A stretch of DNA of 64,000 nucleotides from Elusimicrobiota bacterium (GTDB lineage Bacteria; Elusimicrobiota; Elusimicrobia; F11): NCBI GenBank assembly GCA_044221725.1, contig JBGAON010000001.1, positions 32,001 through 96,000 of the forward strand, written 5' to 3'. Under the pieces are notes generated by a model. The model saw only the letters and a program-made list of their open reading frames with translations, did not search any database and was not told the origin of the DNA. Numbering within the stretch: the stretch's first letter is position 1; every line of letters starts with the position of its first letter. Positions 1 to 64,000 of the stretch are shown piece after piece. Position numbers and translations under genes: made by a program.

Positions 1-2
1 TC

Positions 3-926
3 GTTCGCGACGCAATTGGCTATGTTCGACGTGATCTGGCGCACGCAGCAGGGGGTTTCTATTCCGCCGAAGACGCGGATAGCGAAGGAAAAGAAGGCAC
101 ATTTTATTTGTGGACGTTGCACGAGCTCGCCCAGATCCTTAATCCCGATCAACTGAAAGAATTTCTTGGCTATTTCCCCGTCACTGTCGATGGAAATTTT
201 GTTGACCCGCACGTCCGGGAAACCGGAAAGAACGTGTTGACGAGAAAGAAAGACGGCGACGGACCGCCAATCGTTAAAGAAGCGAAGCGTGTTCTTTTCG
301 AATTCCGTGCCCGCCGCCCACGGCCGCATCGCGACGAAAAAATCCTCACCGAATGGAATGGGCTTATGATTTCGGCGCTCGTTAAATCCGGTTCCGCGTT
401 GAACGATGAAACATATATTGCGGACGCCGCGCGGGCCGCGGATTTTGTGCACACAAATTTGTTTGACGATGCGACCAGGACCTTGTACCGAAGTTGGTGC
501 GACGGGTCACGCTCCATTGCCGCTCAACAAAGTGATTACGCAATGTTGGTTCAGGCTTTGCTTGATTTGTACGACGCCACGAAGAATATGCGATGGTTGG
601 ATTGGGCGAGCGCTCTTGAAAACATCCATGACCAAAAGTTCTTTGACCACGAGTTGGGCGGTTATTTTATGAACGAGCCGCGGCCGGATCTGTTGATACG
701 CCTCAAAGATTCCACGGACAATGTTATTCCCTCCGGAAATTCGGTTGCGGTCAGCAATGGGTTGCGTTTGTCGAAGCTCACCGGCCGTGCGGAATTTCGT
801 GAATATGCGACGAAAACGATTGCCGCGTATTCCCACCGGTTACAAAGTCAGCCGGGAGGGATGGTCACGTTGATTGGCGCGTTGCTCGAAGACGAACGAT
901 CCAAGTTGTCTAACCAAACTATTTAG
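3..926 (+). CDS. Thioredoxin-domain/six-hairpin glycosidase-like protein (YyaL/SSP411 family), 5'-truncated by the window edge
   Basis: Frame is open from position 3 with GGFYSAEDADSEGKEGTFYLW, RPRPHRDEKILTEWNGLMISAL and DNVIPSGNSVA, all typical YyaL C-terminal motifs. Confidence 0.88.
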   Translation, partial: VRDAIGYVRRDLAHAAGGFYSAEDADSEGKEGTFYLWTLHELAQILNPDQLKEFLGYFPVTVDGNFVDPHVRETGKNVLTRKKDGDGPPIVKEAKRVLFEFRARRPRPHRDEKILTEWNGLMISALVKSGSALNDETYIADAARAADFVHTNLFDDATRTLYRSWCDGSRSIAAQQSDYAMLVQALLDLYDATKNMRWLDWASALENIHDQKFFDHELGGYFMNEPRPDLLIRLKDSTDNVIPSGNSVAVSNGLRLSKLTGRAEFREYATKTIAAYSHRLQSQPGGMVTLIGALLEDERSKLSNQTI

Positions 927-940
927 GTTTTAATTGGCGC

Positions 941-1414
941 ATGAGCGAAGTTTATATGTCCCGTGCTGGGTATGAAAAATTGATGGCCGAGTTGAAAATG
1001 CTCGAGCAACGCAAACGTGATTTGTCGCACGAAATAGGAGAAACGCGCGAACAGGGTGACTTGCGAGAAAACGCCGGGTATCATTTTGCGCGTGAAAAGC
1101 AGAGCGAGACGCTCCGCCGTATCGCGGAGCTCCACACGAAGATTTCGAACGCAAAAATAATCGATGACATGAATTTACCGAAGGACGAAGTGATCATCGG
1201 AATGAAAGTCACGATTCGCGAGGCCGGCACGAGCGACGATTACGAATACATCTTGGTGGGTCCGGAGGAATCTGATCCGGCCGCTGGAAAAATTTCCGTG
1301 CACGCACCCATTGCGCAGGGGTTGCTCGGTCACAAAAAGAACGACGACGTCGCCATCGATTTGCCGGGCGGAAAGACCACGTTCAAAATTCTCAAAATCG
1401 AACCGGCTCTCTAA
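941..1414 (+). CDS. greA: Transcription elongation factor GreA
   Basis: GDLRENAGYHFARE and ISVHAPIAQGLLG motifs; 157 aa. Confidence 0.95.
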   Translation: MSEVYMSRAGYEKLMAELKMLEQRKRDLSHEIGETREQGDLRENAGYHFAREKQSETLRRIAELHTKISNAKIIDDMNLPKDEVIIGMKVTIREAGTSDDYEYILVGPEESDPAAGKISVHAPIAQGLLGHKKNDDVAIDLPGGKTTFKILKIEPAL

Positions 1415-1423
1415 CTTACCTTC

Positions 1424-2590
1424 TTGAAACACCGATTCTTATCTTCCCCCAGCCGTGCCTTCCTCGGCGCCTTGTTGGTGGCGATGGCATCGCCGGGTTG
1501 CAGTCAAGCGCCCTCCGAAAATAAAAGCGCGGCCGCTGTTCCCCAGATTCCGCTGTGGGGCGATTTTCGGAACGATCGTCCCAGTTGCGTCCGAGGCATT
1601 CATGTAAGTGCCTATTACATGGGCAGCAAGAAAGGACGCGAGAAGATTGAAAAGTTACTCGCTGAAACAGAACTCAACACGGTCGTCATCGACATCAAAG
1701 AGTCCGAAGGCGATGTATTTATTCCTGGAATCGCGCTCGATGGAAAAAAGAATTACGTTCCCGCGATTAAAGACCTCAAAGAATATTTGGCGTTTTTAAA
1801 GGAGCGGGGGGTTTTTACGCTCGCTCGTTTGTGTGTGTTCCACGATGATCGTTTGCCGCGTGAAAAGCCGGATTGGGCTATTCACGCGTCGAAGCCGATC
1901 GCGAAAGCAGCGGAAAAGGGATATCGGTCGGATGTTTGGGTGGACCGAAAAGGGTCCGCGTGGGCCGACCCATACAATCATCATGTTTGGGATTACAATA
2001 TCGATATCGCGATGAAGGCGGCCGATCTCGGTTTTCAAGGTATTCAATTTGATTATATACGTTTCCCGTCGGACGGGCAGACAAGGCTTTGCGTTTATTC
2101 GAAGCCCCATTCGGCTGCTACTGCGGTTGAGGCGCTCGGAACGTTTCTCGAGCGCGCGCATCAGAAATTGCAAGCACGCGGCGTGGAGCTGTCCATTGAC
2201 GTGTTCGGTTTGGTTGGATCCACCGGCGATGATATGGGGATTGGTCAGCGCTTGAATCGGCTTGCGAATCATGTGGATGTGGTATCCCCGATGATGTATC
2301 CCTCGCACTACGCGCCCGGCGAGTACGGTATCGCAAATCCGAACGCAAATCCTTACGAAACGATCCACCGAAGCATTCGCGACACGAAGAAAACGTTGAA
2401 GGGAATAAACATCGAATTAAGACCGTATTTGCAGGATTTTAGTCTCGGAGTGAAGTACGACACAAAAATGGTCCGCGATCAGATCGATGCTGCGAATGAT
2501 CTTGGTATTAGTGAATGGTTGCTCTGGAATCCGGCGTGCCGCTACACAACCGGCGCATTGATGCCGGAAGAAAATAAGCCGGCCAATTAG
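1424..2590 (+). CDS. Putative glycoside hydrolase (DUF4015-like TIM barrel), exported/lipoprotein
   Basis: ELNTVVIDIK, GFQGIQFDYIRFP, DVVSPMMYPSHY, RPYLQDF and WLLWNP motifs; N-terminal hydrophobic segment followed by Cys; exact start uncertain. Confidence 0.75.
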   Translation: MKHRFLSSPSRAFLGALLVAMASPGCSQAPSENKSAAAVPQIPLWGDFRNDRPSCVRGIHVSAYYMGSKKGREKIEKLLAETELNTVVIDIKESEGDVFIPGIALDGKKNYVPAIKDLKEYLAFLKERGVFTLARLCVFHDDRLPREKPDWAIHASKPIAKAAEKGYRSDVWVDRKGSAWADPYNHHVWDYNIDIAMKAADLGFQGIQFDYIRFPSDGQTRLCVYSKPHSAATAVEALGTFLERAHQKLQARGVELSIDVFGLVGSTGDDMGIGQRLNRLANHVDVVSPMMYPSHYAPGEYGIANPNANPYETIHRSIRDTKKTLKGINIELRPYLQDFSLGVKYDTKMVRDQIDAANDLGISEWLLWNPACRYTTGALMPEENKPAN

Positions 2591-4000
2591 TTAAGCAGCT
2601 TTCTTGCGATTCGCGTCTTCAACGTAAAGATGCAACTTTTCTCGTTGTTGTTCATGAGCAATCGCGTTCTCAATAGATAGAGCGGCTCGTGTGGCAAACG
2701 TGGTCGCGGTTTCCATGTCGATGTCCGATATTTTCTCGGTTGAAACTCGCCGCGTTGCGCGAATAATCCCCAATTCGTCCCCTTTGATATTTTTCAGCGG
2801 AAAAACGCTCGCCTGATCGTCTGCGATTTTCCCCCCGCGCCCCATCACCGTTTGGTAATTGTGGACCGTTGGCAAAAGAATCGACAAGTCGGCGGCGTCC
2901 GCTCCTAGAATCGTCATTATCCCATCCAACACAGCGGTGTACGTTTCCTTCGTTGAACGCGATGACGCGATGTTAGCCGCCATCACCCAGCTGTTCATTT
3001 CAAGAGATTTGCGGAGTTCTTCCATGCGATGCAAGCGTTGAATGGACAATCCCAACGACATCGCCACGAACTCAAGGAAAGATAGCTCGTCGGCGCCAAA
3101 CGCGTTTTTCCGTGGGCTCTCTACAACAAGTTCGCCGAACGTCTCGTTTTCGGCCCCGTTCACGGCCAGCTTAATTTTCGACCCAGCCGGGTGTCGGTCA
3201 TCGGTGTTCAGCGGGGTGTTCAAATCATCGAAGACAATATGGGATGAAGCTTCCAGCTTTGGACCAAGCCCTTCGTCCATAAGTTGAATTAACCGCGCGG
3301 CCACTTTGGGGCGCTCCGACAATGTCGTCATGTGATTGAGAGCCTCGGAAACAAGTGTCAAATTATTGAGCCGAAGTATTCGAAGTTCATCCACCGCATC
3401 TTGTTTTTTCAAGAACGCCAACGCGAGGCACGCGATACTCACCGTCAGCAGCATGAAAAATAACCGCGCAGCGATGTTGGCAACCATCGCCGATGACATG
3501 TCGCCCATGGGTTGAGACACGGCAAATGCGTAAAAAACCACACCACCGAAACCACTAAAAACAACAAGACGCGAGTCACGATGAAACGCGTGAATGACCA
3601 GTGGAATAAAATAAACAAAATACAATGGGCTGGTCATCCCCCCCGTAAAATACACCGACAACGACATAGCAGCAACGTCGAGCGAAGCAAAAACAAAATC
3701 CAGAGTTCGACCATGGCGCGAATTCATAAATGCGCTCGTGATGAGCAATTGGAGGACCGCGTAAATTGAAAATACCCACGTCATCGGCATGACCGACGGA
3801 ATGACCCCGCGCGCCGCGAGCACGTAGCAAGCAAGATACGAGGGAATCGCAATCCATGCCCGAACGGTATTATCGAAGCGGATTTTTTGCCATTGTGCGA
3901 GATGTTCGGATTCGGCTGTCGTCGTGCCAGCGGGCCGATCCTTGAAGGGCTGCAATGAGAAAAAGTCTTTAAGCTGGGGAATTTTCATATTTTCCGCCAT
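2591..4000 (-). CDS. Membrane sensor with N-terminal TM bundle and GAF-like domains, no recognisable output domain
   Basis: About 6 hydrophobic segments including VYFTGGMTSPLYFVYFIPLV; GAF-like AFGADELSFLEFVAMSLGLSI and FATRAALSIENA; stop soon after. Confidence 0.6.
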   Translation of the reverse strand: MAENMKIPQLKDFFSLQPFKDRPAGTTTAESEHLAQWQKIRFDNTVRAWIAIPSYLACYVLAARGVIPSVMPMTWVFSIYAVLQLLITSAFMNSRHGRTLDFVFASLDVAAMSLSVYFTGGMTSPLYFVYFIPLVIHAFHRDSRLVVFSGFGGVVFYAFAVSQPMGDMSSAMVANIAARLFFMLLTVSIACLALAFLKKQDAVDELRILRLNNLTLVSEALNHMTTLSERPKVAARLIQLMDEGLGPKLEASSHIVFDDLNTPLNTDDRHPAGSKIKLAVNGAENETFGELVVESPRKNAFGADELSFLEFVAMSLGLSIQRLHRMEELRKSLEMNSWVMAANIASSRSTKETYTAVLDGIMTILGADAADLSILLPTVHNYQTVMGRGGKIADDQASVFPLKNIKGDELGIIRATRRVSTEKISDIDMETATTFATRAALSIENAIAHEQQREKLHLYVEDANRKKAA

Positions 4001-4103
4001 CCCGGTTAGGGTTTGACGTCTTAAGTGTAACGGCCGTGACCAAAGTTACAAGGCGATCAGCCATCGGACATCGAAAATTCAAATTGATTTAACAAGCCGT
4101 TTT

Positions 4104-4622
4104 CTAAGGGGTATGGGTTGAGAAATTTTTTCTTCGAAAAATGTCCGTGTGGATGTTCGCGACCCGGTCTAGGAACAGTTGGCCATGCAAGTGGTCAATC
4201 TCATGTTGAAACGCCAAGGCTTCAAATCCTTCGGCTCGGATCCTTGTTCGTTCCCCCTCAAAATTTAACGTCTCGACAATCACGGTCTGATGCCGCTGAA
4301 CATTCGCAAGCACATCCGGGATAGATAGGCATCCCTCTCGCGGAATCTGAAGTCCCAATCCTTCAACTAATACAGGATTTATGAGGACGACAAATCCATG
4401 GCAGGATCCGGACGGCTTTCGCTTCGATCGGCCGACATCAATGACGCTGACTTGTTGCGATACTCCAATTTGTGGCGCGGCCAGTCCCACTCCGGGGGAA
4501 GCGTACATCGTAAGTTTGAGATCATTAATGAGGTGCGCAAGTTTTGAATCGAACGTATTTATTGGTTCGCAGGGTCGGGACAAGCATGGATCCGGAAAAA
4601 GACGAATGGGGCGAATGGCCAT
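4104..4622 (-). CDS. def: Peptide deformylase
   Basis: GVGLAAPQIG, EGCLS and QHEIDHLHG motifs. Confidence 0.96.
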   Translation of the reverse strand: MAIRPIRLFPDPCLSRPCEPINTFDSKLAHLINDLKLTMYASPGVGLAAPQIGVSQQVSVIDVGRSKRKPSGSCHGFVVLINPVLVEGLGLQIPREGCLSIPDVLANVQRHQTVIVETLNFEGERTRIRAEGFEALAFQHEIDHLHGQLFLDRVANIHTDIFRRKNFSTHTP

Positions 4623-5152
4623 TAAAGAGTTTGAGTGGCGAGCGCTTCCAAGGTAATTTTCGCCCGCAGTTGGCGGCCAAGCTTGGCCAGATTCGAACGA
4701 AGTCTCTTTTCGTTATCGGATCGTACGAACTCTCCTTCAAGCAAAACGATAAATCCCGCTTGGGTCCCTGCGGTCGTGCGGTGGGTTGAGACGTCCGTGA
4801 TATTGAAGCCCTGATTCGCCAGAGCTTCTGTGACGAAATAAACAATTCCGGGTTGATCCGGCCCGTGCACGCGTACAATGAATTTTTGTTTTTTGCTCGG
4901 TTGGAAACGCGCTTGTGCGGAGGAGATCTTTTTCAATCCCACATTTACATCTTTCAACGCGCGTTGTTTCGAAAATATATTCTCGGAAAGAGATTTTTCT
5001 GAGCTTACAATAACAAACATCGCGAATTCCGAACCGAGCCGCATCATCGACGAATCTTCAAGGTTGCAGTCGTGATCGAAAAGAAACTTTGTGATGGCGC
5101 ATACAAAGCCCGGTCGATCTTTGCCGGTTGCCCAGATCAAATAGTGATTCAC
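4622..5152 (-). CDS. Double ACT-domain protein (GcvR-like)
   Basis: GKDRPGFV and GPDQPGIV ACT repeats; NLEDSSMMRLGSEFAM. Confidence 0.85.
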   Translation of the reverse strand: MNHYLIWATGKDRPGFVCAITKFLFDHDCNLEDSSMMRLGSEFAMFVIVSSEKSLSENIFSKQRALKDVNVGLKKISSAQARFQPSKKQKFIVRVHGPDQPGIVYFVTEALANQGFNITDVSTHRTTAGTQAGFIVLLEGEFVRSDNEKRLRSNLAKLGRQLRAKITLEALATQTL

Positions 5153-5323
5153 AAAATGAGATTATCAAAATTCCAATAAATTCATGGGTTATTTGGTATA
5201 TTCTGCGCCTTCGTTTGCAAGTGATTTTCCCTCGGTTGGTTCTCATTCCTGCCACGATTTGCTTGAACGATTTTATTCGACACGTTTTTGGAGGCAGTAA
5301 AATTTTTTATGGGCGTTGGTACT

Positions 5324-6349
5324 ATGTCAGAACGGAAAACTTATAGCGTCGCGGTTGTAGGTGCCACCGGAGCGGTGGGCTTGGAAATGATTCGTATGCT
5401 TGAGGATCGGAAATTTCCGGTAAAGGAGTTGCGTCTTTTCGCGAGCGAGCGATCTTCCGGTAAATCGTTGACATTCAAAGGCCGCCCGGTTAATGTGCAA
5501 ACAATTGATGATCAATCTATTTCAGGACTGGACATCGCAATATTTTCTGCTGGCGCGACGGTTTCAAAGGAAGTTGCCCCTCTTTTTGCGAAAAAAGGCG
5601 TGTTTGTGATTGATAACTCAAGTGCCTGGCGCATGGATCCCGAAATCCCCCTCGTCGTTCCGGAAGTCAATCCGCACGTTTTGTCGAAAGATAAAAAAAT
5701 AATTGCCAATCCCAACTGCTCGACCATCCAGATGGTTGTGGCGTTGAAGCCCATTCACGACGTCGCAAAGATTAAAACCATTCGCGTTGCGACCTACCAG
5801 GCGGTTTCTGGTGCGGGCGCAAAAGGAATGAAGGATTTGGATGACCAGTCTCGGGCTTGGGCCGCCGGTAAGCCAATCCCGCAGGGAAAGAAGATTTCAC
5901 ACCAGATTGCGTTTAATCTCGTTCCTCAGATCGACGTTTTTACCGACAATGGTTACACCAAAGAAGAAATGAAAATGGTCAATGAGACGCAAAAGATTAT
6001 GGAGGCACCTCATATTAATGTGTCCGCCACGTGTGTGCGCGTTCCTGTTTTCCGATCTCATTCCGAAGCGGTTTGGATCGAAACGGAGAAACCGATTTCC
6101 GCGTCCGAAGCGCAAGAGATCTTGAAGAATTCGCCCGGTATCGTGCTTCAAGATGAGCCCTCGAAAGCTTCTTACCCCATGCCTCTTCATGCCGAAGCAC
6201 AGCAGAAGACATTCGTCGGTCGAATTCGCCAAGATTTGGCATCGAAGAACGGCCTGTCAATGTGGATCGTGTCGGATAACTTGCTGAAGGGTGCCGCTTT
6301 AAATGCTGTTGAAATTGCCGAATTGCTGGTGGCTCGGGGCTTGGTTTGA
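5324..6349 (+). CDS. asd: Aspartate-semialdehyde dehydrogenase
   Basis: VVGATGAVG, IIANPNCSTIQM, TCVRVPV and DNLLKGAALNAV; ATG at 5324 preferred over TTG at 5288. Confidence 0.96.
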   Translation: MSERKTYSVAVVGATGAVGLEMIRMLEDRKFPVKELRLFASERSSGKSLTFKGRPVNVQTIDDQSISGLDIAIFSAGATVSKEVAPLFAKKGVFVIDNSSAWRMDPEIPLVVPEVNPHVLSKDKKIIANPNCSTIQMVVALKPIHDVAKIKTIRVATYQAVSGAGAKGMKDLDDQSRAWAAGKPIPQGKKISHQIAFNLVPQIDVFTDNGYTKEEMKMVNETQKIMEAPHINVSATCVRVPVFRSHSEAVWIETEKPISASEAQEILKNSPGIVLQDEPSKASYPMPLHAEAQQKTFVGRIRQDLASKNGLSMWIVSDNLLKGAALNAVEIAELLVARGLV

Positions 6350-6350
6350 T

Positions 6351-6366
6351 TGTTCCACGTGGAACA
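6351..6366. promoter_or_regulatory. parS centromere site (ParB binding)
   Basis: Perfect 16-bp palindrome TGTTCCACGTGGAACA in the asd-PPIase intergenic gap; matches the parS consensus. Confidence 0.85.
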
Positions 6367-6411
6367 CGCCCAGCTTTCTCTAACGTGCTGGATAAAGATT
6401 AAGGAGTAAAA

Positions 6412-7593
6412 ATGAAAGAACGACATAGTTTTGGCGTTTATATCGCGGCGATAGCTTCCATGGCTGTGGTATCGCTGGTATCAGCAGAAATTATCGGGAA
6501 AAGCGTTGCCACCGTAAATGGAGAGGCAATCTACTCAGCCGAGTTCGATAACAATCTGGATGCGTTGCTGGATCAGCATAAAAAAATGGCGCCTAACGAG
6601 CCACAAACAGGCGAGTGGCTTCGGACCAATAAAAAACTGTTGTTGGATCAAATGATTGAAGAAAAGTTGCTCCTTCAAGAAGCGAATCGGCGGAAGATCG
6701 TGGTACCGAAGCGGCAACTTGAAGAGGGAATTCTTCAGATCAAGAACCGATTCAAGAATGTTCAGCCGAATGCCAAACCAACAAAAGAAGATTATGAACG
6801 CGACCTTTCGCCAGACGAAAAGAAGGCGTTCCTTGAAGAGCTCAAAATTCAGGGAATTACAGAGAAAGAGTTTGAAACAAAAATTAATGATCAATTAAAA
6901 GTGCTGCGTCTAACGGAAGAAGAAATCCGCGGAAAAGTGCCTCCTCCGGTCAAAGAAGATCGAGCAGATTCCGGCGCTGAGCCGAAGGAAATTTCTCCTG
7001 CCTACGAAAAGGAAACGCAGGCTTTGTATGCAGATGTTGAAAAACGCTTCAACCAGAAGGATTTTAAGCCGAATCCCGAAAATGACACCGATCAAATCGT
7101 GGAAGTGCTGCGGAGCAAACTGGGGGAATCGGTGCACGCCCGGCACATTTTGGTGAAATCAAGTCGGAACGACGATTTCAAAAAGCGCCAGGCCGCCTTG
7201 GCAAAAGCCCAAGCGCTTAAAAAGGAACTGGACAAGGGTGCTGATTTTGTGGACCTTGCTAATCAAAAATCTGAGGGACCCAGCGCAAAAAATGGTGGAG
7301 ATTTGGGATTCTTTACTCGGGGCCAAATGACGCCGGAGTTTGAAAAGGCGGCGTTCTCTTTGCCCGTCGGTGGCATTTCGGACGTCGTGGAAACAGAGTT
7401 TGGTTATCACATTATTCAGGTTGAAGAAAAGCGGGCTGCAAAAAAGCTGCGGTACGAGGATATCAAGCTCGATCTGGCCGGTTATTTGTATCAGAAAAAA
7501 ATGAAGGATCGTTACGATCAATTTGTCGGTGATTTGCGAAAAAAAGCCGATATCAAGATTTCGATCGATCTCGATAAAGATAAAAAGGGTTAA
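6412..7593 (+). CDS. SurA/PrsA-like parvulin peptidyl-prolyl isomerase
   Basis: Signal peptide, VATVNGEAI, VHARHILVK, GGDLGFF, FEKAAFSL and FGYHIIQV; SD AAGGAG. Confidence 0.9.
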   Translation: MKERHSFGVYIAAIASMAVVSLVSAEIIGKSVATVNGEAIYSAEFDNNLDALLDQHKKMAPNEPQTGEWLRTNKKLLLDQMIEEKLLLQEANRRKIVVPKRQLEEGILQIKNRFKNVQPNAKPTKEDYERDLSPDEKKAFLEELKIQGITEKEFETKINDQLKVLRLTEEEIRGKVPPPVKEDRADSGAEPKEISPAYEKETQALYADVEKRFNQKDFKPNPENDTDQIVEVLRSKLGESVHARHILVKSSRNDDFKKRQAALAKAQALKKELDKGADFVDLANQKSEGPSAKNGGDLGFFTRGQMTPEFEKAAFSLPVGGISDVVETEFGYHIIQVEEKRAAKKLRYEDIKLDLAGYLYQKKMKDRYDQFVGDLRKKADIKISIDLDKDKKG

Positions 7594-7602
7594 TAAAAAA
7601 TG

Positions 7603-7631
7603 TTGACGAATTCACTACTTATTAGTATTAA
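7603..7631 (+). promoter_or_regulatory. Putative sigma70 promoter of rplM-rpsI
   Basis: TTGACG (7603-7608), 17-bp spacer, TATTAA (7626-7631), 9 nt before the ATG. Confidence 0.45.
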
Positions 7632-7640
7632 CAGCGCCTT

Positions 7641-8087
7641 ATGTTGAACAAAACGTACCAACCATCACAAATTTCCGTCGAGCGCAAGTGGCATCTCGTG
7701 GATGCGAAGGGTCAGATTTTGGGCCGGCTTGCTGGAGACATTGCAAAAAGACTTTCAGGGAAAACGAAGCGGACGTACACCCCTCATATCGACTTGGGGG
7801 ATTTCGTTGTCGTTGTGAACGCCGAAGGTGTTCGCATCACTGGTAATAACAAGCCCGTTCAGAAAATCGATTTTCGGCATTCGGGCTATCCAGGCGGCGA
7901 TACGATCACTCCGTACGGTGAATTTTTGAAAAAGAAACCGGAGCGCGCAATTGAATTGGCCGTTTCCGGAATGCTTGCAAAGAACAAATTGCGCGACCGC
8001 CAAATGGCGCGCTTGAAAGTTTACAAAGGGCCCGCGCATCCGCATGGAGCGCAATTCGCAACGAAAGTAGCCGTATCGGCTGCTTAA
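7641..8087 (+). CDS. rplM: 50S ribosomal protein L13
   Basis: WHLVDAKGQILGRLA, YTPHIDLGDFVVVVNA and RHSGYPGG. Confidence 0.97.
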   Translation: MLNKTYQPSQISVERKWHLVDAKGQILGRLAGDIAKRLSGKTKRTYTPHIDLGDFVVVVNAEGVRITGNNKPVQKIDFRHSGYPGGDTITPYGEFLKKKPERAIELAVSGMLAKNKLRDRQMARLKVYKGPAHPHGAQFATKVAVSAA

Positions 8088-8102
8088 AGAAAGGTAATCT
8101 CA

Positions 8103-8510
8103 ATGGCAACACTCTCCGCATCATTTCCAATCTGGGCCACCGGCCGACGCAAAGAGAGCGTCGCTCGCGTGCGCGTTGAACAAGGAACCGGTCAGCTTTT
8201 GATTAACGATAAATCAATTAGCGATTATTTTGGTGGGCATGTTCGTGCTCGCGCCTTAGCGACGGCCCCACTTCATCACACTCGCAGTGCGACCACGCTT
8301 GATTTCCATATTTCCGTCCTCGGTGGCGGAGTCACTGGGCAATCGGGCGCAGTTTCCCTCGGCATCGCACGCGCCATCGTCGAACTTGAACCAGGTTTGC
8401 GTTCGGTTCTTCGCAAAGAGGGATTCTTGACGCGCGACCCGCGTATGGTCGAGCGCAAGAAACCGGGCCAACCAAAAGCCCGTCGTCGTTTCCAACATTC
8501 CAAACGATAA
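8103..8510 (+). CDS. rpsI: 30S ribosomal protein S9
   Basis: TGRRKESVARV, GGGVTGQSGA and LTRDPRMVERKKPG...SKR. Confidence 0.97.
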   Translation: MATLSASFPIWATGRRKESVARVRVEQGTGQLLINDKSISDYFGGHVRARALATAPLHHTRSATTLDFHISVLGGGVTGQSGAVSLGIARAIVELEPGLRSVLRKEGFLTRDPRMVERKKPGQPKARRRFQHSKR

Positions 8511-9417
8511 ATCAAAGTCCGCAGAATTTTTCCGAAAGCTTGGTTACAAACACCAAGTCGCGGGCCGTTTTGTCGCTGCACGTGTTGCGTATGAAAATCT
8601 TTATCGAACCGAAAGCTCTTCGGAAGCCGCTCTTCGTGTCGGCGACGTATGCCGTCAGCTCGAGGATTTCCGCTCGGCGCTGGTTTGGTACAAACGCGCC
8701 GAGACTTTTGCACGTACGTGGAACATTCCTGAGGACTTCGATGACGCGCAAATGGGCAAAGCAATGTGCGCGCGTGGACTTGGCCAATACCGTTCAGCGA
8801 TCAAACAATTAAAGTCCTGCCTTAAAAATTACCAACAAAAATCCGACCCGGAAGGTGTGGCTTATGCGTTATGGGCGATCGGTACAACCGAACGATTTGC
8901 GAAACGTTTTTCGTTCGCAGAAAAACATCTTCGCGAAAGTGTGAGGCGATATCAGAAAATAAAAGATACCAATGGCCTCGCCTATGCGCGCTGTGGACTG
9001 GGCGGTACGTTGCGTATGCGAGGAAAATACCGGGAATCGAGACTTTTGTATCGGCGTGCCTTTGACTATTTCAAGAAAAAGCGCGACCGGTTTGGTATGG
9101 CCTATTCCAGTTGTGGGCAGGGGAACGCTTTGCGAATGCTTCGGCAGCCGCAAAAGGGTCTTCCGTTTATGAATCGTGCAATTCAGTTCTATCGATCCTT
9201 GGGTCTTAAAGGCCCACTCGGTTTTGTGCTGTGGAGTCGCTCTCAAGCGTGGGCTCAATTGCACAACGCGAAGCAAGCGTGGATAGACCTAAAGGAAGCG
9301 CAAAAAATGTTTTCTTCCGTCGACGATCGTCGTGGACTCGCTTATTGCAGGATCGGTGCCAAGCGTGTCCATTGCGAAATTCAAAAAAGACCTTGCAAGA
9401 TAATCGAAATCCCTTAA
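8497..9417 (+). CDS. Tetratricopeptide-repeat protein (start uncertain: first ATG 8752, but the frame is open and TPR-like from about 8500)
   Basis: About 40-aa repeats of the type GxAYAxxGxGxxxRxxG; the upstream in-frame segment also reads as TPR helices; in-frame ATT at 8497. Confidence 0.7.
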   Translation: MPNDKSKSAEFFRKLGYKHQVAGRFVAARVAYENLYRTESSSEAALRVGDVCRQLEDFRSALVWYKRAETFARTWNIPEDFDDAQMGKAMCARGLGQYRSAIKQLKSCLKNYQQKSDPEGVAYALWAIGTTERFAKRFSFAEKHLRESVRRYQKIKDTNGLAYARCGLGGTLRMRGKYRESRLLYRRAFDYFKKKRDRFGMAYSSCGQGNALRMLRQPQKGLPFMNRAIQFYRSLGLKGPLGFVLWSRSQAWAQLHNAKQAWIDLKEAQKMFSSVDDRRGLAYCRIGAKRVHCEIQKRPCKIIEIP

Positions 9418-9420
9418 AGT
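9393..9420 (+). promoter_or_regulatory. Putative sigma70 promoter of the HU gene
   Basis: TTGCAA, 16-bp spacer, TAAAGT upstream of the GAGGAGG SD. Confidence 0.4.
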
Positions 9421-9475
9421 AAAAGCGTGCAGTAAGACGCTTTATTTCGATGGATATTATGCGAGGAGGAAGCTC

Positions 9476-9757
9476 GTGAAGAAGAATGAATTGATCGACA
9501 GGGTAACACGTGAAGCGCGTCTCCGTCGTTCAGAGGCCGTAAGAGCGGTAAAAGCCGTGGTGGGATCCATTCGGGCGACCATTTCAGAAGGGGGAAAAAT
9601 TTCCCTCTCCGGATTGGGGACCTTTAAGGTGAAATCACGAAAGGCTCGGCCGGGACGGAATCCGAAGACCGGTGAAACGATTCAAATTCCTGTGGGTCGC
9701 AAGATTTCTTTCAAGCCTAGCTTGGCTCTAAAGAAACTTATTAAAAGCCCCGCGTAA
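9476..9757 (+). CDS. hup: HU family DNA-binding protein
   Basis: MKKNELI...GLGTFKVKSRKARPGRNPKTGETIQIP; GTG start with SD GAGGAGG. Confidence 0.93.
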   Translation: MKKNELIDRVTREARLRRSEAVRAVKAVVGSIRATISEGGKISLSGLGTFKVKSRKARPGRNPKTGETIQIPVGRKISFKPSLALKKLIKSPA

Positions 9758-9841
9758 TTTCCGCACTCTTCGTTCTTGGGTCCCGTGCCGCATTCAGCAG
9801 CGCGGGACCGATGGGCCTGTTTTTAATACAATCCCCGGCCC

Positions 9842-11080
9842 ATGATTTCGTCTCCTCTTAAACTAAAAAATCTTCCTCCTTATATATTTGGCAGGATCAA
9901 ATCGCTAGGAATCGAAGCCGCGTCCAACCGACTTGACGTGATTGATCTTTCCATGGGGAATCCCGATCTTCCCACGCCACAACCCATCGTTGATCGGCTT
10001 ATTGATTCTGTTTCCAATCATCCGCGCACGCACCGTTATCCGCAAGCGAAAGGCATGCCGAAATTTCGCAGCGCTGTGAGTTCGTGGATGAAGAAGCGAT
10101 TCGACGTTGATCTGAACCCCGAGAGTGAAGTGTGTACGTTAATCGGGTCAAAAGAGGGAATCGCTAACTTGTGCCAAACCTATTTGCGGGCGGGCGATAT
10201 CGCGCTCGTGCCCAGTCCATGCTATCCGGTGCATTTCTTTGGCGTTGTGCTCGCACAAGCAAAACCGTATTTGCTGCCGATCAACGAAAAGAACAATTAC
10301 CTTCCGGAGCTGGAAAAGATTCCCGAAAAAGTTGCGCGCCGTGCGAAAATTCTTTTTCTTAACTATCCGAACAATCCAACGGCAGCTTGTCTGGACGACA
10401 TAAACTATCTGAAAGACGTGATTCGATTCGCGAAGAAATACGGAATTCTCGTTTGCTACGACAATGCTTATTCCGAAATTGCGTTCGATGGTTACAAGCC
10501 AATTAGTTTTTTTGAGGTGCCTGGAGCGCGGGATGTGGGACTCGAATTTCATTCCTTCTCGAAAACCTTCAACATGGCCGGGTGGCGACTCGGTTGGGCG
10601 TGCGGTTCCGAGAAACTCCTCGGTCCGATGGTGAAGTTCAAATCGTATATCGACTACGGCGCACCATCGTTCATTCAGCTTTCCGGTGTAAAAGCTCTCG
10701 AAATCTGGCCTGGCCCCGTGAAGGAATTGGTGTCCGTGTATCAGCGGCGCCGGGATTATCTTTACGATGGACTTACGAGTCTTGGCTGGAAACTTCGCAA
10801 ACCCAAAGCAACCATGTATCTCTGGGCAGAAATTCCGGAGCCTTACAAAAAAATGGGATCGCTGAGATTTTGTGAGAAGTTGATCAAGGAAACCGGCATT
10901 GCGCTTTCGCCCGGGATTGGGTTTGGCGAAGCGGGTGAAGGTTTTGTTCGTTTTGCTCTCGTGACACGCGACAGCCGTTTTTATGATTTGTTGGTGAGGC
11001 TTAAAAAATTTCAAGGCGTTTCTGGCGTAACGATTCGTGAGCCAAAGATTTCAAAGACGAACGAGAAGGCTGGCGCATGA
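9842..11080 (+). CDS. PLP-dependent class I/II aminotransferase (AlaC/DapL-like)
   Basis: DLSMGNPD, GSKEG, LNYPNNPT, DNAY and SFSKTFNMAGWRLG. Confidence 0.9.
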   Translation: MISSPLKLKNLPPYIFGRIKSLGIEAASNRLDVIDLSMGNPDLPTPQPIVDRLIDSVSNHPRTHRYPQAKGMPKFRSAVSSWMKKRFDVDLNPESEVCTLIGSKEGIANLCQTYLRAGDIALVPSPCYPVHFFGVVLAQAKPYLLPINEKNNYLPELEKIPEKVARRAKILFLNYPNNPTAACLDDINYLKDVIRFAKKYGILVCYDNAYSEIAFDGYKPISFFEVPGARDVGLEFHSFSKTFNMAGWRLGWACGSEKLLGPMVKFKSYIDYGAPSFIQLSGVKALEIWPGPVKELVSVYQRRRDYLYDGLTSLGWKLRKPKATMYLWAEIPEPYKKMGSLRFCEKLIKETGIALSPGIGFGEAGEGFVRFALVTRDSRFYDLLVRLKKFQGVSGVTIREPKISKTNEKAGA

Positions 11081-12381
11081 AAGACAAAGTAACGTTGGGC
11101 CTCATCGGATTTGGGGTGGTTGGAAGCGGCACCGTCGAACTCTTAAAAAGAAATCGGAAGGACATCGAGGCGCGCGTCGGCGCCCCGGTTCATTTGAAGT
11201 GGATTTGCAGTCGCAGCCGCAAAAAATCGCCGCTTATTGAGCGGGGCGTGAAACAAACGAAGCGTTGGAAAGAAGTGGTAACGGACCCGGAAGTTGACTG
11301 TGTCGTTGAGCTAATGGGGGGAACGGAGCCCGCTAAAGACGTTGTTTTATCCGCGCTGCAGCACGGCAAGCATGTGGTCACCGCCAACAAAGCCATTCTC
11401 TCTCAACATTGGAACGAAATCTTCAAGATCGCGACGCAACGCGGCAAGTTGGTTTATTTCGAAGCGGCGGTGGGGGGCGGTGTTCCGGTTGTTCAGGCGC
11501 TCAACGAGGGTTTGGCTGGAAATGAAATCTATAAGATTGTTGGAATTCTCAATGGAACTACGAACTTTATTTTAACGCGCATGAAAGAAAACGGTCTCAG
11601 TTTTGGCGCGGCATTGAAGCAAGCGCAAGCGGCAGGTTTCGCCGAGACGAATCCGACGTTTGACATCGACGGCACGGATGCAGCCCAGAAAGTTTCCATT
11701 CTTGGATCGCTGGCCACGGGTCAATGGATTTCTCCGGCGAATATTTATTGCGAAGGAATTGCCGATCTGCACGCGATTGATATTCGTCTCATTGAAGACC
11801 GGCTAAAAAGCACCATTAAACTTCTTGGTATAGGAGAGAAAACCGAAAAAGGTTGGATTTTTCGCGTGCATCCGACGCTTGTGCCGTTATCGCATCCGTT
11901 TGCAAACGTTCGTAACGAATACAACGCTATTTCGTTGTACGGCAACGCCGTTGGAAACGTAATGTTGTACGGCAAAGGCGCGGGCCGCTTCCCGACGTCA
12001 AGCGCGGTAATTTCGGACATCATTTTCCTGTGTCGCCAGATTGATAACGGCACCGCTGGCCAGCTTCCCTATGTAAATTGGGATCCCTCCACGAATGTTC
12101 AATTCGCGGATATGGAAAATCTCATGTGCCGGTATTACTTGCGCATCACGACACAAGATCGCCCGGGTGTTCTTGCGAAAATCACAAACATTCTCGGCAA
12201 GCACCACGTCTCGATAGCATCCGTCCACCAAGACACGTTCGAAGAGGAGAACGCTCGCAAATCCGTTCCGATCATATTGTTGACACACATGTCGCGTGAG
12301 GCGGACGTGCAAGCATCCGTGAAAGAGATTAACCGTTTGCCTTCGATTCGTGCTTCGTCTGTGCTGATTCGAATGGAATGA
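11077..12381 (+). CDS. hom: Homoserine dehydrogenase with C-terminal ACT domain
   Basis: GFGVVGSG, HVVTANK, FEAAVGGGVP, GILNGTTNFIL, GKGAG and QDRPGVLA. Confidence 0.95.
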   Translation: MKDKVTLGLIGFGVVGSGTVELLKRNRKDIEARVGAPVHLKWICSRSRKKSPLIERGVKQTKRWKEVVTDPEVDCVVELMGGTEPAKDVVLSALQHGKHVVTANKAILSQHWNEIFKIATQRGKLVYFEAAVGGGVPVVQALNEGLAGNEIYKIVGILNGTTNFILTRMKENGLSFGAALKQAQAAGFAETNPTFDIDGTDAAQKVSILGSLATGQWISPANIYCEGIADLHAIDIRLIEDRLKSTIKLLGIGEKTEKGWIFRVHPTLVPLSHPFANVRNEYNAISLYGNAVGNVMLYGKGAGRFPTSSAVISDIIFLCRQIDNGTAGQLPYVNWDPSTNVQFADMENLMCRYYLRITTQDRPGVLAKITNILGKHHVSIASVHQDTFEEENARKSVPIILLTHMSREADVQASVKEINRLPSIRASSVLIRME

Positions 12382-13451
12382 CGATGATTCAACATTGCGG
12401 AGTCATCGAACGGTATCGCGCATCGTTGCCGGTGCCTTCAGGCGCGAAGATTATTTCGTTGTGCGAAGGAGGCACGCCGCTTGTCGCGGCGCCGCGGTTG
12501 GCCGGCGCTATTGGTGCGCCCCACATTTCGCTGTATTTGAAATTGGAAGGATTGAACCCCACCGGTTCGTTTAAAGATCGTGGCATGACGCTCGCGGTGA
12601 CGGACGCGGTGGCGAACGGATCAAAAGCCATTATCTCAGCTTCGACTGGAAACACGTCGGCATCCGCGGCGGCGTACGCAGCTCGGGCAGGAATTAAATG
12701 CGTCGTGCTCATCCCTGATGGAAACATTGCGCTCGGAAAATTGTCGCAAGGACTCATGTACGGCGCACAAGTGTTGGCCATTCAGGGCAATTTTGATGAT
12801 GCGCTGGAGCTCGTCAAAGAAATTTCGCAGAAGTATCCGATCACAATGGTCAATTCGCTGAACGAGATGCGTATTGAAGGACAAAAGACCGGTGCGTTTG
12901 AAATCATAGAGGCGTTGGGTCGCGCGCCCGATTATCAATTCATGCCGGTCGGCAATGCGGGAAATATCACCGCTTATTGGAAAGGATACACCGAATATTT
13001 TGATCAGAAAAAAGTTTCCTCCAAGCCAAAGATGATGGGTTTTCAAGCAGAAGGAGCCGCGCCCATTGTGGAACGCCGGCCCATAAAGAATCCGGTAACA
13101 ATTGCCACCGCTATTAAAATTGGGAATCCCGCTTCATGGAAACGTGCGGAGGCTGCGCGTGACGAATCAGCGGGTGTCATTGATTGCGTATCGGATGAAG
13201 AAATTCTCGAAGCCTACACGCTCATGGCCCAACTCGAAGGAGTGTACTGCGAACCGGCGAGCGCCGCCGGCGTGGCGGGTCTCAAAAAATATATTTCGAA
13301 AAAGAAACTCGATTTGCCGAAAGGAACGGCAGTGGCCTGCATTATTACGGGCCACGGTTTGAAAGATCCGGATCGCGCCATCGCCGCAATGCCACGGCCC
13401 GTTTCCGTGAAAGCGGACATGAACGCGATCGCAAAAGTTCTAAATTTTTGA
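12378..13451 (+). CDS. thrC: Threonine synthase
   Basis: EGLNPTGSFKDRGM, ASTGNTSASAAAY, PVGNAGNI and TGHGLKDP. Confidence 0.95.
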   Translation: MTMIQHCGVIERYRASLPVPSGAKIISLCEGGTPLVAAPRLAGAIGAPHISLYLKLEGLNPTGSFKDRGMTLAVTDAVANGSKAIISASTGNTSASAAAYAARAGIKCVVLIPDGNIALGKLSQGLMYGAQVLAIQGNFDDALELVKEISQKYPITMVNSLNEMRIEGQKTGAFEIIEALGRAPDYQFMPVGNAGNITAYWKGYTEYFDQKKVSSKPKMMGFQAEGAAPIVERRPIKNPVTIATAIKIGNPASWKRAEAARDESAGVIDCVSDEEILEAYTLMAQLEGVYCEPASAAGVAGLKKYISKKKLDLPKGTAVACIITGHGLKDPDRAIAAMPRPVSVKADMNAIAKVLNF

Positions 13452-13452
13452 C

Positions 13453-13938
13453 ATGAGCAATCGAATGAGAGGATGGAAATCGCTTCTCGTCATCGCGCTC
13501 GTCTTAAGCCTGGGAGCGGTTCTCGCTCAGAAAGACGTTTCTGTTCAAGAGAAAATGGAAAAAGAAGAAACGCAAATTGATCAGGCGGTCTCCCAGGCCG
13601 GTGGCACAATCTCTGAAAAACTCGCGAACCTGTTTCATCAGACACCCGATTCAATTCAAAAAATGCGGGATTCCGGCCAAGGATGGGGAAAGATCACTCT
13701 AATATTTTGCATGGCCGAGGGACTTCGGGCTGGAAGTCCAAAGGAATATTCAACCTACGACGACGCTTTGAAAAAAGTCAGTAGCGACTTCAGTGAAACC
13801 TCTTCTTACGAGATGACCGCAAAAAGGCTAAAAATTGATTTGGAAACGGTGATGGCGAACGCTCGAAAGTTGCGCAGCGAGCTTCACAACGAGAAACGTT
13901 TCCCGAATGGCAAAACGCCTGCTCCGAACGTCCCGTGA
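13453..13938 (+). CDS. Hypothetical secreted protein
   Basis: Signal peptide followed by a helical body (MRDSGQGWGKI); directly follows thrC. Confidence 0.6.
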   Translation: MSNRMRGWKSLLVIALVLSLGAVLAQKDVSVQEKMEKEETQIDQAVSQAGGTISEKLANLFHQTPDSIQKMRDSGQGWGKITLIFCMAEGLRAGSPKEYSTYDDALKKVSSDFSETSSYEMTAKRLKIDLETVMANARKLRSELHNEKRFPNGKTPAPNVP

Positions 13939-14020
13939 CGCAATCACTTTTGCAGGCCGTCACGTCATCCCTCCTGTTATCTCTGTCGGTTTTTTTCCGA
14001 AACCGTTAAACTCGGCGTTC

Positions 14021-14371
14021 ATGGCACGAAAAATTCTCGTTGCGGCGCAGGTTGCCGCAACGCTTCTCTTTGTTTTGCATTACCGCGCGAACACCTCCGG
14101 CAATTGGATGGCTTGGGTGACGCCGCTGGCGATTTTGATTCTCATTGTGATCAACTCCGTTTGGTTCTCTCGCTTCGGATCGTGGCTCATATTTTCGTTG
14201 GCGTTTTTTTCTCTGTTGGTGATCTTGAGTGCTTTTACGCTACGATGGCGCTTGGAACCGGAATTCTCGGCGCGTCCTTTTTACCGCTCGCTCGGCATGT
14301 ACACACTTTTTATTTACATCAGTCTTGGGCAGATAAAAATTTTGGGAGGAGCCAATGCCGCGCAGAAATAA
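14021..14371 (+). CDS. Hypothetical small membrane protein (about 4 TM)
   Basis: Four hydrophobic segments; ATG 14021 preferred over 13907. Confidence 0.6.
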   Translation: MARKILVAAQVAATLLFVLHYRANTSGNWMAWVTPLAILILIVINSVWFSRFGSWLIFSLAFFSLLVILSAFTLRWRLEPEFSARPFYRSLGMYTLFIYISLGQIKILGGANAAQK

Positions 14372-15494
14372 TTTCTTCACTCTCGTTTTAGCCAGCATCC
14401 TCGCCTTCTCGGTTTTTTCCTGTAAACCGCGCGAAAAGAAAATCAGAATTGCGTTGGCAATGCCACTCACCGGCGATATTGCCTCGCTCGGCCAAGGGTT
14501 GAAGCGCGCAACCGCCATGGCCATTGAAGACGCCAATGCGAAACACGTAACCGATATTCCCGTTGAAATGGTTTCTTTCGATGATCGGTCGGACCCCAAA
14601 GAAGCCGTCAGTGTGGCCAACCGAATTGTTTCGGATCCGAGCATCGTCGCTGTGGTTGGCCACTTTAATTCTGGGTGTTCCATTCCGGCGTCGCGCATCT
14701 ACGCGCAAGCCGGCCTCCCGATGCTCACGCCAGCATCTTCGAATCCGGAACTTACCAATCAGCAACTCTCGCCTCAGTGGACGTGGCCCAAGTCAATTTT
14801 TCGCGCAAACACCACCGACAATGTTCAAGGAGCCTACGGCGCAGATTTCATTTTCAAAACGCTGAAACTGTCCCATGTGGCGATCATCCACGATAAGACA
14901 TCGTACGGACAAGGCGTCGCCGAGGAATTCAAAAAGCAATTCGAAAAAGATGGCGGGACCGTCGTGGCCTTTGAAGGGTTGCAGGTTGGCGATCGCGATT
15001 TCCGATCGCTGTTGACGCGTATCAAAGCGCTAAATCCGCAAGCGTTGTATTTCGGAGGAATGTTTTCAGAAGGTGGAATTCTCGTTCGGCAGACGCGCGA
15101 TGTTGGGTTTAAAGGTCCGTTCGTCGCGTGCGAGGCGAATTATGATCCGGCGTTTCTCAAAGTTGCCGGGGATTCCGCCGAAGGCGCTTACGTGACATTT
15201 CTCGGCTCGCCGCCCGACCTTCTTCCCTCCGCCAGAGCATTTGTCGCGGCCTACAAGGAACGCTATCCGAACGATGAACTAAAGGCTTACGATCACTATG
15301 GCTACGAAGGCACATCGATTATTTTGGACGCGGTTAAAAATGTTGGGCCAGACCGGGCAAAAATTATCACCTACTTGCACGGCGTCAACTACACCGGCGT
15401 GCTTGGCACGACCTCTTTTGATGAGAAGGGTGACACATTGAATAAAACGATCACGCTGTTCCAAGTCAAAAAAGGAGCTTTTGTTCCTTATTAA
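14355..15494 (+). CDS. livK: Branched-chain amino acid ABC transporter substrate-binding lipoprotein
   Basis: Lipobox-like VFSC, PLTGDIA, DDRSDP, VVGHFNSG and HDKTSYGQG. Confidence 0.9.
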   Translation: MPRRNNFFTLVLASILAFSVFSCKPREKKIRIALAMPLTGDIASLGQGLKRATAMAIEDANAKHVTDIPVEMVSFDDRSDPKEAVSVANRIVSDPSIVAVVGHFNSGCSIPASRIYAQAGLPMLTPASSNPELTNQQLSPQWTWPKSIFRANTTDNVQGAYGADFIFKTLKLSHVAIIHDKTSYGQGVAEEFKKQFEKDGGTVVAFEGLQVGDRDFRSLLTRIKALNPQALYFGGMFSEGGILVRQTRDVGFKGPFVACEANYDPAFLKVAGDSAEGAYVTFLGSPPDLLPSARAFVAAYKERYPNDELKAYDHYGYEGTSIILDAVKNVGPDRAKIITYLHGVNYTGVLGTTSFDEKGDTLNKTITLFQVKKGAFVPY

Positions 15495-16383
15495 TACGCT
15501 AGTTGAGCAATTTATTAACGGATTAACCCTCGGTGCCATTTATGCGCTTGTGGCGCTGGGTTACACGATGGTCTACGGCATTTTGCTGATGATCAATTTC
15601 GCGCATTCTGAAATTTTTATGTTGGGTGCCTTCGTCGGCTGCGGGGTTTTGCTTTTTTGCGGCAGCTTGCCCGCGCCTCTAGCGTTAGCGCTAGCCTTTG
15701 TGATCACAATGATCGTTTGCGGTTTGGCCGCTACCGCAATTGAAAAAATTGCGTACAAGCCGCTTCGCAAAGCGCCGCGGCTCGCCCCCCTCATTTCGGC
15801 CATCGGCGTTTCCATCGTGCTGCAAAATGGATTTTTTCTGTGGCGGGATGACTTCTTGGGTTTTCCGTTGCTGATTCCTGAAATGCAGCTTCACTGGGGT
15901 GTTTTCCAATTTTCCTTGATTCAACTTGTGATTCTTTCGAGCAGCTTGGCGTTGATGCTGGCGTTGTGGATCTTTGTTAATCACACGCGATTTGGCCAGG
16001 CCATTCGAGCGTGCTCACAGGACCGTGAAGCCGCCGGGCTTATGGGTATTCCCGTCAATCGTATTATCGCCATCACGTTTTTCATCGGAGCTGCTCTCGG
16101 CGGTGCTGCCGGAATTTTGTACAGCCTTTATTACGGTTCCATTAAATACAACATGGGTTTTGTGCCGGGGATGAAGGCATTTACGGCTGCGGTGCTCGGC
16201 GGCATTGGCAATATTCCGGGAGCGATGGTTGGGGGGCTGGTGCTTGGCATAGCGGAAGCCTTCGGCGCCGCGTTCTTGCCGCAAGCGGCCTGGAAAGACG
16301 TGTTTGCGTTTGGAATCCTCATTTTGGTTCTCATTATCCGCCCGTCGGGTCTTCTCGGAGAACGAACCGCCGAGAAAGTATGA
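15481..16383 (+). CDS. livH: Branched-chain amino acid ABC transporter permease
   Basis: NGLTLGAIYALVALGYTMVYG...INFAH and KAFTAAVLGGIGNIPGA. Confidence 0.93.
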   Translation: MFLINTLVEQFINGLTLGAIYALVALGYTMVYGILLMINFAHSEIFMLGAFVGCGVLLFCGSLPAPLALALAFVITMIVCGLAATAIEKIAYKPLRKAPRLAPLISAIGVSIVLQNGFFLWRDDFLGFPLLIPEMQLHWGVFQFSLIQLVILSSSLALMLALWIFVNHTRFGQAIRACSQDREAAGLMGIPVNRIIAITFFIGAALGGAAGILYSLYYGSIKYNMGFVPGMKAFTAAVLGGIGNIPGAMVGGLVLGIAEAFGAAFLPQAAWKDVFAFGILILVLIIRPSGLLGERTAEKV

Positions 16384-17363
16384 AGATTTTCCATCGCCCA
16401 TCGTTTAAAACGGTTGCGGCGATGGCGCTGTTCGCAGCGTTTGTTGGGATACCGCCGCTTCTTGTTAATTCCGAATTTTCGTACGTGTTGCGATTGCTGG
16501 GCCTGGTTGGCCTCTATATGGTTCTTGCGCTCGGCGTCAACATCGTTGTGGGGTTTCTTGGGCTTCTCGATCTCGGATTTATGGCGTTTTACGCCATCGG
16601 AGCGTATTCCATGGCGCTTCTCTCGATCGCGGGTATTGGTTTTTGGTTTGCCCTTTTGTTGTCGGTTCTTTTCACAATGGCGGTTCGCGCCATGCTCGGT
16701 GCTCCGGTTTTGCGGCTGCGCGGGGATTATTTGGCCATCGTGACCTTGGGTTTCGGCGAAATTACCCGCATCGTCGTGAACAACTGGGATTCTCTAACGA
16801 ACGGTCCGAAGGGTGTTTCGCTGCTCACAAACACAAATGTGAAGCCGGTCACCGTGTTTGGCTTCGCGCTCTCCACGAATTTGCATTTCTATTATTTGAT
16901 TTTGTTTTTTGTCGTCATCGCGATGGTCGTTAGTGTGCGATTAAAATACTCACGGATCGGTCGCGCCTGGATGGCCATACGCGAGGATGAAATGGCCGCG
17001 CGGCTTACCGGAATCCAAATTACGCGGATGAAACTGGTCGGATTTCTCGTAAGCGCCGCGTTTGCCGGCGCGGCGGGAGCCGTCTTTGCACGGTGGGAAA
17101 ATTTTGTGACGCCGGAATCTTTTACGTTTTGGGAGTCGGTGATGCTCGTCGCCATGGTGGTCATTGGCGGGATGGGATCGGTGGGCGGCACGCTGCTCGG
17201 AGCGAGCATTGTTATTCTTGTTCCCGAGCTGCTCCGAAATGTTTTGGGCGCGGAGCTCGTGAGTTGGCGTTATTTTCTTTTCGGTTTGGCCCTTGTTCTG
17301 CTCGCAATCTATCGGCCGCAAGGTCTCTGGCCGAGTCGGCGGCGCGCCGTGGAATTGAAATGA
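16380..17363 (+). CDS. livM: Branched-chain amino acid ABC transporter permease
   Basis: GLLDLG, LRLRGDYLAIVTLGFGEI and GRAWMAIREDE. Confidence 0.93.
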   Translation: MKIFHRPSFKTVAAMALFAAFVGIPPLLVNSEFSYVLRLLGLVGLYMVLALGVNIVVGFLGLLDLGFMAFYAIGAYSMALLSIAGIGFWFALLLSVLFTMAVRAMLGAPVLRLRGDYLAIVTLGFGEITRIVVNNWDSLTNGPKGVSLLTNTNVKPVTVFGFALSTNLHFYYLILFFVVIAMVVSVRLKYSRIGRAWMAIREDEMAARLTGIQITRMKLVGFLVSAAFAGAAGAVFARWENFVTPESFTFWESVMLVAMVVIGGMGSVGGTLLGASIVILVPELLRNVLGAELVSWRYFLFGLALVLLAIYRPQGLWPSRRRAVELK

Positions 17364-18154
17364 TTTTGCTCGCCACGAAAGATCTTGGCAAATCGTTCGG
17401 TGGATTGGCTGCGCTCCAAGGCGTGCAACTTTCAATTATGCCCGGCGAAATCGTCAGTTTGATTGGTCCCAACGGCGCCGGCAAAACAACTTTTTTCAAC
17501 CTGCTCACCGGTGTCTACAAGCCCGATCACGGCACGATCGAATTCTCCGGTGAGCGGATCGATGGTCGGCCGCCGCACTGGATTACGAAACGCGGACTCG
17601 CGCGCACGTTTCAAAATATTCGTCTCTTCAACGGCATGACGGTGTTGGAAAACGTCATGGTCGGCCGGCACTGTCGCACGCGTTCCGAATTGTTGCCCGC
17701 GCTGTTTCGAACGCCGGCGTTTTATCGTGAAGAACAGGAAATCACCCAGTTCGCGAAAGAAAGATTGCAGTTTGTTGGTCTGCTGGAGCATGCGAACGCG
17801 CTGGCCGGAAGTCTTCCGTACGGAGCACAGCGACGACTTGAGATTGCGCGTGCGTTGGCCACGGAGCCGCGTTTGCTGTTGTTGGACGAGCCGACGGCGG
17901 GCATGAGCCACAGCGAGTCGCTGGAAATGGTGGAGCTCATACAGCGCATCTCGCAGGAAGGTGTTACGGTTCTTTTGATTGAACACCGCATGAGCCTTGT
18001 GATGCGCGTATCGCAACGTGTTCATGTGCTTGATCACGGTGTGAAAATTGCCGAAGGAACGCCCAGCGAGATTCAATCGAACCCAAAGGTCATTGAGGCG
18101 TACCTTGGAGCGGGGCACGAGACGCCGGAGATAAGCGATCTTGGTCATGCTTGA
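17360..18154 (+). CDS. livG: Branched-chain amino acid ABC transporter ATPase
   Basis: GPNGAGKTT, ARTFQNIRLF, LPYGAQRRLEIARAL and LLLDEP; ATGA overlap with livM. Confidence 0.94.
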   Translation: MILLATKDLGKSFGGLAALQGVQLSIMPGEIVSLIGPNGAGKTTFFNLLTGVYKPDHGTIEFSGERIDGRPPHWITKRGLARTFQNIRLFNGMTVLENVMVGRHCRTRSELLPALFRTPAFYREEQEITQFAKERLQFVGLLEHANALAGSLPYGAQRRLEIARALATEPRLLLLDEPTAGMSHSESLEMVELIQRISQEGVTVLLIEHRMSLVMRVSQRVHVLDHGVKIAEGTPSEIQSNPKVIEAYLGAGHETPEISDLGHA

Positions 18155-18875
18155 AATAAACGATCTTCACGTTGGCTACGGAAAAATACGCGCGTTGCAC
18201 GGCATTGGTTTGCGCGTCGAGGAAGGCGAAGTGGTTTCGCTCATTGGTGCCAACGGTTCGGGAAAAAGCTCGTTTCTGAAAGCGTTGTCCGGACTCTTGC
18301 CCGTCGTGTCCGGTGACATTTTGTTTCAAGGCGAGCGGATCGGAGGCTTGGCGCCGCACGAAATTACTCAGAAGGGTGTGGTTCAAATTCCCGAAGGCCG
18401 CCGAATTTTTCCTTTGCTAACAGTGGAAGAGAATTTGGAGATGGGCGCATTCTTTCGCAAGGACCACAGCGCGGTCGCTGAGGACCGTGAACGGATATTC
18501 GAGAGTTTTCCGGTGCTCAAAGAGCGGCGCAAACAGCTGGGAGGAACATTGTCCGGCGGCGAACAGCAAATGCTGGCTTTTGGTCGCGCGCTTATGAGCC
18601 GCCCGAAACTTCTGGCGCTTGATGAGCCGTCCATGGGGCTTGCGCCGTTTATTGTCGATAGGGTTTTCCAGATCATTCGTGATCTGAACAAAAAAGGGAT
18701 GACCATTTTGCTCGTGGAGCAGAACGCGCGCGCCGCATTGTCCGTGGCGCAGCGGGGTTATGTGCTCGAAACCGGCGCGGTCATCCTTGAAGATACCGCG
18801 AAAAATCTTTTAACGAACGATCGCGTGAAACAGTGCTATCTTGGCGTGCAGGAGAATTTAATTACCGATAACTAG
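18147..18875 (+). CDS. livF: Branched-chain amino acid ABC transporter ATPase
   Basis: GANGSGKS, PEGRRIF, LSGGEQQM and LLVEQNA. Confidence 0.94.
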   Translation: MLEINDLHVGYGKIRALHGIGLRVEEGEVVSLIGANGSGKSSFLKALSGLLPVVSGDILFQGERIGGLAPHEITQKGVVQIPEGRRIFPLLTVEENLEMGAFFRKDHSAVAEDRERIFESFPVLKERRKQLGGTLSGGEQQMLAFGRALMSRPKLLALDEPSMGLAPFIVDRVFQIIRDLNKKGMTILLVEQNARAALSVAQRGYVLETGAVILEDTAKNLLTNDRVKQCYLGVQENLITDN

Positions 18876-18891
18876 AAACGAAGGAGTTCCA

Positions 18892-19194
18892 ATGTCTGAA
18901 CCAGACAAGAAACAACCACAGCTACAAATAGAGATCGACGACATCACGGCGCAAGGTATGTATTCCAATTTGGCGTTCATTACACATTCGGAACAAGAAT
19001 TTGTGCTGGACTTCATGTTCTTATCGCCGCAGCAACCGAAGGCCAAAGTTCGTGCGCGCATTATTACGAGCCCGAAACACGCGAAACGTTTTCTGGCCGC
19101 GTTGGCAGAGAACATTCAGCGCTACGAGTCGCGCCATGGGATTATTGCGAACGATCCCACGCCACCCAATGGGGAACCGGGCCTCTACAATTAA
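18892..19194 (+). CDS. DUF3467 family protein
   Basis: AQGMYSNLAFITHSEQEFVLDF...ARIITSPKHAKRF; SD AAGGAG. Confidence 0.85.
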   Translation: MSEPDKKQPQLQIEIDDITAQGMYSNLAFITHSEQEFVLDFMFLSPQQPKAKVRARIITSPKHAKRFLAALAENIQRYESRHGIIANDPTPPNGEPGLYN

Positions 19195-20443
19195 ATCGCC
19201 GCGCGTCGAGGTTGTCTGCGTTGGCACCGAGCTTCTAACCGGCAAAGTCAACACGCATACGGCGTACCTAGGGCCCAAGCTCGCGAACATTGGTCTATCA
19301 ATTGCGTGCGAACACGCGGTCGGTGACGATCCCGAACTCATGCGCGAGGTTTTCTCAGGAGCGTTTAAACGTTCCGATATTGTTCTGTGCGCGGGCGGTC
19401 TCGGGCCGACGTTTGACGACATCACGCGCGACGTGTGGTCGCGCGTTGTTAAACGGCCGCTGCGCATTCAATCGTGGATAGTAGACGACATTCGCGCGAA
19501 ATTTGAACGCCGCGGTATCGCCATGCCGCCCATGAATCGTCGTCAGGCAATGGTGCTTCGGGGTGCTGAAGTCATTGGCAATCCGCTCGGCACGGCGCCC
19601 GGTCAGTTGCTTAAAATAAAAAACAAAATCGTTGTGTTGCTTCCCGGGCCATCGCGCGAGCTTTATCCGATGGTTGAAACCACGGTGCTTTCGCGACTGC
19701 GTGAGCATTTTCCGGGCTATGTGTTGGCGCATCATGTGTTTCAAATTTTTGGCGTGCCCGAATCGACCGTTGACGAAATTGTGCGCCCGTGGGTTGCGCG
19801 AAACGAGCGCGTGCTCGGCTGCACTATCACGCATGGAATCCTTGCATCGCAGTCGGTGATATCGGTGAAATTTACGGTCACGGGAAAAGACCCGGCCGTT
19901 GTCCAACAGGTATCCCACAAATTGTTGCCCGAATTGCGGAAGTTGCTTGGTGATTTGGTGTTCGGAGAAGGCGATGTGTTGCTGGATCACGTCGTTGGTA
20001 CGCTGTTGCAGACAAAAAGAAAAACGGTTGCGGTCGCGGAGTCGTGCACCGGAGGAACGCTTTCAAAACTGCTCACAGAGAACGCAGGCGCCTCCGACTA
20101 TTTTCTCGAAGGTGTTGTCGCTTACAGCAATGCCAGCAAAATGCGTCGTCTCGGTGTTAGCGAACAAACTCTGAAGAAGTTTGGCGCTGTGTCAGCGGAG
20201 ACGGCAAAAGAAATGGCGCAAGGGCTCCGCCAACGTGTGAAGTGCGATTACACGTTATCGGTCACGGGAATTGCTGGCCCTGGGGGCGGGACACAACAAA
20301 AGCCGGTAGGACTTGTTTACGTTGCGTGCTGCGGACCGCGAAAAACAATTGTTAAAAAGTTTAGGTTCATCGGTGAGCGTGGGCTTGTTCGTCATCGCGC
20401 GGCGCTCAGCGCGCTGAATATGCTGCGCAAGGAAATCGTTTGA
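19169..20443 (+). CDS. cinA: Competence/damage-inducible protein CinA (with NMN deamidase domain)
   Basis: VGTELLTG, GGLGPTFDDIT, LPGPSRE, AESCTGG, GAVS and TGIAGPGGG; ATG 19169 preferred. Confidence 0.92.
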   Translation: MGNRASTIKSPRVEVVCVGTELLTGKVNTHTAYLGPKLANIGLSIACEHAVGDDPELMREVFSGAFKRSDIVLCAGGLGPTFDDITRDVWSRVVKRPLRIQSWIVDDIRAKFERRGIAMPPMNRRQAMVLRGAEVIGNPLGTAPGQLLKIKNKIVVLLPGPSRELYPMVETTVLSRLREHFPGYVLAHHVFQIFGVPESTVDEIVRPWVARNERVLGCTITHGILASQSVISVKFTVTGKDPAVVQQVSHKLLPELRKLLGDLVFGEGDVLLDHVVGTLLQTKRKTVAVAESCTGGTLSKLLTENAGASDYFLEGVVAYSNASKMRRLGVSEQTLKKFGAVSAETAKEMAQGLRQRVKCDYTLSVTGIAGPGGGTQQKPVGLVYVACCGPRKTIVKKFRFIGERGLVRHRAALSALNMLRKEIV

Positions 20444-21231
20444 GTATCTTCGAGCGCCCGTCAAGGAAACTGGCCGCTGACAACAGCTCGGAATGGGGCA
20501 AACGTCCGCCACAAAGTGAAGAACAAGTTTTTCTTGAAGGTCCTCATCCACGCGGTTTCGAACTGTTGCGCGCGCTCCGAATTTTCCGCGAGTGCATGTA
20601 CGGGTTTCGGAAACTTCATTTTGTGGGTCCGTGCGTGACTGTGTTCGGTTCGGCGCGGTTTCACGAGACGCATGAGCTCTACAAGCTGACGCAGCGGGTG
20701 GGAGCCGAAATAGCGAAAGTGGGATTCACGGTCATGACCGGTGGCGGTCCGGGTCTCATGGAAGCGGCCAACCGCGGTGCGAAAGAGGTCGGCGGACGAA
20801 CGGTGGGCTGCAACATCCAACTTCCGCAGGAACAGAAACCGAACGACTATTTGGATACGTGGCTCGAATTCCGTTACTTTTTTGTGAGAAAATTGATGCT
20901 CGCGAAATACTCGTATGCGTTTGTAGCAATGCCCGGTGGCTACGGCACGCTGGATGAAATGTTCGAAGTAGCGACATTGGTTCAAACCGGGAAGATCAAG
21001 AACTTCCCGCTCGTCCTCGTGGGGAAGGAATATTGGACGCCGTTATTGGATTTCATGAAAGACACGTTGGTTCGACTGGGAACAATTGATCAAATTGATT
21101 TTGATCGGTGGATCGTGAGCGACGACCCGGTGGAAGTTGCGAAGGTGGTACGCGATCATGGCATGGCTGATTTTGGTTTGATCGAGCAAGCGGCGCATAG
21201 AAAAAAGAAATGGTTTTTCTTTGAGGGATGA
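20440..21231 (+). CDS. LOG-family (TIGR00730-like) nucleotide monophosphate nucleosidase
   Basis: VTVFGSAR, TGGGPGLMEAANRGA, FFVRKLML and PGGYGTLDE. Confidence 0.92.
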   Translation: MSIFERPSRKLAADNSSEWGKRPPQSEEQVFLEGPHPRGFELLRALRIFRECMYGFRKLHFVGPCVTVFGSARFHETHELYKLTQRVGAEIAKVGFTVMTGGGPGLMEAANRGAKEVGGRTVGCNIQLPQEQKPNDYLDTWLEFRYFFVRKLMLAKYSYAFVAMPGGYGTLDEMFEVATLVQTGKIKNFPLVLVGKEYWTPLLDFMKDTLVRLGTIDQIDFDRWIVSDDPVEVAKVVRDHGMADFGLIEQAAHRKKKWFFFEG

Positions 21232-21234
21232 GGC

Positions 21235-21804
21235 ATGCGACTGTTTTTGGCAATCTATCCAAGCGACAAATCGATTTCACAGTGGCGATCTTTCCAACGG
21301 AACGCGGCGGTGGGGCCTTTGCGTTGGACGCCGGAAGAATCTCTTCACGTCACGCTGAAATTTTTTGGCGAAGTGGATGACCACCGGGAAAAAAAGATTC
21401 TCGCTGCGTTACCGAAGATCGTCTCTGATTTTTCTCCGTTTGAGTTGCAGCTAAAATCCGGTGGTGTTTTCCCATCCAAAGGTTCTCCTTCGGTTTTTTG
21501 GGTGGGTCTTGACCATGACACACGTGTTCTCGAAGAGTTGGTGCATGTGCTCGACCTCGAATGTAAGAATCTTGGCTTTGCCGCCGACGACCACGATTAT
21601 CATCCGCATCTCACCGTAGCGCGCACCTCAAACAACGCCGCGAAGCTGCCTGCCGCGTTCGGTCGGGATTTCAAAAAATGGGTTGAGCCCTTTGAAACCG
21701 AACCGTTTGTCGTGAACGAGCTGTGCCTTGTGCAAAGTCAATTGGGAGGGACGGGTTCAAAGTATTTGGTTCGCGATACGTTTCCACTTCGCGGCCATTC
21801 GTAA
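21235..21804 (+). CDS. thpR: RNA 2',3'-cyclic phosphodiesterase (2H family)
   Basis: MRLFLAI, HVTLKF and HPHLTVAR (two HxT motifs). Confidence 0.9.
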   Translation: MRLFLAIYPSDKSISQWRSFQRNAAVGPLRWTPEESLHVTLKFFGEVDDHREKKILAALPKIVSDFSPFELQLKSGGVFPSKGSPSVFWVGLDHDTRVLEELVHVLDLECKNLGFAADDHDYHPHLTVARTSNNAAKLPAAFGRDFKKWVEPFETEPFVVNELCLVQSQLGGTGSKYLVRDTFPLRGHS

Positions 21805-22329
21805 CATCGATTCCTCGTTAGTAAGCGTCGTTAGATCTGCAAGTGGAACCCATTCCAATTTATTGGATTCATCGCTGATTCGGATCGGCTCACCTTCATT
21901 CGCTCGAAACGCAAACCGTATATCGTAGTGATAATGTTTCGGTTCGTGAGCGCGGGGCGGAATCGAATGAATATCAACATCAAAAATCTCCGGTGTCACG
22001 AGATTTAGACTTGATAATCCGGATTCTTCTTGTGCTTCGCGGCGCGCCACCGCGACTATATCGGTATCGCCGTCCGCATGTCCGCCCAATTGCAGCCATT
22101 TGTCTAACTTCTTGTGATGCGTGAGCAACACGGCGTCGCCGGCTTTGTTGGTCACCCATGCGGAACCGGTGATGTGCCCGGCGAGATTGGTTCGTTCGAA
22201 ACAATCCGTATGTTTTTCAACAAATGAAACGATCGTATCGCGTTGCATGGTGTCCGCTGCGTTAACGGATCGGTATTGTTTCAAAAGCGCCAGAAGCGGT
22301 GCGCGTTTATCGAAGAGCGCTATCGTCAT
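21757..22329 (-). CDS. NUDIX hydrolase
   Basis: GHITGSAW, WLQLGGHADGD, ARREAQEESG and HYHYDIRF. Confidence 0.9.
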   Translation of the reverse strand: MTIALFDKRAPLLALLKQYRSVNAADTMQRDTIVSFVEKHTDCFERTNLAGHITGSAWVTNKAGDAVLLTHHKKLDKWLQLGGHADGDTDIVAVARREAQEESGLSSLNLVTPEIFDVDIHSIPPRAHEPKHYHYDIRFAFRANEGEPIRISDESNKLEWVPLADLTTLTNEESMLRMAAKWKRIANQIL

Positions 22330-22355
22330 ACGACGGAAAGTTATGAAATGCGGGC

Positions 22356-23135
22356 ATGGGTGCCAAATACGGCCAACATTTCCTTATTAATAAACACGCG
22401 ATTGACCGCATCGCGGAATCCCTCGCGATCTCCTCGGACGATATCGTTTTGGAAATTGGCCCGGGGAAAGGGTCTCTTACCGCCGCACTTCTTAAAGCGA
22501 AGTCCTTGAACATTGTGGAAGTGGACGAACAAATGATTGCGCTTTTGAAGTCGCGCTTCGGCGCGATGCCAAATGTCCATTTGTTCCACGAAGACATCCT
22601 AAAGTTTGATTTTGAAGGGCTGGGCACGGTTGGCGGACCAGTCAAAGTGGTAGGCAACCTTCCTTATAATTTGACGTCTCCGATTTTGCGGAAGCTCTCC
22701 GAGTGGTCGGGTTGGAAGAATGCGTTCATAATGGTTCAAAGAGAAGTCGCCGAACGGTTGTGCGCGAAAGCCGGAACGCCCGAATACGGCGCGCTAACCG
22801 TTGGAATGAACTTAACCAGCGAACCGGAATTCGTGTTTGAACTTTCCGAAAAATCGTTCAACCCGCCTCCCAAAGTAAAGTCGGCCGTCGTCAAACTCAT
22901 TCGCCGCGACACGCCACTCACGGGTGACGTAAACGGTACCCAAAGAGTCATTCAAGCCGCGTTCCAGCAACGCCGCAAAACAATCCTCAACTCTCTCGCG
23001 CACGGACTGAACCTTGAGAAAGATCAAGTTGCGTCCGCCCTCAAAAAACTGAACCTGCCGTCCGAAATACGTCCCGAGAAATTGCCTGTCGAGACGTTTG
23101 TAAAGTTGCGAGAACTGCTGCAGATTACCGGTTAA
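22356..23135 (+). CDS. rsmA: 16S rRNA m6,2A1518/1519 dimethyltransferase
   Basis: GQHFL, VLEIGPGKGSLT, VGNLPYN and FNPPPKVKSAV. Confidence 0.96.
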   Translation: MGAKYGQHFLINKHAIDRIAESLAISSDDIVLEIGPGKGSLTAALLKAKSLNIVEVDEQMIALLKSRFGAMPNVHLFHEDILKFDFEGLGTVGGPVKVVGNLPYNLTSPILRKLSEWSGWKNAFIMVQREVAERLCAKAGTPEYGALTVGMNLTSEPEFVFELSEKSFNPPPKVKSAVVKLIRRDTPLTGDVNGTQRVIQAAFQQRRKTILNSLAHGLNLEKDQVASALKKLNLPSEIRPEKLPVETFVKLRELLQITG

Positions 23136-23145
23136 CTTTGGAAGG

Positions 23146-24549
23146 TTAGCGGGGTTTCGGGCCGAAGTTCACGTCGGTCGAGAGTGCGTTGGTTTCGGTG
23201 AAGCGTCCGATCATCGGTTGGATGCCGACCACGCTGAAGAAAAGTTTTGTGCTGGAGACATGCTTCACTTCGCTGCGGACCTCGGTGAATTTTCCTGAAA
23301 GAACGAAATGAACAAGGTAACGCCCAACAGCGGAGATGAGGAAAAGCGTGAGCAACGGATAGCCAAAAATATTCGGGACGCGGGAACTGAGCCAGCTGCC
23401 AACGAGCGCGCCGCCAAAGATTGCGAGGCCGTTGATCAAATTAAAATAACCCAAGCAGCGCATGCGTTTCCCGGGGCTCACCGCATCATAAATGTAATTA
23501 ACGGCGCACAAGTTGAACCCGCCCCACAAAAATCCAGCGGCCGCTTCGACGAGAAAAATCGGCACAATGTGATGAAACAGGATCCATGGGATGGGAATGA
23601 GCGGCAGTAAAAAGCTCGTTGTTTTAAGAATGCGCGCATTCCCGACGTGGTCCGCGTGTCGACCCCATAAAGGGAACGCAATAAGGCTCGTCACTGTAGA
23701 GGCCAATGTGACCAACATGAAGCTTAAGTAATCGAATTTCAGATCGCGCAGCATGGTGACACTGAAATAAGGAGCGGCGATGTTCGTCGTAAACGTTATT
23801 CCGGCCACATAAAAAACAAATTTCACGAAGTTGCTTTCGCGGAAACGCTTGAGAAACATCCACAACGTAAAGTCGTGTTCCTCTTTGTGATGGAACGGCA
23901 GGTCGACGTGTTTCCGCAGCAATGCGAACGAAACAAATCGGCCAACAGCGGCCGTGAGAAACATGGCAAGAAAGCCTATTTCTTGTTTGTCGATTTTTTT
24001 CCAAACGTCGAGGAATCCGCCCCAAAAAATAATGGTTACAAGGCTCGTGATACCGAGAATTCGCGAGCGCCAACCAAAATAATCGCCGCGCCGATGCGCG
24101 GGCAGATATTCGCTGACAAGACTGCCCCAGGCAGGCCCAATCAATCCCGTGATGATCTTGTAGATCGTGACAAAGCCAATTAACCATAGGAGCCGATGCG
24201 GAACGTGCCGCAAGCCGAGAAAGCCGATGGGTAACAGCATCAAGGCTTGCAATCCAACATTGTGCACCACGAGCTTGAGGCGGCTCCCAATTTTGTGCAC
24301 CGCCTCAACCGCAAACGTCTGAAATATCGCCCCTAACAAATTCGGAATTGCAATCAAAAGTCCAATCTGCGGATTCGTAGCTCCAAGGCACAACGCGAAC
24401 GGCGTCATGTAGTTGTCCATTATTGTGCTCATCACTTGAGCGGGTATTCCTTCTTTCCAGGAGAGAACCAAACTTCGCTGAATCTGTGGATCGGACGAGG
24501 CGGTGACGGTATGGCGCCGATCGCGTGATGGAGGAAGAGGCGAAATCAT
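23146..24549 (-). CDS. MFS transporter
   Basis: About 12 TM segments; RRGDYFG and WGRHADHVGN loop motifs. Confidence 0.85.
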   Translation of the reverse strand: MISPLPPSRDRRHTVTASSDPQIQRSLVLSWKEGIPAQVMSTIMDNYMTPFALCLGATNPQIGLLIAIPNLLGAIFQTFAVEAVHKIGSRLKLVVHNVGLQALMLLPIGFLGLRHVPHRLLWLIGFVTIYKIITGLIGPAWGSLVSEYLPAHRRGDYFGWRSRILGITSLVTIIFWGGFLDVWKKIDKQEIGFLAMFLTAAVGRFVSFALLRKHVDLPFHHKEEHDFTLWMFLKRFRESNFVKFVFYVAGITFTTNIAAPYFSVTMLRDLKFDYLSFMLVTLASTVTSLIAFPLWGRHADHVGNARILKTTSFLLPLIPIPWILFHHIVPIFLVEAAAGFLWGGFNLCAVNYIYDAVSPGKRMRCLGYFNLINGLAIFGGALVGSWLSSRVPNIFGYPLLTLFLISAVGRYLVHFVLSGKFTEVRSEVKHVSSTKLFFSVVGIQPMIGRFTETNALSTDVNFGPKPR

Positions 24550-24711
24550 TGCATTTGCTTATCAAATAGCGATTTTGAGAGCAAAGCGGGGTTTGATAGG
24601 TCCAAAAACGAATCCTTTTTTCAGCTCGAAATCGGACAACAAAAAGGCCCGCCCTGGCATATTCGGTGCATTATTCGAATTTAATTAAACCCTGCTAATC
24701 AAGGAGCCAAT

Positions 24712-25131
24712 ATGAATATGAAAAGGAAACAAAAAATTATGATGTTCATCGCCGCTTTGACGTTTTCGGAAGCGGCATTCCTTCGAAGTTTTTCCTATGC
24801 CGAGACACGGCCTCCGCTAGAAACGGCAATAATGCCCGTTCCGTGTTGGCAACAACGTCCCGATCTTGTTCCGTGTAGTTATACGGTTACATGTCGAACG
24901 AGCTCGATTGTGGTCGACACCTATTGTTACGTTTGGGAAAACAAATGCGATGGTTCCAGTCAACTGCAACGACGGGAAGAATTTTCCGAAACTCTGTGCC
25001 TGGAGCACGGTGGATGGGACGATGAAACAGCAATAGGGGATCCGGAAATAATTTCGCCAGTGCGCCCCTCGGGTCCCGTGCCTCTGCCAGGAAGGTTGAT
25101 CGAGGCTGCTGACCGGGCCGCAGGACGCTAA
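24712..25131 (+). CDS. Hypothetical Cys-rich secreted protein
   Basis: SD AAGGAG, signal-like N-terminus, 6 Cys, followed by an intrinsic terminator. Confidence 0.55.
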   Translation: MNMKRKQKIMMFIAALTFSEAAFLRSFSYAETRPPLETAIMPVPCWQQRPDLVPCSYTVTCRTSSIVVDTYCYVWENKCDGSSQLQRREEFSETLCLEHGGWDDETAIGDPEIISPVRPSGPVPLPGRLIEAADRAAGR

Positions 25132-25150
25132 TTCAACAATCTGTTCCTTA

Positions 25151-25194
25151 GCCGCCACGGATTCCCTCCCGGGAGTTCGTGGCGGTTTTTTTTT
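25151..25194 (+). terminator. Rho-independent terminator
   Basis: GCCGCCACG...CGTGGCGG stem followed by T9. Confidence 0.85.
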
Positions 25195-25217
25195 CGTCCA
25201 TTTCTTATAATCCGGCG

Positions 25218-26399
25218 ATGTCGCATTCCGACGATTCCATTTCCCGAATATTGCGCGGTGCCACGAAAGTTGTTTCTGAAGCGGAGCTGAAGGCCAAGCT
25301 CGCGAAGGGAAAACCTTTGCGTGTAAAACTCGGTGTTGACCCGACCGCGCCCGATATCCATTTGGGTCACACCGTCGTGCTCACGAAACTCCGCACGTTT
25401 CAGGATCTTGGGCACACCGTTGTTTTTATTATTGGTGATTTCACGGCGGCCGTCGGCGATCCGTCGGGTCGGGATGCGACGCGGCCACCGCTTTCAGAAG
25501 AAGCGATCAACGCAAACATAAAGACTTACACCGATCAAGTATTTAAAGTGCTCGACAAATCCAAAACCGAAGTTCGTTACAACGGTGAATGGCTCTACGA
25601 TTTGTTTGAGCGTTCGAACTCCGCGTTTTTGCCGAAATCGCTTTTGCGCCAGCACACGGTGCAACAATTAATGGAACGCGACGATTTCACGGAACGCCGC
25701 AAAGCGGGCCAGCCAATTTCCATTCTTGAACTTCTTTATCCCTTGTTTCAGGGATACGATTCGGTCGCTGTTAAAGCGGATGTCGAGCTCGGAGGCAACG
25801 ATCAACTTTTTAATTTGCTGATGGGCCGGCAGATGCAGAAGAATGCCGGGCAAGAGCCGCAGGTGGTGATGACGCTGCCGTTGCTTGAAGGATTGGATGG
25901 AACGCGCAAGATGTCGAAGTCGTACGGCAATCATGTAGGCGTGAAAGACCCGCAGAATGAAATGTTTGGAAAAATTATGTCCATTCCGGACGAGTTGATG
26001 TGGAAGTATTACGAATTGCTGACCGAAGAAAATATTCCAAGCGTCAAACAGATGCATCCGATGGAAGCCAAAAAGAAATTGGCCGGACTCATTGTTGAGC
26101 GTTACCACGGCGAGTCTGCGGCGAAAGATGCCGCGCAAAATTTTGCGAACGTGTTTTCGAAAGGCGAAACTCCCGAAGACATGGAGCCGTTCCAATTAAC
26201 AAAGAAAGACATCGACGCTGTGGAATTGATTGTGGCGGCCGAGATGGCAGCGTCCAAGAACGAAGCGCGGCGGTTGGTGGAGCAAGGCGGCGTGCAATTG
26301 GACGGGAAGCGCGTGAATTTGGGGGACAAAATTTCGATTGCGGCTCCCGGCGTATTAAAAGTAGGAAAGCGAAAATTCAAAAAACTGTTGCCGGTTTAA
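25218..26399 (+). CDS. tyrS: Tyrosine--tRNA ligase
   Basis: GVDPTAPDIHLGH, YPLFQGYD, GGNDQLFN, KMSKS and C-terminal S4 domain; ATG 25218. Confidence 0.96.
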   Translation: MSHSDDSISRILRGATKVVSEAELKAKLAKGKPLRVKLGVDPTAPDIHLGHTVVLTKLRTFQDLGHTVVFIIGDFTAAVGDPSGRDATRPPLSEEAINANIKTYTDQVFKVLDKSKTEVRYNGEWLYDLFERSNSAFLPKSLLRQHTVQQLMERDDFTERRKAGQPISILELLYPLFQGYDSVAVKADVELGGNDQLFNLLMGRQMQKNAGQEPQVVMTLPLLEGLDGTRKMSKSYGNHVGVKDPQNEMFGKIMSIPDELMWKYYELLTEENIPSVKQMHPMEAKKKLAGLIVERYHGESAAKDAAQNFANVFSKGETPEDMEPFQLTKKDIDAVELIVAAEMAASKNEARRLVEQGGVQLDGKRVNLGDKISIAAPGVLKVGKRKFKKLLPV

Positions 26400-26403
26400 T
26401 ATT

Positions 26404-26436
26404 CGTCATTCCGGCGAACAGATTGCCGGGATGACG
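26404..26436. repeat. CGTC-type REP-like palindrome
   Basis: CGTCATTCCGGC-N9-GCCGGGATGACG just after the tyrS stop. Confidence 0.55.
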
Positions 26437-26467
26437 GCTTGAGTTGGTAAAGGGAATGGAGAGGTTT

Positions 26468-29323
26468 ATGAGCAATGTGTTGGTAGGAGAGAAAAAAATA
26501 AATCCGCTCGTCGGGATGTGGTCGCAAAAGCAGAGTTTCTGGCTCGACTTTATTAGCCGGAATGTTCTCAAGAACGGCGATCTGAAGAAGATGGTTCAAA
26601 TTGACGGTCTGCGCGGCATGACATCAAACCCCACCATTTTCGAGAAAGCCATATCGTCCAGCAACGAATACGACGCCGATCTCAAAAAATTTGCGCTGCA
26701 AGGCCAAACCATCGAAGAGATTTTTGAAAACCTGTCCGTGAAAGACATCCAAATGGCCGCCGACATTTTGAAACCCGTTTTCAAATCCAGCAAAGGCACC
26801 GACGGTTATGTGAGTCTCGAAGTGAATCCCGGTTTGGCCAACAACACGCAGGCCACCGTTGATCAAGCGAAACATTTGGCGAAGAAAGTGAAGCGGCCCA
26901 ATCTCATGATCAAAGTTCCTGGCACACCCGAAGGAATCCCCGCGATTCAAGCGCTCATTGCGGCCGGCGTGAATGTGAATATCACACTGCTGTTCTCCGT
27001 CGAGAATTACAAGCAGGTGCTCGAAGCGTATTTGCTCGGTCTCGAACAGCGCGTGAAGAAAAATTTGCCGATCAAACAAATTTCCTCGGTAGCGAGTTTC
27101 TTCGTGAGTCGCGTGGACACCATCGTGGACAAAGCGCTTGATCAGAAAATAGCTTCGAAAGCGCCGGAGGCGGCCAAGGCTCAGGCGTTGTTGCACAAAG
27201 CCGGAGTCGCCAACGCGAAGTTGGCTTACGAGCACTACGAGATGGTCACAAAATCCGACCGGTTCCAAAAGCTCGCGAAAAAAGGCGCGCAGGTTCAGCG
27301 ATTGCTGTGGGCATCGACCGGCGTGAAAGACAAACGGCTATCCGATGTTTTCTACATCGAAGAATTAATGGGTGCGGATACGGTGAACACCATGCCGCCG
27401 GCCACGATCGATGCGTTTCGTGATCATGGTACGGTTCAACCGAAGTTGAAACTTGGATGGGCGCAAGCGCACGTGGATCTTCAGGAACTCCAATCGCTTG
27501 GCATTGATTTCGAAGGGCTTATGCAGAAATTGCAGATAGACGGCGTGAAATCCTTCATCCAATCGTTCGACGATTTGATGCGCGTTACCGCCGCCAAGCG
27601 CGAAATCCTCACCGGTCAATTCGGCAAACAGGTGAAGTTCGATCTTGGTAACTACGACGCCGGCTACCGGACCTTGCTTGGAAAAATTCAAAACGAAAAC
27701 TGGGCGAAACGGGTGTGGGAAAAAGATGCGACGCTTTGGAAATCCGACGAGGCCCACCAGAAAATTATTAAGAATTCGCTCGGTTGGCTCACGGTTCCGG
27801 GCTACGTGAAAGCCAATTATTCAAACGTGCAAGCGATTGTTGCCGATATCAAGAAAGCGAAGTTCACGCACGCGCTGCTTCTGGGAATGGGCGGTTCAAG
27901 TTTGTGCCCCGAAGTGTTGCGGATTACTTTTGGAAAAAAGAACGGCTATCCGGATCTCGCGATTCTCGATAGCACCGAGCCCGCGTCGGTGCTCGAGCGC
28001 GCGCGTCGCTCAAAGCCGGAGAAAACTCTTTATATTGTCGCGAGCAAATCCGGCTCAACGACCGAGCCGAACGCGTTCCTCGCATACTTTTTTGATCTCG
28101 TGAAGAAAAAGAAAGGCGAGAAAGCCGGCGAAAACTTCGTTGCGATCACCGATCCGGGCACGATGATGGAACGCCTCGCGCGCGAGAAAAAATTCCGTCA
28201 TATTGTTTTGAATCCTTCGGATATCGGCGGCCGCTATTCGGCGCTGTCGTTCTTCGGTATGTTACCGGCCGCGCTGATGGGGATCGACGTTCCGACGCTC
28301 ATTGAGAACGCCTATTTGATGGCCGGAGCCTGCTCGGCCGTTGTGCCGGCGAAACAAAATCTTGGCGTGCAACTGGGCGCGGCACTCGGAAGCCTCGCGA
28401 ACGCGGGCCGAAACAAAGTCACGTTTTTCCTTGGCAAAGAGATTGCGTCGCTCTCGACGTGGGTTGAGCAATTAATTGCGGAAAGCACCGGAAAAGAAGG
28501 CAAAGGAATTCTTCCGGTGGAAGGCGAGCCGATGGAAGCGCCCGATGTCTACGGGAATGACCGGGTTTTCGTTTCCATACAATTGAAAAGAGATTTGGCA
28601 TTGGAGAAGAAGCTGGCGATTCTTAAGAAAGCCGGACATCCGGTAATCCAAATTCAGCTTTCGAACAAGGAACAGATCTCCGGCGAATTTTTCCGGTGGG
28701 AATTTGCGACGGCGATTGCCGGCGCGGCGCTCGGCATTGACGCGTTTGATCAGCCAAACGTTCAGGAATCAAAAGATCTCACAAAGAAGTACTTGGATGC
28801 CTATAAAATGCAGGGCACGCTCTCGCAAGACGAACCCACGCTCACCGAAAACGGGCTTGCCGTGTATTCCATGAACGGCTTGAGTCAGACGACGAACGTC
28901 GAAGAGCTTCTGCAAATGTTGTTCCGCGATGTGCGCGCTGGCGACTATGTGGCGCTGTTGGCTTATTTGGAGCGCAACGCCAAACACGAGAAGATTTTGC
29001 AGGAAATTCGCGAAATTATACTTACGACCAAGCATGTGGCGACCACCGTGGGTTTTGGGCCGCGCTTCCTTCACTCGACCGGTCAATTGCATAAAGGTGG
29101 CGATAACAGCGGCGTGTTTCTTCAAATTACTGCCGACGATAAAAAAGATGTAGCCATCCCCGGCGAACCGTTTGGATTCAGTGTATTGAAAGAGGCCCAA
29201 GCGCTTGGTGATTTGAGCGCGCTCGCCAACAAACACCGCCGCGCCATTCGGATTCATCTGGAAGACGCCGAGGAAGGATTGGTTCGGCTTCGCGATTTAA
29301 TTAAGAAGGTAACGACGCATTGA
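26468..29323 (+). CDS. Bifunctional transaldolase / glucose-6-phosphate isomerase fusion
   Basis: N-half WLDFISR, GMTSNPTIF, MIKVP and RLLWASTG; C-half LGMGGSSL, ASKSGST, GGRYS and DQPNVQESK; ATG 26468 after a GGAGAGG SD. Confidence 0.93.
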   Translation: MSNVLVGEKKINPLVGMWSQKQSFWLDFISRNVLKNGDLKKMVQIDGLRGMTSNPTIFEKAISSSNEYDADLKKFALQGQTIEEIFENLSVKDIQMAADILKPVFKSSKGTDGYVSLEVNPGLANNTQATVDQAKHLAKKVKRPNLMIKVPGTPEGIPAIQALIAAGVNVNITLLFSVENYKQVLEAYLLGLEQRVKKNLPIKQISSVASFFVSRVDTIVDKALDQKIASKAPEAAKAQALLHKAGVANAKLAYEHYEMVTKSDRFQKLAKKGAQVQRLLWASTGVKDKRLSDVFYIEELMGADTVNTMPPATIDAFRDHGTVQPKLKLGWAQAHVDLQELQSLGIDFEGLMQKLQIDGVKSFIQSFDDLMRVTAAKREILTGQFGKQVKFDLGNYDAGYRTLLGKIQNENWAKRVWEKDATLWKSDEAHQKIIKNSLGWLTVPGYVKANYSNVQAIVADIKKAKFTHALLLGMGGSSLCPEVLRITFGKKNGYPDLAILDSTEPASVLERARRSKPEKTLYIVASKSGSTTEPNAFLAYFFDLVKKKKGEKAGENFVAITDPGTMMERLAREKKFRHIVLNPSDIGGRYSALSFFGMLPAALMGIDVPTLIENAYLMAGACSAVVPAKQNLGVQLGAALGSLANAGRNKVTFFLGKEIASLSTWVEQLIAESTGKEGKGILPVEGEPMEAPDVYGNDRVFVSIQLKRDLALEKKLAILKKAGHPVIQIQLSNKEQISGEFFRWEFATAIAGAALGIDAFDQPNVQESKDLTKKYLDAYKMQGTLSQDEPTLTENGLAVYSMNGLSQTTNVEELLQMLFRDVRAGDYVALLAYLERNAKHEKILQEIREIILTTKHVATTVGFGPRFLHSTGQLHKGGDNSGVFLQITADDKKDVAIPGEPFGFSVLKEAQALGDLSALANKHRRAIRIHLEDAEEGLVRLRDLIKKVTTH

Positions 29324-30078
29324 TCGTTGTCGCACAAGACCAATCCGTTTTCTCGAAGAAAGCCGCTCAAATTGTCGCTGAAACCGCCAGCGAAGCAATT
29401 GCTGCGCGCGGCAAGTTTGTGTTGGCGTTGTGCGGTGGCCGAGCGCCGCAGCCCGTTCTCTCGCTTTTAGCGGAGAATTATTATCGCGACCGCATCGACT
29501 GGAAAAATGTTGTGGTCTGCTGGGGCGACGAGCGCTGCGTCCCACCGGACAATTCGGAAAGCAACTACAAGTTGGCATTGGATTGCCTTTTATCGAAAGT
29601 ACCAGTGCCCGTTGCGAATATTCACCGGATTTCGGGCGAAATGTTGTCGGCGCAGGATGCCGCGAAGGCCTACGAGCAGGATTTAAAAATGTTATTCCGT
29701 TTTGAGCGGCCATTTCCTAAGTTTGATCTTGTGATGCTCGGTGTTGGCGAAGACGGACATACGGCGTCGCTTTTTCCGGGCAGCTCCGCGCTCGACGAAA
29801 CGGAAAAATGGGTTGTTGGCCACCGCGTGGAAAAACTTGGGATGAATCGCATTACGCTCACGTACCCGGTTATTAACAATGCGCGAAAAATCTTGGTTCT
29901 CTGCCCGGGCGAAAATAAGGCAACGGTCGCGCGCGATGTGTTTTGGGACGAGGCGCCAAAAAGTCGTTATCCGGTTCAGCGTGTGACGCCGGTGGCTGGT
30001 GAAATCATTTGGCTCTTGGACCGCGGATCGGCATCAAAATTGGTGGCATCGGCGCAAAGCCAAGCGTCGTATATTTGA
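29320..30078 (+). CDS. pgl: 6-phosphogluconolactonase
   Basis: WGDERCVPP...SNY, LGVGEDGHTASLFP and RITLTYP. Confidence 0.93.
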   Translation: MIVVAQDQSVFSKKAAQIVAETASEAIAARGKFVLALCGGRAPQPVLSLLAENYYRDRIDWKNVVVCWGDERCVPPDNSESNYKLALDCLLSKVPVPVANIHRISGEMLSAQDAAKAYEQDLKMLFRFERPFPKFDLVMLGVGEDGHTASLFPGSSALDETEKWVVGHRVEKLGMNRITLTYPVINNARKILVLCPGENKATVARDVFWDEAPKSRYPVQRVTPVAGEIIWLLDRGSASKLVASAQSQASYI

Positions 30079-30101
30079 AATCGGATTCATTAGGAGGGTT
30101 C

Positions 30102-30902
30102 ATGTTCAAACGATTGTTGCTCACGGCGATTTTTGCCCTCGGATTATCAGTGGCGCAGGCCGCGGGAAAATGCCCTCAGCCGACCGTATTTGATGGTCTG
30201 CTCAAATCCAACGTCGACAAAGATGGATATGTCGATTACGACGGTTTTCGCGTGAACAAGGGTGGCGATCTTTACGAATATATTTCTTTGATGGAAACGG
30301 CGGACCTGAGCACCTGCGGTGAAATGGAAAGGCTCGCGTTCTGGATCAATGCGTACAATGCGCACATGATTCGCCTGGTGTTGGCGCGACCGAATCTCAA
30401 ACAAGTGAGCGAAGATTTCAAAGTGTTTGCCGAACCGTTTAAAGTGGCGCGTCTCAGATTGTCGTTGAACGACATTGAGCACCGCATTATTCGTTCCGAC
30501 CCCCAAAAAGGCGGCGGCGTCGAAAATATTTCTGTTAAAAATCCGGATCAGCGGATCCATTTCGCTATCGTCAATGGCGCCATTGATTCTCCAAAGCTAA
30601 ACAACCGCGCCTATGCGGGGCCCACGTTGGACGCCGTGCTTCAAGCGAACGCAATCGCATTTGCAAACAATCCAAAATATTTGCGGATCGAAAACGGTAA
30701 GCTTGTGATGTCCGCGATCTTTAAATGGTACGAGGCGGATTTTGCGCGCGTCGGTGGCGTGGCAGCGTATCTTTCCTCGCTGACCGATTCAAAATTGCGC
30801 CCGGACGCCGACGCGATCGACGCCAAGTTGGCCACGGATTTTCCAAACAACGTAGATTTTAAATTCGATTGGACTCTGAACAGCATAAAGAATAAGAAAT
30901 AA
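30102..30902 (+). CDS. DUF547 family secreted protein
   Basis: GYVDYDG, LAFWINAYNA, LSLNDIEH, DQRIHFA, IFKWY and DWTLN; signal peptide; SD AGGAGG. Confidence 0.88.
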   Translation: MFKRLLLTAIFALGLSVAQAAGKCPQPTVFDGLLKSNVDKDGYVDYDGFRVNKGGDLYEYISLMETADLSTCGEMERLAFWINAYNAHMIRLVLARPNLKQVSEDFKVFAEPFKVARLRLSLNDIEHRIIRSDPQKGGGVENISVKNPDQRIHFAIVNGAIDSPKLNNRAYAGPTLDAVLQANAIAFANNPKYLRIENGKLVMSAIFKWYEADFARVGGVAAYLSSLTDSKLRPDADAIDAKLATDFPNNVDFKFDWTLNSIKNKK

Positions 30903-30910
30903 GGAAGCGT

Positions 30911-30982
30911 GTTCCCTCTCCCTTTAGGGAGAGGGTTAGGGAGAGGGAACCCTCCCCCCAGCCCCTCCCTAAAGGAGGGGAG
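30911..30982. repeat. Purine/pyrimidine-tract palindromic intergenic repeat (BoxC/REP-like)
   Basis: CCCTCTCCCTTTAGGGAGAGGG-TTAGGGAGAGGG followed by CCCTCCCCCCAGCCCCTCCCTAAAGGAGGGGAG. Confidence 0.65.
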
Positions 30983-30997
30983 AATAAGGAGACAAAG

Positions 30998-31456
30998 ATG
31001 GGATTGAATATTGGAGATAAGGCGCCCCAGTTTAAATTGAAGAACGATGCGGGCGAAGACGTTTCGTTGAAAGATTTTTCCGGGAAGAATGTGGTTCTTT
31101 ATTTTTATCCGAAAGACGACACTCCGGGCTGCACAAAGGAAGCGTGCGACTTTAAAGAACAACAGAAAAAATTTGATAAGAAAAACGTTGTGATCATCGG
31201 TGTGAGCGGCGACAGCGTCGAATCACACGTGAAATTCAAAAAGAAATACGGGTTGCCATTCTATTTGCTCAGCGATCCCGATAAAAAAATGCTGGAGTCG
31301 TACGGTGTGTGGAAAGAGAAAAGTATGTATGGCCGAAAATACATGGGCATTGAACGCACAACATTCGTGATTGACGGCAAAGGCACAATTGCGAAGATTT
31401 TCCCGAAAGTGAGCGTCACGGGACACGTCGATGAGGTGTTTGCTTCCATCAATTAA
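30998..31456 (+). CDS. bcp: Thioredoxin-dependent thiol peroxidase (BCP)
   Basis: VVLYFYPKDDTPGCTKEACDF and GIERTTFVID. Confidence 0.95.
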   Translation: MGLNIGDKAPQFKLKNDAGEDVSLKDFSGKNVVLYFYPKDDTPGCTKEACDFKEQQKKFDKKNVVIIGVSGDSVESHVKFKKKYGLPFYLLSDPDKKMLESYGVWKEKSMYGRKYMGIERTTFVIDGKGTIAKIFPKVSVTGHVDEVFASIN

Positions 31457-32104
31457 ATGAATCGTTTTACGTCTTCTACCATAGGCAAGAAAATCGTTGT
31501 CGCTGTGACCGGGCTTATCATGTTCGGTTTCATCGTCGGGCATTTGTTGGGCAACCTTCAGGTGTTCCAAGGACCAGAGAAGCTGAACAATTATGCACAT
31601 TTTCTCAAGCACGCCACTGCGCTGTTGTGGGGCACGCGCGTGGCGCTGCTGGCCTCTGTTCTGCTGCATATCGTGTGCACCGTCCAACTGAATCGCCGCA
31701 ACCGTGCGAGCCGACCCATCGGTTACGCGCAACACCAAATGATTCAGGCCTCCCGACCGTCGTTGTTCATGATTTGGAGCGGCGTGTTTCTTGCTGTGTA
31801 CATTGTTTATCACTTGTTGCATCTTACGGTGGGTTCCGTTCATCCCAATTTCGACGAGCTCGATGTTTACCGCAATATCGTAAACGGTTTCCAAGTCTGG
31901 TACGTCTCGCTGTTTTACATTCTCGCTATGGTTTCTCTCGGATTTCATTTGAATCACGGCGTATTTTCTGTGTTCCAAACATTGGGCCTTAATCACCCAA
32001 GATACAATTGTTGGCGCCGTTTGTTTGCGACGGGAGCGTCGGTGTTAATTACGCTGGGCTATATTTCGATTCCGGTGGCCGTCGTCGTGGGTGTGGTGAA
32101 ATAA
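31457..32104 (+). CDS. sdhC: Succinate dehydrogenase cytochrome b558 subunit
   Basis: [21 protein letters not shown], several His-bearing TM helices and [14 protein letters not shown]. Confidence 0.9.
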
Positions 32105-34017
32105 TGGAACTGAACGCAAAAATTCCGACGGGTTCCCTCGAGACGAAGTGGGAAAACCACAAGAACTCAATCAAACTCGTCAACGCGGCGAACAAACGAA
32201 AATACACAGTGTTGGTGGTCGGCTCGGGCTTGGCCGGTGCCGCCGGTGCGGCGTCCTTGGCCGAGCTCGGCTACAATGTGAAATGTTTTTGTTATCAAGA
32301 TAGTCCGCGGCGTGCGCATTCGATCGCCGCGCAGGGCGGGATCAACGCCGCAAAGAATTATCCGAACGATGGCGATAGCGTTTACCGCTTGTTTTACGAC
32401 ACGATCAAAGGCGGTGACTTCCGGGCGCGCGAAGCCAACGTGTATCGGCTCGCTCAACTTTCGGTGAACATTATTGACCAGTGCGTGGCGCAAGGCGTTC
32501 CGTTTGCGCGTGACTACAGCGGGTATCTGGACAATCGCTCGTTTGGTGGCGCGCAGGTTTCGCGCACGTTTTATGCTCGCGGGCAAACCGGGCAGCAACT
32601 TTTGCTGGGCGCGTATTCGGCACTTTCTCGTCAGATCGGCGCCGGCCAAGTGAAGATGTATCCGCGCACGGAACTTTTGGATGTGGTGGTGGCCGACAAC
32701 CAAGCGCGGGGTATTGTTACGCGCGATCTCGTCACCGGAAAAATCGAGTCTCACGCGGGCGACGCGGTGGTGCTCGCGACCGGTGGTTACGGTAACGTCT
32801 ATTTTCTTTCAACAAATGCCAAAGGCTGCAACACAACCGCGATTTGGCGCGCCTACAAAAAAGGTGCCGCGTTCGCGAACCCGTGCTTTACGCAGATTCA
32901 TCCGACCTGCATTCCCGTGAGCGGCGATTATCAATCGAAACTTACGCTCATGAGCGAATCGTTGCGCAATGATGGACGCATTTGGGTTCCGAAAAAGAAA
33001 GGTGATCAGCGACCATCGCAGCAAATTCCTGAAGACGAACGCGATTACTATCTTGAACGCAAATATCCGAGTTACGGAAACCTTGTGCCGCGCGACGTAG
33101 CGTCGCGCAACGCCAAACAAGTCTGTGACGAAGGGCGTGGGGTTGGCCCAGGCGGGCTCGGCGTGTATTTGGATTTCGCGGACGCGATCAAGCGGCTTGG
33201 TGCGAACGTGATTAAAGAGCGGTACATGAATTTGTTTGATATGTACAACCGTATCACCGGCGAAGATCCCTACAACGTGCCGATGCGCATTTATCCGGCG
33301 ATTCACTACACAATGGGTGGATTGTGGGTCGACTACAATTTGATGAGCACGGTGAAGGGGCTGTTTGTGGCCGGCGAAGCGAATTTCTCCGACCACGGAG
33401 CCAATCGTCTTGGTGCCAGTGCGCTCATGCAAGGATTGGCCGACGGATATTTTGTTTTGCCTTACACAATTGGCGATTATCTTGCGAATCAAAAAGGGTC
33501 CAAGCCTTCCACGAGCGAACCGGAATTCAAAAAAGTGGAGAGCGAGGTTCAGCAGCGCATGAACACGTTTCTTTCTATTCGTGGCAAGCGGTCTCCGGAT
33601 TGGTTTCACCGCGTGCTCGGAAAAATCGTGTGGGATTATTGCGGCATGTCGCGCACCGAGCAGGGATTGCAAACCGCGCTTCAGAAAATTCCGCAGCTGC
33701 GCGAGGAATTTTGGAAAGACCTTTCGGTCTTAGGCACGGGTGAAGAATTAAATCAATCCCTCGAGAAAGCCGGGCGCGTGGCCGATTTCATCGAATTGGC
33801 AGAGTTGATGTGCATCGACGCTTTGCACCGCCGCGAATCGTGCGGGGGGCATTTCCGCGAAGAAAGCCAAACATCGGATGGCGAAGCTCAGCGTATCGAT
33901 AACGAATTTTCGTATGTGGCCGCCTGGGAATACAAAGGCGAAGGACAAAAGCCGCAGTTGAACAAAGAACCACTGACGTTCGAGAGTGTGCACATCGCTC
34001 AGAGGAGTTATCAGTGA
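32104..34017 (+). CDS. sdhA: Succinate dehydrogenase/fumarate reductase flavoprotein subunit
   Basis: [36 protein letters not shown] and RESCGGH; ATG 32104. Confidence 0.95.
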
Positions 34018-34757
34018 AGCTAACGTTAAAAATCTGGCGACAGGCGAACGGTGCGACCGAAGGAAAATTCGTCACCTATCAATTAAACGATGTGAATTCG
34101 GATATGTCGTTTCTCGAAATGTTGGATGTGTTGAACGAACAGCTGATTGCCAAAGGCGAACCGCCGGTGGCATTTGATAGCGATTGCCGTGAGGGCATTT
34201 GTGGCACGTGCGGAATGGTGATCAACGGAACCGCGCACGGACCTCTTCCGGCAACAACCGCGTGCCAGTTGCACATGCGGCATTTCAAAGACGGCGACAC
34301 GATTACGATTGAACCGTGGCGCGCCCGTGCGTTCCCGGTGCTGAAAGATTTGGTGGTCGACCGCGGAGCATTCGACCGCATCATTCAAGCGGGTGGTTTT
34401 ATTTCGGCAAAAACCGGCAGCGCACCCGAAGCGAACACCACGCGTGTTCCCAAGCGGGATTCTGACCATGCGATGGACGCCGCCGCGTGCATCGGTTGCG
34501 GGGCGTGTGTGGCCGCGTGCCCGAACGCGTCAGCAACGTTGTTCGTAGCAGCGAAGATTTCTCACCTTGGCTTGTTGCCACAAGGCCAGCCCGAAAGGGA
34601 AAGGCGGGCGCTGGCGATGGTCAATCAAATGGACAAAGAAGGATTTGGGGGGTGCACGAACATCGGCGAATGCACGGCCGTGTGTCCGAAGGAAATAAGC
34701 CAGAATTTCATCGCGCGCATGAATCGCGATTTCGTTAAAGCCAGCGCTACCGAGTAG
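34014..34757 (+). CDS. sdhB: Succinate dehydrogenase iron-sulfur subunit
   Basis: [21 protein letters not shown] and [12 protein letters not shown]. Confidence 0.95.
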
Positions 34758-34770
34758 CGGTTAAGAAAAA

Positions 34771-36969
34771 TTATTCGAGAACTTCGTCGGATTCCGATCC
34801 GAGGTCTTTCGAGTGGTCGTACGGACAGAAATCCGTGGGAATAGTCCCTTCACGAAACGCTTCCAGAATCACTTTCGGACACGTGGGCAATGCCAGATAT
34901 CCGGTGTCGGCATCGATTTTTGCGAATTCGATTTTTGGGGGAATCGCAAAATCTTTCACCGGAACGGTTTTTAGTGCTTCGCGCATGAAGTCGGTCCAGA
35001 GTGGCACCGCGACGTTTGAAGCGCTCAATCCTTTCTTGAGTGGTCGAAAGTCGTCGTAGCCGACCCACACGCCGCACACCAAGTCCGGCGAAAAACCGAC
35101 GAACAAAAGATCGCGCTGGTCTTGCGTGGTCCCGGTTTTACCAGCCAATGGGCGTCCGAGCCGCTTCGCGTACCAACCGGTGCCGTGCTCCACAACCCCT
35201 TTCATAAGATTGACCGTGAGATAAACCGTTTGCGGATTAAGTCGCGCGGCAATTTTTGGCGCCGTCTCTTGAAGGATTTTTCCGCGCCGATCGGCAACGC
35301 GTTCGATAAAAAACGGTTCTGCATAATAGCCGCCGCTGGCGAGCGTTCCATAGGCGGCCGTGAGCTCTACGAGATTCACCACCGAGGTTCCGAGCCCCAG
35401 CGACAACACCGCGGCGAGATTGCTTTGAATGCCGGCCGCGTGCGCCAAACGCGCCACGGCGCGGGGGCCAACGGCGTCCACCAATCGGATCGAAACCAAG
35501 TTCCGGGATTTCTGTAACGCTTTGCGCAGCGTGAGCGGGCCCAAATATTTGTTGTCAAAGTTCTGTGGGCGCCAAAACCGTTTCATCAGCGCATCGCGCT
35601 CTTCTTTTTTCATTTTGTCCAATTGGGCCTGCGTCATCTGCAAATTGTCGAGAATTGCCGCTTGTGTTTCGGCGTACGTCGTGGTTTCCGCCAACAGCGT
35701 CGGGTCGGACTCCATATCGATAAACACGAGCGGGTTATCCTCGACAACGCTAGCGGCCGTAAATTTTTCTTCAAGCGCGGTCGCGTATACGAAAGGTTTA
35801 AACGAAGACCCAGGCTGCCGTTTGGCTTGCATGGCACGATTGAATTGGGACTTGTAGAAATCGCGTCCGCCCACCATTGCGCGAATGGCACCCGTGTGCA
35901 CGTCCATGGCGACAAGCGCGCCCTGAAGATGGGGTGCGATTGTCGAGATAACAACTTGGTTCGTCGTATTCTTTTGCAGATCCCGGTTGTATTCAGCGAG
36001 TGTCGCCGTGGCAAATTTCAGGTCGTATTCCGCGCAGTGTTTCTCCAGCACGGCTTCGGCCACTTTCTGTAGTTTTAAATCGAGTGTTGTTCGGATTTGC
36101 AGACCGCCCTGTTCCAAAGTTTCCACGCCGTAAACGGGCTCGAGATCTTTTCGGACTTCTTCGAGCAAGTAAGGCGCTTCTTTTACTTTGAAGCTTGTCG
36201 ACGTGGGAACGACGGGGGTCGCGTTCGCCTGCGCTTCTTCGGCATCGGAAATAAATTTCAGATCTTTCATGCGTCGCAGCACGGTGGCACGTCGGTCGCG
36301 CGCGATTTCGGCGCTGTTGGTCGGGGAATAGCGGTTCGGAGACCGAATAAGACCCGCGAGCAATGCGCATTCGGCAAGGTTCAGTTCCTGCGTGTGCTTA
36401 TCGAAATAAAGTCGCGAGGCAGCTTCCACGCCGTAAGCTCCGCCACCGAAATAAATTTGATTCAAATAAAGCTGAAGGATTTCGTCTTTCGAGTAACGGT
36501 GCTCGATTTGCAGAGTTAAGAGCAATTCCTTGAATTTGCGACCGAGCGTTTTTTTGCGCGTCAGAAAAATCGTTTTGGCCAATTGTTGCGTGAGTGTTGA
36601 TCCACCTTGCACAACACGGCCGGCCATAAGATTCGCGGAGGTGGCGCGCATGATAGCGCGCAGATTAATGCCCCAATGCGTATAGAAATCCGTGTCTTCG
36701 ATGGCCATGACCGCCGACCGGAGGTCGACCGGAATTTGTGTGAGCGGAACGGTTGTTCGTCGTTCGGTAAAAAATTCGCCGACCGGCTGCCCGTTTGAAT
36801 CGGTTACCTGTGTAACCAGTGGCGGTACATATTCGCGTAGCGAATCAACCGATGGCAGGTCTTCAATCGCGTTGCCGATGAAGGTCAAAGTCAATGTGGC
36901 CCATCCTCCGACAAAAATCAGAATGGCAACGCCCATCCACGATTTCAAGTATTGCTTCTTAAAATTCAT
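34771..36969 (-). CDS. Penicillin-binding protein 1A (class A, transglycosylase + transpeptidase)
   Basis: EDTDFYTHWG, QGGSTLTQQLAK, RKFKE, QPGSSFKP, SRN and GKTGT. Confidence 0.94.
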   Translation of the reverse strand: MNFKKQYLKSWMGVAILIFVGGWATLTLTFIGNAIEDLPSVDSLREYVPPLVTQVTDSNGQPVGEFFTERRTTVPLTQIPVDLRSAVMAIEDTDFYTHWGINLRAIMRATSANLMAGRVVQGGSTLTQQLAKTIFLTRKKTLGRKFKELLLTLQIEHRYSKDEILQLYLNQIYFGGGAYGVEAASRLYFDKHTQELNLAECALLAGLIRSPNRYSPTNSAEIARDRRATVLRRMKDLKFISDAEEAQANATPVVPTSTSFKVKEAPYLLEEVRKDLEPVYGVETLEQGGLQIRTTLDLKLQKVAEAVLEKHCAEYDLKFATATLAEYNRDLQKNTTNQVVISTIAPHLQGALVAMDVHTGAIRAMVGGRDFYKSQFNRAMQAKRQPGSSFKPFVYATALEEKFTAASVVEDNPLVFIDMESDPTLLAETTTYAETQAAILDNLQMTQAQLDKMKKEERDALMKRFWRPQNFDNKYLGPLTLRKALQKSRNLVSIRLVDAVGPRAVARLAHAAGIQSNLAAVLSLGLGTSVVNLVELTAAYGTLASGGYYAEPFFIERVADRRGKILQETAPKIAARLNPQTVYLTVNLMKGVVEHGTGWYAKRLGRPLAGKTGTTQDQRDLLFVGFSPDLVCGVWVGYDDFRPLKKGLSASNVAVPLWTDFMREALKTVPVKDFAIPPKIEFAKIDADTGYLALPTCPKVILEAFREGTIPTDFCPYDHSKDLGSESDEVLE

Positions 36970-36970
36970 G

Positions 36971-37411
36971 TCACATCAAAAAGGGGCGGTCGTTGGACCA
37001 ATAAAAGTCGAGCAAATAACGCCAAGATTTCAGAGTCAATTGTTCTTTGTGGGCGTGTTCCAATAAGCGTCGGGCGATCGGTAAAGCGTGGCTCGCATAA
37101 CCGGTTTTTATCCAGCCGGTGAAACGATGCGCTAGCATAAGCGCCATGGTTGCGTTTAAAGGGGAACGGTTTAGAAGTGTCGCAAGATCCAACGGAGTGT
37201 TGACGAGTTCCACATGATCTTCGACAGCGTGTGTATCGAGCCCGCAGACGCGCCCGATTGTTTGTAACGAAATTCCTTCGCGAAGAAATTGTTGGAAACA
37301 TTTTGCACGTTCGATCAGCCCGCAGCCCATGAGATCGTCGAGATTAATTCGTGCGAACGGAATGCCGTTCAAATCTGTTGTTTCAACGTTGAGTGTCGTC
37401 GGATTGGACAA
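36971..37411 (-). CDS. Hypothetical protein resembling an isolated ParB/Spo0J HTH domain
   Basis: LIERAKCFQQFLREGISLQTIGRVCGLDTHAVEDHVELVNTP...LNATMALML parallels the ParB HTH region; GGGAG SD before a TTG start. Confidence 0.5.
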   Translation of the reverse strand: MSNPTTLNVETTDLNGIPFARINLDDLMGCGLIERAKCFQQFLREGISLQTIGRVCGLDTHAVEDHVELVNTPLDLATLLNRSPLNATMALMLAHRFTGWIKTGYASHALPIARRLLEHAHKEQLTLKSWRYLLDFYWSNDRPFLM

Positions 37412-37458
37412 TGAAAAAAACTCCCGAAAATTCAGAAAATAAAAGCGACTTTATCATT

Positions 37459-38889
37459 TCACGGTGCGCTCCCTTCGTTCTGGTTTTTACTCGTTACGGC
37501 GACGGCGCGCCACGCCATGCAGTCGAGCGGGAATTCTTCAAGGGACGCTTGGACGCCGGTCAAAATGAGAGAAGGGTCCCCGAGCACGCTGCGCGGCACT
37601 TTGATGGTGATTTGCTTTTCTTTTTGAACGAACTGAATGTTTGGTGTCATTAGCCGCTTCGACCCGTCGAAGAATTTGTGGGAAAAACGGCCGACTTCAA
37701 GCCGGATTTTCGGCATGTTGCCGAACGGCGTGTCCGCACGGTATCCGAACAGATAAATCGATAGTCGGGTTTTTTCCTTCAGCGGATTTTTGAAGCGCGT
37801 GCTGAGGACAATTTGGCCGTCCTCAATGCTGGCGCGGCGTTTTTCTATGTACACATAGGCGTCTTTTTCTTCCGGCGTGAATTCTTCCGGTAATTCCGAT
37901 TCCGCGAACAATTCTCCTTCCCCGAGATCCGTGGCCGATGACGCGTGAATGTGGTACGTCGGAAAATCACCGAACATTTCGTTCGTGCGAACGAACGATG
38001 ACAAATATTTGCCGCTGTATTCGAACTGTGTTTTGTGCTGATGGATCGCGAAATACTTGCCACCGATTTCATCTTTTGTGAGATCCATTTCTTTCCACGT
38101 CATGGCTTTCGCGAAGATTGGCGGCATGACCAAATCTTCGTCCGGGTGATAGCCCTGGGGCACTGGCCAATGACGGAAGCGGTAGTGGATGAGGAAAGGC
38201 AATATTTCCGGAGACAACTCGTCCTCTAAATCCCAGAGCGCCACGCGCAAAAACAAATACGCCGCACGATGATCGGGATTTTCGTCGGCGGGATTTGTTA
38301 CGAAGACTTTCGTTGGCTGAAATTCCCGCAGTATTGAACGGAGATCGTTCAGTATCTCTTCGCCTTTGTAAGGCGCTTGGAAGTGATACGCGTCTTTATA
38401 AGGAACGCTACCCGCATTTGTCCAGCCACCTTTAAACGGTGGGGCGTTGCCCCAGCGGTAAAGCCAAATAGCGAGGGTGCCATGATCCGGATATCCGAGA
38501 AACACCAAATTTTCCTTCGAGACACCAAGTACCTTGGATGCGGCCACGGCTTCCTGTTGCCTCAGTTTACCGAGAGCCAGCATTCCCTTTGCCGTGAGTA
38601 TCGGACGTTTGCGATAAACCGTGTACGACCACGCATTGAAATCACCGTTCGTTAAGAAAACCACGCGCACCGGCAAATTCAATTTCACGGCGCGTTGCAA
38701 AACGCCGCCCGCGCCCAACACTTCGTCGTCGGGATGCGGCGCCAAAATGAGGATTCTATCGGTAGCACCAAACAGAAGCGGCGCTACAATTCGGCTGTCG
38801 TCCGCGTGTGCGTCTTGCGGTGCGGTACATGCAAAAAAACCAAGGAAGGCAAGGATGGCGAAAGGAGAAGAACCGACAAGGGATTTCAT
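37459..38889 (-). CDS. PIG-L family deacetylase, exported
   Basis: LILAPHPDDEVLG, FLTNGD, FLGYPD, NPDHRAA and HKTQ. Confidence 0.88.
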   Translation of the reverse strand: MKSLVGSSPFAILAFLGFFACTAPQDAHADDSRIVAPLLFGATDRILILAPHPDDEVLGAGGVLQRAVKLNLPVRVVFLTNGDFNAWSYTVYRKRPILTAKGMLALGKLRQQEAVAASKVLGVSKENLVFLGYPDHGTLAIWLYRWGNAPPFKGGWTNAGSVPYKDAYHFQAPYKGEEILNDLRSILREFQPTKVFVTNPADENPDHRAAYLFLRVALWDLEDELSPEILPFLIHYRFRHWPVPQGYHPDEDLVMPPIFAKAMTWKEMDLTKDEIGGKYFAIHQHKTQFEYSGKYLSSFVRTNEMFGDFPTYHIHASSATDLGEGELFAESELPEEFTPEEKDAYVYIEKRRASIEDGQIVLSTRFKNPLKEKTRLSIYLFGYRADTPFGNMPKIRLEVGRFSHKFFDGSKRLMTPNIQFVQKEKQITIKVPRSVLGDPSLILTGVQASLEEFPLDCMAWRAVAVTSKNQNEGSAP

Positions 38890-40433
38890 TTCAGCAGAAA
38901 AATGCCGTTAAAAACGGGTTGCAGATCTTGTTTATTAAGATTGAGTTCCTGATAAAAAGGACATTCCTCAGAAAAATAATTTAAATCCGAGTCGACGAAC
39001 CAGACGGTACCACGATTTCTCGTGGCCTGCTGTTTCAGTTCGAATAGCTTTGCCTTATCTATAGTGGCCACACCGCGCTGGTCCTTCGCGACAGCAAAAA
39101 TGGGAATCTGCCCTTTGGCACTTTCGATGTGAAATGTTGGTGGGAGATAGAACATGTTGAAACCATGCGAAATTGTGATGCCGGGAAGCTGCAGAAATGC
39201 GAATCGATCCAAATCGTACACGTAAGTGGCCGCGGTGTTGGGATTGCTGAAAACGATGGTGTCGTTGGCGCGCATGCTTTTTGAAAGAAAGTTCAAATTG
39301 GCGTAGAGACTTTCCGTCGCATCTTTTTTTGCTGCCAAATAGCGGCTTAAGGAACCGTGGGCCCCGAGCAGTGTCGCACACGTTACCACCGACATGAGCG
39401 AGAGGAATGCCCCCTCTTTTAGCGGAACTCTTTTCACGATACGAGCGATCAGTTCGGTTGCACCGAACGCCACAAAACCGAGGTACAGCGGCAGAATTGG
39501 AATCGCAAACCGCGGATACAACGGCATGTGGGCGCTATAAAGAAAAAGAAACAACGCGCCGAGCACCGCCGCGATCAAGCCGCTCCCGTACAATGCAACA
39601 TTCTTCATCGCCGAATTTTTCGTAGCGAATAAAAAGCCAACTCCTGCGAGCAAACTGTACGACACCACAACGACGGGGTTGAATTGATTAAAGCGCCAAA
39701 CAAAGTGCTGAATGGCCAAACCGCCGATCGTTTCTTTTTTGGCGAAGGCGAACGTGCCATTTGAAATGAGCTCATGTCCCATAAGGGCCCAGTGAGCGAT
39801 GGGAATCACGAGCGGTAGAGCCATGAGCACCCGTGTCTTTCGCGACAGTTGGTGCCTTGCGCAGAAGATATCGATGCCACTTTTAATCGCCGAGAACGGA
39901 TAAATCAATTGGAACGCACACGTGGATCCGAGATACCCGCGCAGCGAGGCGCCGCGGCGCAGCAAAAGAAAAAAAGAAAATGTCGATAAGAGCGCCAAAA
40001 AAACCATCAACGAATACGGTCGAAACGTTTGCGCATATTCGATGTGCAACGTCGACACGGCCATCAACCAGGCCCACAACCATGCCAGCGGTCGTCCCGA
40101 GATTGTTCGTCCAAAGATGTAGGTCAAAGCGACCGCGAGCAGGCTCCAAAAAATCGGTACGAATCGTAAGAGATAAATCGAGGTCGTGATCTTCGTTGCG
40201 GCGGACCCAACCACATAATCCAATAAGTATTGTTGCGGGCCGGTCGCGTGAATGGCGGCGAAAAAGTCGTGCAAGTTTGTGCGGGACGCCGTGTAGATTT
40301 GAAACAGCTCATCGATATCGGCGTAAATGATCTTTAGCGAAAAAATCCGCAGTCCGGCCGCGACCAGCAGAAGAAGCGTGCCGTTAACCACGTCAACGGT
40401 GTAATTTCGTTTCATCGACGAAAAGGTCGGCAA
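38886..40433 (-). CDS. GT-C fold membrane glycosyltransferase (GT39/ArnT-like)
   Basis: YADIDE, HIEYAQTFRPYSL and many TM segments. Confidence 0.7.
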   Translation of the reverse strand: MPTFSSMKRNYTVDVVNGTLLLLVAAGLRIFSLKIIYADIDELFQIYTASRTNLHDFFAAIHATGPQQYLLDYVVGSAATKITTSIYLLRFVPIFWSLLAVALTYIFGRTISGRPLAWLWAWLMAVSTLHIEYAQTFRPYSLMVFLALLSTFSFFLLLRRGASLRGYLGSTCAFQLIYPFSAIKSGIDIFCARHQLSRKTRVLMALPLVIPIAHWALMGHELISNGTFAFAKKETIGGLAIQHFVWRFNQFNPVVVVSYSLLAGVGFLFATKNSAMKNVALYGSGLIAAVLGALFLFLYSAHMPLYPRFAIPILPLYLGFVAFGATELIARIVKRVPLKEGAFLSLMSVVTCATLLGAHGSLSRYLAAKKDATESLYANLNFLSKSMRANDTIVFSNPNTAATYVYDLDRFAFLQLPGITISHGFNMFYLPPTFHIESAKGQIPIFAVAKDQRGVATIDKAKLFELKQQATRNRGTVWFVDSDLNYFSEECPFYQELNLNKQDLQPVFNGIFLLK

Positions 40434-41550
40434 TGCTTGGGGTGATCCATTCCGCCGCGAGCTTGAGACCCAGCGAATTAAAATGCAAATACGTTGTCTG
40501 GTACAACGACGGATTTCCGGGATGAAGATACCAATCTCTCACAATCGGATTGAGATCGACAAATGGCACGTTGTTGGTTTTGGCCCAGTCGCCGATCCAT
40601 TCGGCAAAATAATTCCTTTTGAATCCAAGGCTCTCAAGCGATTGGCCCGGCTTCGGCGACGTGGGGACGTTCGGAAATATTTCATTTCCAGGAATATAAA
40701 CAAAAAGCATGGGGACATTGCGATTTGCGAGCAGTGACCGCAGACCATTCAAATGCGCTTCGGTTCGTTGCCACTCGCGCGTCCAGTGTTCGGGTTCGAT
40801 CAAATATCCGGACGAATTTGAACCGACAAGATGGGCGGCGCCGTCCGCCCGTTTCCTTTCGCGCTCAAAGTGTGGCTCGTTGAAGATTTGCTGAGAAACC
40901 GTTTGGCGGCCAAATTTGAACCGGGTGTATACCGTTTCGCAGTAAAGGTACGAGAGAATATTTGAACGCCGAAACCAGGTTGGCATCTTGTTCCACCAAG
41001 CGTCGGCACGGTAATAAGCGTTTTTCAACCGCAACGCAGCATCGTCGTCCATGTCGTTATCGAAAACGCAGATCACGCACGCATCAATGTTGTAGTCGAG
41101 AATTTTGCGAAGCCAGAATTCATAATGCCCGGGGGATCCGCCGCGCACGCCGCAATTCATCACTTGAACGGCTCTGCCCAGTCGTTGCGTGAGATTGCGT
41201 TCAAGCTGTTTGGGAATCGTCTCTTCCTGTTTTTCTCCCATTCCTTCGATAAACGAATCTCCGAAGACGGCCACGCGGAAAACGCCCTCCGGTTTTTTCT
41301 TCGAATAAGGAATGTCTCGAAACCCCAAGCTGTTCGTGCGATATTTTGCTCCGTCGTATTCGAATTCCGCGTTTGGAATGAACTGATGAATCTGGGTCGG
41401 CGACGAAACCACGAACGTTGTGTTGTTGCGCGGCACGGACGGTCGATCGTAAGGTGCAAAACGACCAATCGCAAGATCCGCCACTATCAGAAATGACGAA
41501 AAAAGGCAGACGGTAATCAACGAAAAAGCGACTTGCTTCCGTAAATCCAT
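40393..41550 (-). CDS. SGNH/GDSL hydrolase family protein
   Basis: TNSLGFRD, RVAVFGDSFIEG, NCGVRG, DND and HFNSLG. Confidence 0.85.
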   Translation of the reverse strand: MDLRKQVAFSLITVCLFSSFLIVADLAIGRFAPYDRPSVPRNNTTFVVSSPTQIHQFIPNAEFEYDGAKYRTNSLGFRDIPYSKKKPEGVFRVAVFGDSFIEGMGEKQEETIPKQLERNLTQRLGRAVQVMNCGVRGGSPGHYEFWLRKILDYNIDACVICVFDNDMDDDAALRLKNAYYRADAWWNKMPTWFRRSNILSYLYCETVYTRFKFGRQTVSQQIFNEPHFERERKRADGAAHLVGSNSSGYLIEPEHWTREWQRTEAHLNGLRSLLANRNVPMLFVYIPGNEIFPNVPTSPKPGQSLESLGFKRNYFAEWIGDWAKTNNVPFVDLNPIVRDWYLHPGNPSLYQTTYLHFNSLGLKLAAEWITPSIADLFVDETKLHR

Positions 41551-41606
41551 TGCGATTAAAACTCCTGTTTGGGAATGGGCCGTATCATATGTAAAGTATT
41601 TTTACT

Positions 41607-43262
41607 TTGAATAAAAAATCCGTTCTTCCAGCCATTGCTTTGGTCCTTTTCGCAGCAGGGTCGGCCGTATTGGGTGCGGACGCAGACAAAGATTCCTCTC
41701 TAAAATCCACACTCGAAACAGTGTTTGGCCGCTTCTTGCGGCGTGATCTCACTATCGAAAAATTACGCTGGCGATTCTTGGCCACCTATAAGGCGTCGGA
41801 GGTGAAACTATGGGAATCGCCGGGCGTGCTGATGGCCCAGGCGCCGCGCGCCGCGATGACCGTGTCTTGGAAAACGCTTTTTACGGGACGCCTTCATATT
41901 GGACGAATGCGATTTAAGGATGCGACGGCCACGTTTCGATTCGATCACAACGGGCACTCGAATTTGACCGATATGATCCGCGACCTTGTGACGTTTGCAC
42001 GCGAAAATCGCAAACCCGGCCAACGTCAGAAAGTGGTTTACAACGTGTTTCAAATTGACAATGCGAAGCTCGACATCGTCGATACGTCGACCAACATCAA
42101 ACCGTTTCGAACCCCCTTCGTTATAAATGCGAAGGGCGATATCAATGGGTTGGGGCCCAAAACCAAATTCCCGTTTCATTTGGACGCGGTGCAAACGTCC
42201 ACCGGCTCAGCGATGCACGCAAAAATCTGGGGCACGATGAGCAGCCAGCCTATTATTCACGCTTCGGCGGCGCGGGTTCCGCTCGATGTTATTTCGGATT
42301 ATCTGCCGGTGGTTCGGTGGTTTCAAGGTACCACAGATGCGCGCTTCGATTTTTCAAAAGGCGGTTGCTACCGGTTTTGGAAGGTTACCTTCGCAAACGA
42401 CGCGATTCGGCTCACGTTGCCTTACGCGTTTCCTTTGCTCCGTGTTGACGGATTTTTTCACGCGCACATTCCCTCGCGATTGAAAATTAAACTTGAGGGG
42501 AAGCAAAGTCACGTTGATGTGTTGTTAACCATTCTCGGTTTTCGGTCGAAAAAAGTAGCGCTCGTTGTAAACAGTTCGGATCTTGCGATCGAGGAGTTTA
42601 TTCAGTGGTGTCGCACCGCGATGATTCTCAATAATGCACAGAGCGATGGCAGCGTACCGACGGGCGGATCGGTTCCGTTGCCGGTATGGAAAGTTACCGG
42701 CCAAGCAGACGTTCGGGCGGAACTTAACTCTGTGATGGGGCCGCAGCTAATTCGGCGGGCCGCCGGAAAAATTCAATTTCAAATTCGCGACGGTGTTTTG
42801 TCCGATATGCCGGGCTTCGTGAAAATGATTTCGATGCTCAACCTGTCCTCGTTCCTATCGGCCGCACAGGCGAAACCAGAAGGTTTGGCTTTTGGAACCG
42901 TCAACGGCACCATCGATATCAAAGATGGCGCGGCGCAGACGCGCGGCTTAATTTTTCTCGAAGGGAACACGTTGGATATTGGCGTGATCGGCCGCGTAAA
43001 CTTTGCCAAGCAGGCGATTAACGTGCGGATGTTGGTCGGCATCGTTAGCGTCCCTGAGAACGTGATTGCGAAGATTCCTTTTGTGCGGCGTTTTGGTCCG
43101 AAGCAAGTCGGAGTGATTCCCATTTGGCTTGCGATACAAGGTCCGTTTCGCAAACCCGTTGTTCGCGTTTTATCGCTTAAGACTTTCGACCCGCAGCTGT
43201 GGAAGACATTGCCGCCTGGGCTTCGGATCCCCGAAGAAGAGATAAAGAAAATCTACCAATAA
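41607..43262 (+). CDS. AsmA-like family protein
   Basis: N-terminal anchor, beta-rich body and AsmA-like C-terminus (FGTVNGTIDIKDG...IQGPFRKPVV). Confidence 0.65.
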   Translation: MNKKSVLPAIALVLFAAGSAVLGADADKDSSLKSTLETVFGRFLRRDLTIEKLRWRFLATYKASEVKLWESPGVLMAQAPRAAMTVSWKTLFTGRLHIGRMRFKDATATFRFDHNGHSNLTDMIRDLVTFARENRKPGQRQKVVYNVFQIDNAKLDIVDTSTNIKPFRTPFVINAKGDINGLGPKTKFPFHLDAVQTSTGSAMHAKIWGTMSSQPIIHASAARVPLDVISDYLPVVRWFQGTTDARFDFSKGGCYRFWKVTFANDAIRLTLPYAFPLLRVDGFFHAHIPSRLKIKLEGKQSHVDVLLTILGFRSKKVALVVNSSDLAIEEFIQWCRTAMILNNAQSDGSVPTGGSVPLPVWKVTGQADVRAELNSVMGPQLIRRAAGKIQFQIRDGVLSDMPGFVKMISMLNLSSFLSAAQAKPEGLAFGTVNGTIDIKDGAAQTRGLIFLEGNTLDIGVIGRVNFAKQAINVRMLVGIVSVPENVIAKIPFVRRFGPKQVGVIPIWLAIQGPFRKPVVRVLSLKTFDPQLWKTLPPGLRIPEEEIKKIYQ

Positions 43263-43296
43263 AGAAACCCGCCGACGTTTTCACGCCGACGGGTTC
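43258..43296 (-). terminator. Intrinsic terminator for the 43313-43705 gene
   Basis: Minus strand AACCCGTCGGCG-TGAAAA-CGTCGGCGGGTT (two G-U pairs) then TCTTTATT. Confidence 0.6.
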
Positions 43297-43312
43297 AAGA
43301 AAGATTGGGTGA

Positions 43313-43705
43313 TTATCGGCCGGAACCGCCCGTGGATCCACTTCCCATCGAGCCTGTTCGTGAGCCGCTGTCCGATGATCCGGGGCCGGACGAATTGTCG
43401 TTCGTGTTGCTGTTCGTCGGGTTTGTTCCTGTAGAGGAACCGGAATGATGATTCTTATGATTCTTTTTATGTTTTCGAGAATCTTTTCCCGATGCATTCT
43501 GGTCGACGCTGTTTGGATTTCGGTCTCCCGTTTCTGTTCCCATCGATCCAGTCGAGCCGTTTTGAGAGGGGTCGGACCGTCCCGTCCCACTGTTCATTTT
43601 CGTGTTGTCCGTCGCGTCATTTGCTGAAATTTCTTTAACCTGAAATCCGGTGACGGACATTCCCAAAGCCGATAGCAACACAAGCATCTTTTTTTTCATC
43701 TTCAT
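43313..43705 (-). CDS. Secreted low-complexity Gly/Ser/Thr/Asn-rich protein
   Basis: GGAGG SD, signal peptide, disordered body containing KHKKNHKNHH. Confidence 0.7.
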   Translation of the reverse strand: MKMKKKMLVLLSALGMSVTGFQVKEISANDATDNTKMNSGTGRSDPSQNGSTGSMGTETGDRNPNSVDQNASGKDSRKHKKNHKNHHSGSSTGTNPTNSNTNDNSSGPGSSDSGSRTGSMGSGSTGGSGR

Positions 43706-43786
43706 AATTTTCCTCCGTTTTTATGGTCTGCCGTTATTACGAAGGAATATTTCGTTGGTTCACTTTGTATTTTTGGATTTCACGGC

Positions 43787-44171
43787 GTGTTTAAGTCGAG
43801 AGGAGTTCCATTCTCTAAGAATCCAAAATGGCAACTTAGAACCCAAAAACTTGAGGTACCAAATTGGCACCTCAAGTTCGGGTTATGGAGGGCGGCGTTA
43901 CCTACCTTTTGCCTTTACAGAAAATGGAGTGGCCATGTTGAGCTCCGTTTTAAACAGCGAGCGGGCCATTCACGTGAACATTCAAATTATGCGGGCCTTC
44001 ACCAAAATCCGGGAATGGCTGGCCAATCACCGAGACCTTCAAGAAAAGATCAAAAAACTCGAGCGGAAATTCGACAAGAAGTTCGCGGTGGTTTTCAGAG
44101 CGATTCAGTTGTTACTGGACGGACCACAAAAGCCGGTTCACGTAAGAGGGTTTGTTAAGCGGGGCGACTGA
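43787..44171 (+). pseudogene. N-terminally truncated/degenerate ORF6N-domain (phage antirepressor-type) gene
   Basis: LSREEF...GGRRYLPFAFTENGVAMLSSVLNSERAIHVNIQIMRAF is the second half of ORF6N proteins; the first half and a credible start are missing. Confidence 0.75.
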
Positions 44172-44306
44172 GAATTAACCCCTTGGTGCCTGGGACTACC
44201 GATTGACCTGGTACCGGCCCACTCGCGGGCTCTTCTACTGTTGAGAAGCTCTTCTTTAGAAGGTGCCAACACCCGTTTATTCAAATGCGGAAATCGGGAG
44301 GTACCT

Positions 44307-45250
44307 ATGGAAAAAGGGAGACGGCATGTTGATCCGGAGCAAATGACGTCGGCGGAACGGTTAGATCGAATTGTTGAAATCTTAGTGAAGGCGCGCTCAG
44401 GTTGTATTGGGAAGGGGAGGGAACCACAGTTTTAAATCCTGAATCTTTGCGGTTTGAAATACCGGTGCCCTATAAAGGTCGCGTTCCGTTTGGGGAAAAG
44501 AAAATTGGATTCGAGCGTGAAAAAGTTGAACTGGAGCAGGTGATCATCAAGCGGATCCAAATCAACCCCTTGCGAGTCGAACTCCCCGATTGTTACGGTA
44601 ATCAAAACTCTGGACTAAAAACACAGGCGACCCGTTTTGAATACCGTAAAGATCGCCTGCCCGGCTCCAACGGTGTTAGAAAACAGGCTGGACTAAATGG
44701 TACCTCCGTTTTCTATGACCGTCAAACAACTCTCCGCGGGTCCAACGGTCTTAGAAAACATTCTACGCAAATAAACCCACTTTTCGAAGTCGAAACAGTT
44801 ATAGGCGACCTATTTATGTGGGACGATTCGGTTTTTGGGTGGGCCAACGGAGCAAAAGGGATGCGCCTGATCCTGACTCCAGCAGCGGCCAAAGCTATCC
44901 GGAGCCAGCAGCGGAGATGGCAAGAGCCGAAACCACCCCCGATCCAAATCATGCTTAAACAGGCCCGCCAGCTAAAAATCCGGCTGGAGCAGGACCCTGA
45001 CCTCACCCGTGCCGCGCTGGCCAATGAGGTCGGCATGAACCCGTCTTATCTGACGCGAATCCTCAACCTCCTTAACCTGGCCCCGGAAATCCATAGCTAC
45101 ATTCTCTCGCTCCCACCCAGCCAAACAAAAGGGCCCATTACAGAAAGCCGGATAAAACATTTGGCCCGAATTTCCAACCACGAAGATCAACACCGCGAAT
45201 TCAATCTACTAAAGAATGCGGCCACCAGACGTCCGGTTGTAACGATGTAA
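44307..45250 (+). pseudogene. Frameshifted remnant of a large serine-recombinase-associated gene with C-terminal ParB-like HTH
   Basis: GGAGGT SD and MEKGRRHVDPEQMTSAERLDRIVEILVK; one-base shift near 44391 into ALRLYW...GRVPFG...EQVIIKRI; ends with AALANEVGMNPSYLTRILNLLNLAPEIH; no catalytic domain. Confidence 0.55.
44582..44760 (+). repeat. Three degenerate direct repeats with exact 75-bp periodicity
   Basis: CTCCCCGATTGTTACGGTAATCAAAAC (44582), CTGCCCGGCTCCAACGGTGTTAGAAAACA (44657) and CTCCGCGGGTCCAACGGTCTTAGAAAACA (44732). Confidence 0.75.
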
Positions 45251-45394
45251 TTTTTTACCAATCCAGCTAAACCCAGTGTTCGCTTGAAGCGCCGAACGAC
45301 CCCGGGAGAATAAAAAGTAACAATTATCCAACTCACATTCGTTTACATTTCTCAAACCGATTCGAGTCCAGAAAGACCTTGAACCTTCTCGAAG

Positions 45395-45460
45395 TCGCTG
45401 TACGGTCCCAGTCCTGACGACACGATGGTGCCGAATCAAGGAGGTGGGACCGATGAGCGA
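45395..45460 (+). promoter_or_regulatory. Stem-loop sequestering the SD and start codon of the 45453 sORF
   Basis: TCGCT/AGCGA, CGGTCCCA/TGGGACCG and TCCT/AGGA pairings enclose AAGGAGGT and the ATG. Confidence 0.6.
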
Positions 45461-45599
45461 TTGTTATGCGATTCGCAAAGCATTCCGCAAATGGTGGGCA
45501 AGCAACTACATAGAACTCTTGGATTCCGTGGTGATGTTTTATCTGGGGATTGTGATTTTATTGGCTGTTTGCGCCGTTGTCGAAATTTTCAGAGGATAA
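45453..45599 (+). CDS. 48-aa single-TM small protein (absent from the ORF track)
   Basis: AAGGAGGT SD 7 nt upstream; MSDCYAIRKAFRKWWASNYIELLDSVVMFYLGIVILLAVCAVVEIFRG*. Confidence 0.65.
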   Translation: MSDCYAIRKAFRKWWASNYIELLDSVVMFYLGIVILLAVCAVVEIFRG

Positions 45600-46237
45600 A
45601 CTTTCCACAGCATCTGGATATCTTCCGGATCCACACCTCGTGGGCACCGGCCGCGGATGTATGCTGGCTTGAGCCTAAAACCATTTTCTTTGATTACCGA
45701 TCCATTCAGAATTTTTTTGATGCTTTCATGGCACAGAATCGCCGATTCGCGGTCAATCTCCAACAACCGCGCCGCCAAATTGACCGCGTATCCCAAATAA
45801 TCTGTTTGAGTGGCCGCTTGGCCCGGCCGGCTGGCGACCATTTTCCACACATGGCCGGCGGCGATACGAATCCGGAACGGCCCCGGCGCTGGGAACGCTT
45901 TTTTTGAAATGCCACGAATGCCCACATCCAACTCCACCGCATGTCGCAGAAATTCGGACACTTGGCGTTTGGCACTTCCCTTGCCGATTTCCGTGACACA
46001 CATGAATCCATCGCCCATCAACTTCACAAAGTATCCGTTGCCGTTTCTGAACCGGATAAATTCGTGATAAATTTCAACCATAAACGTCTTGAATTCCTCC
46101 GGGGAATTACTCCCTCGACGAGTCCAGGCTCCGAAATCAGTGATGTCGCCAAACGCGACCAAAACTTTTACCCGTTCTGCTTTTATCTTTGGAGCCCGTT
46201 GCAGAAACTCCAAATCGAGTGGCCTCCGCCCTCTCAT
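45539..46237 (-). CDS. Stand-alone class III adenylate/guanylate cyclase catalytic domain
   Basis: VAFGDITDF, FVKLMGDGFM, RIRIAAG and TDYLGYAVNLAARL; K/D specificity pair suggests ATP; GGAGGT SD. Confidence 0.85.
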   Translation of the reverse strand: MRGRRPLDLEFLQRAPKIKAERVKVLVAFGDITDFGAWTRRGSNSPEEFKTFMVEIYHEFIRFRNGNGYFVKLMGDGFMCVTEIGKGSAKRQVSEFLRHAVELDVGIRGISKKAFPAPGPFRIRIAAGHVWKMVASRPGQAATQTDYLGYAVNLAARLLEIDRESAILCHESIKKILNGSVIKENGFRLKPAYIRGRCPRGVDPEDIQMLWKVYPLKISTTAQTANKITIPR

Positions 46238-46251
46238 TTTTACCTCCAGGA

Positions 46252-46295
46252 AATAAAAAAAGGCGTCGCCTCTGATAAAAAAGAAGCAACGCCTT
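46252..46295 (-). terminator. Terminator-like hairpin in the 5' leader of the cyclase gene
   Basis: Minus strand AAGGCGTTGCTTC...GAGGCGACGCCTT followed by a T-run, immediately before the SD. Confidence 0.6.
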
Positions 46296-46385
46296 GACTC
46301 GACTCAACAGCGATGTTTTTCCCTTACATCACCATTATAAAAAAGATCCGATCATAAATTCATTTCTCCGTCTCATTGTCAGAGA

Positions 46386-47315
46386 TCATGTCGCTGGAGG
46401 AAAATTGTGGGGTCGTGCCGTTTGGGTATTTTGCAAGCGCTGAGAGCGAAGATAGGTAATGTCTTGGAAAATGATTCCTGATCCACGGGATAACCCCGAC
46501 TTATCTCGAATCAAAAATGTGCTGTAACCGATGATGAGAGGCACATTGCCTGATCGTGGCAATTCAATTTCTTCCCGTTGCACGACTTTTCGATTTGTCC
46601 GAGTCCCCTCAAGGATCGCGCAAAGAGCTGGATATTGTGAAAATGCCTCCGCCACTTTTCTAACAATGACCTTCTCTTCCTGCGCCTGGAGAATCCGACA
46701 CGCGGTCGCATTGCATTGAATAATCAAACCCTCTGGATCAACGGAGACAAAACCACCAGTCAAGCTGTTTATCACTCCATCCGTATAGGCCGTCCAATTT
46801 GCCATTTTTTCATACAGTGTGCAGTTTTCAATGGCGGTACCAATCTGGCCGCAAAGATGTTCCAGGAAAAGAAGATCTTGCTCCCGAAAAACACCATCGG
46901 AGCGATTGACCAATTCCACGACGCCAAGAAGCTTATCGTGACGAACGACAGGAACACAAACAATCGAACGCGTCTTTACCCCGGTGATCACATCCACCGC
47001 CCGGTTAAATCGGGGGTCGTTTTGCACATTCTCTAATAGAATCGGCTTCTTATTGGCAGCGACCCATCCAGAAATACCGGATCCGATCTTAAAAGGGATT
47101 TGCTGCAAAAGGTTGATGGGAACTCCCTTGGCTGCCACCGGATAAAGCTCTTGGCTGGCTTCCTTGATGGCGAAAAAAGTTCCTCCCTGCGCCTTTAATA
47201 TGTCACCACACCTATTCAGAACAAACAAATGAAGCATGGGCAGTTCGTGAATATGGTGTAAATCAGACAACGCTTCCAAGAGCGCTCCCATGTGGTAAGT
47301 TCCGAGCGTCGCCAT
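46386..47315 (-). CDS. GAF + PAS domain protein without output domain
   Basis: GISGWVA...DPRFNRAVDVITGVKTRSIVCVP...AIEN (GAF); SLTGGFVSVDPEGLIIQCNATA...IFQDIT (PAS), then a short tail. Confidence 0.85.
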   Translation of the reverse strand: MATLGTYHMGALLEALSDLHHIHELPMLHLFVLNRCGDILKAQGGTFFAIKEASQELYPVAAKGVPINLLQQIPFKIGSGISGWVAANKKPILLENVQNDPRFNRAVDVITGVKTRSIVCVPVVRHDKLLGVVELVNRSDGVFREQDLLFLEHLCGQIGTAIENCTLYEKMANWTAYTDGVINSLTGGFVSVDPEGLIIQCNATACRILQAQEEKVIVRKVAEAFSQYPALCAILEGTRTNRKVVQREEIELPRSGNVPLIIGYSTFLIRDKSGLSRGSGIIFQDITYLRSQRLQNTQTARPHNFPPAT

Positions 47316-47342
47316 TACAGATTCATCCGATGATAAGGGATA

Positions 47343-47876
47343 TCAGATCTCAATATATCTAGAAATCGTTGCAGTGGTCGCCCCATTTTTTTCAACATAT
47401 TTTCTCCAGACATTTAATTCGATGTGGAGAAACTGGCAAGTCTTTGACGGAGGGAGAAACATTATTGAGAGGACATCGTTGAGTGCCCGCTGGGTTACTC
47501 CATTCTTAGATAAATATAAGACACCATTTTCCTCAAAACAGACAATGGATGAACCGTTCTTCGACTTAAAACCGATCTGCGCATATGGCACACCCTCTGG
47601 ATTCCGCATGATCTCAATAGACTTAGAGTTAGTTTGACCGAGGTACGCGACCAGTTCATCAAGAACTTCGCGGGCCATAAACTCTGGATCATCAAGACCC
47701 TCCGCATGCACCTCTGCTGCAAACTTCGCGCAACAATAAAAATGACCGACCGTGCCCACGGCAAGGCATACGGTGAGCATCCTTAATTGCTTTCTCCAGA
47801 ATCCCTTTCTAATCCCCCAAATTTTCATGTTAAAGGCTAAAAAAGTTACGTTGATCGATTTGAGAAATTGGAGCAA
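47343..47876 (-). CDS. Hypothetical membrane-anchored protein in the pilin cluster (start uncertain)
   Basis: Co-oriented between pilX-like and GAF-PAS genes; one hydrophobic segment. Confidence 0.5.
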   Translation of the reverse strand: MLQFLKSINVTFLAFNMKIWGIRKGFWRKQLRMLTVCLAVGTVGHFYCCAKFAAEVHAEGLDDPEFMAREVLDELVAYLGQTNSKSIEIMRNPEGVPYAQIGFKSKNGSSIVCFEENGVLYLSKNGVTQRALNDVLSIMFLPPSKTCQFLHIELNVWRKYVEKNGATTATISRYIEI

Positions 47877-47888
47877 AATCTCTGTAGT

Positions 47889-49301
47889 TTATAGCCATGG
47901 CGTAGAACTCGGAGCGACTTCATTCCACGACGAACGGATGAGGATTACGTTCAGGGCCGGTACTTCAAGCGTCTCATCGTAAAATATTCCACAAGAAGTC
48001 GATAACGTGCCGCCGGTGGATGAAACCGTTCCATTGACCCATACGGCGCCATTGAAGTCCAGATATTTAAGGATGCTTAAGTTTCCACCTACATAGGTAA
48101 AGCCCCTAATGCCGACCGTGCACTGGTACGGACCAGTTCCCAACCCTGGAACGCCAAAACCCGTCGTTCCAAAGGCAAACGTTGAAGCAGTGGAGCGCAA
48201 CCCCGTATCGGCAGGATATTGAGCCGAAGACGATGTATCATGCGGACCGGTCTTTGTGAATTTTTGATGTTGTTGCCATGCGTTTGTCGGAACGGGGCCT
48301 GTGTATCTGTATTCGCCCGGAGTATCGATGGTCAAATTACCTCTTACGATGATGATGCCACGGAGCCCACAACTTTGGTTCGCAGTACTGGCACCGCTCA
48401 ACGTCACATCTCCGTCCCAATACCAAACATAGGTATTGTTGGGCAGATTCCGAGCCGATTTTTGATGGCACCACGGATTGCCAAAATGAGTGGCATGCGC
48501 ACCGGAAGAAGAGCAAGACGCGCGCGTGTCCCATGCGGTTGCGCTATTGTTGGTGCCCGCACCCCCTTGGGTCGACCGGCATCCATAAACGTTCAATGTT
48601 CCCGTCGCCGCAGCCGAAGAGCGTAGGGCGGCGAAATCCAATACAGGGACATCGGGCACTCCTTCATACTGAGACCACCACTCCACGTTGTCGGTGTTCG
48701 GTGGCGTCAGGCCATTGGTATCTCGTGGGTTGGTGGCTGTTCCAGTCACGATGCCCTTTGCGTACTTTTGAGGGTAGTAAATTGCCCCAACCACATCGTC
48801 TGCGATTGTGATGTTGCCCTGAGAAATAATTGGTCCCCAGAAAATAATAAGGCCTTTGGCCCAAGAAACATTTCCTCCGGCCATGAGAGCGCTATAAATT
48901 GTCTGGTTTTGCACCACCATTTTGATTGAACGGGTGGCGTTGTTTGCCGCATCACGTCCCTCGCCCCAAATAGTCACTTGCTTGGTGGCCGGACCAGATG
49001 AAAATCGAATCCGGTAAGTGCCTCCCGCGACATCAGAATAGGTGGTGTCAAAGTTATAGCCCGCAATAACAGTTCCAGCGGCCGCCTGAGCAAATGTTGA
49101 GGTTGAGCTTTTGAGTTTCCACATGCCCCGGTCCACTCCCGATTCCGCTAAATTGAAAGCAAGGCTGGTCTTCTGGGTTTTCACTGCCATTTTCATGTCT
49201 TGTTGAAGCCACATCACGAGCGCGGGCAATAAAACCATACACACGAGCATGATCGCCAAAACAGCTGGTAATGCGAATCCTCTCGATTTATTTTTCATCA
49301 A
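47889..49301 (-). CDS. PilX-like minor pilin with large C-terminal domain
   Basis: KSRG/FALPAVLAIML (no Glu5) and AFNLAESGVDRG typical of the PilX N-terminus; beta/Cys-rich C-terminus. Confidence 0.8.
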   Translation of the reverse strand: MMKNKSRGFALPAVLAIMLVCMVLLPALVMWLQQDMKMAVKTQKTSLAFNLAESGVDRGMWKLKSSTSTFAQAAAGTVIAGYNFDTTYSDVAGGTYRIRFSSGPATKQVTIWGEGRDAANNATRSIKMVVQNQTIYSALMAGGNVSWAKGLIIFWGPIISQGNITIADDVVGAIYYPQKYAKGIVTGTATNPRDTNGLTPPNTDNVEWWSQYEGVPDVPVLDFAALRSSAAATGTLNVYGCRSTQGGAGTNNSATAWDTRASCSSSGAHATHFGNPWCHQKSARNLPNNTYVWYWDGDVTLSGASTANQSCGLRGIIIVRGNLTIDTPGEYRYTGPVPTNAWQQHQKFTKTGPHDTSSSAQYPADTGLRSTASTFAFGTTGFGVPGLGTGPYQCTVGIRGFTYVGGNLSILKYLDFNGAVWVNGTVSSTGGTLSTSCGIFYDETLEVPALNVILIRSSWNEVAPSSTPWL

Positions 49302-49843
49302 TTCATCAACCGAACCTTTTCAGACGCCATGTGGAGCGCCTTAGTTTGACCTTCATATGTGGCTTTCTCAATCGTCATAGATACGGAAACAATACTCATA
49401 TCATCAGAACGGGGAAGCGCAAATGCAAGATAACGCAAATTGGAGGTTAGGGTTTTTGTTGACCCGTTGACGCTCATCATAAGACTCCTTCCGTTTTGGT
49501 AGTACATATTCGAATTTGAATCGATGTCGGTAAACCTAATTCGAGAATAATAGGGTTGGCCGCTCACTTGATCCATAATAAGCGTGGTTGACCGAGCTTG
49601 TCTCAAACGCCGGGTAATAAGCTCCATTGAGGAACGGGCCTCTCGTTGAATTTCAACCTTCGCGTTACTCAAAAAGAAAAATCGCCGGACTTGTTTGTAT
49701 AAATTGGGAGCAATCATGACGAGAACTCCCAAAATCGACACGACGATCATCAGTTCGATAAGAGTTGTGCCTTGTTGTCCTCTCCTGGCGCTAAAAAGCA
49801 AAGTTGACTCCTGATGTACGGTAACCTGGTGTGACCGACACAT
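49298..49843 (-). CDS. Prepilin-type minor pilin (PilW/PulJ-like)
   Basis: QQG/TTLIELMIVVSILG cleavage-methylation motif; QREARSSMELITRRLRQA helix. Confidence 0.82.
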   Translation of the reverse strand: MCRSHQVTVHQESTLLFSARRGQQGTTLIELMIVVSILGVLVMIAPNLYKQVRRFFFLSNAKVEIQREARSSMELITRRLRQARSTTLIMDQVSGQPYYSRIRFTDIDSNSNMYYQNGRSLMMSVNGSTKTLTSNLRYLAFALPRSDDMSIVSVSMTIEKATYEGQTKALHMASEKVRLMN

Positions 49844-52394
49844 TGGTTACGGTTCGAGAACTGATGACAGGAGCAGAACCGCTGAATTTTGGGTAATAGG
49901 CATAAAGAACATAGGTCGTTGTCGTGCTGCCACGAACGTCGATGATAAATGTCCCGTCTTCGTAACTGTTGGTGACATAAACAGATGCGGAGGTTAAAGT
50001 GCCGGTACTGAGTTGTGGCGGGCCGCTCGACAAAGTCATTGTAGAGCACACAATGGTAACACCCGTCTTGATGGCTTGGCCCGACTCGGTTACGCTTCCC
50101 GCAACACTTCCGAAAGCTCCGGAAATCGTGATTGTAGCCGCATTGACTGTAGTTCCAGCGGTTACCGTCACCGAGGCACTGGTGGGACTCGCGACCTCTC
50201 CTGTCCCCAGCGTCGGGGAAATAGTGTAAGTGCCAGTTGATAAGTTCTGCAGAAGATATCTGCCATCGCTTCCCGACACTTCTTGATCGACAGTAGCTCC
50301 GCCAGAATCAACCGCTGTAAATACAATTCCAGGCAGGGGATTGGTTCCATCGCGCGTGCAAAATCCTCGAACCTTTCCGCCTTGAGTTAAATTGAAATTG
50401 ACATTGGAAGTGACCTCGCCGAGGTTAACCACAACAGTTTGTGATGACTGCCACACGTAAATAGAATTTGGAGAAAGAACATTCGCCATAATGTCGTAAG
50501 TACCTGGGGGCACCGACAACAGATAGGTTCCATTCGATGTGTTAGCTTGAGTGGTGAGAGAATTGGCGCTCACGGTGATGGCTGGACTGATAGCCGCTCC
50601 TAGCGCGTTCTTGACCCATCCAGAAACATACCCCTGGGTCGCCACCGAAGAAAGAATAACTGCGTTATACCCGCTTGCTGGCCACCCAGGAGATGTGACG
50701 CTGTTTGGTATGAGTGTTGTTGTGTTTGGCGAAACAGTGACCGAAGATATCTCCATATAGAGACTTGCGCTGGCGATATAAACGGTCCAAGTGCCTGTTG
50801 CTACGGAAGTCAGTTGAAATTGGGCACAAGGAGGAGAGCCCGCTGACGTCGCATTCACCACCTGAGAAAGACCGTCCGTCGCAGTGATAAAGGCTCCAAT
50901 TGCGGGCACACCAGCAACCACGGGAACAATGGCGCTGGCTGTGTTCTTGGGAACCCATCCGACGGGGCTAAGTACACTGAGGTCGACGTTATTATCTCCT
51001 GCATCATAAGCGGGTCCGTACGCCGGGTTGTAACCACTTGTGCTGGAGAACCGATAAAATTGCTCATTGTCGTTCAAGCCTTGAGTTTGACTTATAGCGT
51101 TGCCTTCATAGAGAGGAGGCGTTTGAGATCCATCTCCTTTCCATCCAACTGTGTCAAGGGTGGTCCCATTGGAAACGCTATACAGTTGGAGACTGGCTCG
51201 CCCCCAAGCATTCGTATCTTCGTAGGTTGTAATAATATTGGGATCCACTGCGCTGAACCGAGGACTAAAAGCTGTGTCATTTGTCCCAGCCGTCGTACTC
51301 CAAGTGGCATCCGCGTTTATTCCTGTTCCGACGGCTGTAATTGTCGTTGTATTCGCGAACAGATAGAAACCACCGGGCGCTATTGAAGGTGAAATGTAGT
51401 TAAGCGTGATATTAACCGGTGATGGATCCAGAGTACTCGTTCGCTGAAATTTAAGGCCCACATCGGAAGCAGTCCAAGTCCAAGTGGTTGGGTTAAAGAC
51501 TTCCACCCATTCCTGATTAAAACCGCTTGCACTAATGGAGCTCCCAACAACTTGGCTAATCACCAAGTGATTATTAATCCACGCTGTCCCCTGTACGGTG
51601 CCGGAGCCCATAGCGACCAAGGCAATGTTCTGAGTCACAGACGTCGGTGGGACAGAAACCGTTATATAGGAGGGAAAGTAGCCATTCGCGGTCACGCTCA
51701 TGGTATATGAACCTGGAAGCAAGTTAACGAGATAGTTTCCACTGGCGTCGCTGAAATCCTGATAACCAACATTTTCTGCCATCGTTATTAGTGCGCCTTG
51801 GATCCCAGTTGCAGTAGCTGAATTAGTGACCTGGCCACGCACGATGGCATTGTTCATTCTCATGTTGATGTTCCCAAGAATGTTGTTGATTTGAATCTTT
51901 TTCGTTTCTGTTCCCTGATTCCATACAACGGTAACAGTAATGGCCTTCATTCCTGAATCAGGAACAGCTCCCAGATAAACCAAATTGCCGCTATTTTCGT
52001 CAGTCACTTCAACGAAGGTGTAGCGCGTGAACCGCATGCCACCTTCTAGAATTGATTCCGGCGGGTAATAACCTGCATCGTAGGGAACTGAGGGACTAAA
52101 ATTTGTCAGATAAGCGGTCGCGGTGGTAACGAGAACTTTATCGAAAACTTGCTCTTTTAAGATTTGCATTTTCTCTTGGGCGAGATTGGCGGCGAGGGTT
52201 CGGCTTTTTGAAGTTTGAATAGCTTTGCCTATATTTGCAAAGACGCCCACGATCCCAATGCTAACAATACCCAGGATGGCGACGGCCACCATCAATTCGA
52301 CAAGGGTCGTTCCAGTTTGATGCTTACTTGTTAAAACGATGCGCCGGTGTAAGTAAAAGTTGGTTGATTGATTGTTTTTCGACACTTGGCGCAT
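49791..52394 (-). CDS. PilV-like prepilin fused to carboxypeptidase-regulatory-like beta-sandwich repeats and a lamin-tail-like domain (putative pilus adhesin)
   Basis: QTG/TTLVELMVAVAILG, LAANLAQEKMQ, repeated GxV...DxxGxY...LxxGxYT units and LVISQV...EWVEVFNPT; ATG 52394 preferred. Confidence 0.78.
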   Translation of the reverse strand: MRQVSKNNQSTNFYLHRRIVLTSKHQTGTTLVELMVAVAILGIVSIGIVGVFANIGKAIQTSKSRTLAANLAQEKMQILKEQVFDKVLVTTATAYLTNFSPSVPYDAGYYPPESILEGGMRFTRYTFVEVTDENSGNLVYLGAVPDSGMKAITVTVVWNQGTETKKIQINNILGNINMRMNNAIVRGQVTNSATATGIQGALITMAENVGYQDFSDASGNYLVNLLPGSYTMSVTANGYFPSYITVSVPPTSVTQNIALVAMGSGTVQGTAWINNHLVISQVVGSSISASGFNQEWVEVFNPTTWTWTASDVGLKFQRTSTLDPSPVNITLNYISPSIAPGGFYLFANTTTITAVGTGINADATWSTTAGTNDTAFSPRFSAVDPNIITTYEDTNAWGRASLQLYSVSNGTTLDTVGWKGDGSQTPPLYEGNAISQTQGLNDNEQFYRFSSTSGYNPAYGPAYDAGDNNVDLSVLSPVGWVPKNTASAIVPVVAGVPAIGAFITATDGLSQVVNATSAGSPPCAQFQLTSVATGTWTVYIASASLYMEISSVTVSPNTTTLIPNSVTSPGWPASGYNAVILSSVATQGYVSGWVKNALGAAISPAITVSANSLTTQANTSNGTYLLSVPPGTYDIMANVLSPNSIYVWQSSQTVVVNLGEVTSNVNFNLTQGGKVRGFCTRDGTNPLPGIVFTAVDSGGATVDQEVSGSDGRYLLQNLSTGTYTISPTLGTGEVASPTSASVTVTAGTTVNAATITISGAFGSVAGSVTESGQAIKTGVTIVCSTMTLSSGPPQLSTGTLTSASVYVTNSYEDGTFIIDVRGSTTTTYVLYAYYPKFSGSAPVISSRTVTNVSVTPGYRTSGVNFAF

Positions 52395-52427
52395 ATGATG
52401 AATATATATGTGAATCTCAGCCCTTTC

Positions 52428-52469
52428 CAGAATTATTTGCACATTTAGGACGTGACGTTTTGCACATTT
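52428..52469. promoter_or_regulatory. Two CRP/Fnr-family-like boxes in the divergent pilin/HAMP promoter
   Basis: Minus strand AAATGTGC-AAAACG-TCACG (core 52451-52466) and AAATGTGC-AAATAA-TTCTG (core 52428-52443); TTTGCACATTT repeated 23 bp apart. Confidence 0.5.
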
Positions 52470-52557
52470 GGCGTGACAAAAGTACCTGCAAAAACTATGG
52501 AAATTCTGAACGATCGGATGTAGATTCAAACGGATTGTTACTGTTAAGGAGATGTGA

Positions 52558-53163
52558 ATGTTGAAGGAAGGAACACTACACAGCCACGTTATCCAACCAA
52601 GCAAAAGTAACCGGATTTTCGGGCAATACATTATTAAGCATGGATTTCAATTCAAATGCGCCTTGGTTGTTTTTGGTGCTGTTGCTATCTCTCTTGGTAT
52701 TGTATGGCTGGAAAGCCATTGGGTTATGGGTCGTCTATTGGAAGCAAACGTATTGCCGGAGGATGCGAAGGCTCAACTCGAACTGTTGCTCGGAATCACC
52801 GGTAAAACCAGCGTGCTATTCGCCTCGGTTGTGCTTGGATTAACCCTATTCCTATCTCATTTTGTGGCCGGACCCATTTTTAGATTTGAGAAAACATTTG
52901 AAGAAATGCGAGACGGCAATCTCACGACAAATATTCGACTACGCGGTCATGATGAATTCAAAGAAACCGCCGATCTTTTAAATCAGGCCCTTTCCAGTAT
53001 TCGCAACAAACTGAAAAAAGAACGGGAAGAAAATGAAGTGTTGTGGATAAAAGCACAAACACTCTCGAAGGAGCTTAGAGATTTTGGACAGACCGCACAG
53101 GCAGATCAATTGGATAAATTGATCGCTCAATTCAAAAACCAACCTCGTCAAATCAAAATCTAA
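52558..53163 (+). CDS. Two-TM HAMP-domain protein without signalling domain
   Basis: FQFKCALVV TM, then FLSHFVAGPIFRFEK...GNLTTNIRLRGHDEFKETADLLN and a coiled-coil tail; AAGGAG SD. Confidence 0.8.
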   Translation: MLKEGTLHSHVIQPSKSNRIFGQYIIKHGFQFKCALVVFGAVAISLGIVWLESHWVMGRLLEANVLPEDAKAQLELLLGITGKTSVLFASVVLGLTLFLSHFVAGPIFRFEKTFEEMRDGNLTTNIRLRGHDEFKETADLLNQALSSIRNKLKKEREENEVLWIKAQTLSKELRDFGQTAQADQLDKLIAQFKNQPRQIKI

Positions 53164-53274
53164 AACACGACGCAACGACCATCGCGATGAGGCAAGATCT
53201 CTCTATGGGAACCGCAACGCCTTGGTTTGCCCAACAGCTTACCGATAATTTTAATCGAAATTATTATGATGCAT

Positions 53275-53970
53275 TCATCTGCGAGCTATTACGAACAAGA
53301 CAAGCCCCAAAAGAGAGACGATAAAAATCCCGAAAGTCATTGTGGTCAGGACCAAATCTCGGACCTGGCGATTTTCAATAAACGCCAGCTTGTGAAAGTT
53401 ACTGAAGATATTTGACTGAAGCTGACGTTGATCGTCCGTATGCCGCGTTACGCTGCCGGTCAGACTTGAGACATAAAGCCGCGTCCCTTTTCCGTCGTCT
53501 GCGTCGAAGCGGTAAACGGGAAGCATCCGATAGATATTCAGATACTCCCGGTTGAACTGCGTAAGATAATCCGCCTTTCTCACGGGCATTCCACCGAGGA
53601 ATCCGGACGCGATCTGAGCGGCGTAGACTTCATCCTGACTTGCGTCAGCAACCCCCGTAACGGCATTCACATAGACCGGTTTTTCCTGCTCTCTAATAAG
53701 AACCTGATACCACGGAATTCCTTCAATTGATCTGACATTGAGCGCTTGGATGTTCGTTTTATGACCTTCTGGAAGGCGGGCAAGGACCGCGATGGGCGCG
53801 ATCTTGACGGCGGACAACGCCACCGCCCCCGCGGGTCTCGCGGGGGGCGGCGGAGTTTGCGTCCGGCTCATCACGTTATGGATGACGCCGCTTCCTGAAG
53901 AAACGAGCGCCGACAGACAAAAGACAATGCCGAGCCACCGGTGCAATTTTCTTACAAGAATTGATTTCAT
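53275..53970 (-). CDS. PepSY-associated TM protein
   Basis: RKLHRWLG, VYVNAVTG, LYVSSLTG and FSNFHKL. Confidence 0.8.
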   Translation of the reverse strand: MKSILVRKLHRWLGIVFCLSALVSSGSGVIHNVMSRTQTPPPPARPAGAVALSAVKIAPIAVLARLPEGHKTNIQALNVRSIEGIPWYQVLIREQEKPVYVNAVTGVADASQDEVYAAQIASGFLGGMPVRKADYLTQFNREYLNIYRMLPVYRFDADDGKGTRLYVSSLTGSVTRHTDDQRQLQSNIFSNFHKLAFIENRQVRDLVLTTMTFGIFIVSLLGLVLFVIARR

Positions 53971-53979
53971 GTCACGCTC

Positions 53980-56091
53980 CTAGAAATTCCACTCGATGCC
54001 GCCGTAAACGGAACGGCCATCGGCTGGAAGGAATTGCGCCGAGTCGGCGCCGTTGGCGTTGGCTATCACACCAGTGGTGCCGGCGTAGATTTTGTCGCCA
54101 AGGTTTCTGGCGTCCACAAAGATGGACAACCCTTTGCGCGGCCGGTAACCGGCTTTGAATCCCCACGATGAATAAGGATCGGCGAAGAACGTGTTTTTGT
54201 GGTCAATCGGGAACCGTACCGGAACCCATTCAATGCTGGGACCACCGTACCAACCAGTAGGATGCTCGTATTGCAGTTCGGCCTGATAAATCTGACCTGG
54301 AACTCCGGCGAGGTCGTTGGTGCCGTACACTGGATCATTGTCAAAGGTGAAATGATTGATGGTATAGGCCTGCCGCAATACCACCTGATCCGCCTCTCCA
54401 TCAGAGGTCAAAAGACCGCGCAGCAAAGCCAAATCCAATCCTGCTTCGACGCCTTCATGGATGGTTTCGTTGGCGTTGACGGTGCCAAGAGGATTACCGG
54501 CGGCATCTGTCAAACTGAGCAGCTCATCTTTGACCAATGCGTGATAAACGGAAACATCCCACCTGGCTATGTTTCTCTGCCCTCTCGTGCCCACCTCAAA
54601 CGTGGTCGCGGTCTGCGCGTCCAACTTCACCAGCCCGCCGTTCACGTTGTTTCCTACCAACTCGCCGAACGAGGGCGGCTCAAAACTTCGGGCGATATTG
54701 GTATAGATTTGATCTCTGGAGTTGAATTCATAGCGGGCCCCGATTTTTGGGCTGAAGCCACTGTAGGTTTGCGTATCGCTGTTGTCTTTATCGCTTGGGG
54801 TCACAGGCATGTTGTCTTCGTTTTTTCGTTCCGCATAAGCGGCTTGCGCACCGACGCCAATAGCCAAGGCCTTTGTCACGTAGATTTGATTCTCCACAAA
54901 CGCCTCGGCGTTGGTTGACGTTTGGTCGGAATCGCCGGTCTGCGCTCCGCGCCCCCCCGATACGTTGACATAGCGTTGGTCGCGCGTAACACCAACCGAC
55001 GGCGTGATGCCGGCCATGAACCGGTTGCGACGACCCAACCATTCGTTGACGTTGGTGTAGGCGGCGGTGACACCGGCGTCGTTGGTAAGTTGATCAATCA
55101 CCTGAAAGATCGGGTGATCGAGATGTTTCCAGGAATAATAACCGCTCAAGTCAAAACGTTGACCATTCCCAGCAAACGTCGTCTTGTTGGCGAGACGGAA
55201 CAAGTTGAAGTCCCGCTTCTGATCGCCAGAGATATTTGCGGCATTGGCTTGGCGCGGATCTCTATTCATCTGGGCTTTGGTCAAGCTCCCTGGCAATTCA
55301 GAGTCGGTTCGGACATAGGTCAGGTACGTCCGATTCTCTGTGTTTCCCGAGAAGCGATGGCCAAAGTTCCCAAAGAAACGCTGGGTGTTCTGCCGGCTGT
55401 GTTCTCGAAAGCCGTCCTGATAGAACTCCGACAAGGATCCGTAGTAATCGCTGTCTCCTATGACGCGTCCGGAACTCAACTGTCCCCGATGGTATTGATA
55501 ACTGCCGCCTTCGTATCTCGCTTGAAACGGCGAGGATGTGCGGCCGGTCCGACTCACATAGTTGATCGCGCCACCCAAGTTGGCCGCTCCGAATTCAAGC
55601 GCATTAGCGCCACGGTAAACCTCAATGTATCGCACGGAGAGTGGATCCAAGGCCTGAAAATCAAAACCTCCGTCCGCCAAGTTAATGGGAGCACCGTCTT
55701 GCAAGACTTTGATCCCGCGACCATGAAACGTGCGTTGCAGGCCGGAACCTCGAATGGAAAGACGGGCTTCTTCTGCGCCAAATCTAGGCTGCGCGTACAC
55801 GCCGGGGACCAGTTTCAGTGAATCGGCCACGGTTGATGCCCGGCCTTTGCGAGTATTATCCGCATCGACCACACTCGCACCGCCCATGACTTTGTTGACT
55901 TGGTTGGACTTCTGCTGAAGGGAAGGAACGGTATCGGAAGACAATCCTTGGGCTTCAACGACCACCTCGGGTATTTCAATGGGACTATCAGCGGCTCTCA
56001 TACAAACCGCCGCAAAGACAATAACTGACATGACTCCAGCCAAGCGCTTCAAACGCTGGGCAAAAGCCGCATAGATTCTGTGACTAGGCAT
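53980..56091 (-). CDS. TonB-dependent outer-membrane receptor
   Basis: EVVVEA TonB box, plug LKLVPGV...LSIRGSG...DGAP...IEVYRG...LGGAINYV, C-terminal aromatic EWNF; AGGAG SD before ATG 56091. Confidence 0.93.
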   Translation of the reverse strand: MPSHRIYAAFAQRLKRLAGVMSVIVFAAVCMRAADSPIEIPEVVVEAQGLSSDTVPSLQQKSNQVNKVMGGASVVDADNTRKGRASTVADSLKLVPGVYAQPRFGAEEARLSIRGSGLQRTFHGRGIKVLQDGAPINLADGGFDFQALDPLSVRYIEVYRGANALEFGAANLGGAINYVSRTGRTSSPFQARYEGGSYQYHRGQLSSGRVIGDSDYYGSLSEFYQDGFREHSRQNTQRFFGNFGHRFSGNTENRTYLTYVRTDSELPGSLTKAQMNRDPRQANAANISGDQKRDFNLFRLANKTTFAGNGQRFDLSGYYSWKHLDHPIFQVIDQLTNDAGVTAAYTNVNEWLGRRNRFMAGITPSVGVTRDQRYVNVSGGRGAQTGDSDQTSTNAEAFVENQIYVTKALAIGVGAQAAYAERKNEDNMPVTPSDKDNSDTQTYSGFSPKIGARYEFNSRDQIYTNIARSFEPPSFGELVGNNVNGGLVKLDAQTATTFEVGTRGQRNIARWDVSVYHALVKDELLSLTDAAGNPLGTVNANETIHEGVEAGLDLALLRGLLTSDGEADQVVLRQAYTINHFTFDNDPVYGTNDLAGVPGQIYQAELQYEHPTGWYGGPSIEWVPVRFPIDHKNTFFADPYSSWGFKAGYRPRKGLSIFVDARNLGDKIYAGTTGVIANANGADSAQFLPADGRSVYGGIEWNF

Positions 56092-56121
56092 ATTTTCTCC
56101 TAATGAAAAAATGGACATGAC

Positions 56122-56143
56122 CCGCCTTATGGGAATAAGGCGG
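56122..56143 (-). promoter_or_regulatory. Perfect hairpin in the leader between the Cys-rich ORF and the TBDR
   Basis: CCGCCTTAT-N4-ATAAGGCGG, about 20 nt upstream of the TBDR SD. Confidence 0.5.
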
Positions 56144-56212
56144 ATCGCTATAGGCCAGAAAACCAAGAACACGGTTCTCAGGTCTTAATCAAGAAATGAT
56201 CTGGAAGAAACG

Positions 56213-56650
56213 TTAGGAGAGAACGATTTCGGGAGGAGGAGTTAAGACTTCTCGAATGGGGGAAGGCAAATTGAGTTGCGAAGCATGGAAAATAAGACTT
56301 GATAGGCCCGGATCGTCGGGGCAAAGAGATCCAATAATCCATGATGTCGGCCTACTTATCAGGGACCGCTCCTGGAATGCCAAAGCGGAAACCGGATCTT
56401 TTGGAGTAAGACTACAAACCGAAAGTGGTTGCTCACAACCATTTGAAGCTTTCGGGCGTTTGGCGGGAACGCCGCAATGAGATGCCGCGTCCTCCTTCAT
56501 TTTTTTAATCATTGGCTTGCACATCTCTGGGCAGCAACAAGCGTGGCCGCAGATAACGCAATCTTCAGAAGGTTTTTGAGAGAAGGCGTTTACTGGGCCG
56601 GATGGAATGAGCAATGAAACTACGAGAAATAATCTTAGTCCGAACCGCAT
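56213..56650 (-). CDS. Cys-rich secreted leader-type protein (DUF2946/CruR/CutF-like)
   Basis: Signal peptide, CVICGHACCCPEMC and C-terminal REVLTPPPE; directly upstream of a TBDR. Confidence 0.6.
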   Translation of the reverse strand: MRFGLRLFLVVSLLIPSGPVNAFSQKPSEDCVICGHACCCPEMCKPMIKKMKEDAASHCGVPAKRPKASNGCEQPLSVCSLTPKDPVSALAFQERSLISRPTSWIIGSLCPDDPGLSSLIFHASQLNLPSPIREVLTPPPEIVLS

Positions 56651-56672
56651 CGCACTCAGATTACTATTTGCG

Positions 56673-59117
56673 TCAACTCATCGATGCGGGAATCTCGCTT
56701 TGCCTGATGTAGTCGAGAACAGCCTTCGGAGATTTCAAATCAAGCAGAGCATCGATACGCTTTGGCTCTTGGAAAAAAGATGAAACGCTCGCCAAAAAGT
56801 TTAAGTGGAGCTTCGGATCTTCGGCTGGACTTATAAAAAGAAGCCATACATGCAATGGATTCTCAGCCGTGATTCCCAGAGCGACCTGCAAGTGTTTTAA
56901 ACCTGCCACACGAGCGTGAGGAATAGCCACAGACTCACCGATCAGCGTTGGACCTGCCTTTTCACGACTTAAGACAGATTGCATAGCCTGAGACGGGTTC
57001 GGCAGACTCAGTCGCCTTAACAACTCCTGGAGAATCTGATCCTTGGAAAGCCCGCTCTGAAGGATCACTATCCGCTCCTTTGCGAGAAAATCTCCGACTC
57101 GAACTCGCGCATCGGACGCAGGATTTTTGATCGCTTGCATTTCCATTTGCATTTCGGCGCGACCAATTTCCTCGCTCATCCGTGTGCTTTCGAGGGCCGC
57201 GCCGATTTCTGAGGCGAAGGTCTCCAGTAGTTGAAGCCTCTCCGGATCCATAAACACTTTTGCATCTTTTGGTCGGATGCCGAGAACGCCCGTTGTGGTT
57301 TTAATGCCTTTCATCGGCAAATATAGCCCGCGAGATCCCGAAAGAGTGTCGCTTCCTGCCCCGGCTATCTGAACCCGATCAAGGACCCATCTTGCCACGG
57401 ATAGTTCGTTTTCATTCCATTCAAAGCGAGTCGGATCTCCAGCCTTCACCTCCAAGTCGCCCTGCGATCCCGTGGTCAGGATGAGAATCGGTAGCCCATA
57501 GAACTCTTCTAACCGAGTTCGAGCTGTCTCAAACATTTGTTGGATGTTGGGGGTTTCGGATAGCTCACGGCTCAATTTATAAAGGACACGCATCCGCTCC
57601 GCCCGTTCTCGTGAGGCCTCGGTTTGTTGACGGAGACGGCCCGTGATCGTGCTAATAAGAAGTCCTGTGCCCAACATTATGACGAAGGTCAGAACATACT
57701 GGGTATCGGAGACGGCAAAGGTCAAATAGGGCGGCACAAAGAAAAAATCAAAGGCCAAAACACTTAAAACTGACGCGAGGATAGAAGCCTTTCGACCAAA
57801 ACGATAAGACGCGAACATGATGCCGAGCAAATAGATCATGACGATATTGACCAGTGGCAGGGTGTGAAAAAGTGGCCAACAAACCAACGTCGCAAGACCA
57901 ACCACCGCAGTTGCTTGTCCAACACCGGCCCAATCAGATGGAGTTGCAGTCGCGACGGGTCTTCGATCACTAAACTCCGGTCCAACTCCACTAATGATAT
58001 GTAGGTCGATATTCCCGCAACGCCGGGCCATATCGTTGACAATTGATCCAAATAACCATTCCTTCCACCTTGGATTGGCTGGTTTCCCCAATATGATCCT
58101 GGTAACGTTTCTGGATCGTGCGAAAGAAATAATTTCGTCCGTGATGTCATTTCCAGACAAAGTCACGGTTTCTGCTCCCAGTTTTTCCGCCATCCTCAAA
58201 TTATTGACAGCCCGAGCGCGTTCATCAGTGGAAAGCTGCAAGTAAGCAGGTGTTTCCACAAGAACGGCAATCCATTCCGCTCGAAGCCGCGTTGCCATAC
58301 GACTTGCCGCCCTTATCAGCCGAGCCGACATTGGGCTCGCACTGACACCGACAAGAAGCCTTTCACCCACCTGCCACACGTCAGAAATAGAATGACGCTC
58401 CTTGAACGCTTGCATCTGCGCGTCGACTCGTTCAGCTGTATGTCGCAGCGCGAGTTCGCGGAGCGCGATAAGGTTTCCTGGTTGAAAGAAGTTTTCTGCC
58501 GCTCTACCCGCCAATTCATTCTTGTAGACTTTTCCTTCTCTTAGTCGAGTAAGAAGATCCTCGGGTGCTAAATCCACAAGCTCTAGTTCGTGAACGCGTT
58601 GAAGAAAGGTATCAGGGACCGTTTCTCGAACCGTCACACCCGTAATTTGGGCTACCACATCATTCAATGTCTCCCAATGCTGGACGTTGAGCGTGGTATA
58701 AACGTCGACCCCTGCATCCAACAATTCTTCGACATCTTGCCAGCGTTTCGCATGACGTAGCCCTTCGGCATTCGTGTGAGCCAGCTCATCTACCACGATC
58801 AAGCGTGGGTGGCGCGTCAACGCGCCGTCTAAATCGAATTCCTTTAAGACAACGCCTTTGTAGGAGATCTCCTTGCGAGGCAAAATCTCGAACCCTTCGA
58901 GAAGCGCTTCGGTTTCTGTTCTGCCGTGCGTTTCGGCGAGGCCGATGACCACATCCCACCCTTCTTTTTTTCGCTGCCGGGCGGCTTCCAACATGGCATA
59001 GGTCTTGCCGACGCCAGGACTCGCGCCGAAAAACAACTTCAGCTGGCCTCGACCAGCGATTTCCTCGTCGGCCTGGACGTGTTTGAGAAGTTGATCTGGA
59101 TTAGGTCTTTGATCCAT
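56673..59117 (-). CDS. kdpD: Atypical KdpD: KdpD-Usp-TM-GAF sensor fused to a PTS EIIA domain instead of a kinase core
   Basis: [31 protein letters not shown] and AFDFFFVPP; after the GAF there is no H-box or HATPase, but [19 protein letters not shown] (EIIA) at about 56676-57104. Confidence 0.88.
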
Positions 59118-59691
59118 GAGAGTCCTCATCCAAATTAAGATTCAACTTCAGAACATTCACGCGGGGCTCGCCAAGAAGCCCTAGGAAACGGCCTTGGGTG
59201 TTTTTCTGAATCAATGACTCGACAACCGCCTCAGGAAGTCCACGAACGCGTGCAATTCGCTTTAACTGATATTGGGCAGTGGCTGGTGTGATATGAGGAT
59301 CCAACCCGCTGGCCGACGCCGTGATCAGGTCGACCGGAATCTTTTCTCTATTTTCCGGGTCATTCTTTCGCAACGCATCAATGCGGTCCTGTACGGATTT
59401 AATAAGCGCGGGATTAAGCGGGCCCAAGTTCGACCCTGACGACGCAGCTCCATTGTAAGGAACCGGTCCCGTCGCCGACAGCCGTCCCCAAAAATACTTG
59501 GGATCATCAAAGGATTGGCCAATGAGTTCTGAACCGACTGCTTTCCCGTCTTTCAAAATAAGACTTCCATTCGCCTCATGCGGGAAAAGTGCTTGCGCCA
59601 GCCCCGTCACAGCAAACGGATACACGACTCCAGTGAGAACCGAAAGAACGACGAGTGTGCGAACAGAAATTATGAGTTGTTCAATATACAT
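59101..59691 (-). CDS. kdpC: K+-transporting ATPase subunit C
   Basis: [30 protein letters not shown] and VNVLKLN. Confidence 0.96.
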
Positions 59692-59717
59692 CTAAGCCTC
59701 CTTGCCCTGAACAGGGC

Positions 59718-61787
59718 TTATGCCAAACCCATCGCGACAAGCAATAGATCAATCGCCTTGATGCCGATAAAAGGCGCAATCAATCCGCCGATGCCATAAA
59801 TCAGAATATGGTCACGAAGCAAACGGCTTGCGCCCAATGCCCGATACTTCACTCCTTGCAGAGATAACGGGATGAGCAGAACAATGATGATCGCATTAAA
59901 TATCACAGCGGAGAGAATGGCGCTCGTCGGCGTAGCAAGGTGCATAATGTTGAGTGCGCCAAGAGCGGGGTAAATCCCAACAAATGCCGCAGGGATGATC
60001 GCAAAATACTTTGAGACATCATTGGAGATGCTGAATGTCGTCAAAGCGCCACGCGTGATCAAGAGCTGTTTGCCAATTTCCACGATTTCGATGAGCTTCG
60101 TCGGATTGGAATCGAGGTCAACCAGATTTCCCGCTTCTTTGGCTGCTTGCGTTCCGGTATTCATCGCGACCGCAACATCGGCTTGAGCGAGGGCCGGCGC
60201 GTCGTTGGTTCCATCTCCTGTCATGGCGACCAGGCGGCCACCGCTTTGCGTGTCGCGAATCAATTTCAATTTTGTTTCCGGTGTGGCCTGAGCCAGAAAA
60301 TCGTCGACTCCGGCTTCCGCCGCGATGGCGGCGGCGGTTAAAGGGTTATCGCCAGTAATCATGATGGTCTTGATCCCCATACGGCGAAGTTCCACAAAGC
60401 GTTCCTTGATTCCTCCCTTGACGATGTCTTTCAAGTGAATCACGCCAAGAACTTTGTCGCGATCCGCCACAAGGAGAGGCGTTCCACCCGACTTCGCAAT
60501 CGTTTCTACTGCCACTTTTACACTGGCGGGATAGTCACCGCCTTGTTCCTTCACATATGCCTCAACGGCATCCGCCGCTCCTTTGCGAATGTGGCGACCG
60601 TCGCTTAGGTCCACACCGCTCATGCGCGTCTGCGCGGTGAATGGAATAAAATTTGCTCCTATTTCATGAACCTGCCGCTCCCGAATGCCGTATTTCTCCT
60701 TTGCGAGGACAACAATGCTCCGTCCCTCCGGCGTTTCATCGGATAAAGAGGAAATCTGGGCGGCGTCCGCCAATATTTCTGGCGCTATTCCATCGGAAGC
60801 GACGAACGCCACCGCTTGCCGATTTCCAAGGGTAATGGTGCCGGTCTTGTCCAAGAGAAGAACATCAACGTCTCCAGCCGCCTCGACGGCGCGTCCCGAC
60901 ATCGCGATCACATTGGCCTGAATCATCCGGTCCATTCCCGCAATGCCGATGGCCGGGAGCAACCCTCCAATTGTCGTTGGAATCAGGCAAACCAAGAGCG
61001 CCACAAGCACGGTCACAGTCACAGGCGATCCTGTTCCAGCCGCGCTGACGCTATAAATCGAAAAAGGAAGCAACGTGACGGTCGCAAAAAGAAAAATGAT
61101 CGTCATGCCAGCCAAGAGAATGTTGAGAGCGATCTCGTTTGGAGTTTTTTGACGTTTCGCTCCCTCCACCATATTGATCATCCGGTCAAGAAACGTCTCT
61201 CCTGGATTGGATGTAATCTTTACGACCAGCCAATCAGAGAGAACTTGTGTTCCTCCCGTGACTGCGCTCCGGTCACCACCCGCTTCCCGGATGACTGGCG
61301 CGGACTCGCCAGTAATGGCCGCTTCATTGACTGAAGCCACCCCTTCAATAATCTCTCCGTCCATCGGGATGATATCGCCGGCTTCAACCAGAACAACGTC
61401 TCCAGCTCGCAATGTGGAGGCCGACACAACGACCGGTTTATTTGATCCTCTTTTGCCGTTCAGTAATTTTTTCGCAGGTGTGTCTTGGCGCGCTTTCCTA
61501 AGGTTTGCGGCCTGCGCTTTTCCTCTTCCTTCCGCCATCGCCTCCGCAAAATTCGCAAATAGAACCGTGAACCATAGCCATAAGGAGATAGACAAAATAA
61601 ATCCCGCAGGCGCCTCACCGCTTCCGGTTAACGCTTGAACAAACAATCCCGTGGTCAGCATGCTTCCAACCCAGACGACGAACATCACAGGATTCTTTAT
61701 TTGATGTTTTGGATTCAGTTTCCTGAGAGATTCCAGAAAAGCCGGTCCGACGACAGATGAATCAAAAAGCTTGTGTGTTTTTCTCAT
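59718..61787 (-). CDS. kdpB: K+-transporting ATPase subunit B (P-type ATPase)
   Basis: [21 protein letters not shown] and [14 protein letters not shown] overlap with kdpA. Confidence 0.97.
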
Positions 61788-63517
61788 GATAAATACTCCA
61801 CGATCGGCCCCAGAGCGAGAGCCGGAAAAAAGGTTAGGGCTCCCACAATGAGAATCACCGAAGCCAGAAAGAAAACAAAAAGCGGCGTATGAGTCGGCAA
61901 TGTCCCGGAGCTTGGCGGCACAACTTTTTTCTTGGCCAGCGACCCTGCCATCGCCAACACAGGAATGGCGATCCAATAGCGCGAAAAAAACATCGCGAGT
62001 CCCAGCCATAGGTTATAGAAAGGCGTGTTGGCTCCGAGTCCAGCAAAAGCGCTTCCGTTGTTATTACCCGCCGAAGAAAAAGCATAAAGCACTTCGCTAA
62101 ATCCATGCGCTCCGGGATTAAAAATCGTGGCCTTGCCCGCTGGTGAAACGACCGCAATTGCGGTTCCTCCAAGGACGAGAAGACACGGCACCAAAATACC
62201 AATGGATGCCATCTTCATTTCATAGGCTTCGATTTTCTTGCCCAAATACTCCGGCGTGCGGCCGACCATGAGCCCGGCGATAAAAACCGCAATGACCGCA
62301 AATAGAAGCATCCCGTAAAGTCCTGATCCGACACCTCCGAAGACAACTTCTCCGAGCTGCATCAAGATCATTGGAACGAGTCCACCCAACGGCGTATAGG
62401 AATCGTGCATGGAATTCACGGAGCCATTGGAAGCGGCGGTTGTTGCCGTCGCCCAAATCGCCGAACTTACGATCCCATAGCGGACTTCCTTGCCTTCCAT
62501 GTTTCCGCCCGACTGGAGCGCCGATGCAGCCTGATCGACATCTAATTTGGCAAGCAGAGGATTTCCAGATTGTTCCTGAGCAACACAGAGCCATAACGCC
62601 GGCACAAAGAGGACCAGCATGACTGCCTCAAGAGCCCACCCTTGTCGAGTGTCCTTGACCATAACGCCGAACGTGTAGCACAGCGCTGCAGCGATCAATA
62701 GGATCGAAAGCGACTGGAGGAAATTTGAAAGCGGTGTGGGATTCTCAAATGGATGGGCCGAATTGACATTGAAGTAACCACCCCCATTGGTTCCCAGTTG
62801 CTTAATAGCGATTTGGGAAGCGGCCGGCCCTACAGCCAACGTCTGTTCGCTGATTGGTTTTCCATTGCTATCCATAAAAGGTTGAAGAAGCGCGACTGTT
62901 TGACTGGGCCGAAATGTCTGCACCACGCCCTGCGAAACCAATCCCATCGCTAGTAAAAGTGACATGGGCATCAGGATGTAGATTGTGCTTCGAACCATGT
63001 CCACCCAGAAATTTCCGATGACCTTCGCTTCACGCCGGACGAATCCACGAATCAAAGCAACCAGAACCGCCATACCGCTGGCCGCTGAAACAAAGTTCTG
63101 CACAGTCAAACCCAGCATTTGTGTGAGATAGCTCATGGTTGTTTCGCCGCCGTATCCTTGCCAGTTGGTGTTCGTGGCAAAACTCACAGCTGTATTGAAG
63201 GCGGAATCCGGCGTTACAGGACCCATGGCCATCGGGTTCAAAGGCAAATGCTGCTGAACCCGTTGAAGCAAATAGACAATTAAAAGTCCTGCAAAGTTGA
63301 AGATCATCATTGCGAAGGCATAGGTTTTCCAATTCATCTCTTCTCTGCGAACACCTGATAACCGGTAAATAAGTCGTTCGATGGGACCAAGAATCTTATC
63401 GATCCACATTGGCTGGCCTTCGTAAACCTTGGCCATGTAAAGCCCAACAGGCTTGACCAGTAGAATCAGAACGCCAAGATAAACGGCGCACTGAATCAAA
63501 TTATTTGAGTTCGTCAG
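61784..63517 (-). CDS. kdpA: K+-transporting ATPase subunit A (start CTG 63517 or TTG 63499)
   Basis: [35 protein letters not shown] and NNGSAFAG. Confidence 0.96.
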
Positions 63518-63603
63518 AAGACCTCCGGCTTAAGCAACGCCACGAAAAGGTAAATCAGAATTAGAAATGACGTGACAGCCCCGATCCAATAAATAAGAGT
63601 CAT
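63514..63603 (-). CDS. kdpF: K+-transporting ATPase subunit F (absent from the ORF track)
   Basis: [29 protein letters not shown], matching the YLxxALxxPExF signature; AAGGAG SD. Confidence 0.9.
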   Translation of the reverse strand: MTLIYWIGAVTSFLILIYLFVALLKPEVF

Positions 63604-63616
63604 AGAAATAATCTCC

Positions 63617-63697
63617 TTAAATCTTTTCGAAGAGCAATATGAGCCCCACGGACAAAACGCCCAACCCAAGAATAAGGCTAATGTAAACGATGTCCAT
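63617..63697 (-). CDS. 26-aa hydrophobic peptide upstream of kdpF
   Basis: AAGGAG SD; MDIVYISLILGLGVLSVGLILLFEKI*; its stop abuts the kdpF SD. Confidence 0.7.
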   Translation of the reverse strand: MDIVYISLILGLGVLSVGLILLFEKI

Positions 63698-63980
63698 CTT
63701 GATTCTCCTTTTCGGGTGAGATTCGCTCTTCGGTTTCCTTCTTCTCGACTAAGTGTTTTAACCGTTCCTCATCTCGTTCTAAATTGCTCAAAACGCGAGC
63801 CAAGCGGTCCGCATTCGCTTCAAGTTTCTGCATAACCTGATCAACTCGTGGAGAGAGTTGGTGTTCTTGCGTTCGAGGCTCCTCTTTTTCGATCAGTGTC
63901 GATGGAGGCCAAACCGCAAAAACTGTTCGCGCAACTGTGAAGGTTCCCACGATGAATAGAAACGAAATAATTCTTTTCAT
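63678..63980 (-). CDS. Hypothetical secreted coiled-coil protein at the head of the kdp operon
   Basis: Signal peptide MKRIISFLFIVG..., heptad-like body; overlaps the next sORF. Confidence 0.55.
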   Translation of the reverse strand: MKRIISFLFIVGTFTVARTVFAVWPPSTLIEKEEPRTQEHQLSPRVDQVMQKLEANADRLARVLSNLERDEERLKHLVEKKETEERISPEKENQDGHRLH

Positions 63981-64000
63981 GAGTACAAGATAACTCAGCT

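Follow-up and report, generated by a model that had tools for sequence, protein, structure and literature searches.

The kdpD1 gene, which closes the kdp operon at positions 56673..59117 (minus strand) of the window (the whole 64,000-nucleotide stretch of DNA analyzed here), encodes an 814-aa chain (P0001) in which a KdpD serine-kinase domain, a Usp domain, four transmembrane helices, and a GAF domain are joined to a PTS EIIA domain. The best reading of this architecture is that the EIIA would act as a PTS-controlled input on the brake of the potassium pump, and not as an output. In the mechanism that we favor, at somewhat better than an even chance, kdpD1 would brake KdpFABC by serine phosphorylation, and the fused EIIA, phosphorylated via EI and HPr, would set the brake according to the metabolic state.

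Domain architecture of kdpD1

The kdpD1 gene is a single stop-free open frame, in which Pfam places KdpD at residues 23-231 (E 1e-93), Usp at 253-367, DUF4118 at 402-505, GAF_3 at 548-643 (26 bits, slightly below the 27-bit cut-off), and PTS_EIIA_2 (PF00359) at 677-806 (E 1e-18, 67.7 bits against a cut-off of 27). The in-frame KdpD-Usp-TM-GAF-EIIA fusion proposed in a preliminary description of this DNA, with PTS_EIIA_2 at its C-terminus, is thus borne out. As that description also stated, HisKA and HATPase_c are absent from the Pfam scan of the 814 residues.

On the minus strand, the atypical serine kinase (the KdpD domain) lies at 58425..59051, the Usp domain at 58017..58361, the four-helix DUF4118 membrane bundle recognized by Pfam at 57603..57914, and the GAF domain, as delimited by its Pfam stretch, at 57189..57476. 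The GAF exit helix and a linker follow at 57090..57188, and here the likeness to KdpD stops at about residue 667 (about 57117), where the DHp domain would be expected to start. The EIIA domain (56700..57089) carries R718, E719, the phospho-acceptor His734, and H771. The codon of His734 is CAC at 56916-56918, exactly where the preliminary description had put it, and the residue aligns with the histidine of the solved PtsN chains 3urr, 2a0j, and 1a6j, one loop of the fused domain being about 9 aa shorter than in PtsN. On this sequence evidence we assign the domain as a PTS EIIA of type 2 with a phospho-acceptor histidine.

The Salmonella KdpD resembles kdpD1 up to the same residue, the similarity ending right before the H-box SHDLRTPL. 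The alignment to PRK10490, the model of the canonical KdpD histidine kinase, stops at position 666 of 895 and scores 660 bits, the cut-off being 1123. The kdpD1 protein is not a canonical KdpD histidine kinase, the DHp H-box and the CA domain being missing.

The GC content is uniform over the domains of kdpD1 (0.49-0.53). Four runs were compared for the GAF-EIIA junction, which is spanned by contig X4 (56415-57321, 0 differences) and contig X9 (57028-57488, 24 differences), assembled from DNA runs that belong to separate studies and carry no flag as a possible source. Together with 33 homologues of the same architecture, these contigs rule out the chimeric assembly that the preliminary description had named as a possible flaw. 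Contigs from RNA runs (depth 2-6) cover parts of kdpD1, the EIIA being included in X16, and the neighboring genes are covered too, so that these contigs do not count as evidence of transcription.

The kdp operon and the partner kinase

The gene order of the locus is kdpD2 (histidine kinase)-kdpE-repeat-orf-orf-kdpFABC-kdpD1 (EIIA fusion). All genes lie on the minus strand. The start of kdpD1 is overlapped by kdpC (59101..59691), which is preceded by kdpB (59718..61784), a P-type ATPase, by kdpA (61784..63499), assigned by Pfam, and by a 29-aa hydrophobic peptide (63514..63603) that is probably kdpF, a name based on position and size. Further upstream come a 26-aa hydrophobic peptide ORF (63617..63697) and a 100-aa ORF (63678..63980) with a hydrophobic N-terminus and no Pfam match over the cut-off, the first gene past the promoter region. 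The window edge (63981..64000) falls within this likely promoter region.

The kdpE gene and an intact TM-GAF-histidine kinase lie 74 bp past this edge, upstream of kdpFABC and on the same strand. The regulator (234 aa, G000:C3 96074-96778) has KdpE as its best NCBIfam match, with 244 bits against a cut-off of 325, and the kinase, kdpD2 (494 aa, G000:C3 96762-98246), has the architecture DUF4118-GAF-HisKA(SHDLRTPL)-HATPase. The suggestion of the preliminary description that signals leave through the EIIA "rather than KdpD-KdpE signalling" does not survive this finding, as the apparent absence of KdpE signaling was an artefact of the window edge, which cut off both genes. That the gene next after kdpD1 (56213-56650) is not a response regulator is in line with its lack of any Pfam match. 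The genome contains one KdpD domain and five DUF4118 genes, so of the kdpE and second kdpD that had been thought worth seeking, kdpE and a TM-GAF histidine kinase exist, and a second KdpD domain does not. The locus fits the split class "Truncated DHpCA + TM/GAF/DHpCA", with a separate intact-His kinase and kdpE.

Between kdpE and the pump genes, just beyond the window, lies a TTAAC-N6-TTAAC repeat (G000:C3 96027-96042, minus strand), present in two exact copies in the genome. Of 13 regions examined, 7 have a TTAAC/T-N6-TTAAC/T repeat followed by AATGG downstream of kdpE, 2 have variants, and 4 have none. From its location and 11-bp period, the repeat is a candidate KdpE-binding site.

An H-box kinase and kdpE are present in 11 of the 13 other fusion loci (four of these partner kinases without a GAF match and one cut at a contig end); of the remaining two loci, the first has kdpE plus a fragment of a kinase at the locus edge, and the second lies on a contig of only 4.4 kb. 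The TM-GAF parts of kdpD1 and kdpD2 share 35% identity. A quick tree places seven kinase halves with seven full-length KdpDs of the same phylum (support 99), the EIIA chains forming a separate clade (98). A recent duplication of one kdpD followed by reciprocal loss is unsupported by these data.

The frequent presence of a partner kinase raises the alternative that the fusion works as a tethered PtsN and controls transcription in trans, its EIIA binding the DHp or GAF domain of kdpD2, perhaps in a mixed complex formed via both TM-GAF parts. Such an arrangement would be a feedback loop, since the operon under control also encodes the fusion itself. It has precedent in free PtsN, which in its unphosphorylated form binds the DHp domain of E. 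coli KdpD, according to a review (PMC8534201), and the GAF domain of S. fredii KdpD (PMC9239096). Moreover, forms of about 890 aa retain a His-less pseudo-DHp before the EIIA that could pair with the partner, a related free EIIA (39% identity) comes after another KdpD-like kinase/KdpE pair of the genome, and in about 10% of alphaproteobacteria free ptsN genes form part of the kdp operon (PMC13104625). Against it stand the 812-aa forms, which have no pseudo-DHp, the low identity and separate clades of the two TM-GAF parts, and the annotated loci, in which the EIIA was absent from every His-intact KdpD and every partner kinase. Of the 27 loci of the soluble form of the fusion described below, only one has a KdpD-type kinase in the neighborhood. 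We therefore regard this alternative as unlikely, though it deserves serious consideration.

The serine kinase retained in the fusion chain

The preliminary description called the chain kinase-less, which holds for the histidine kinase domains but not for the N-terminal serine kinase, whose motifs are intact and for which activity is predicted. The serine kinase of E. coli KdpD phosphorylates KdpB, and E. coli KdpD without residues 663-894, that is, without DHp and CA, still does so (PMC11018627). The cut point of kdpD1 agrees with that of this active construct. In addition, kdpD1 directly follows kdpC, the position noted for serine-kinase chains in the same study (PMC11018627).

The Walker A motif G-X5-GKT reads GASPGVGKT in kdpD1 (G37-K38-T39) and is kept in 32 of 32 membrane-form chains, the count referring to chains that have an N-terminus. 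The Walker B residues D110 and E111 (D109/E110 in the reference) are invariant in 25/25 and likewise kept in all 32. At the sites of the adenine pair, W39/R190 in the reference, R191 is invariant, and the aromatic residue, Y40 in kdpD1, is Tyr in 31 of the 32 chains and Phe in one, Phe being also the residue of the Salmonella KdpD. On the substrate side, KdpB has the TGES motif with the serine that is the predicted target. As this motif is general to this ATPase, it is needed for, and not specific to, a serine-kinase target.

The model NF038185 (KdpD_non_kinase) gives 376.8 bits on kdpD1 against a cut-off of 550, and TM, GAF, and EIIA regions are present; the protein is not a soluble KdpD-Usp-only protein. 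Its Usp domain has the SxS-X20 spacing in the form SAS-X20-WIAVL, with an E. coli-like RxxxR-X8-WxAV pattern. Relative to the c-di-AMP motif of the S. aureus KdpD Usp, SXS-X20-FTAXY (PMC4686210), WIAVL takes the place of FTAXY and the essential Tyr is missing. The domain thus appears to lie outside the S. aureus-type motif, and binding by another mode is possible. A diadenylate cyclase is encoded in the genome, and no Rfam match to a c-di-AMP riboswitch was found in loci L015 or L016.

The fused EIIA and the phosphotransferase system of the genome

The PtsN model TIGR01419 gives 41.2 bits on the fused EIIA against a cut-off of 138.7. This score alone is a weak test, because the PtsN-like gene of the genome also falls below the cut-off (97 bits). 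In the tree, the fused EIIA clusters with free EIIAs from its own phylum, apart from the PtsN-like gene (99/97), which indicates that it is not a PtsN (EIIA-Ntr) orthologue. The calculated pI is 9.1 for the fused EIIA and 6.0 for the PtsN of the genome; the missing loop, the low PtsN score, and the basic pI could mean weaker docking of HPr.

The HPr and EI that the preliminary description had proposed to look for are found in a cluster ptsN-hprK-rapZ-hpr-ptsI, with His15 and Ser46 motifs in HPr. No GAF match was found in this EI, and the glutamine-sensing input of PtsP is therefore not expected. EI and HPr occur together in 24 of 24 carrier genomes; since HPr is also found in 31 of 32 control genomes, this co-occurrence was discarded as uninformative.

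In the preliminary description, the EIIA was given an output role, in which K+ sensing by the TM and GAF parts alters the phosphorylation or exposure of the EIIA and so signals to the PTS or to PtsN targets. The EIIA does occupy the position of the transmitter domain, where the GAF exit helix ends, and its active-site residues are kept. However, the KdpE signaling genes are present, the soluble form has no K+-sensing TM or GAF part, no EIIC permease is matched in the 94%-complete genome, and according to a 2026 review (PMC13104625) PtsN has no known phospho-acceptor. We consider this role quite improbable. Of the options that had been put forward, direct control of KdpFABC and trans-activation of a separate kinase are still plausible, and phosphotransfer out of the EIIA is the weakest.

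Direct contact of the EIIA with a transporter, either KdpB or another K+ carrier, is a further alternative, in which the serine kinase would play no part and the KdpD chain would be a membrane anchor near the pump. In its unphosphorylated form, PtsN inhibits the K+/H+ antiporter YcgO (PMC11808508) and binds TrkA (PMC13104625). The free EIIAs of the fused-EIIA clade follow an APC permease gene at 7 of 8 loci, one of these permeases matching KimA (E 9e-58), and a profile search gave 150 matches, with domains scanned in 32 of them, among which are antiporter-EIIA fusions and one KdpD-EIIA fragment without a membrane part. Among the outside relatives with high scores, many combine an EIIA with a cation/proton antiporter in one fusion. 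On the other hand, the APC permease beside the free EIIA of the source genome has no match to a solved K+ transporter, and one fusion locus, L039, carries the kinase and kdpE next to the fusion, with no pump genes in the 16.8 kb covered. Direct contact is thus improbable in our judgment, if slightly less so than the output role.

Conservation and distribution of the membrane form

With residues 600-814 as the query, 43 matches were obtained, of which 33 contain the EIIA (29 without DHp and 4 with a His-less pseudo-DHp), 2 have a pseudo-DHp without EIIA, and 8 are ordinary KdpDs. The architecture is therefore no singleton, a concern raised in the preliminary description. Most named members are labeled Elusimicrobiota, including P0313, which shares a 90% cluster with the kdpD1 protein; labels outside this phylum are Acidobacteriota (P0033) and Leptospiraceae (L059). 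Among 401 sampled genomes of the phylum, a strong KdpD-domain match occurs in 49, and GAF and EIIA share one frame in 6, the source genome included. Automatic annotation labels the family members "sensor histidine kinase KdpD" or "DUF4118 protein".

After removal of 5 duplicates and 2 repeated loci, 42 rows of fused EIIA (34 proteins and 8 locus frames) were aligned, in which His734 and Glu719 are kept in 42 of 42, Arg718 in 41, and His771 in 39. Of six pairs compared for the EIIA, the two closest have dN/dS values of 0.065 and 0.104 (0.07-0.10 when rounded) and a third has 0.24, the other three being saturated. The fusion is conserved and under purifying selection.

The chains form a series, namely those with an intact H-box, those with a pseudo-DHp and no CA, those with a pseudo-DHp and EIIA (about 890 aa), those with EIIA and no DHp (about 812 aa), and those ending at the GAF; the order of events along the series can be suggested from these sequences. 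The mean consensus is 0.89 for the kinase and 0.61 for the EIIA, which is, along with the linker, the least conserved part. In L055, close relatives have the same operon and no EIIA, so that the EIIA is dispensable.

This dispensability and the fast divergence of the EIIA would suit a structural cap or passenger that only stabilizes the truncated chain. Such a role is very hard to reconcile with the near-invariance of His, Arg, and Glu in the 42 membrane rows, the retention of the His motif in the 120 soluble proteins listed, and a dN/dS of no more than 0.10, rounded, in the two closest pairs, and we assign it only a very slight probability.

The soluble KdpD-Usp-EIIA family

Starting from the KdpD-EIIA fragment without a membrane part, we identified a family of KdpD-Usp-EIIA proteins that are soluble and about 550 aa long. 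Among the matches listed, PF00359 and the EIIA His motif are each present in 120 of 120, Walker A in 102 of 103, and Walker B in 100 of 103. Record names include Tepidisphaerales, Phycisphaerales, Aminicenantes, Syntrophaceae, Desulfobacteraceae, Chlorobiales, Opitutaceae, Acidobacteriota, and Fibrobacteria. The membrane lineage is thus one of Elusimicrobiota and kin, and the soluble lineage one of many phyla. The soluble form is held by 27 of 81 loci, with a kdp gene in 24 of the 27 and a large unrelated kinase in 16; the two such kinases that were scanned fully are HAMP-PAS kinases with sigma-54 activators.

A single clade of soluble and membrane kinase domains was rejected by an AU test (p=0.006) on 59 hand-picked rows, under a simpler model and with the group chosen after an earlier tree had been seen; in the kinase-domain tree, a few labels are in error owing to shortened loci (e.g., L143 and L158). 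A single origin of the two EIIA sets was not rejected (p=0.705), so that two fusions from one EIIA stock and a domain transfer are indistinguishable. What the two families have in common is that the EIIA sits on a serine-kinase chain, and this is the main reason why we prefer control of the brake over control of transcription.

Proposed regulation of the pump

In the favored mechanism of brake control, kdpD2 and KdpE would turn on transcription at low K+, and at high K+ the KdpD domain of kdpD1, informed by its own TM and GAF sensing, would phosphorylate the TGES serine of KdpB. Both steps are strongly suggested, the second by analogy with E. coli. With moderate confidence, HPr would donate the phosphate to His734. 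More tentatively, the phosphorylation state of the EIIA may gate the serine kinase of its own chain or dimer, with the GAF, Usp, or kinase domain as the docking site. The GAF is the domain adjoining the EIIA in kdpD1, and it is also the domain bound by PtsN in S. fredii. Because the soluble family has no GAF, a single docking site can fit both forms only if it is on the kinase or the Usp domain.

For the direction of the effect, we lean slightly toward unphosphorylated EIIA keeping the brake off and so favoring K+ uptake, by analogy with E. coli and rhizobia; in P. putida the opposite, phosphorylated form is used (PMC13104625). In PMC8534201, PMC13104625, and PMC9239096, the known effects of PtsN on KdpD concern the histidine kinase and transcription, and not the serine kinase.

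A broader proposal, which we hold tentatively and at a little under an even chance, is that the PTS controls the Kdp brake through a K+-dedicated EIIA subfamily placed on two KdpD serine-kinase lineages, in which phosphorylation of the histidine would switch the serine phosphorylation of KdpB. If this is true, a His-to-Ser relay operates inside one protein, and free PtsN would be expected to tune the serine-kinase activity of E. coli KdpD too.

Relation to known systems

The split KdpD, the serine-kinase brake, and the control of KdpD by PtsN are each already known, and the preliminary description was apt in linking the fusion to the last of these. What appears to be new is the combination of all three in a single chain, found on two kinase lineages. 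A search of mostly open-access literature gave no report of a fusion between KdpD and EIIA. In the survey PMC11018627, the split class counts 33 of 5495 species, 28 of them in Bacillota, and neither an EIIA in the 28 classes nor an Elusimicrobiota row is listed. Like kdpD1 and kdpD2, the split class pairs a KdpD-Usp-TM-GAF chain without a working histidine kinase, Walker A and B being kept, with a TM-GAF-DHp-CA kinase, whereas in kdpD1 a C-terminal EIIA replaces the entire DHp-CA.

Control of KdpD by PtsN has so far been studied as control of transcription. The mechanism that links PtsN to potassium balance is still disputed (PMC13104625), and the control of the KdpD serine kinase is said to need further characterization (PMC11018627). 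With the EIIA on chains that have a serine kinase only, the fusions offer a single-protein system for asking whether the PTS controls the pump brake, and a direct test is possible because the published E. coli KdpFABC assay accepts foreign KdpD.

E. coli KdpD with free EIIA-Ntr, as well as the S. fredii and P. putida systems, shares with kdpD1 the same inputs, the His, Arg, and Glu of the EIIA, and the K+-pump context, but in kdpD1 the EIIA is covalently attached, belongs to a non-PtsN clade, and is found on a chain without a histidine kinase. The short KdpD-Usp protein of Deinococcus geothermalis (NF038185) is likewise a serine-kinase chain without a histidine kinase encoded after the pump genes, to which kdpD1 adds the TM, GAF, and EIIA parts. 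The alphaproteobacterial ptsN2 genes in kdp operons resemble kdpD1 in providing a dedicated kdp-linked EIIA, while their products are free PtsN-like proteins beside a full-length KdpD (PMC13104625). Dedicated kdp-linked EIIA genes are also present in loci L085, L101, and L112.

A possible second K+ uptake module and other EIIA-bearing proteins

A second KdpD-like kinase is encoded on another contig of the genome studied here, where it is grouped with a KdpE-like regulator, a free EIIA, and an APC permease (L016:5895-10705, contig C1, minus strand). It is possible that this gene group constitutes a second K+ uptake module. The kinase has a DUF4118-HisKA-HATPase architecture without GAF. The free EIIA shares 39% identity with the fused EIIA of kdpD1. 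The group also has a variant copy of the TTAAC-N6-TTAAC repeat, the candidate KdpE box found upstream in the kdp locus.

At loci L043, L044, L045, L046, L047, and L048, an APC permease is immediately followed by a free EIIA belonging to the same clade as the fused domain. The permease of L043 matches KimA (E 9e-58), the EIIA-APC pair of L048 adjoins kdpABC, and that of L045 neighbors an amino-acid permease carrying a P-II domain at its C-terminus (L045:1877-3781, minus strand).

EIIA is also fused to other ion-transport proteins, such as the CNNM-CBS-EIIA protein of the present genome (L020:6528-8024, contig C1, minus strand), which a fusion at L095 resembles. Cation/proton antiporters of ~870-900 aa, among them P0057, P0068, P0076, P0083, and P0088, carry two EIIA domains at the C-terminus, and P0137 is an EIIA-DacZ_P-diadenylate cyclase fusion.

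Surroundings of the kdp genes

The kdp operon begins with a 100-aa ORF without a family (window 63678-63980, minus strand), and a 26-aa hydrophobic ORF precedes the probable kdpF (63617-63697, minus strand); a start resembling this ORF, likewise of 26 aa, is present upstream of kdp at L038. Upstream of the partner kinase gene kdpD2 (L015:5555-17870, contig C3 about 99.5-112 kb), translations read by eye include a tyrosine-recombinase-like gene, an AAA ATPase gene adjoined by a subtilase-like one, several large genes that are tail-like, and another that is amidase-like; this region is possibly the edge of a prophage or island. Downstream of kdpD1, a 145-aa cysteine-rich ORF is followed by genes for a TonB-dependent receptor and a PepSY-type membrane protein (window 53275-56650, minus strand), the latter two apparently unrelated to the fusion.

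In five loci, a third gene of ~250 aa encodes a DUF4118-like membrane part without a kinase (L056:12663-13406, L057:4498-5292, L063:4639-5427, L067:3673-4440, and L111:1051-1827). The first four of these loci carry the ~890-aa KdpD forms with a His-less pseudo-DHp ahead of EIIA, and L111 a full-length KdpD.
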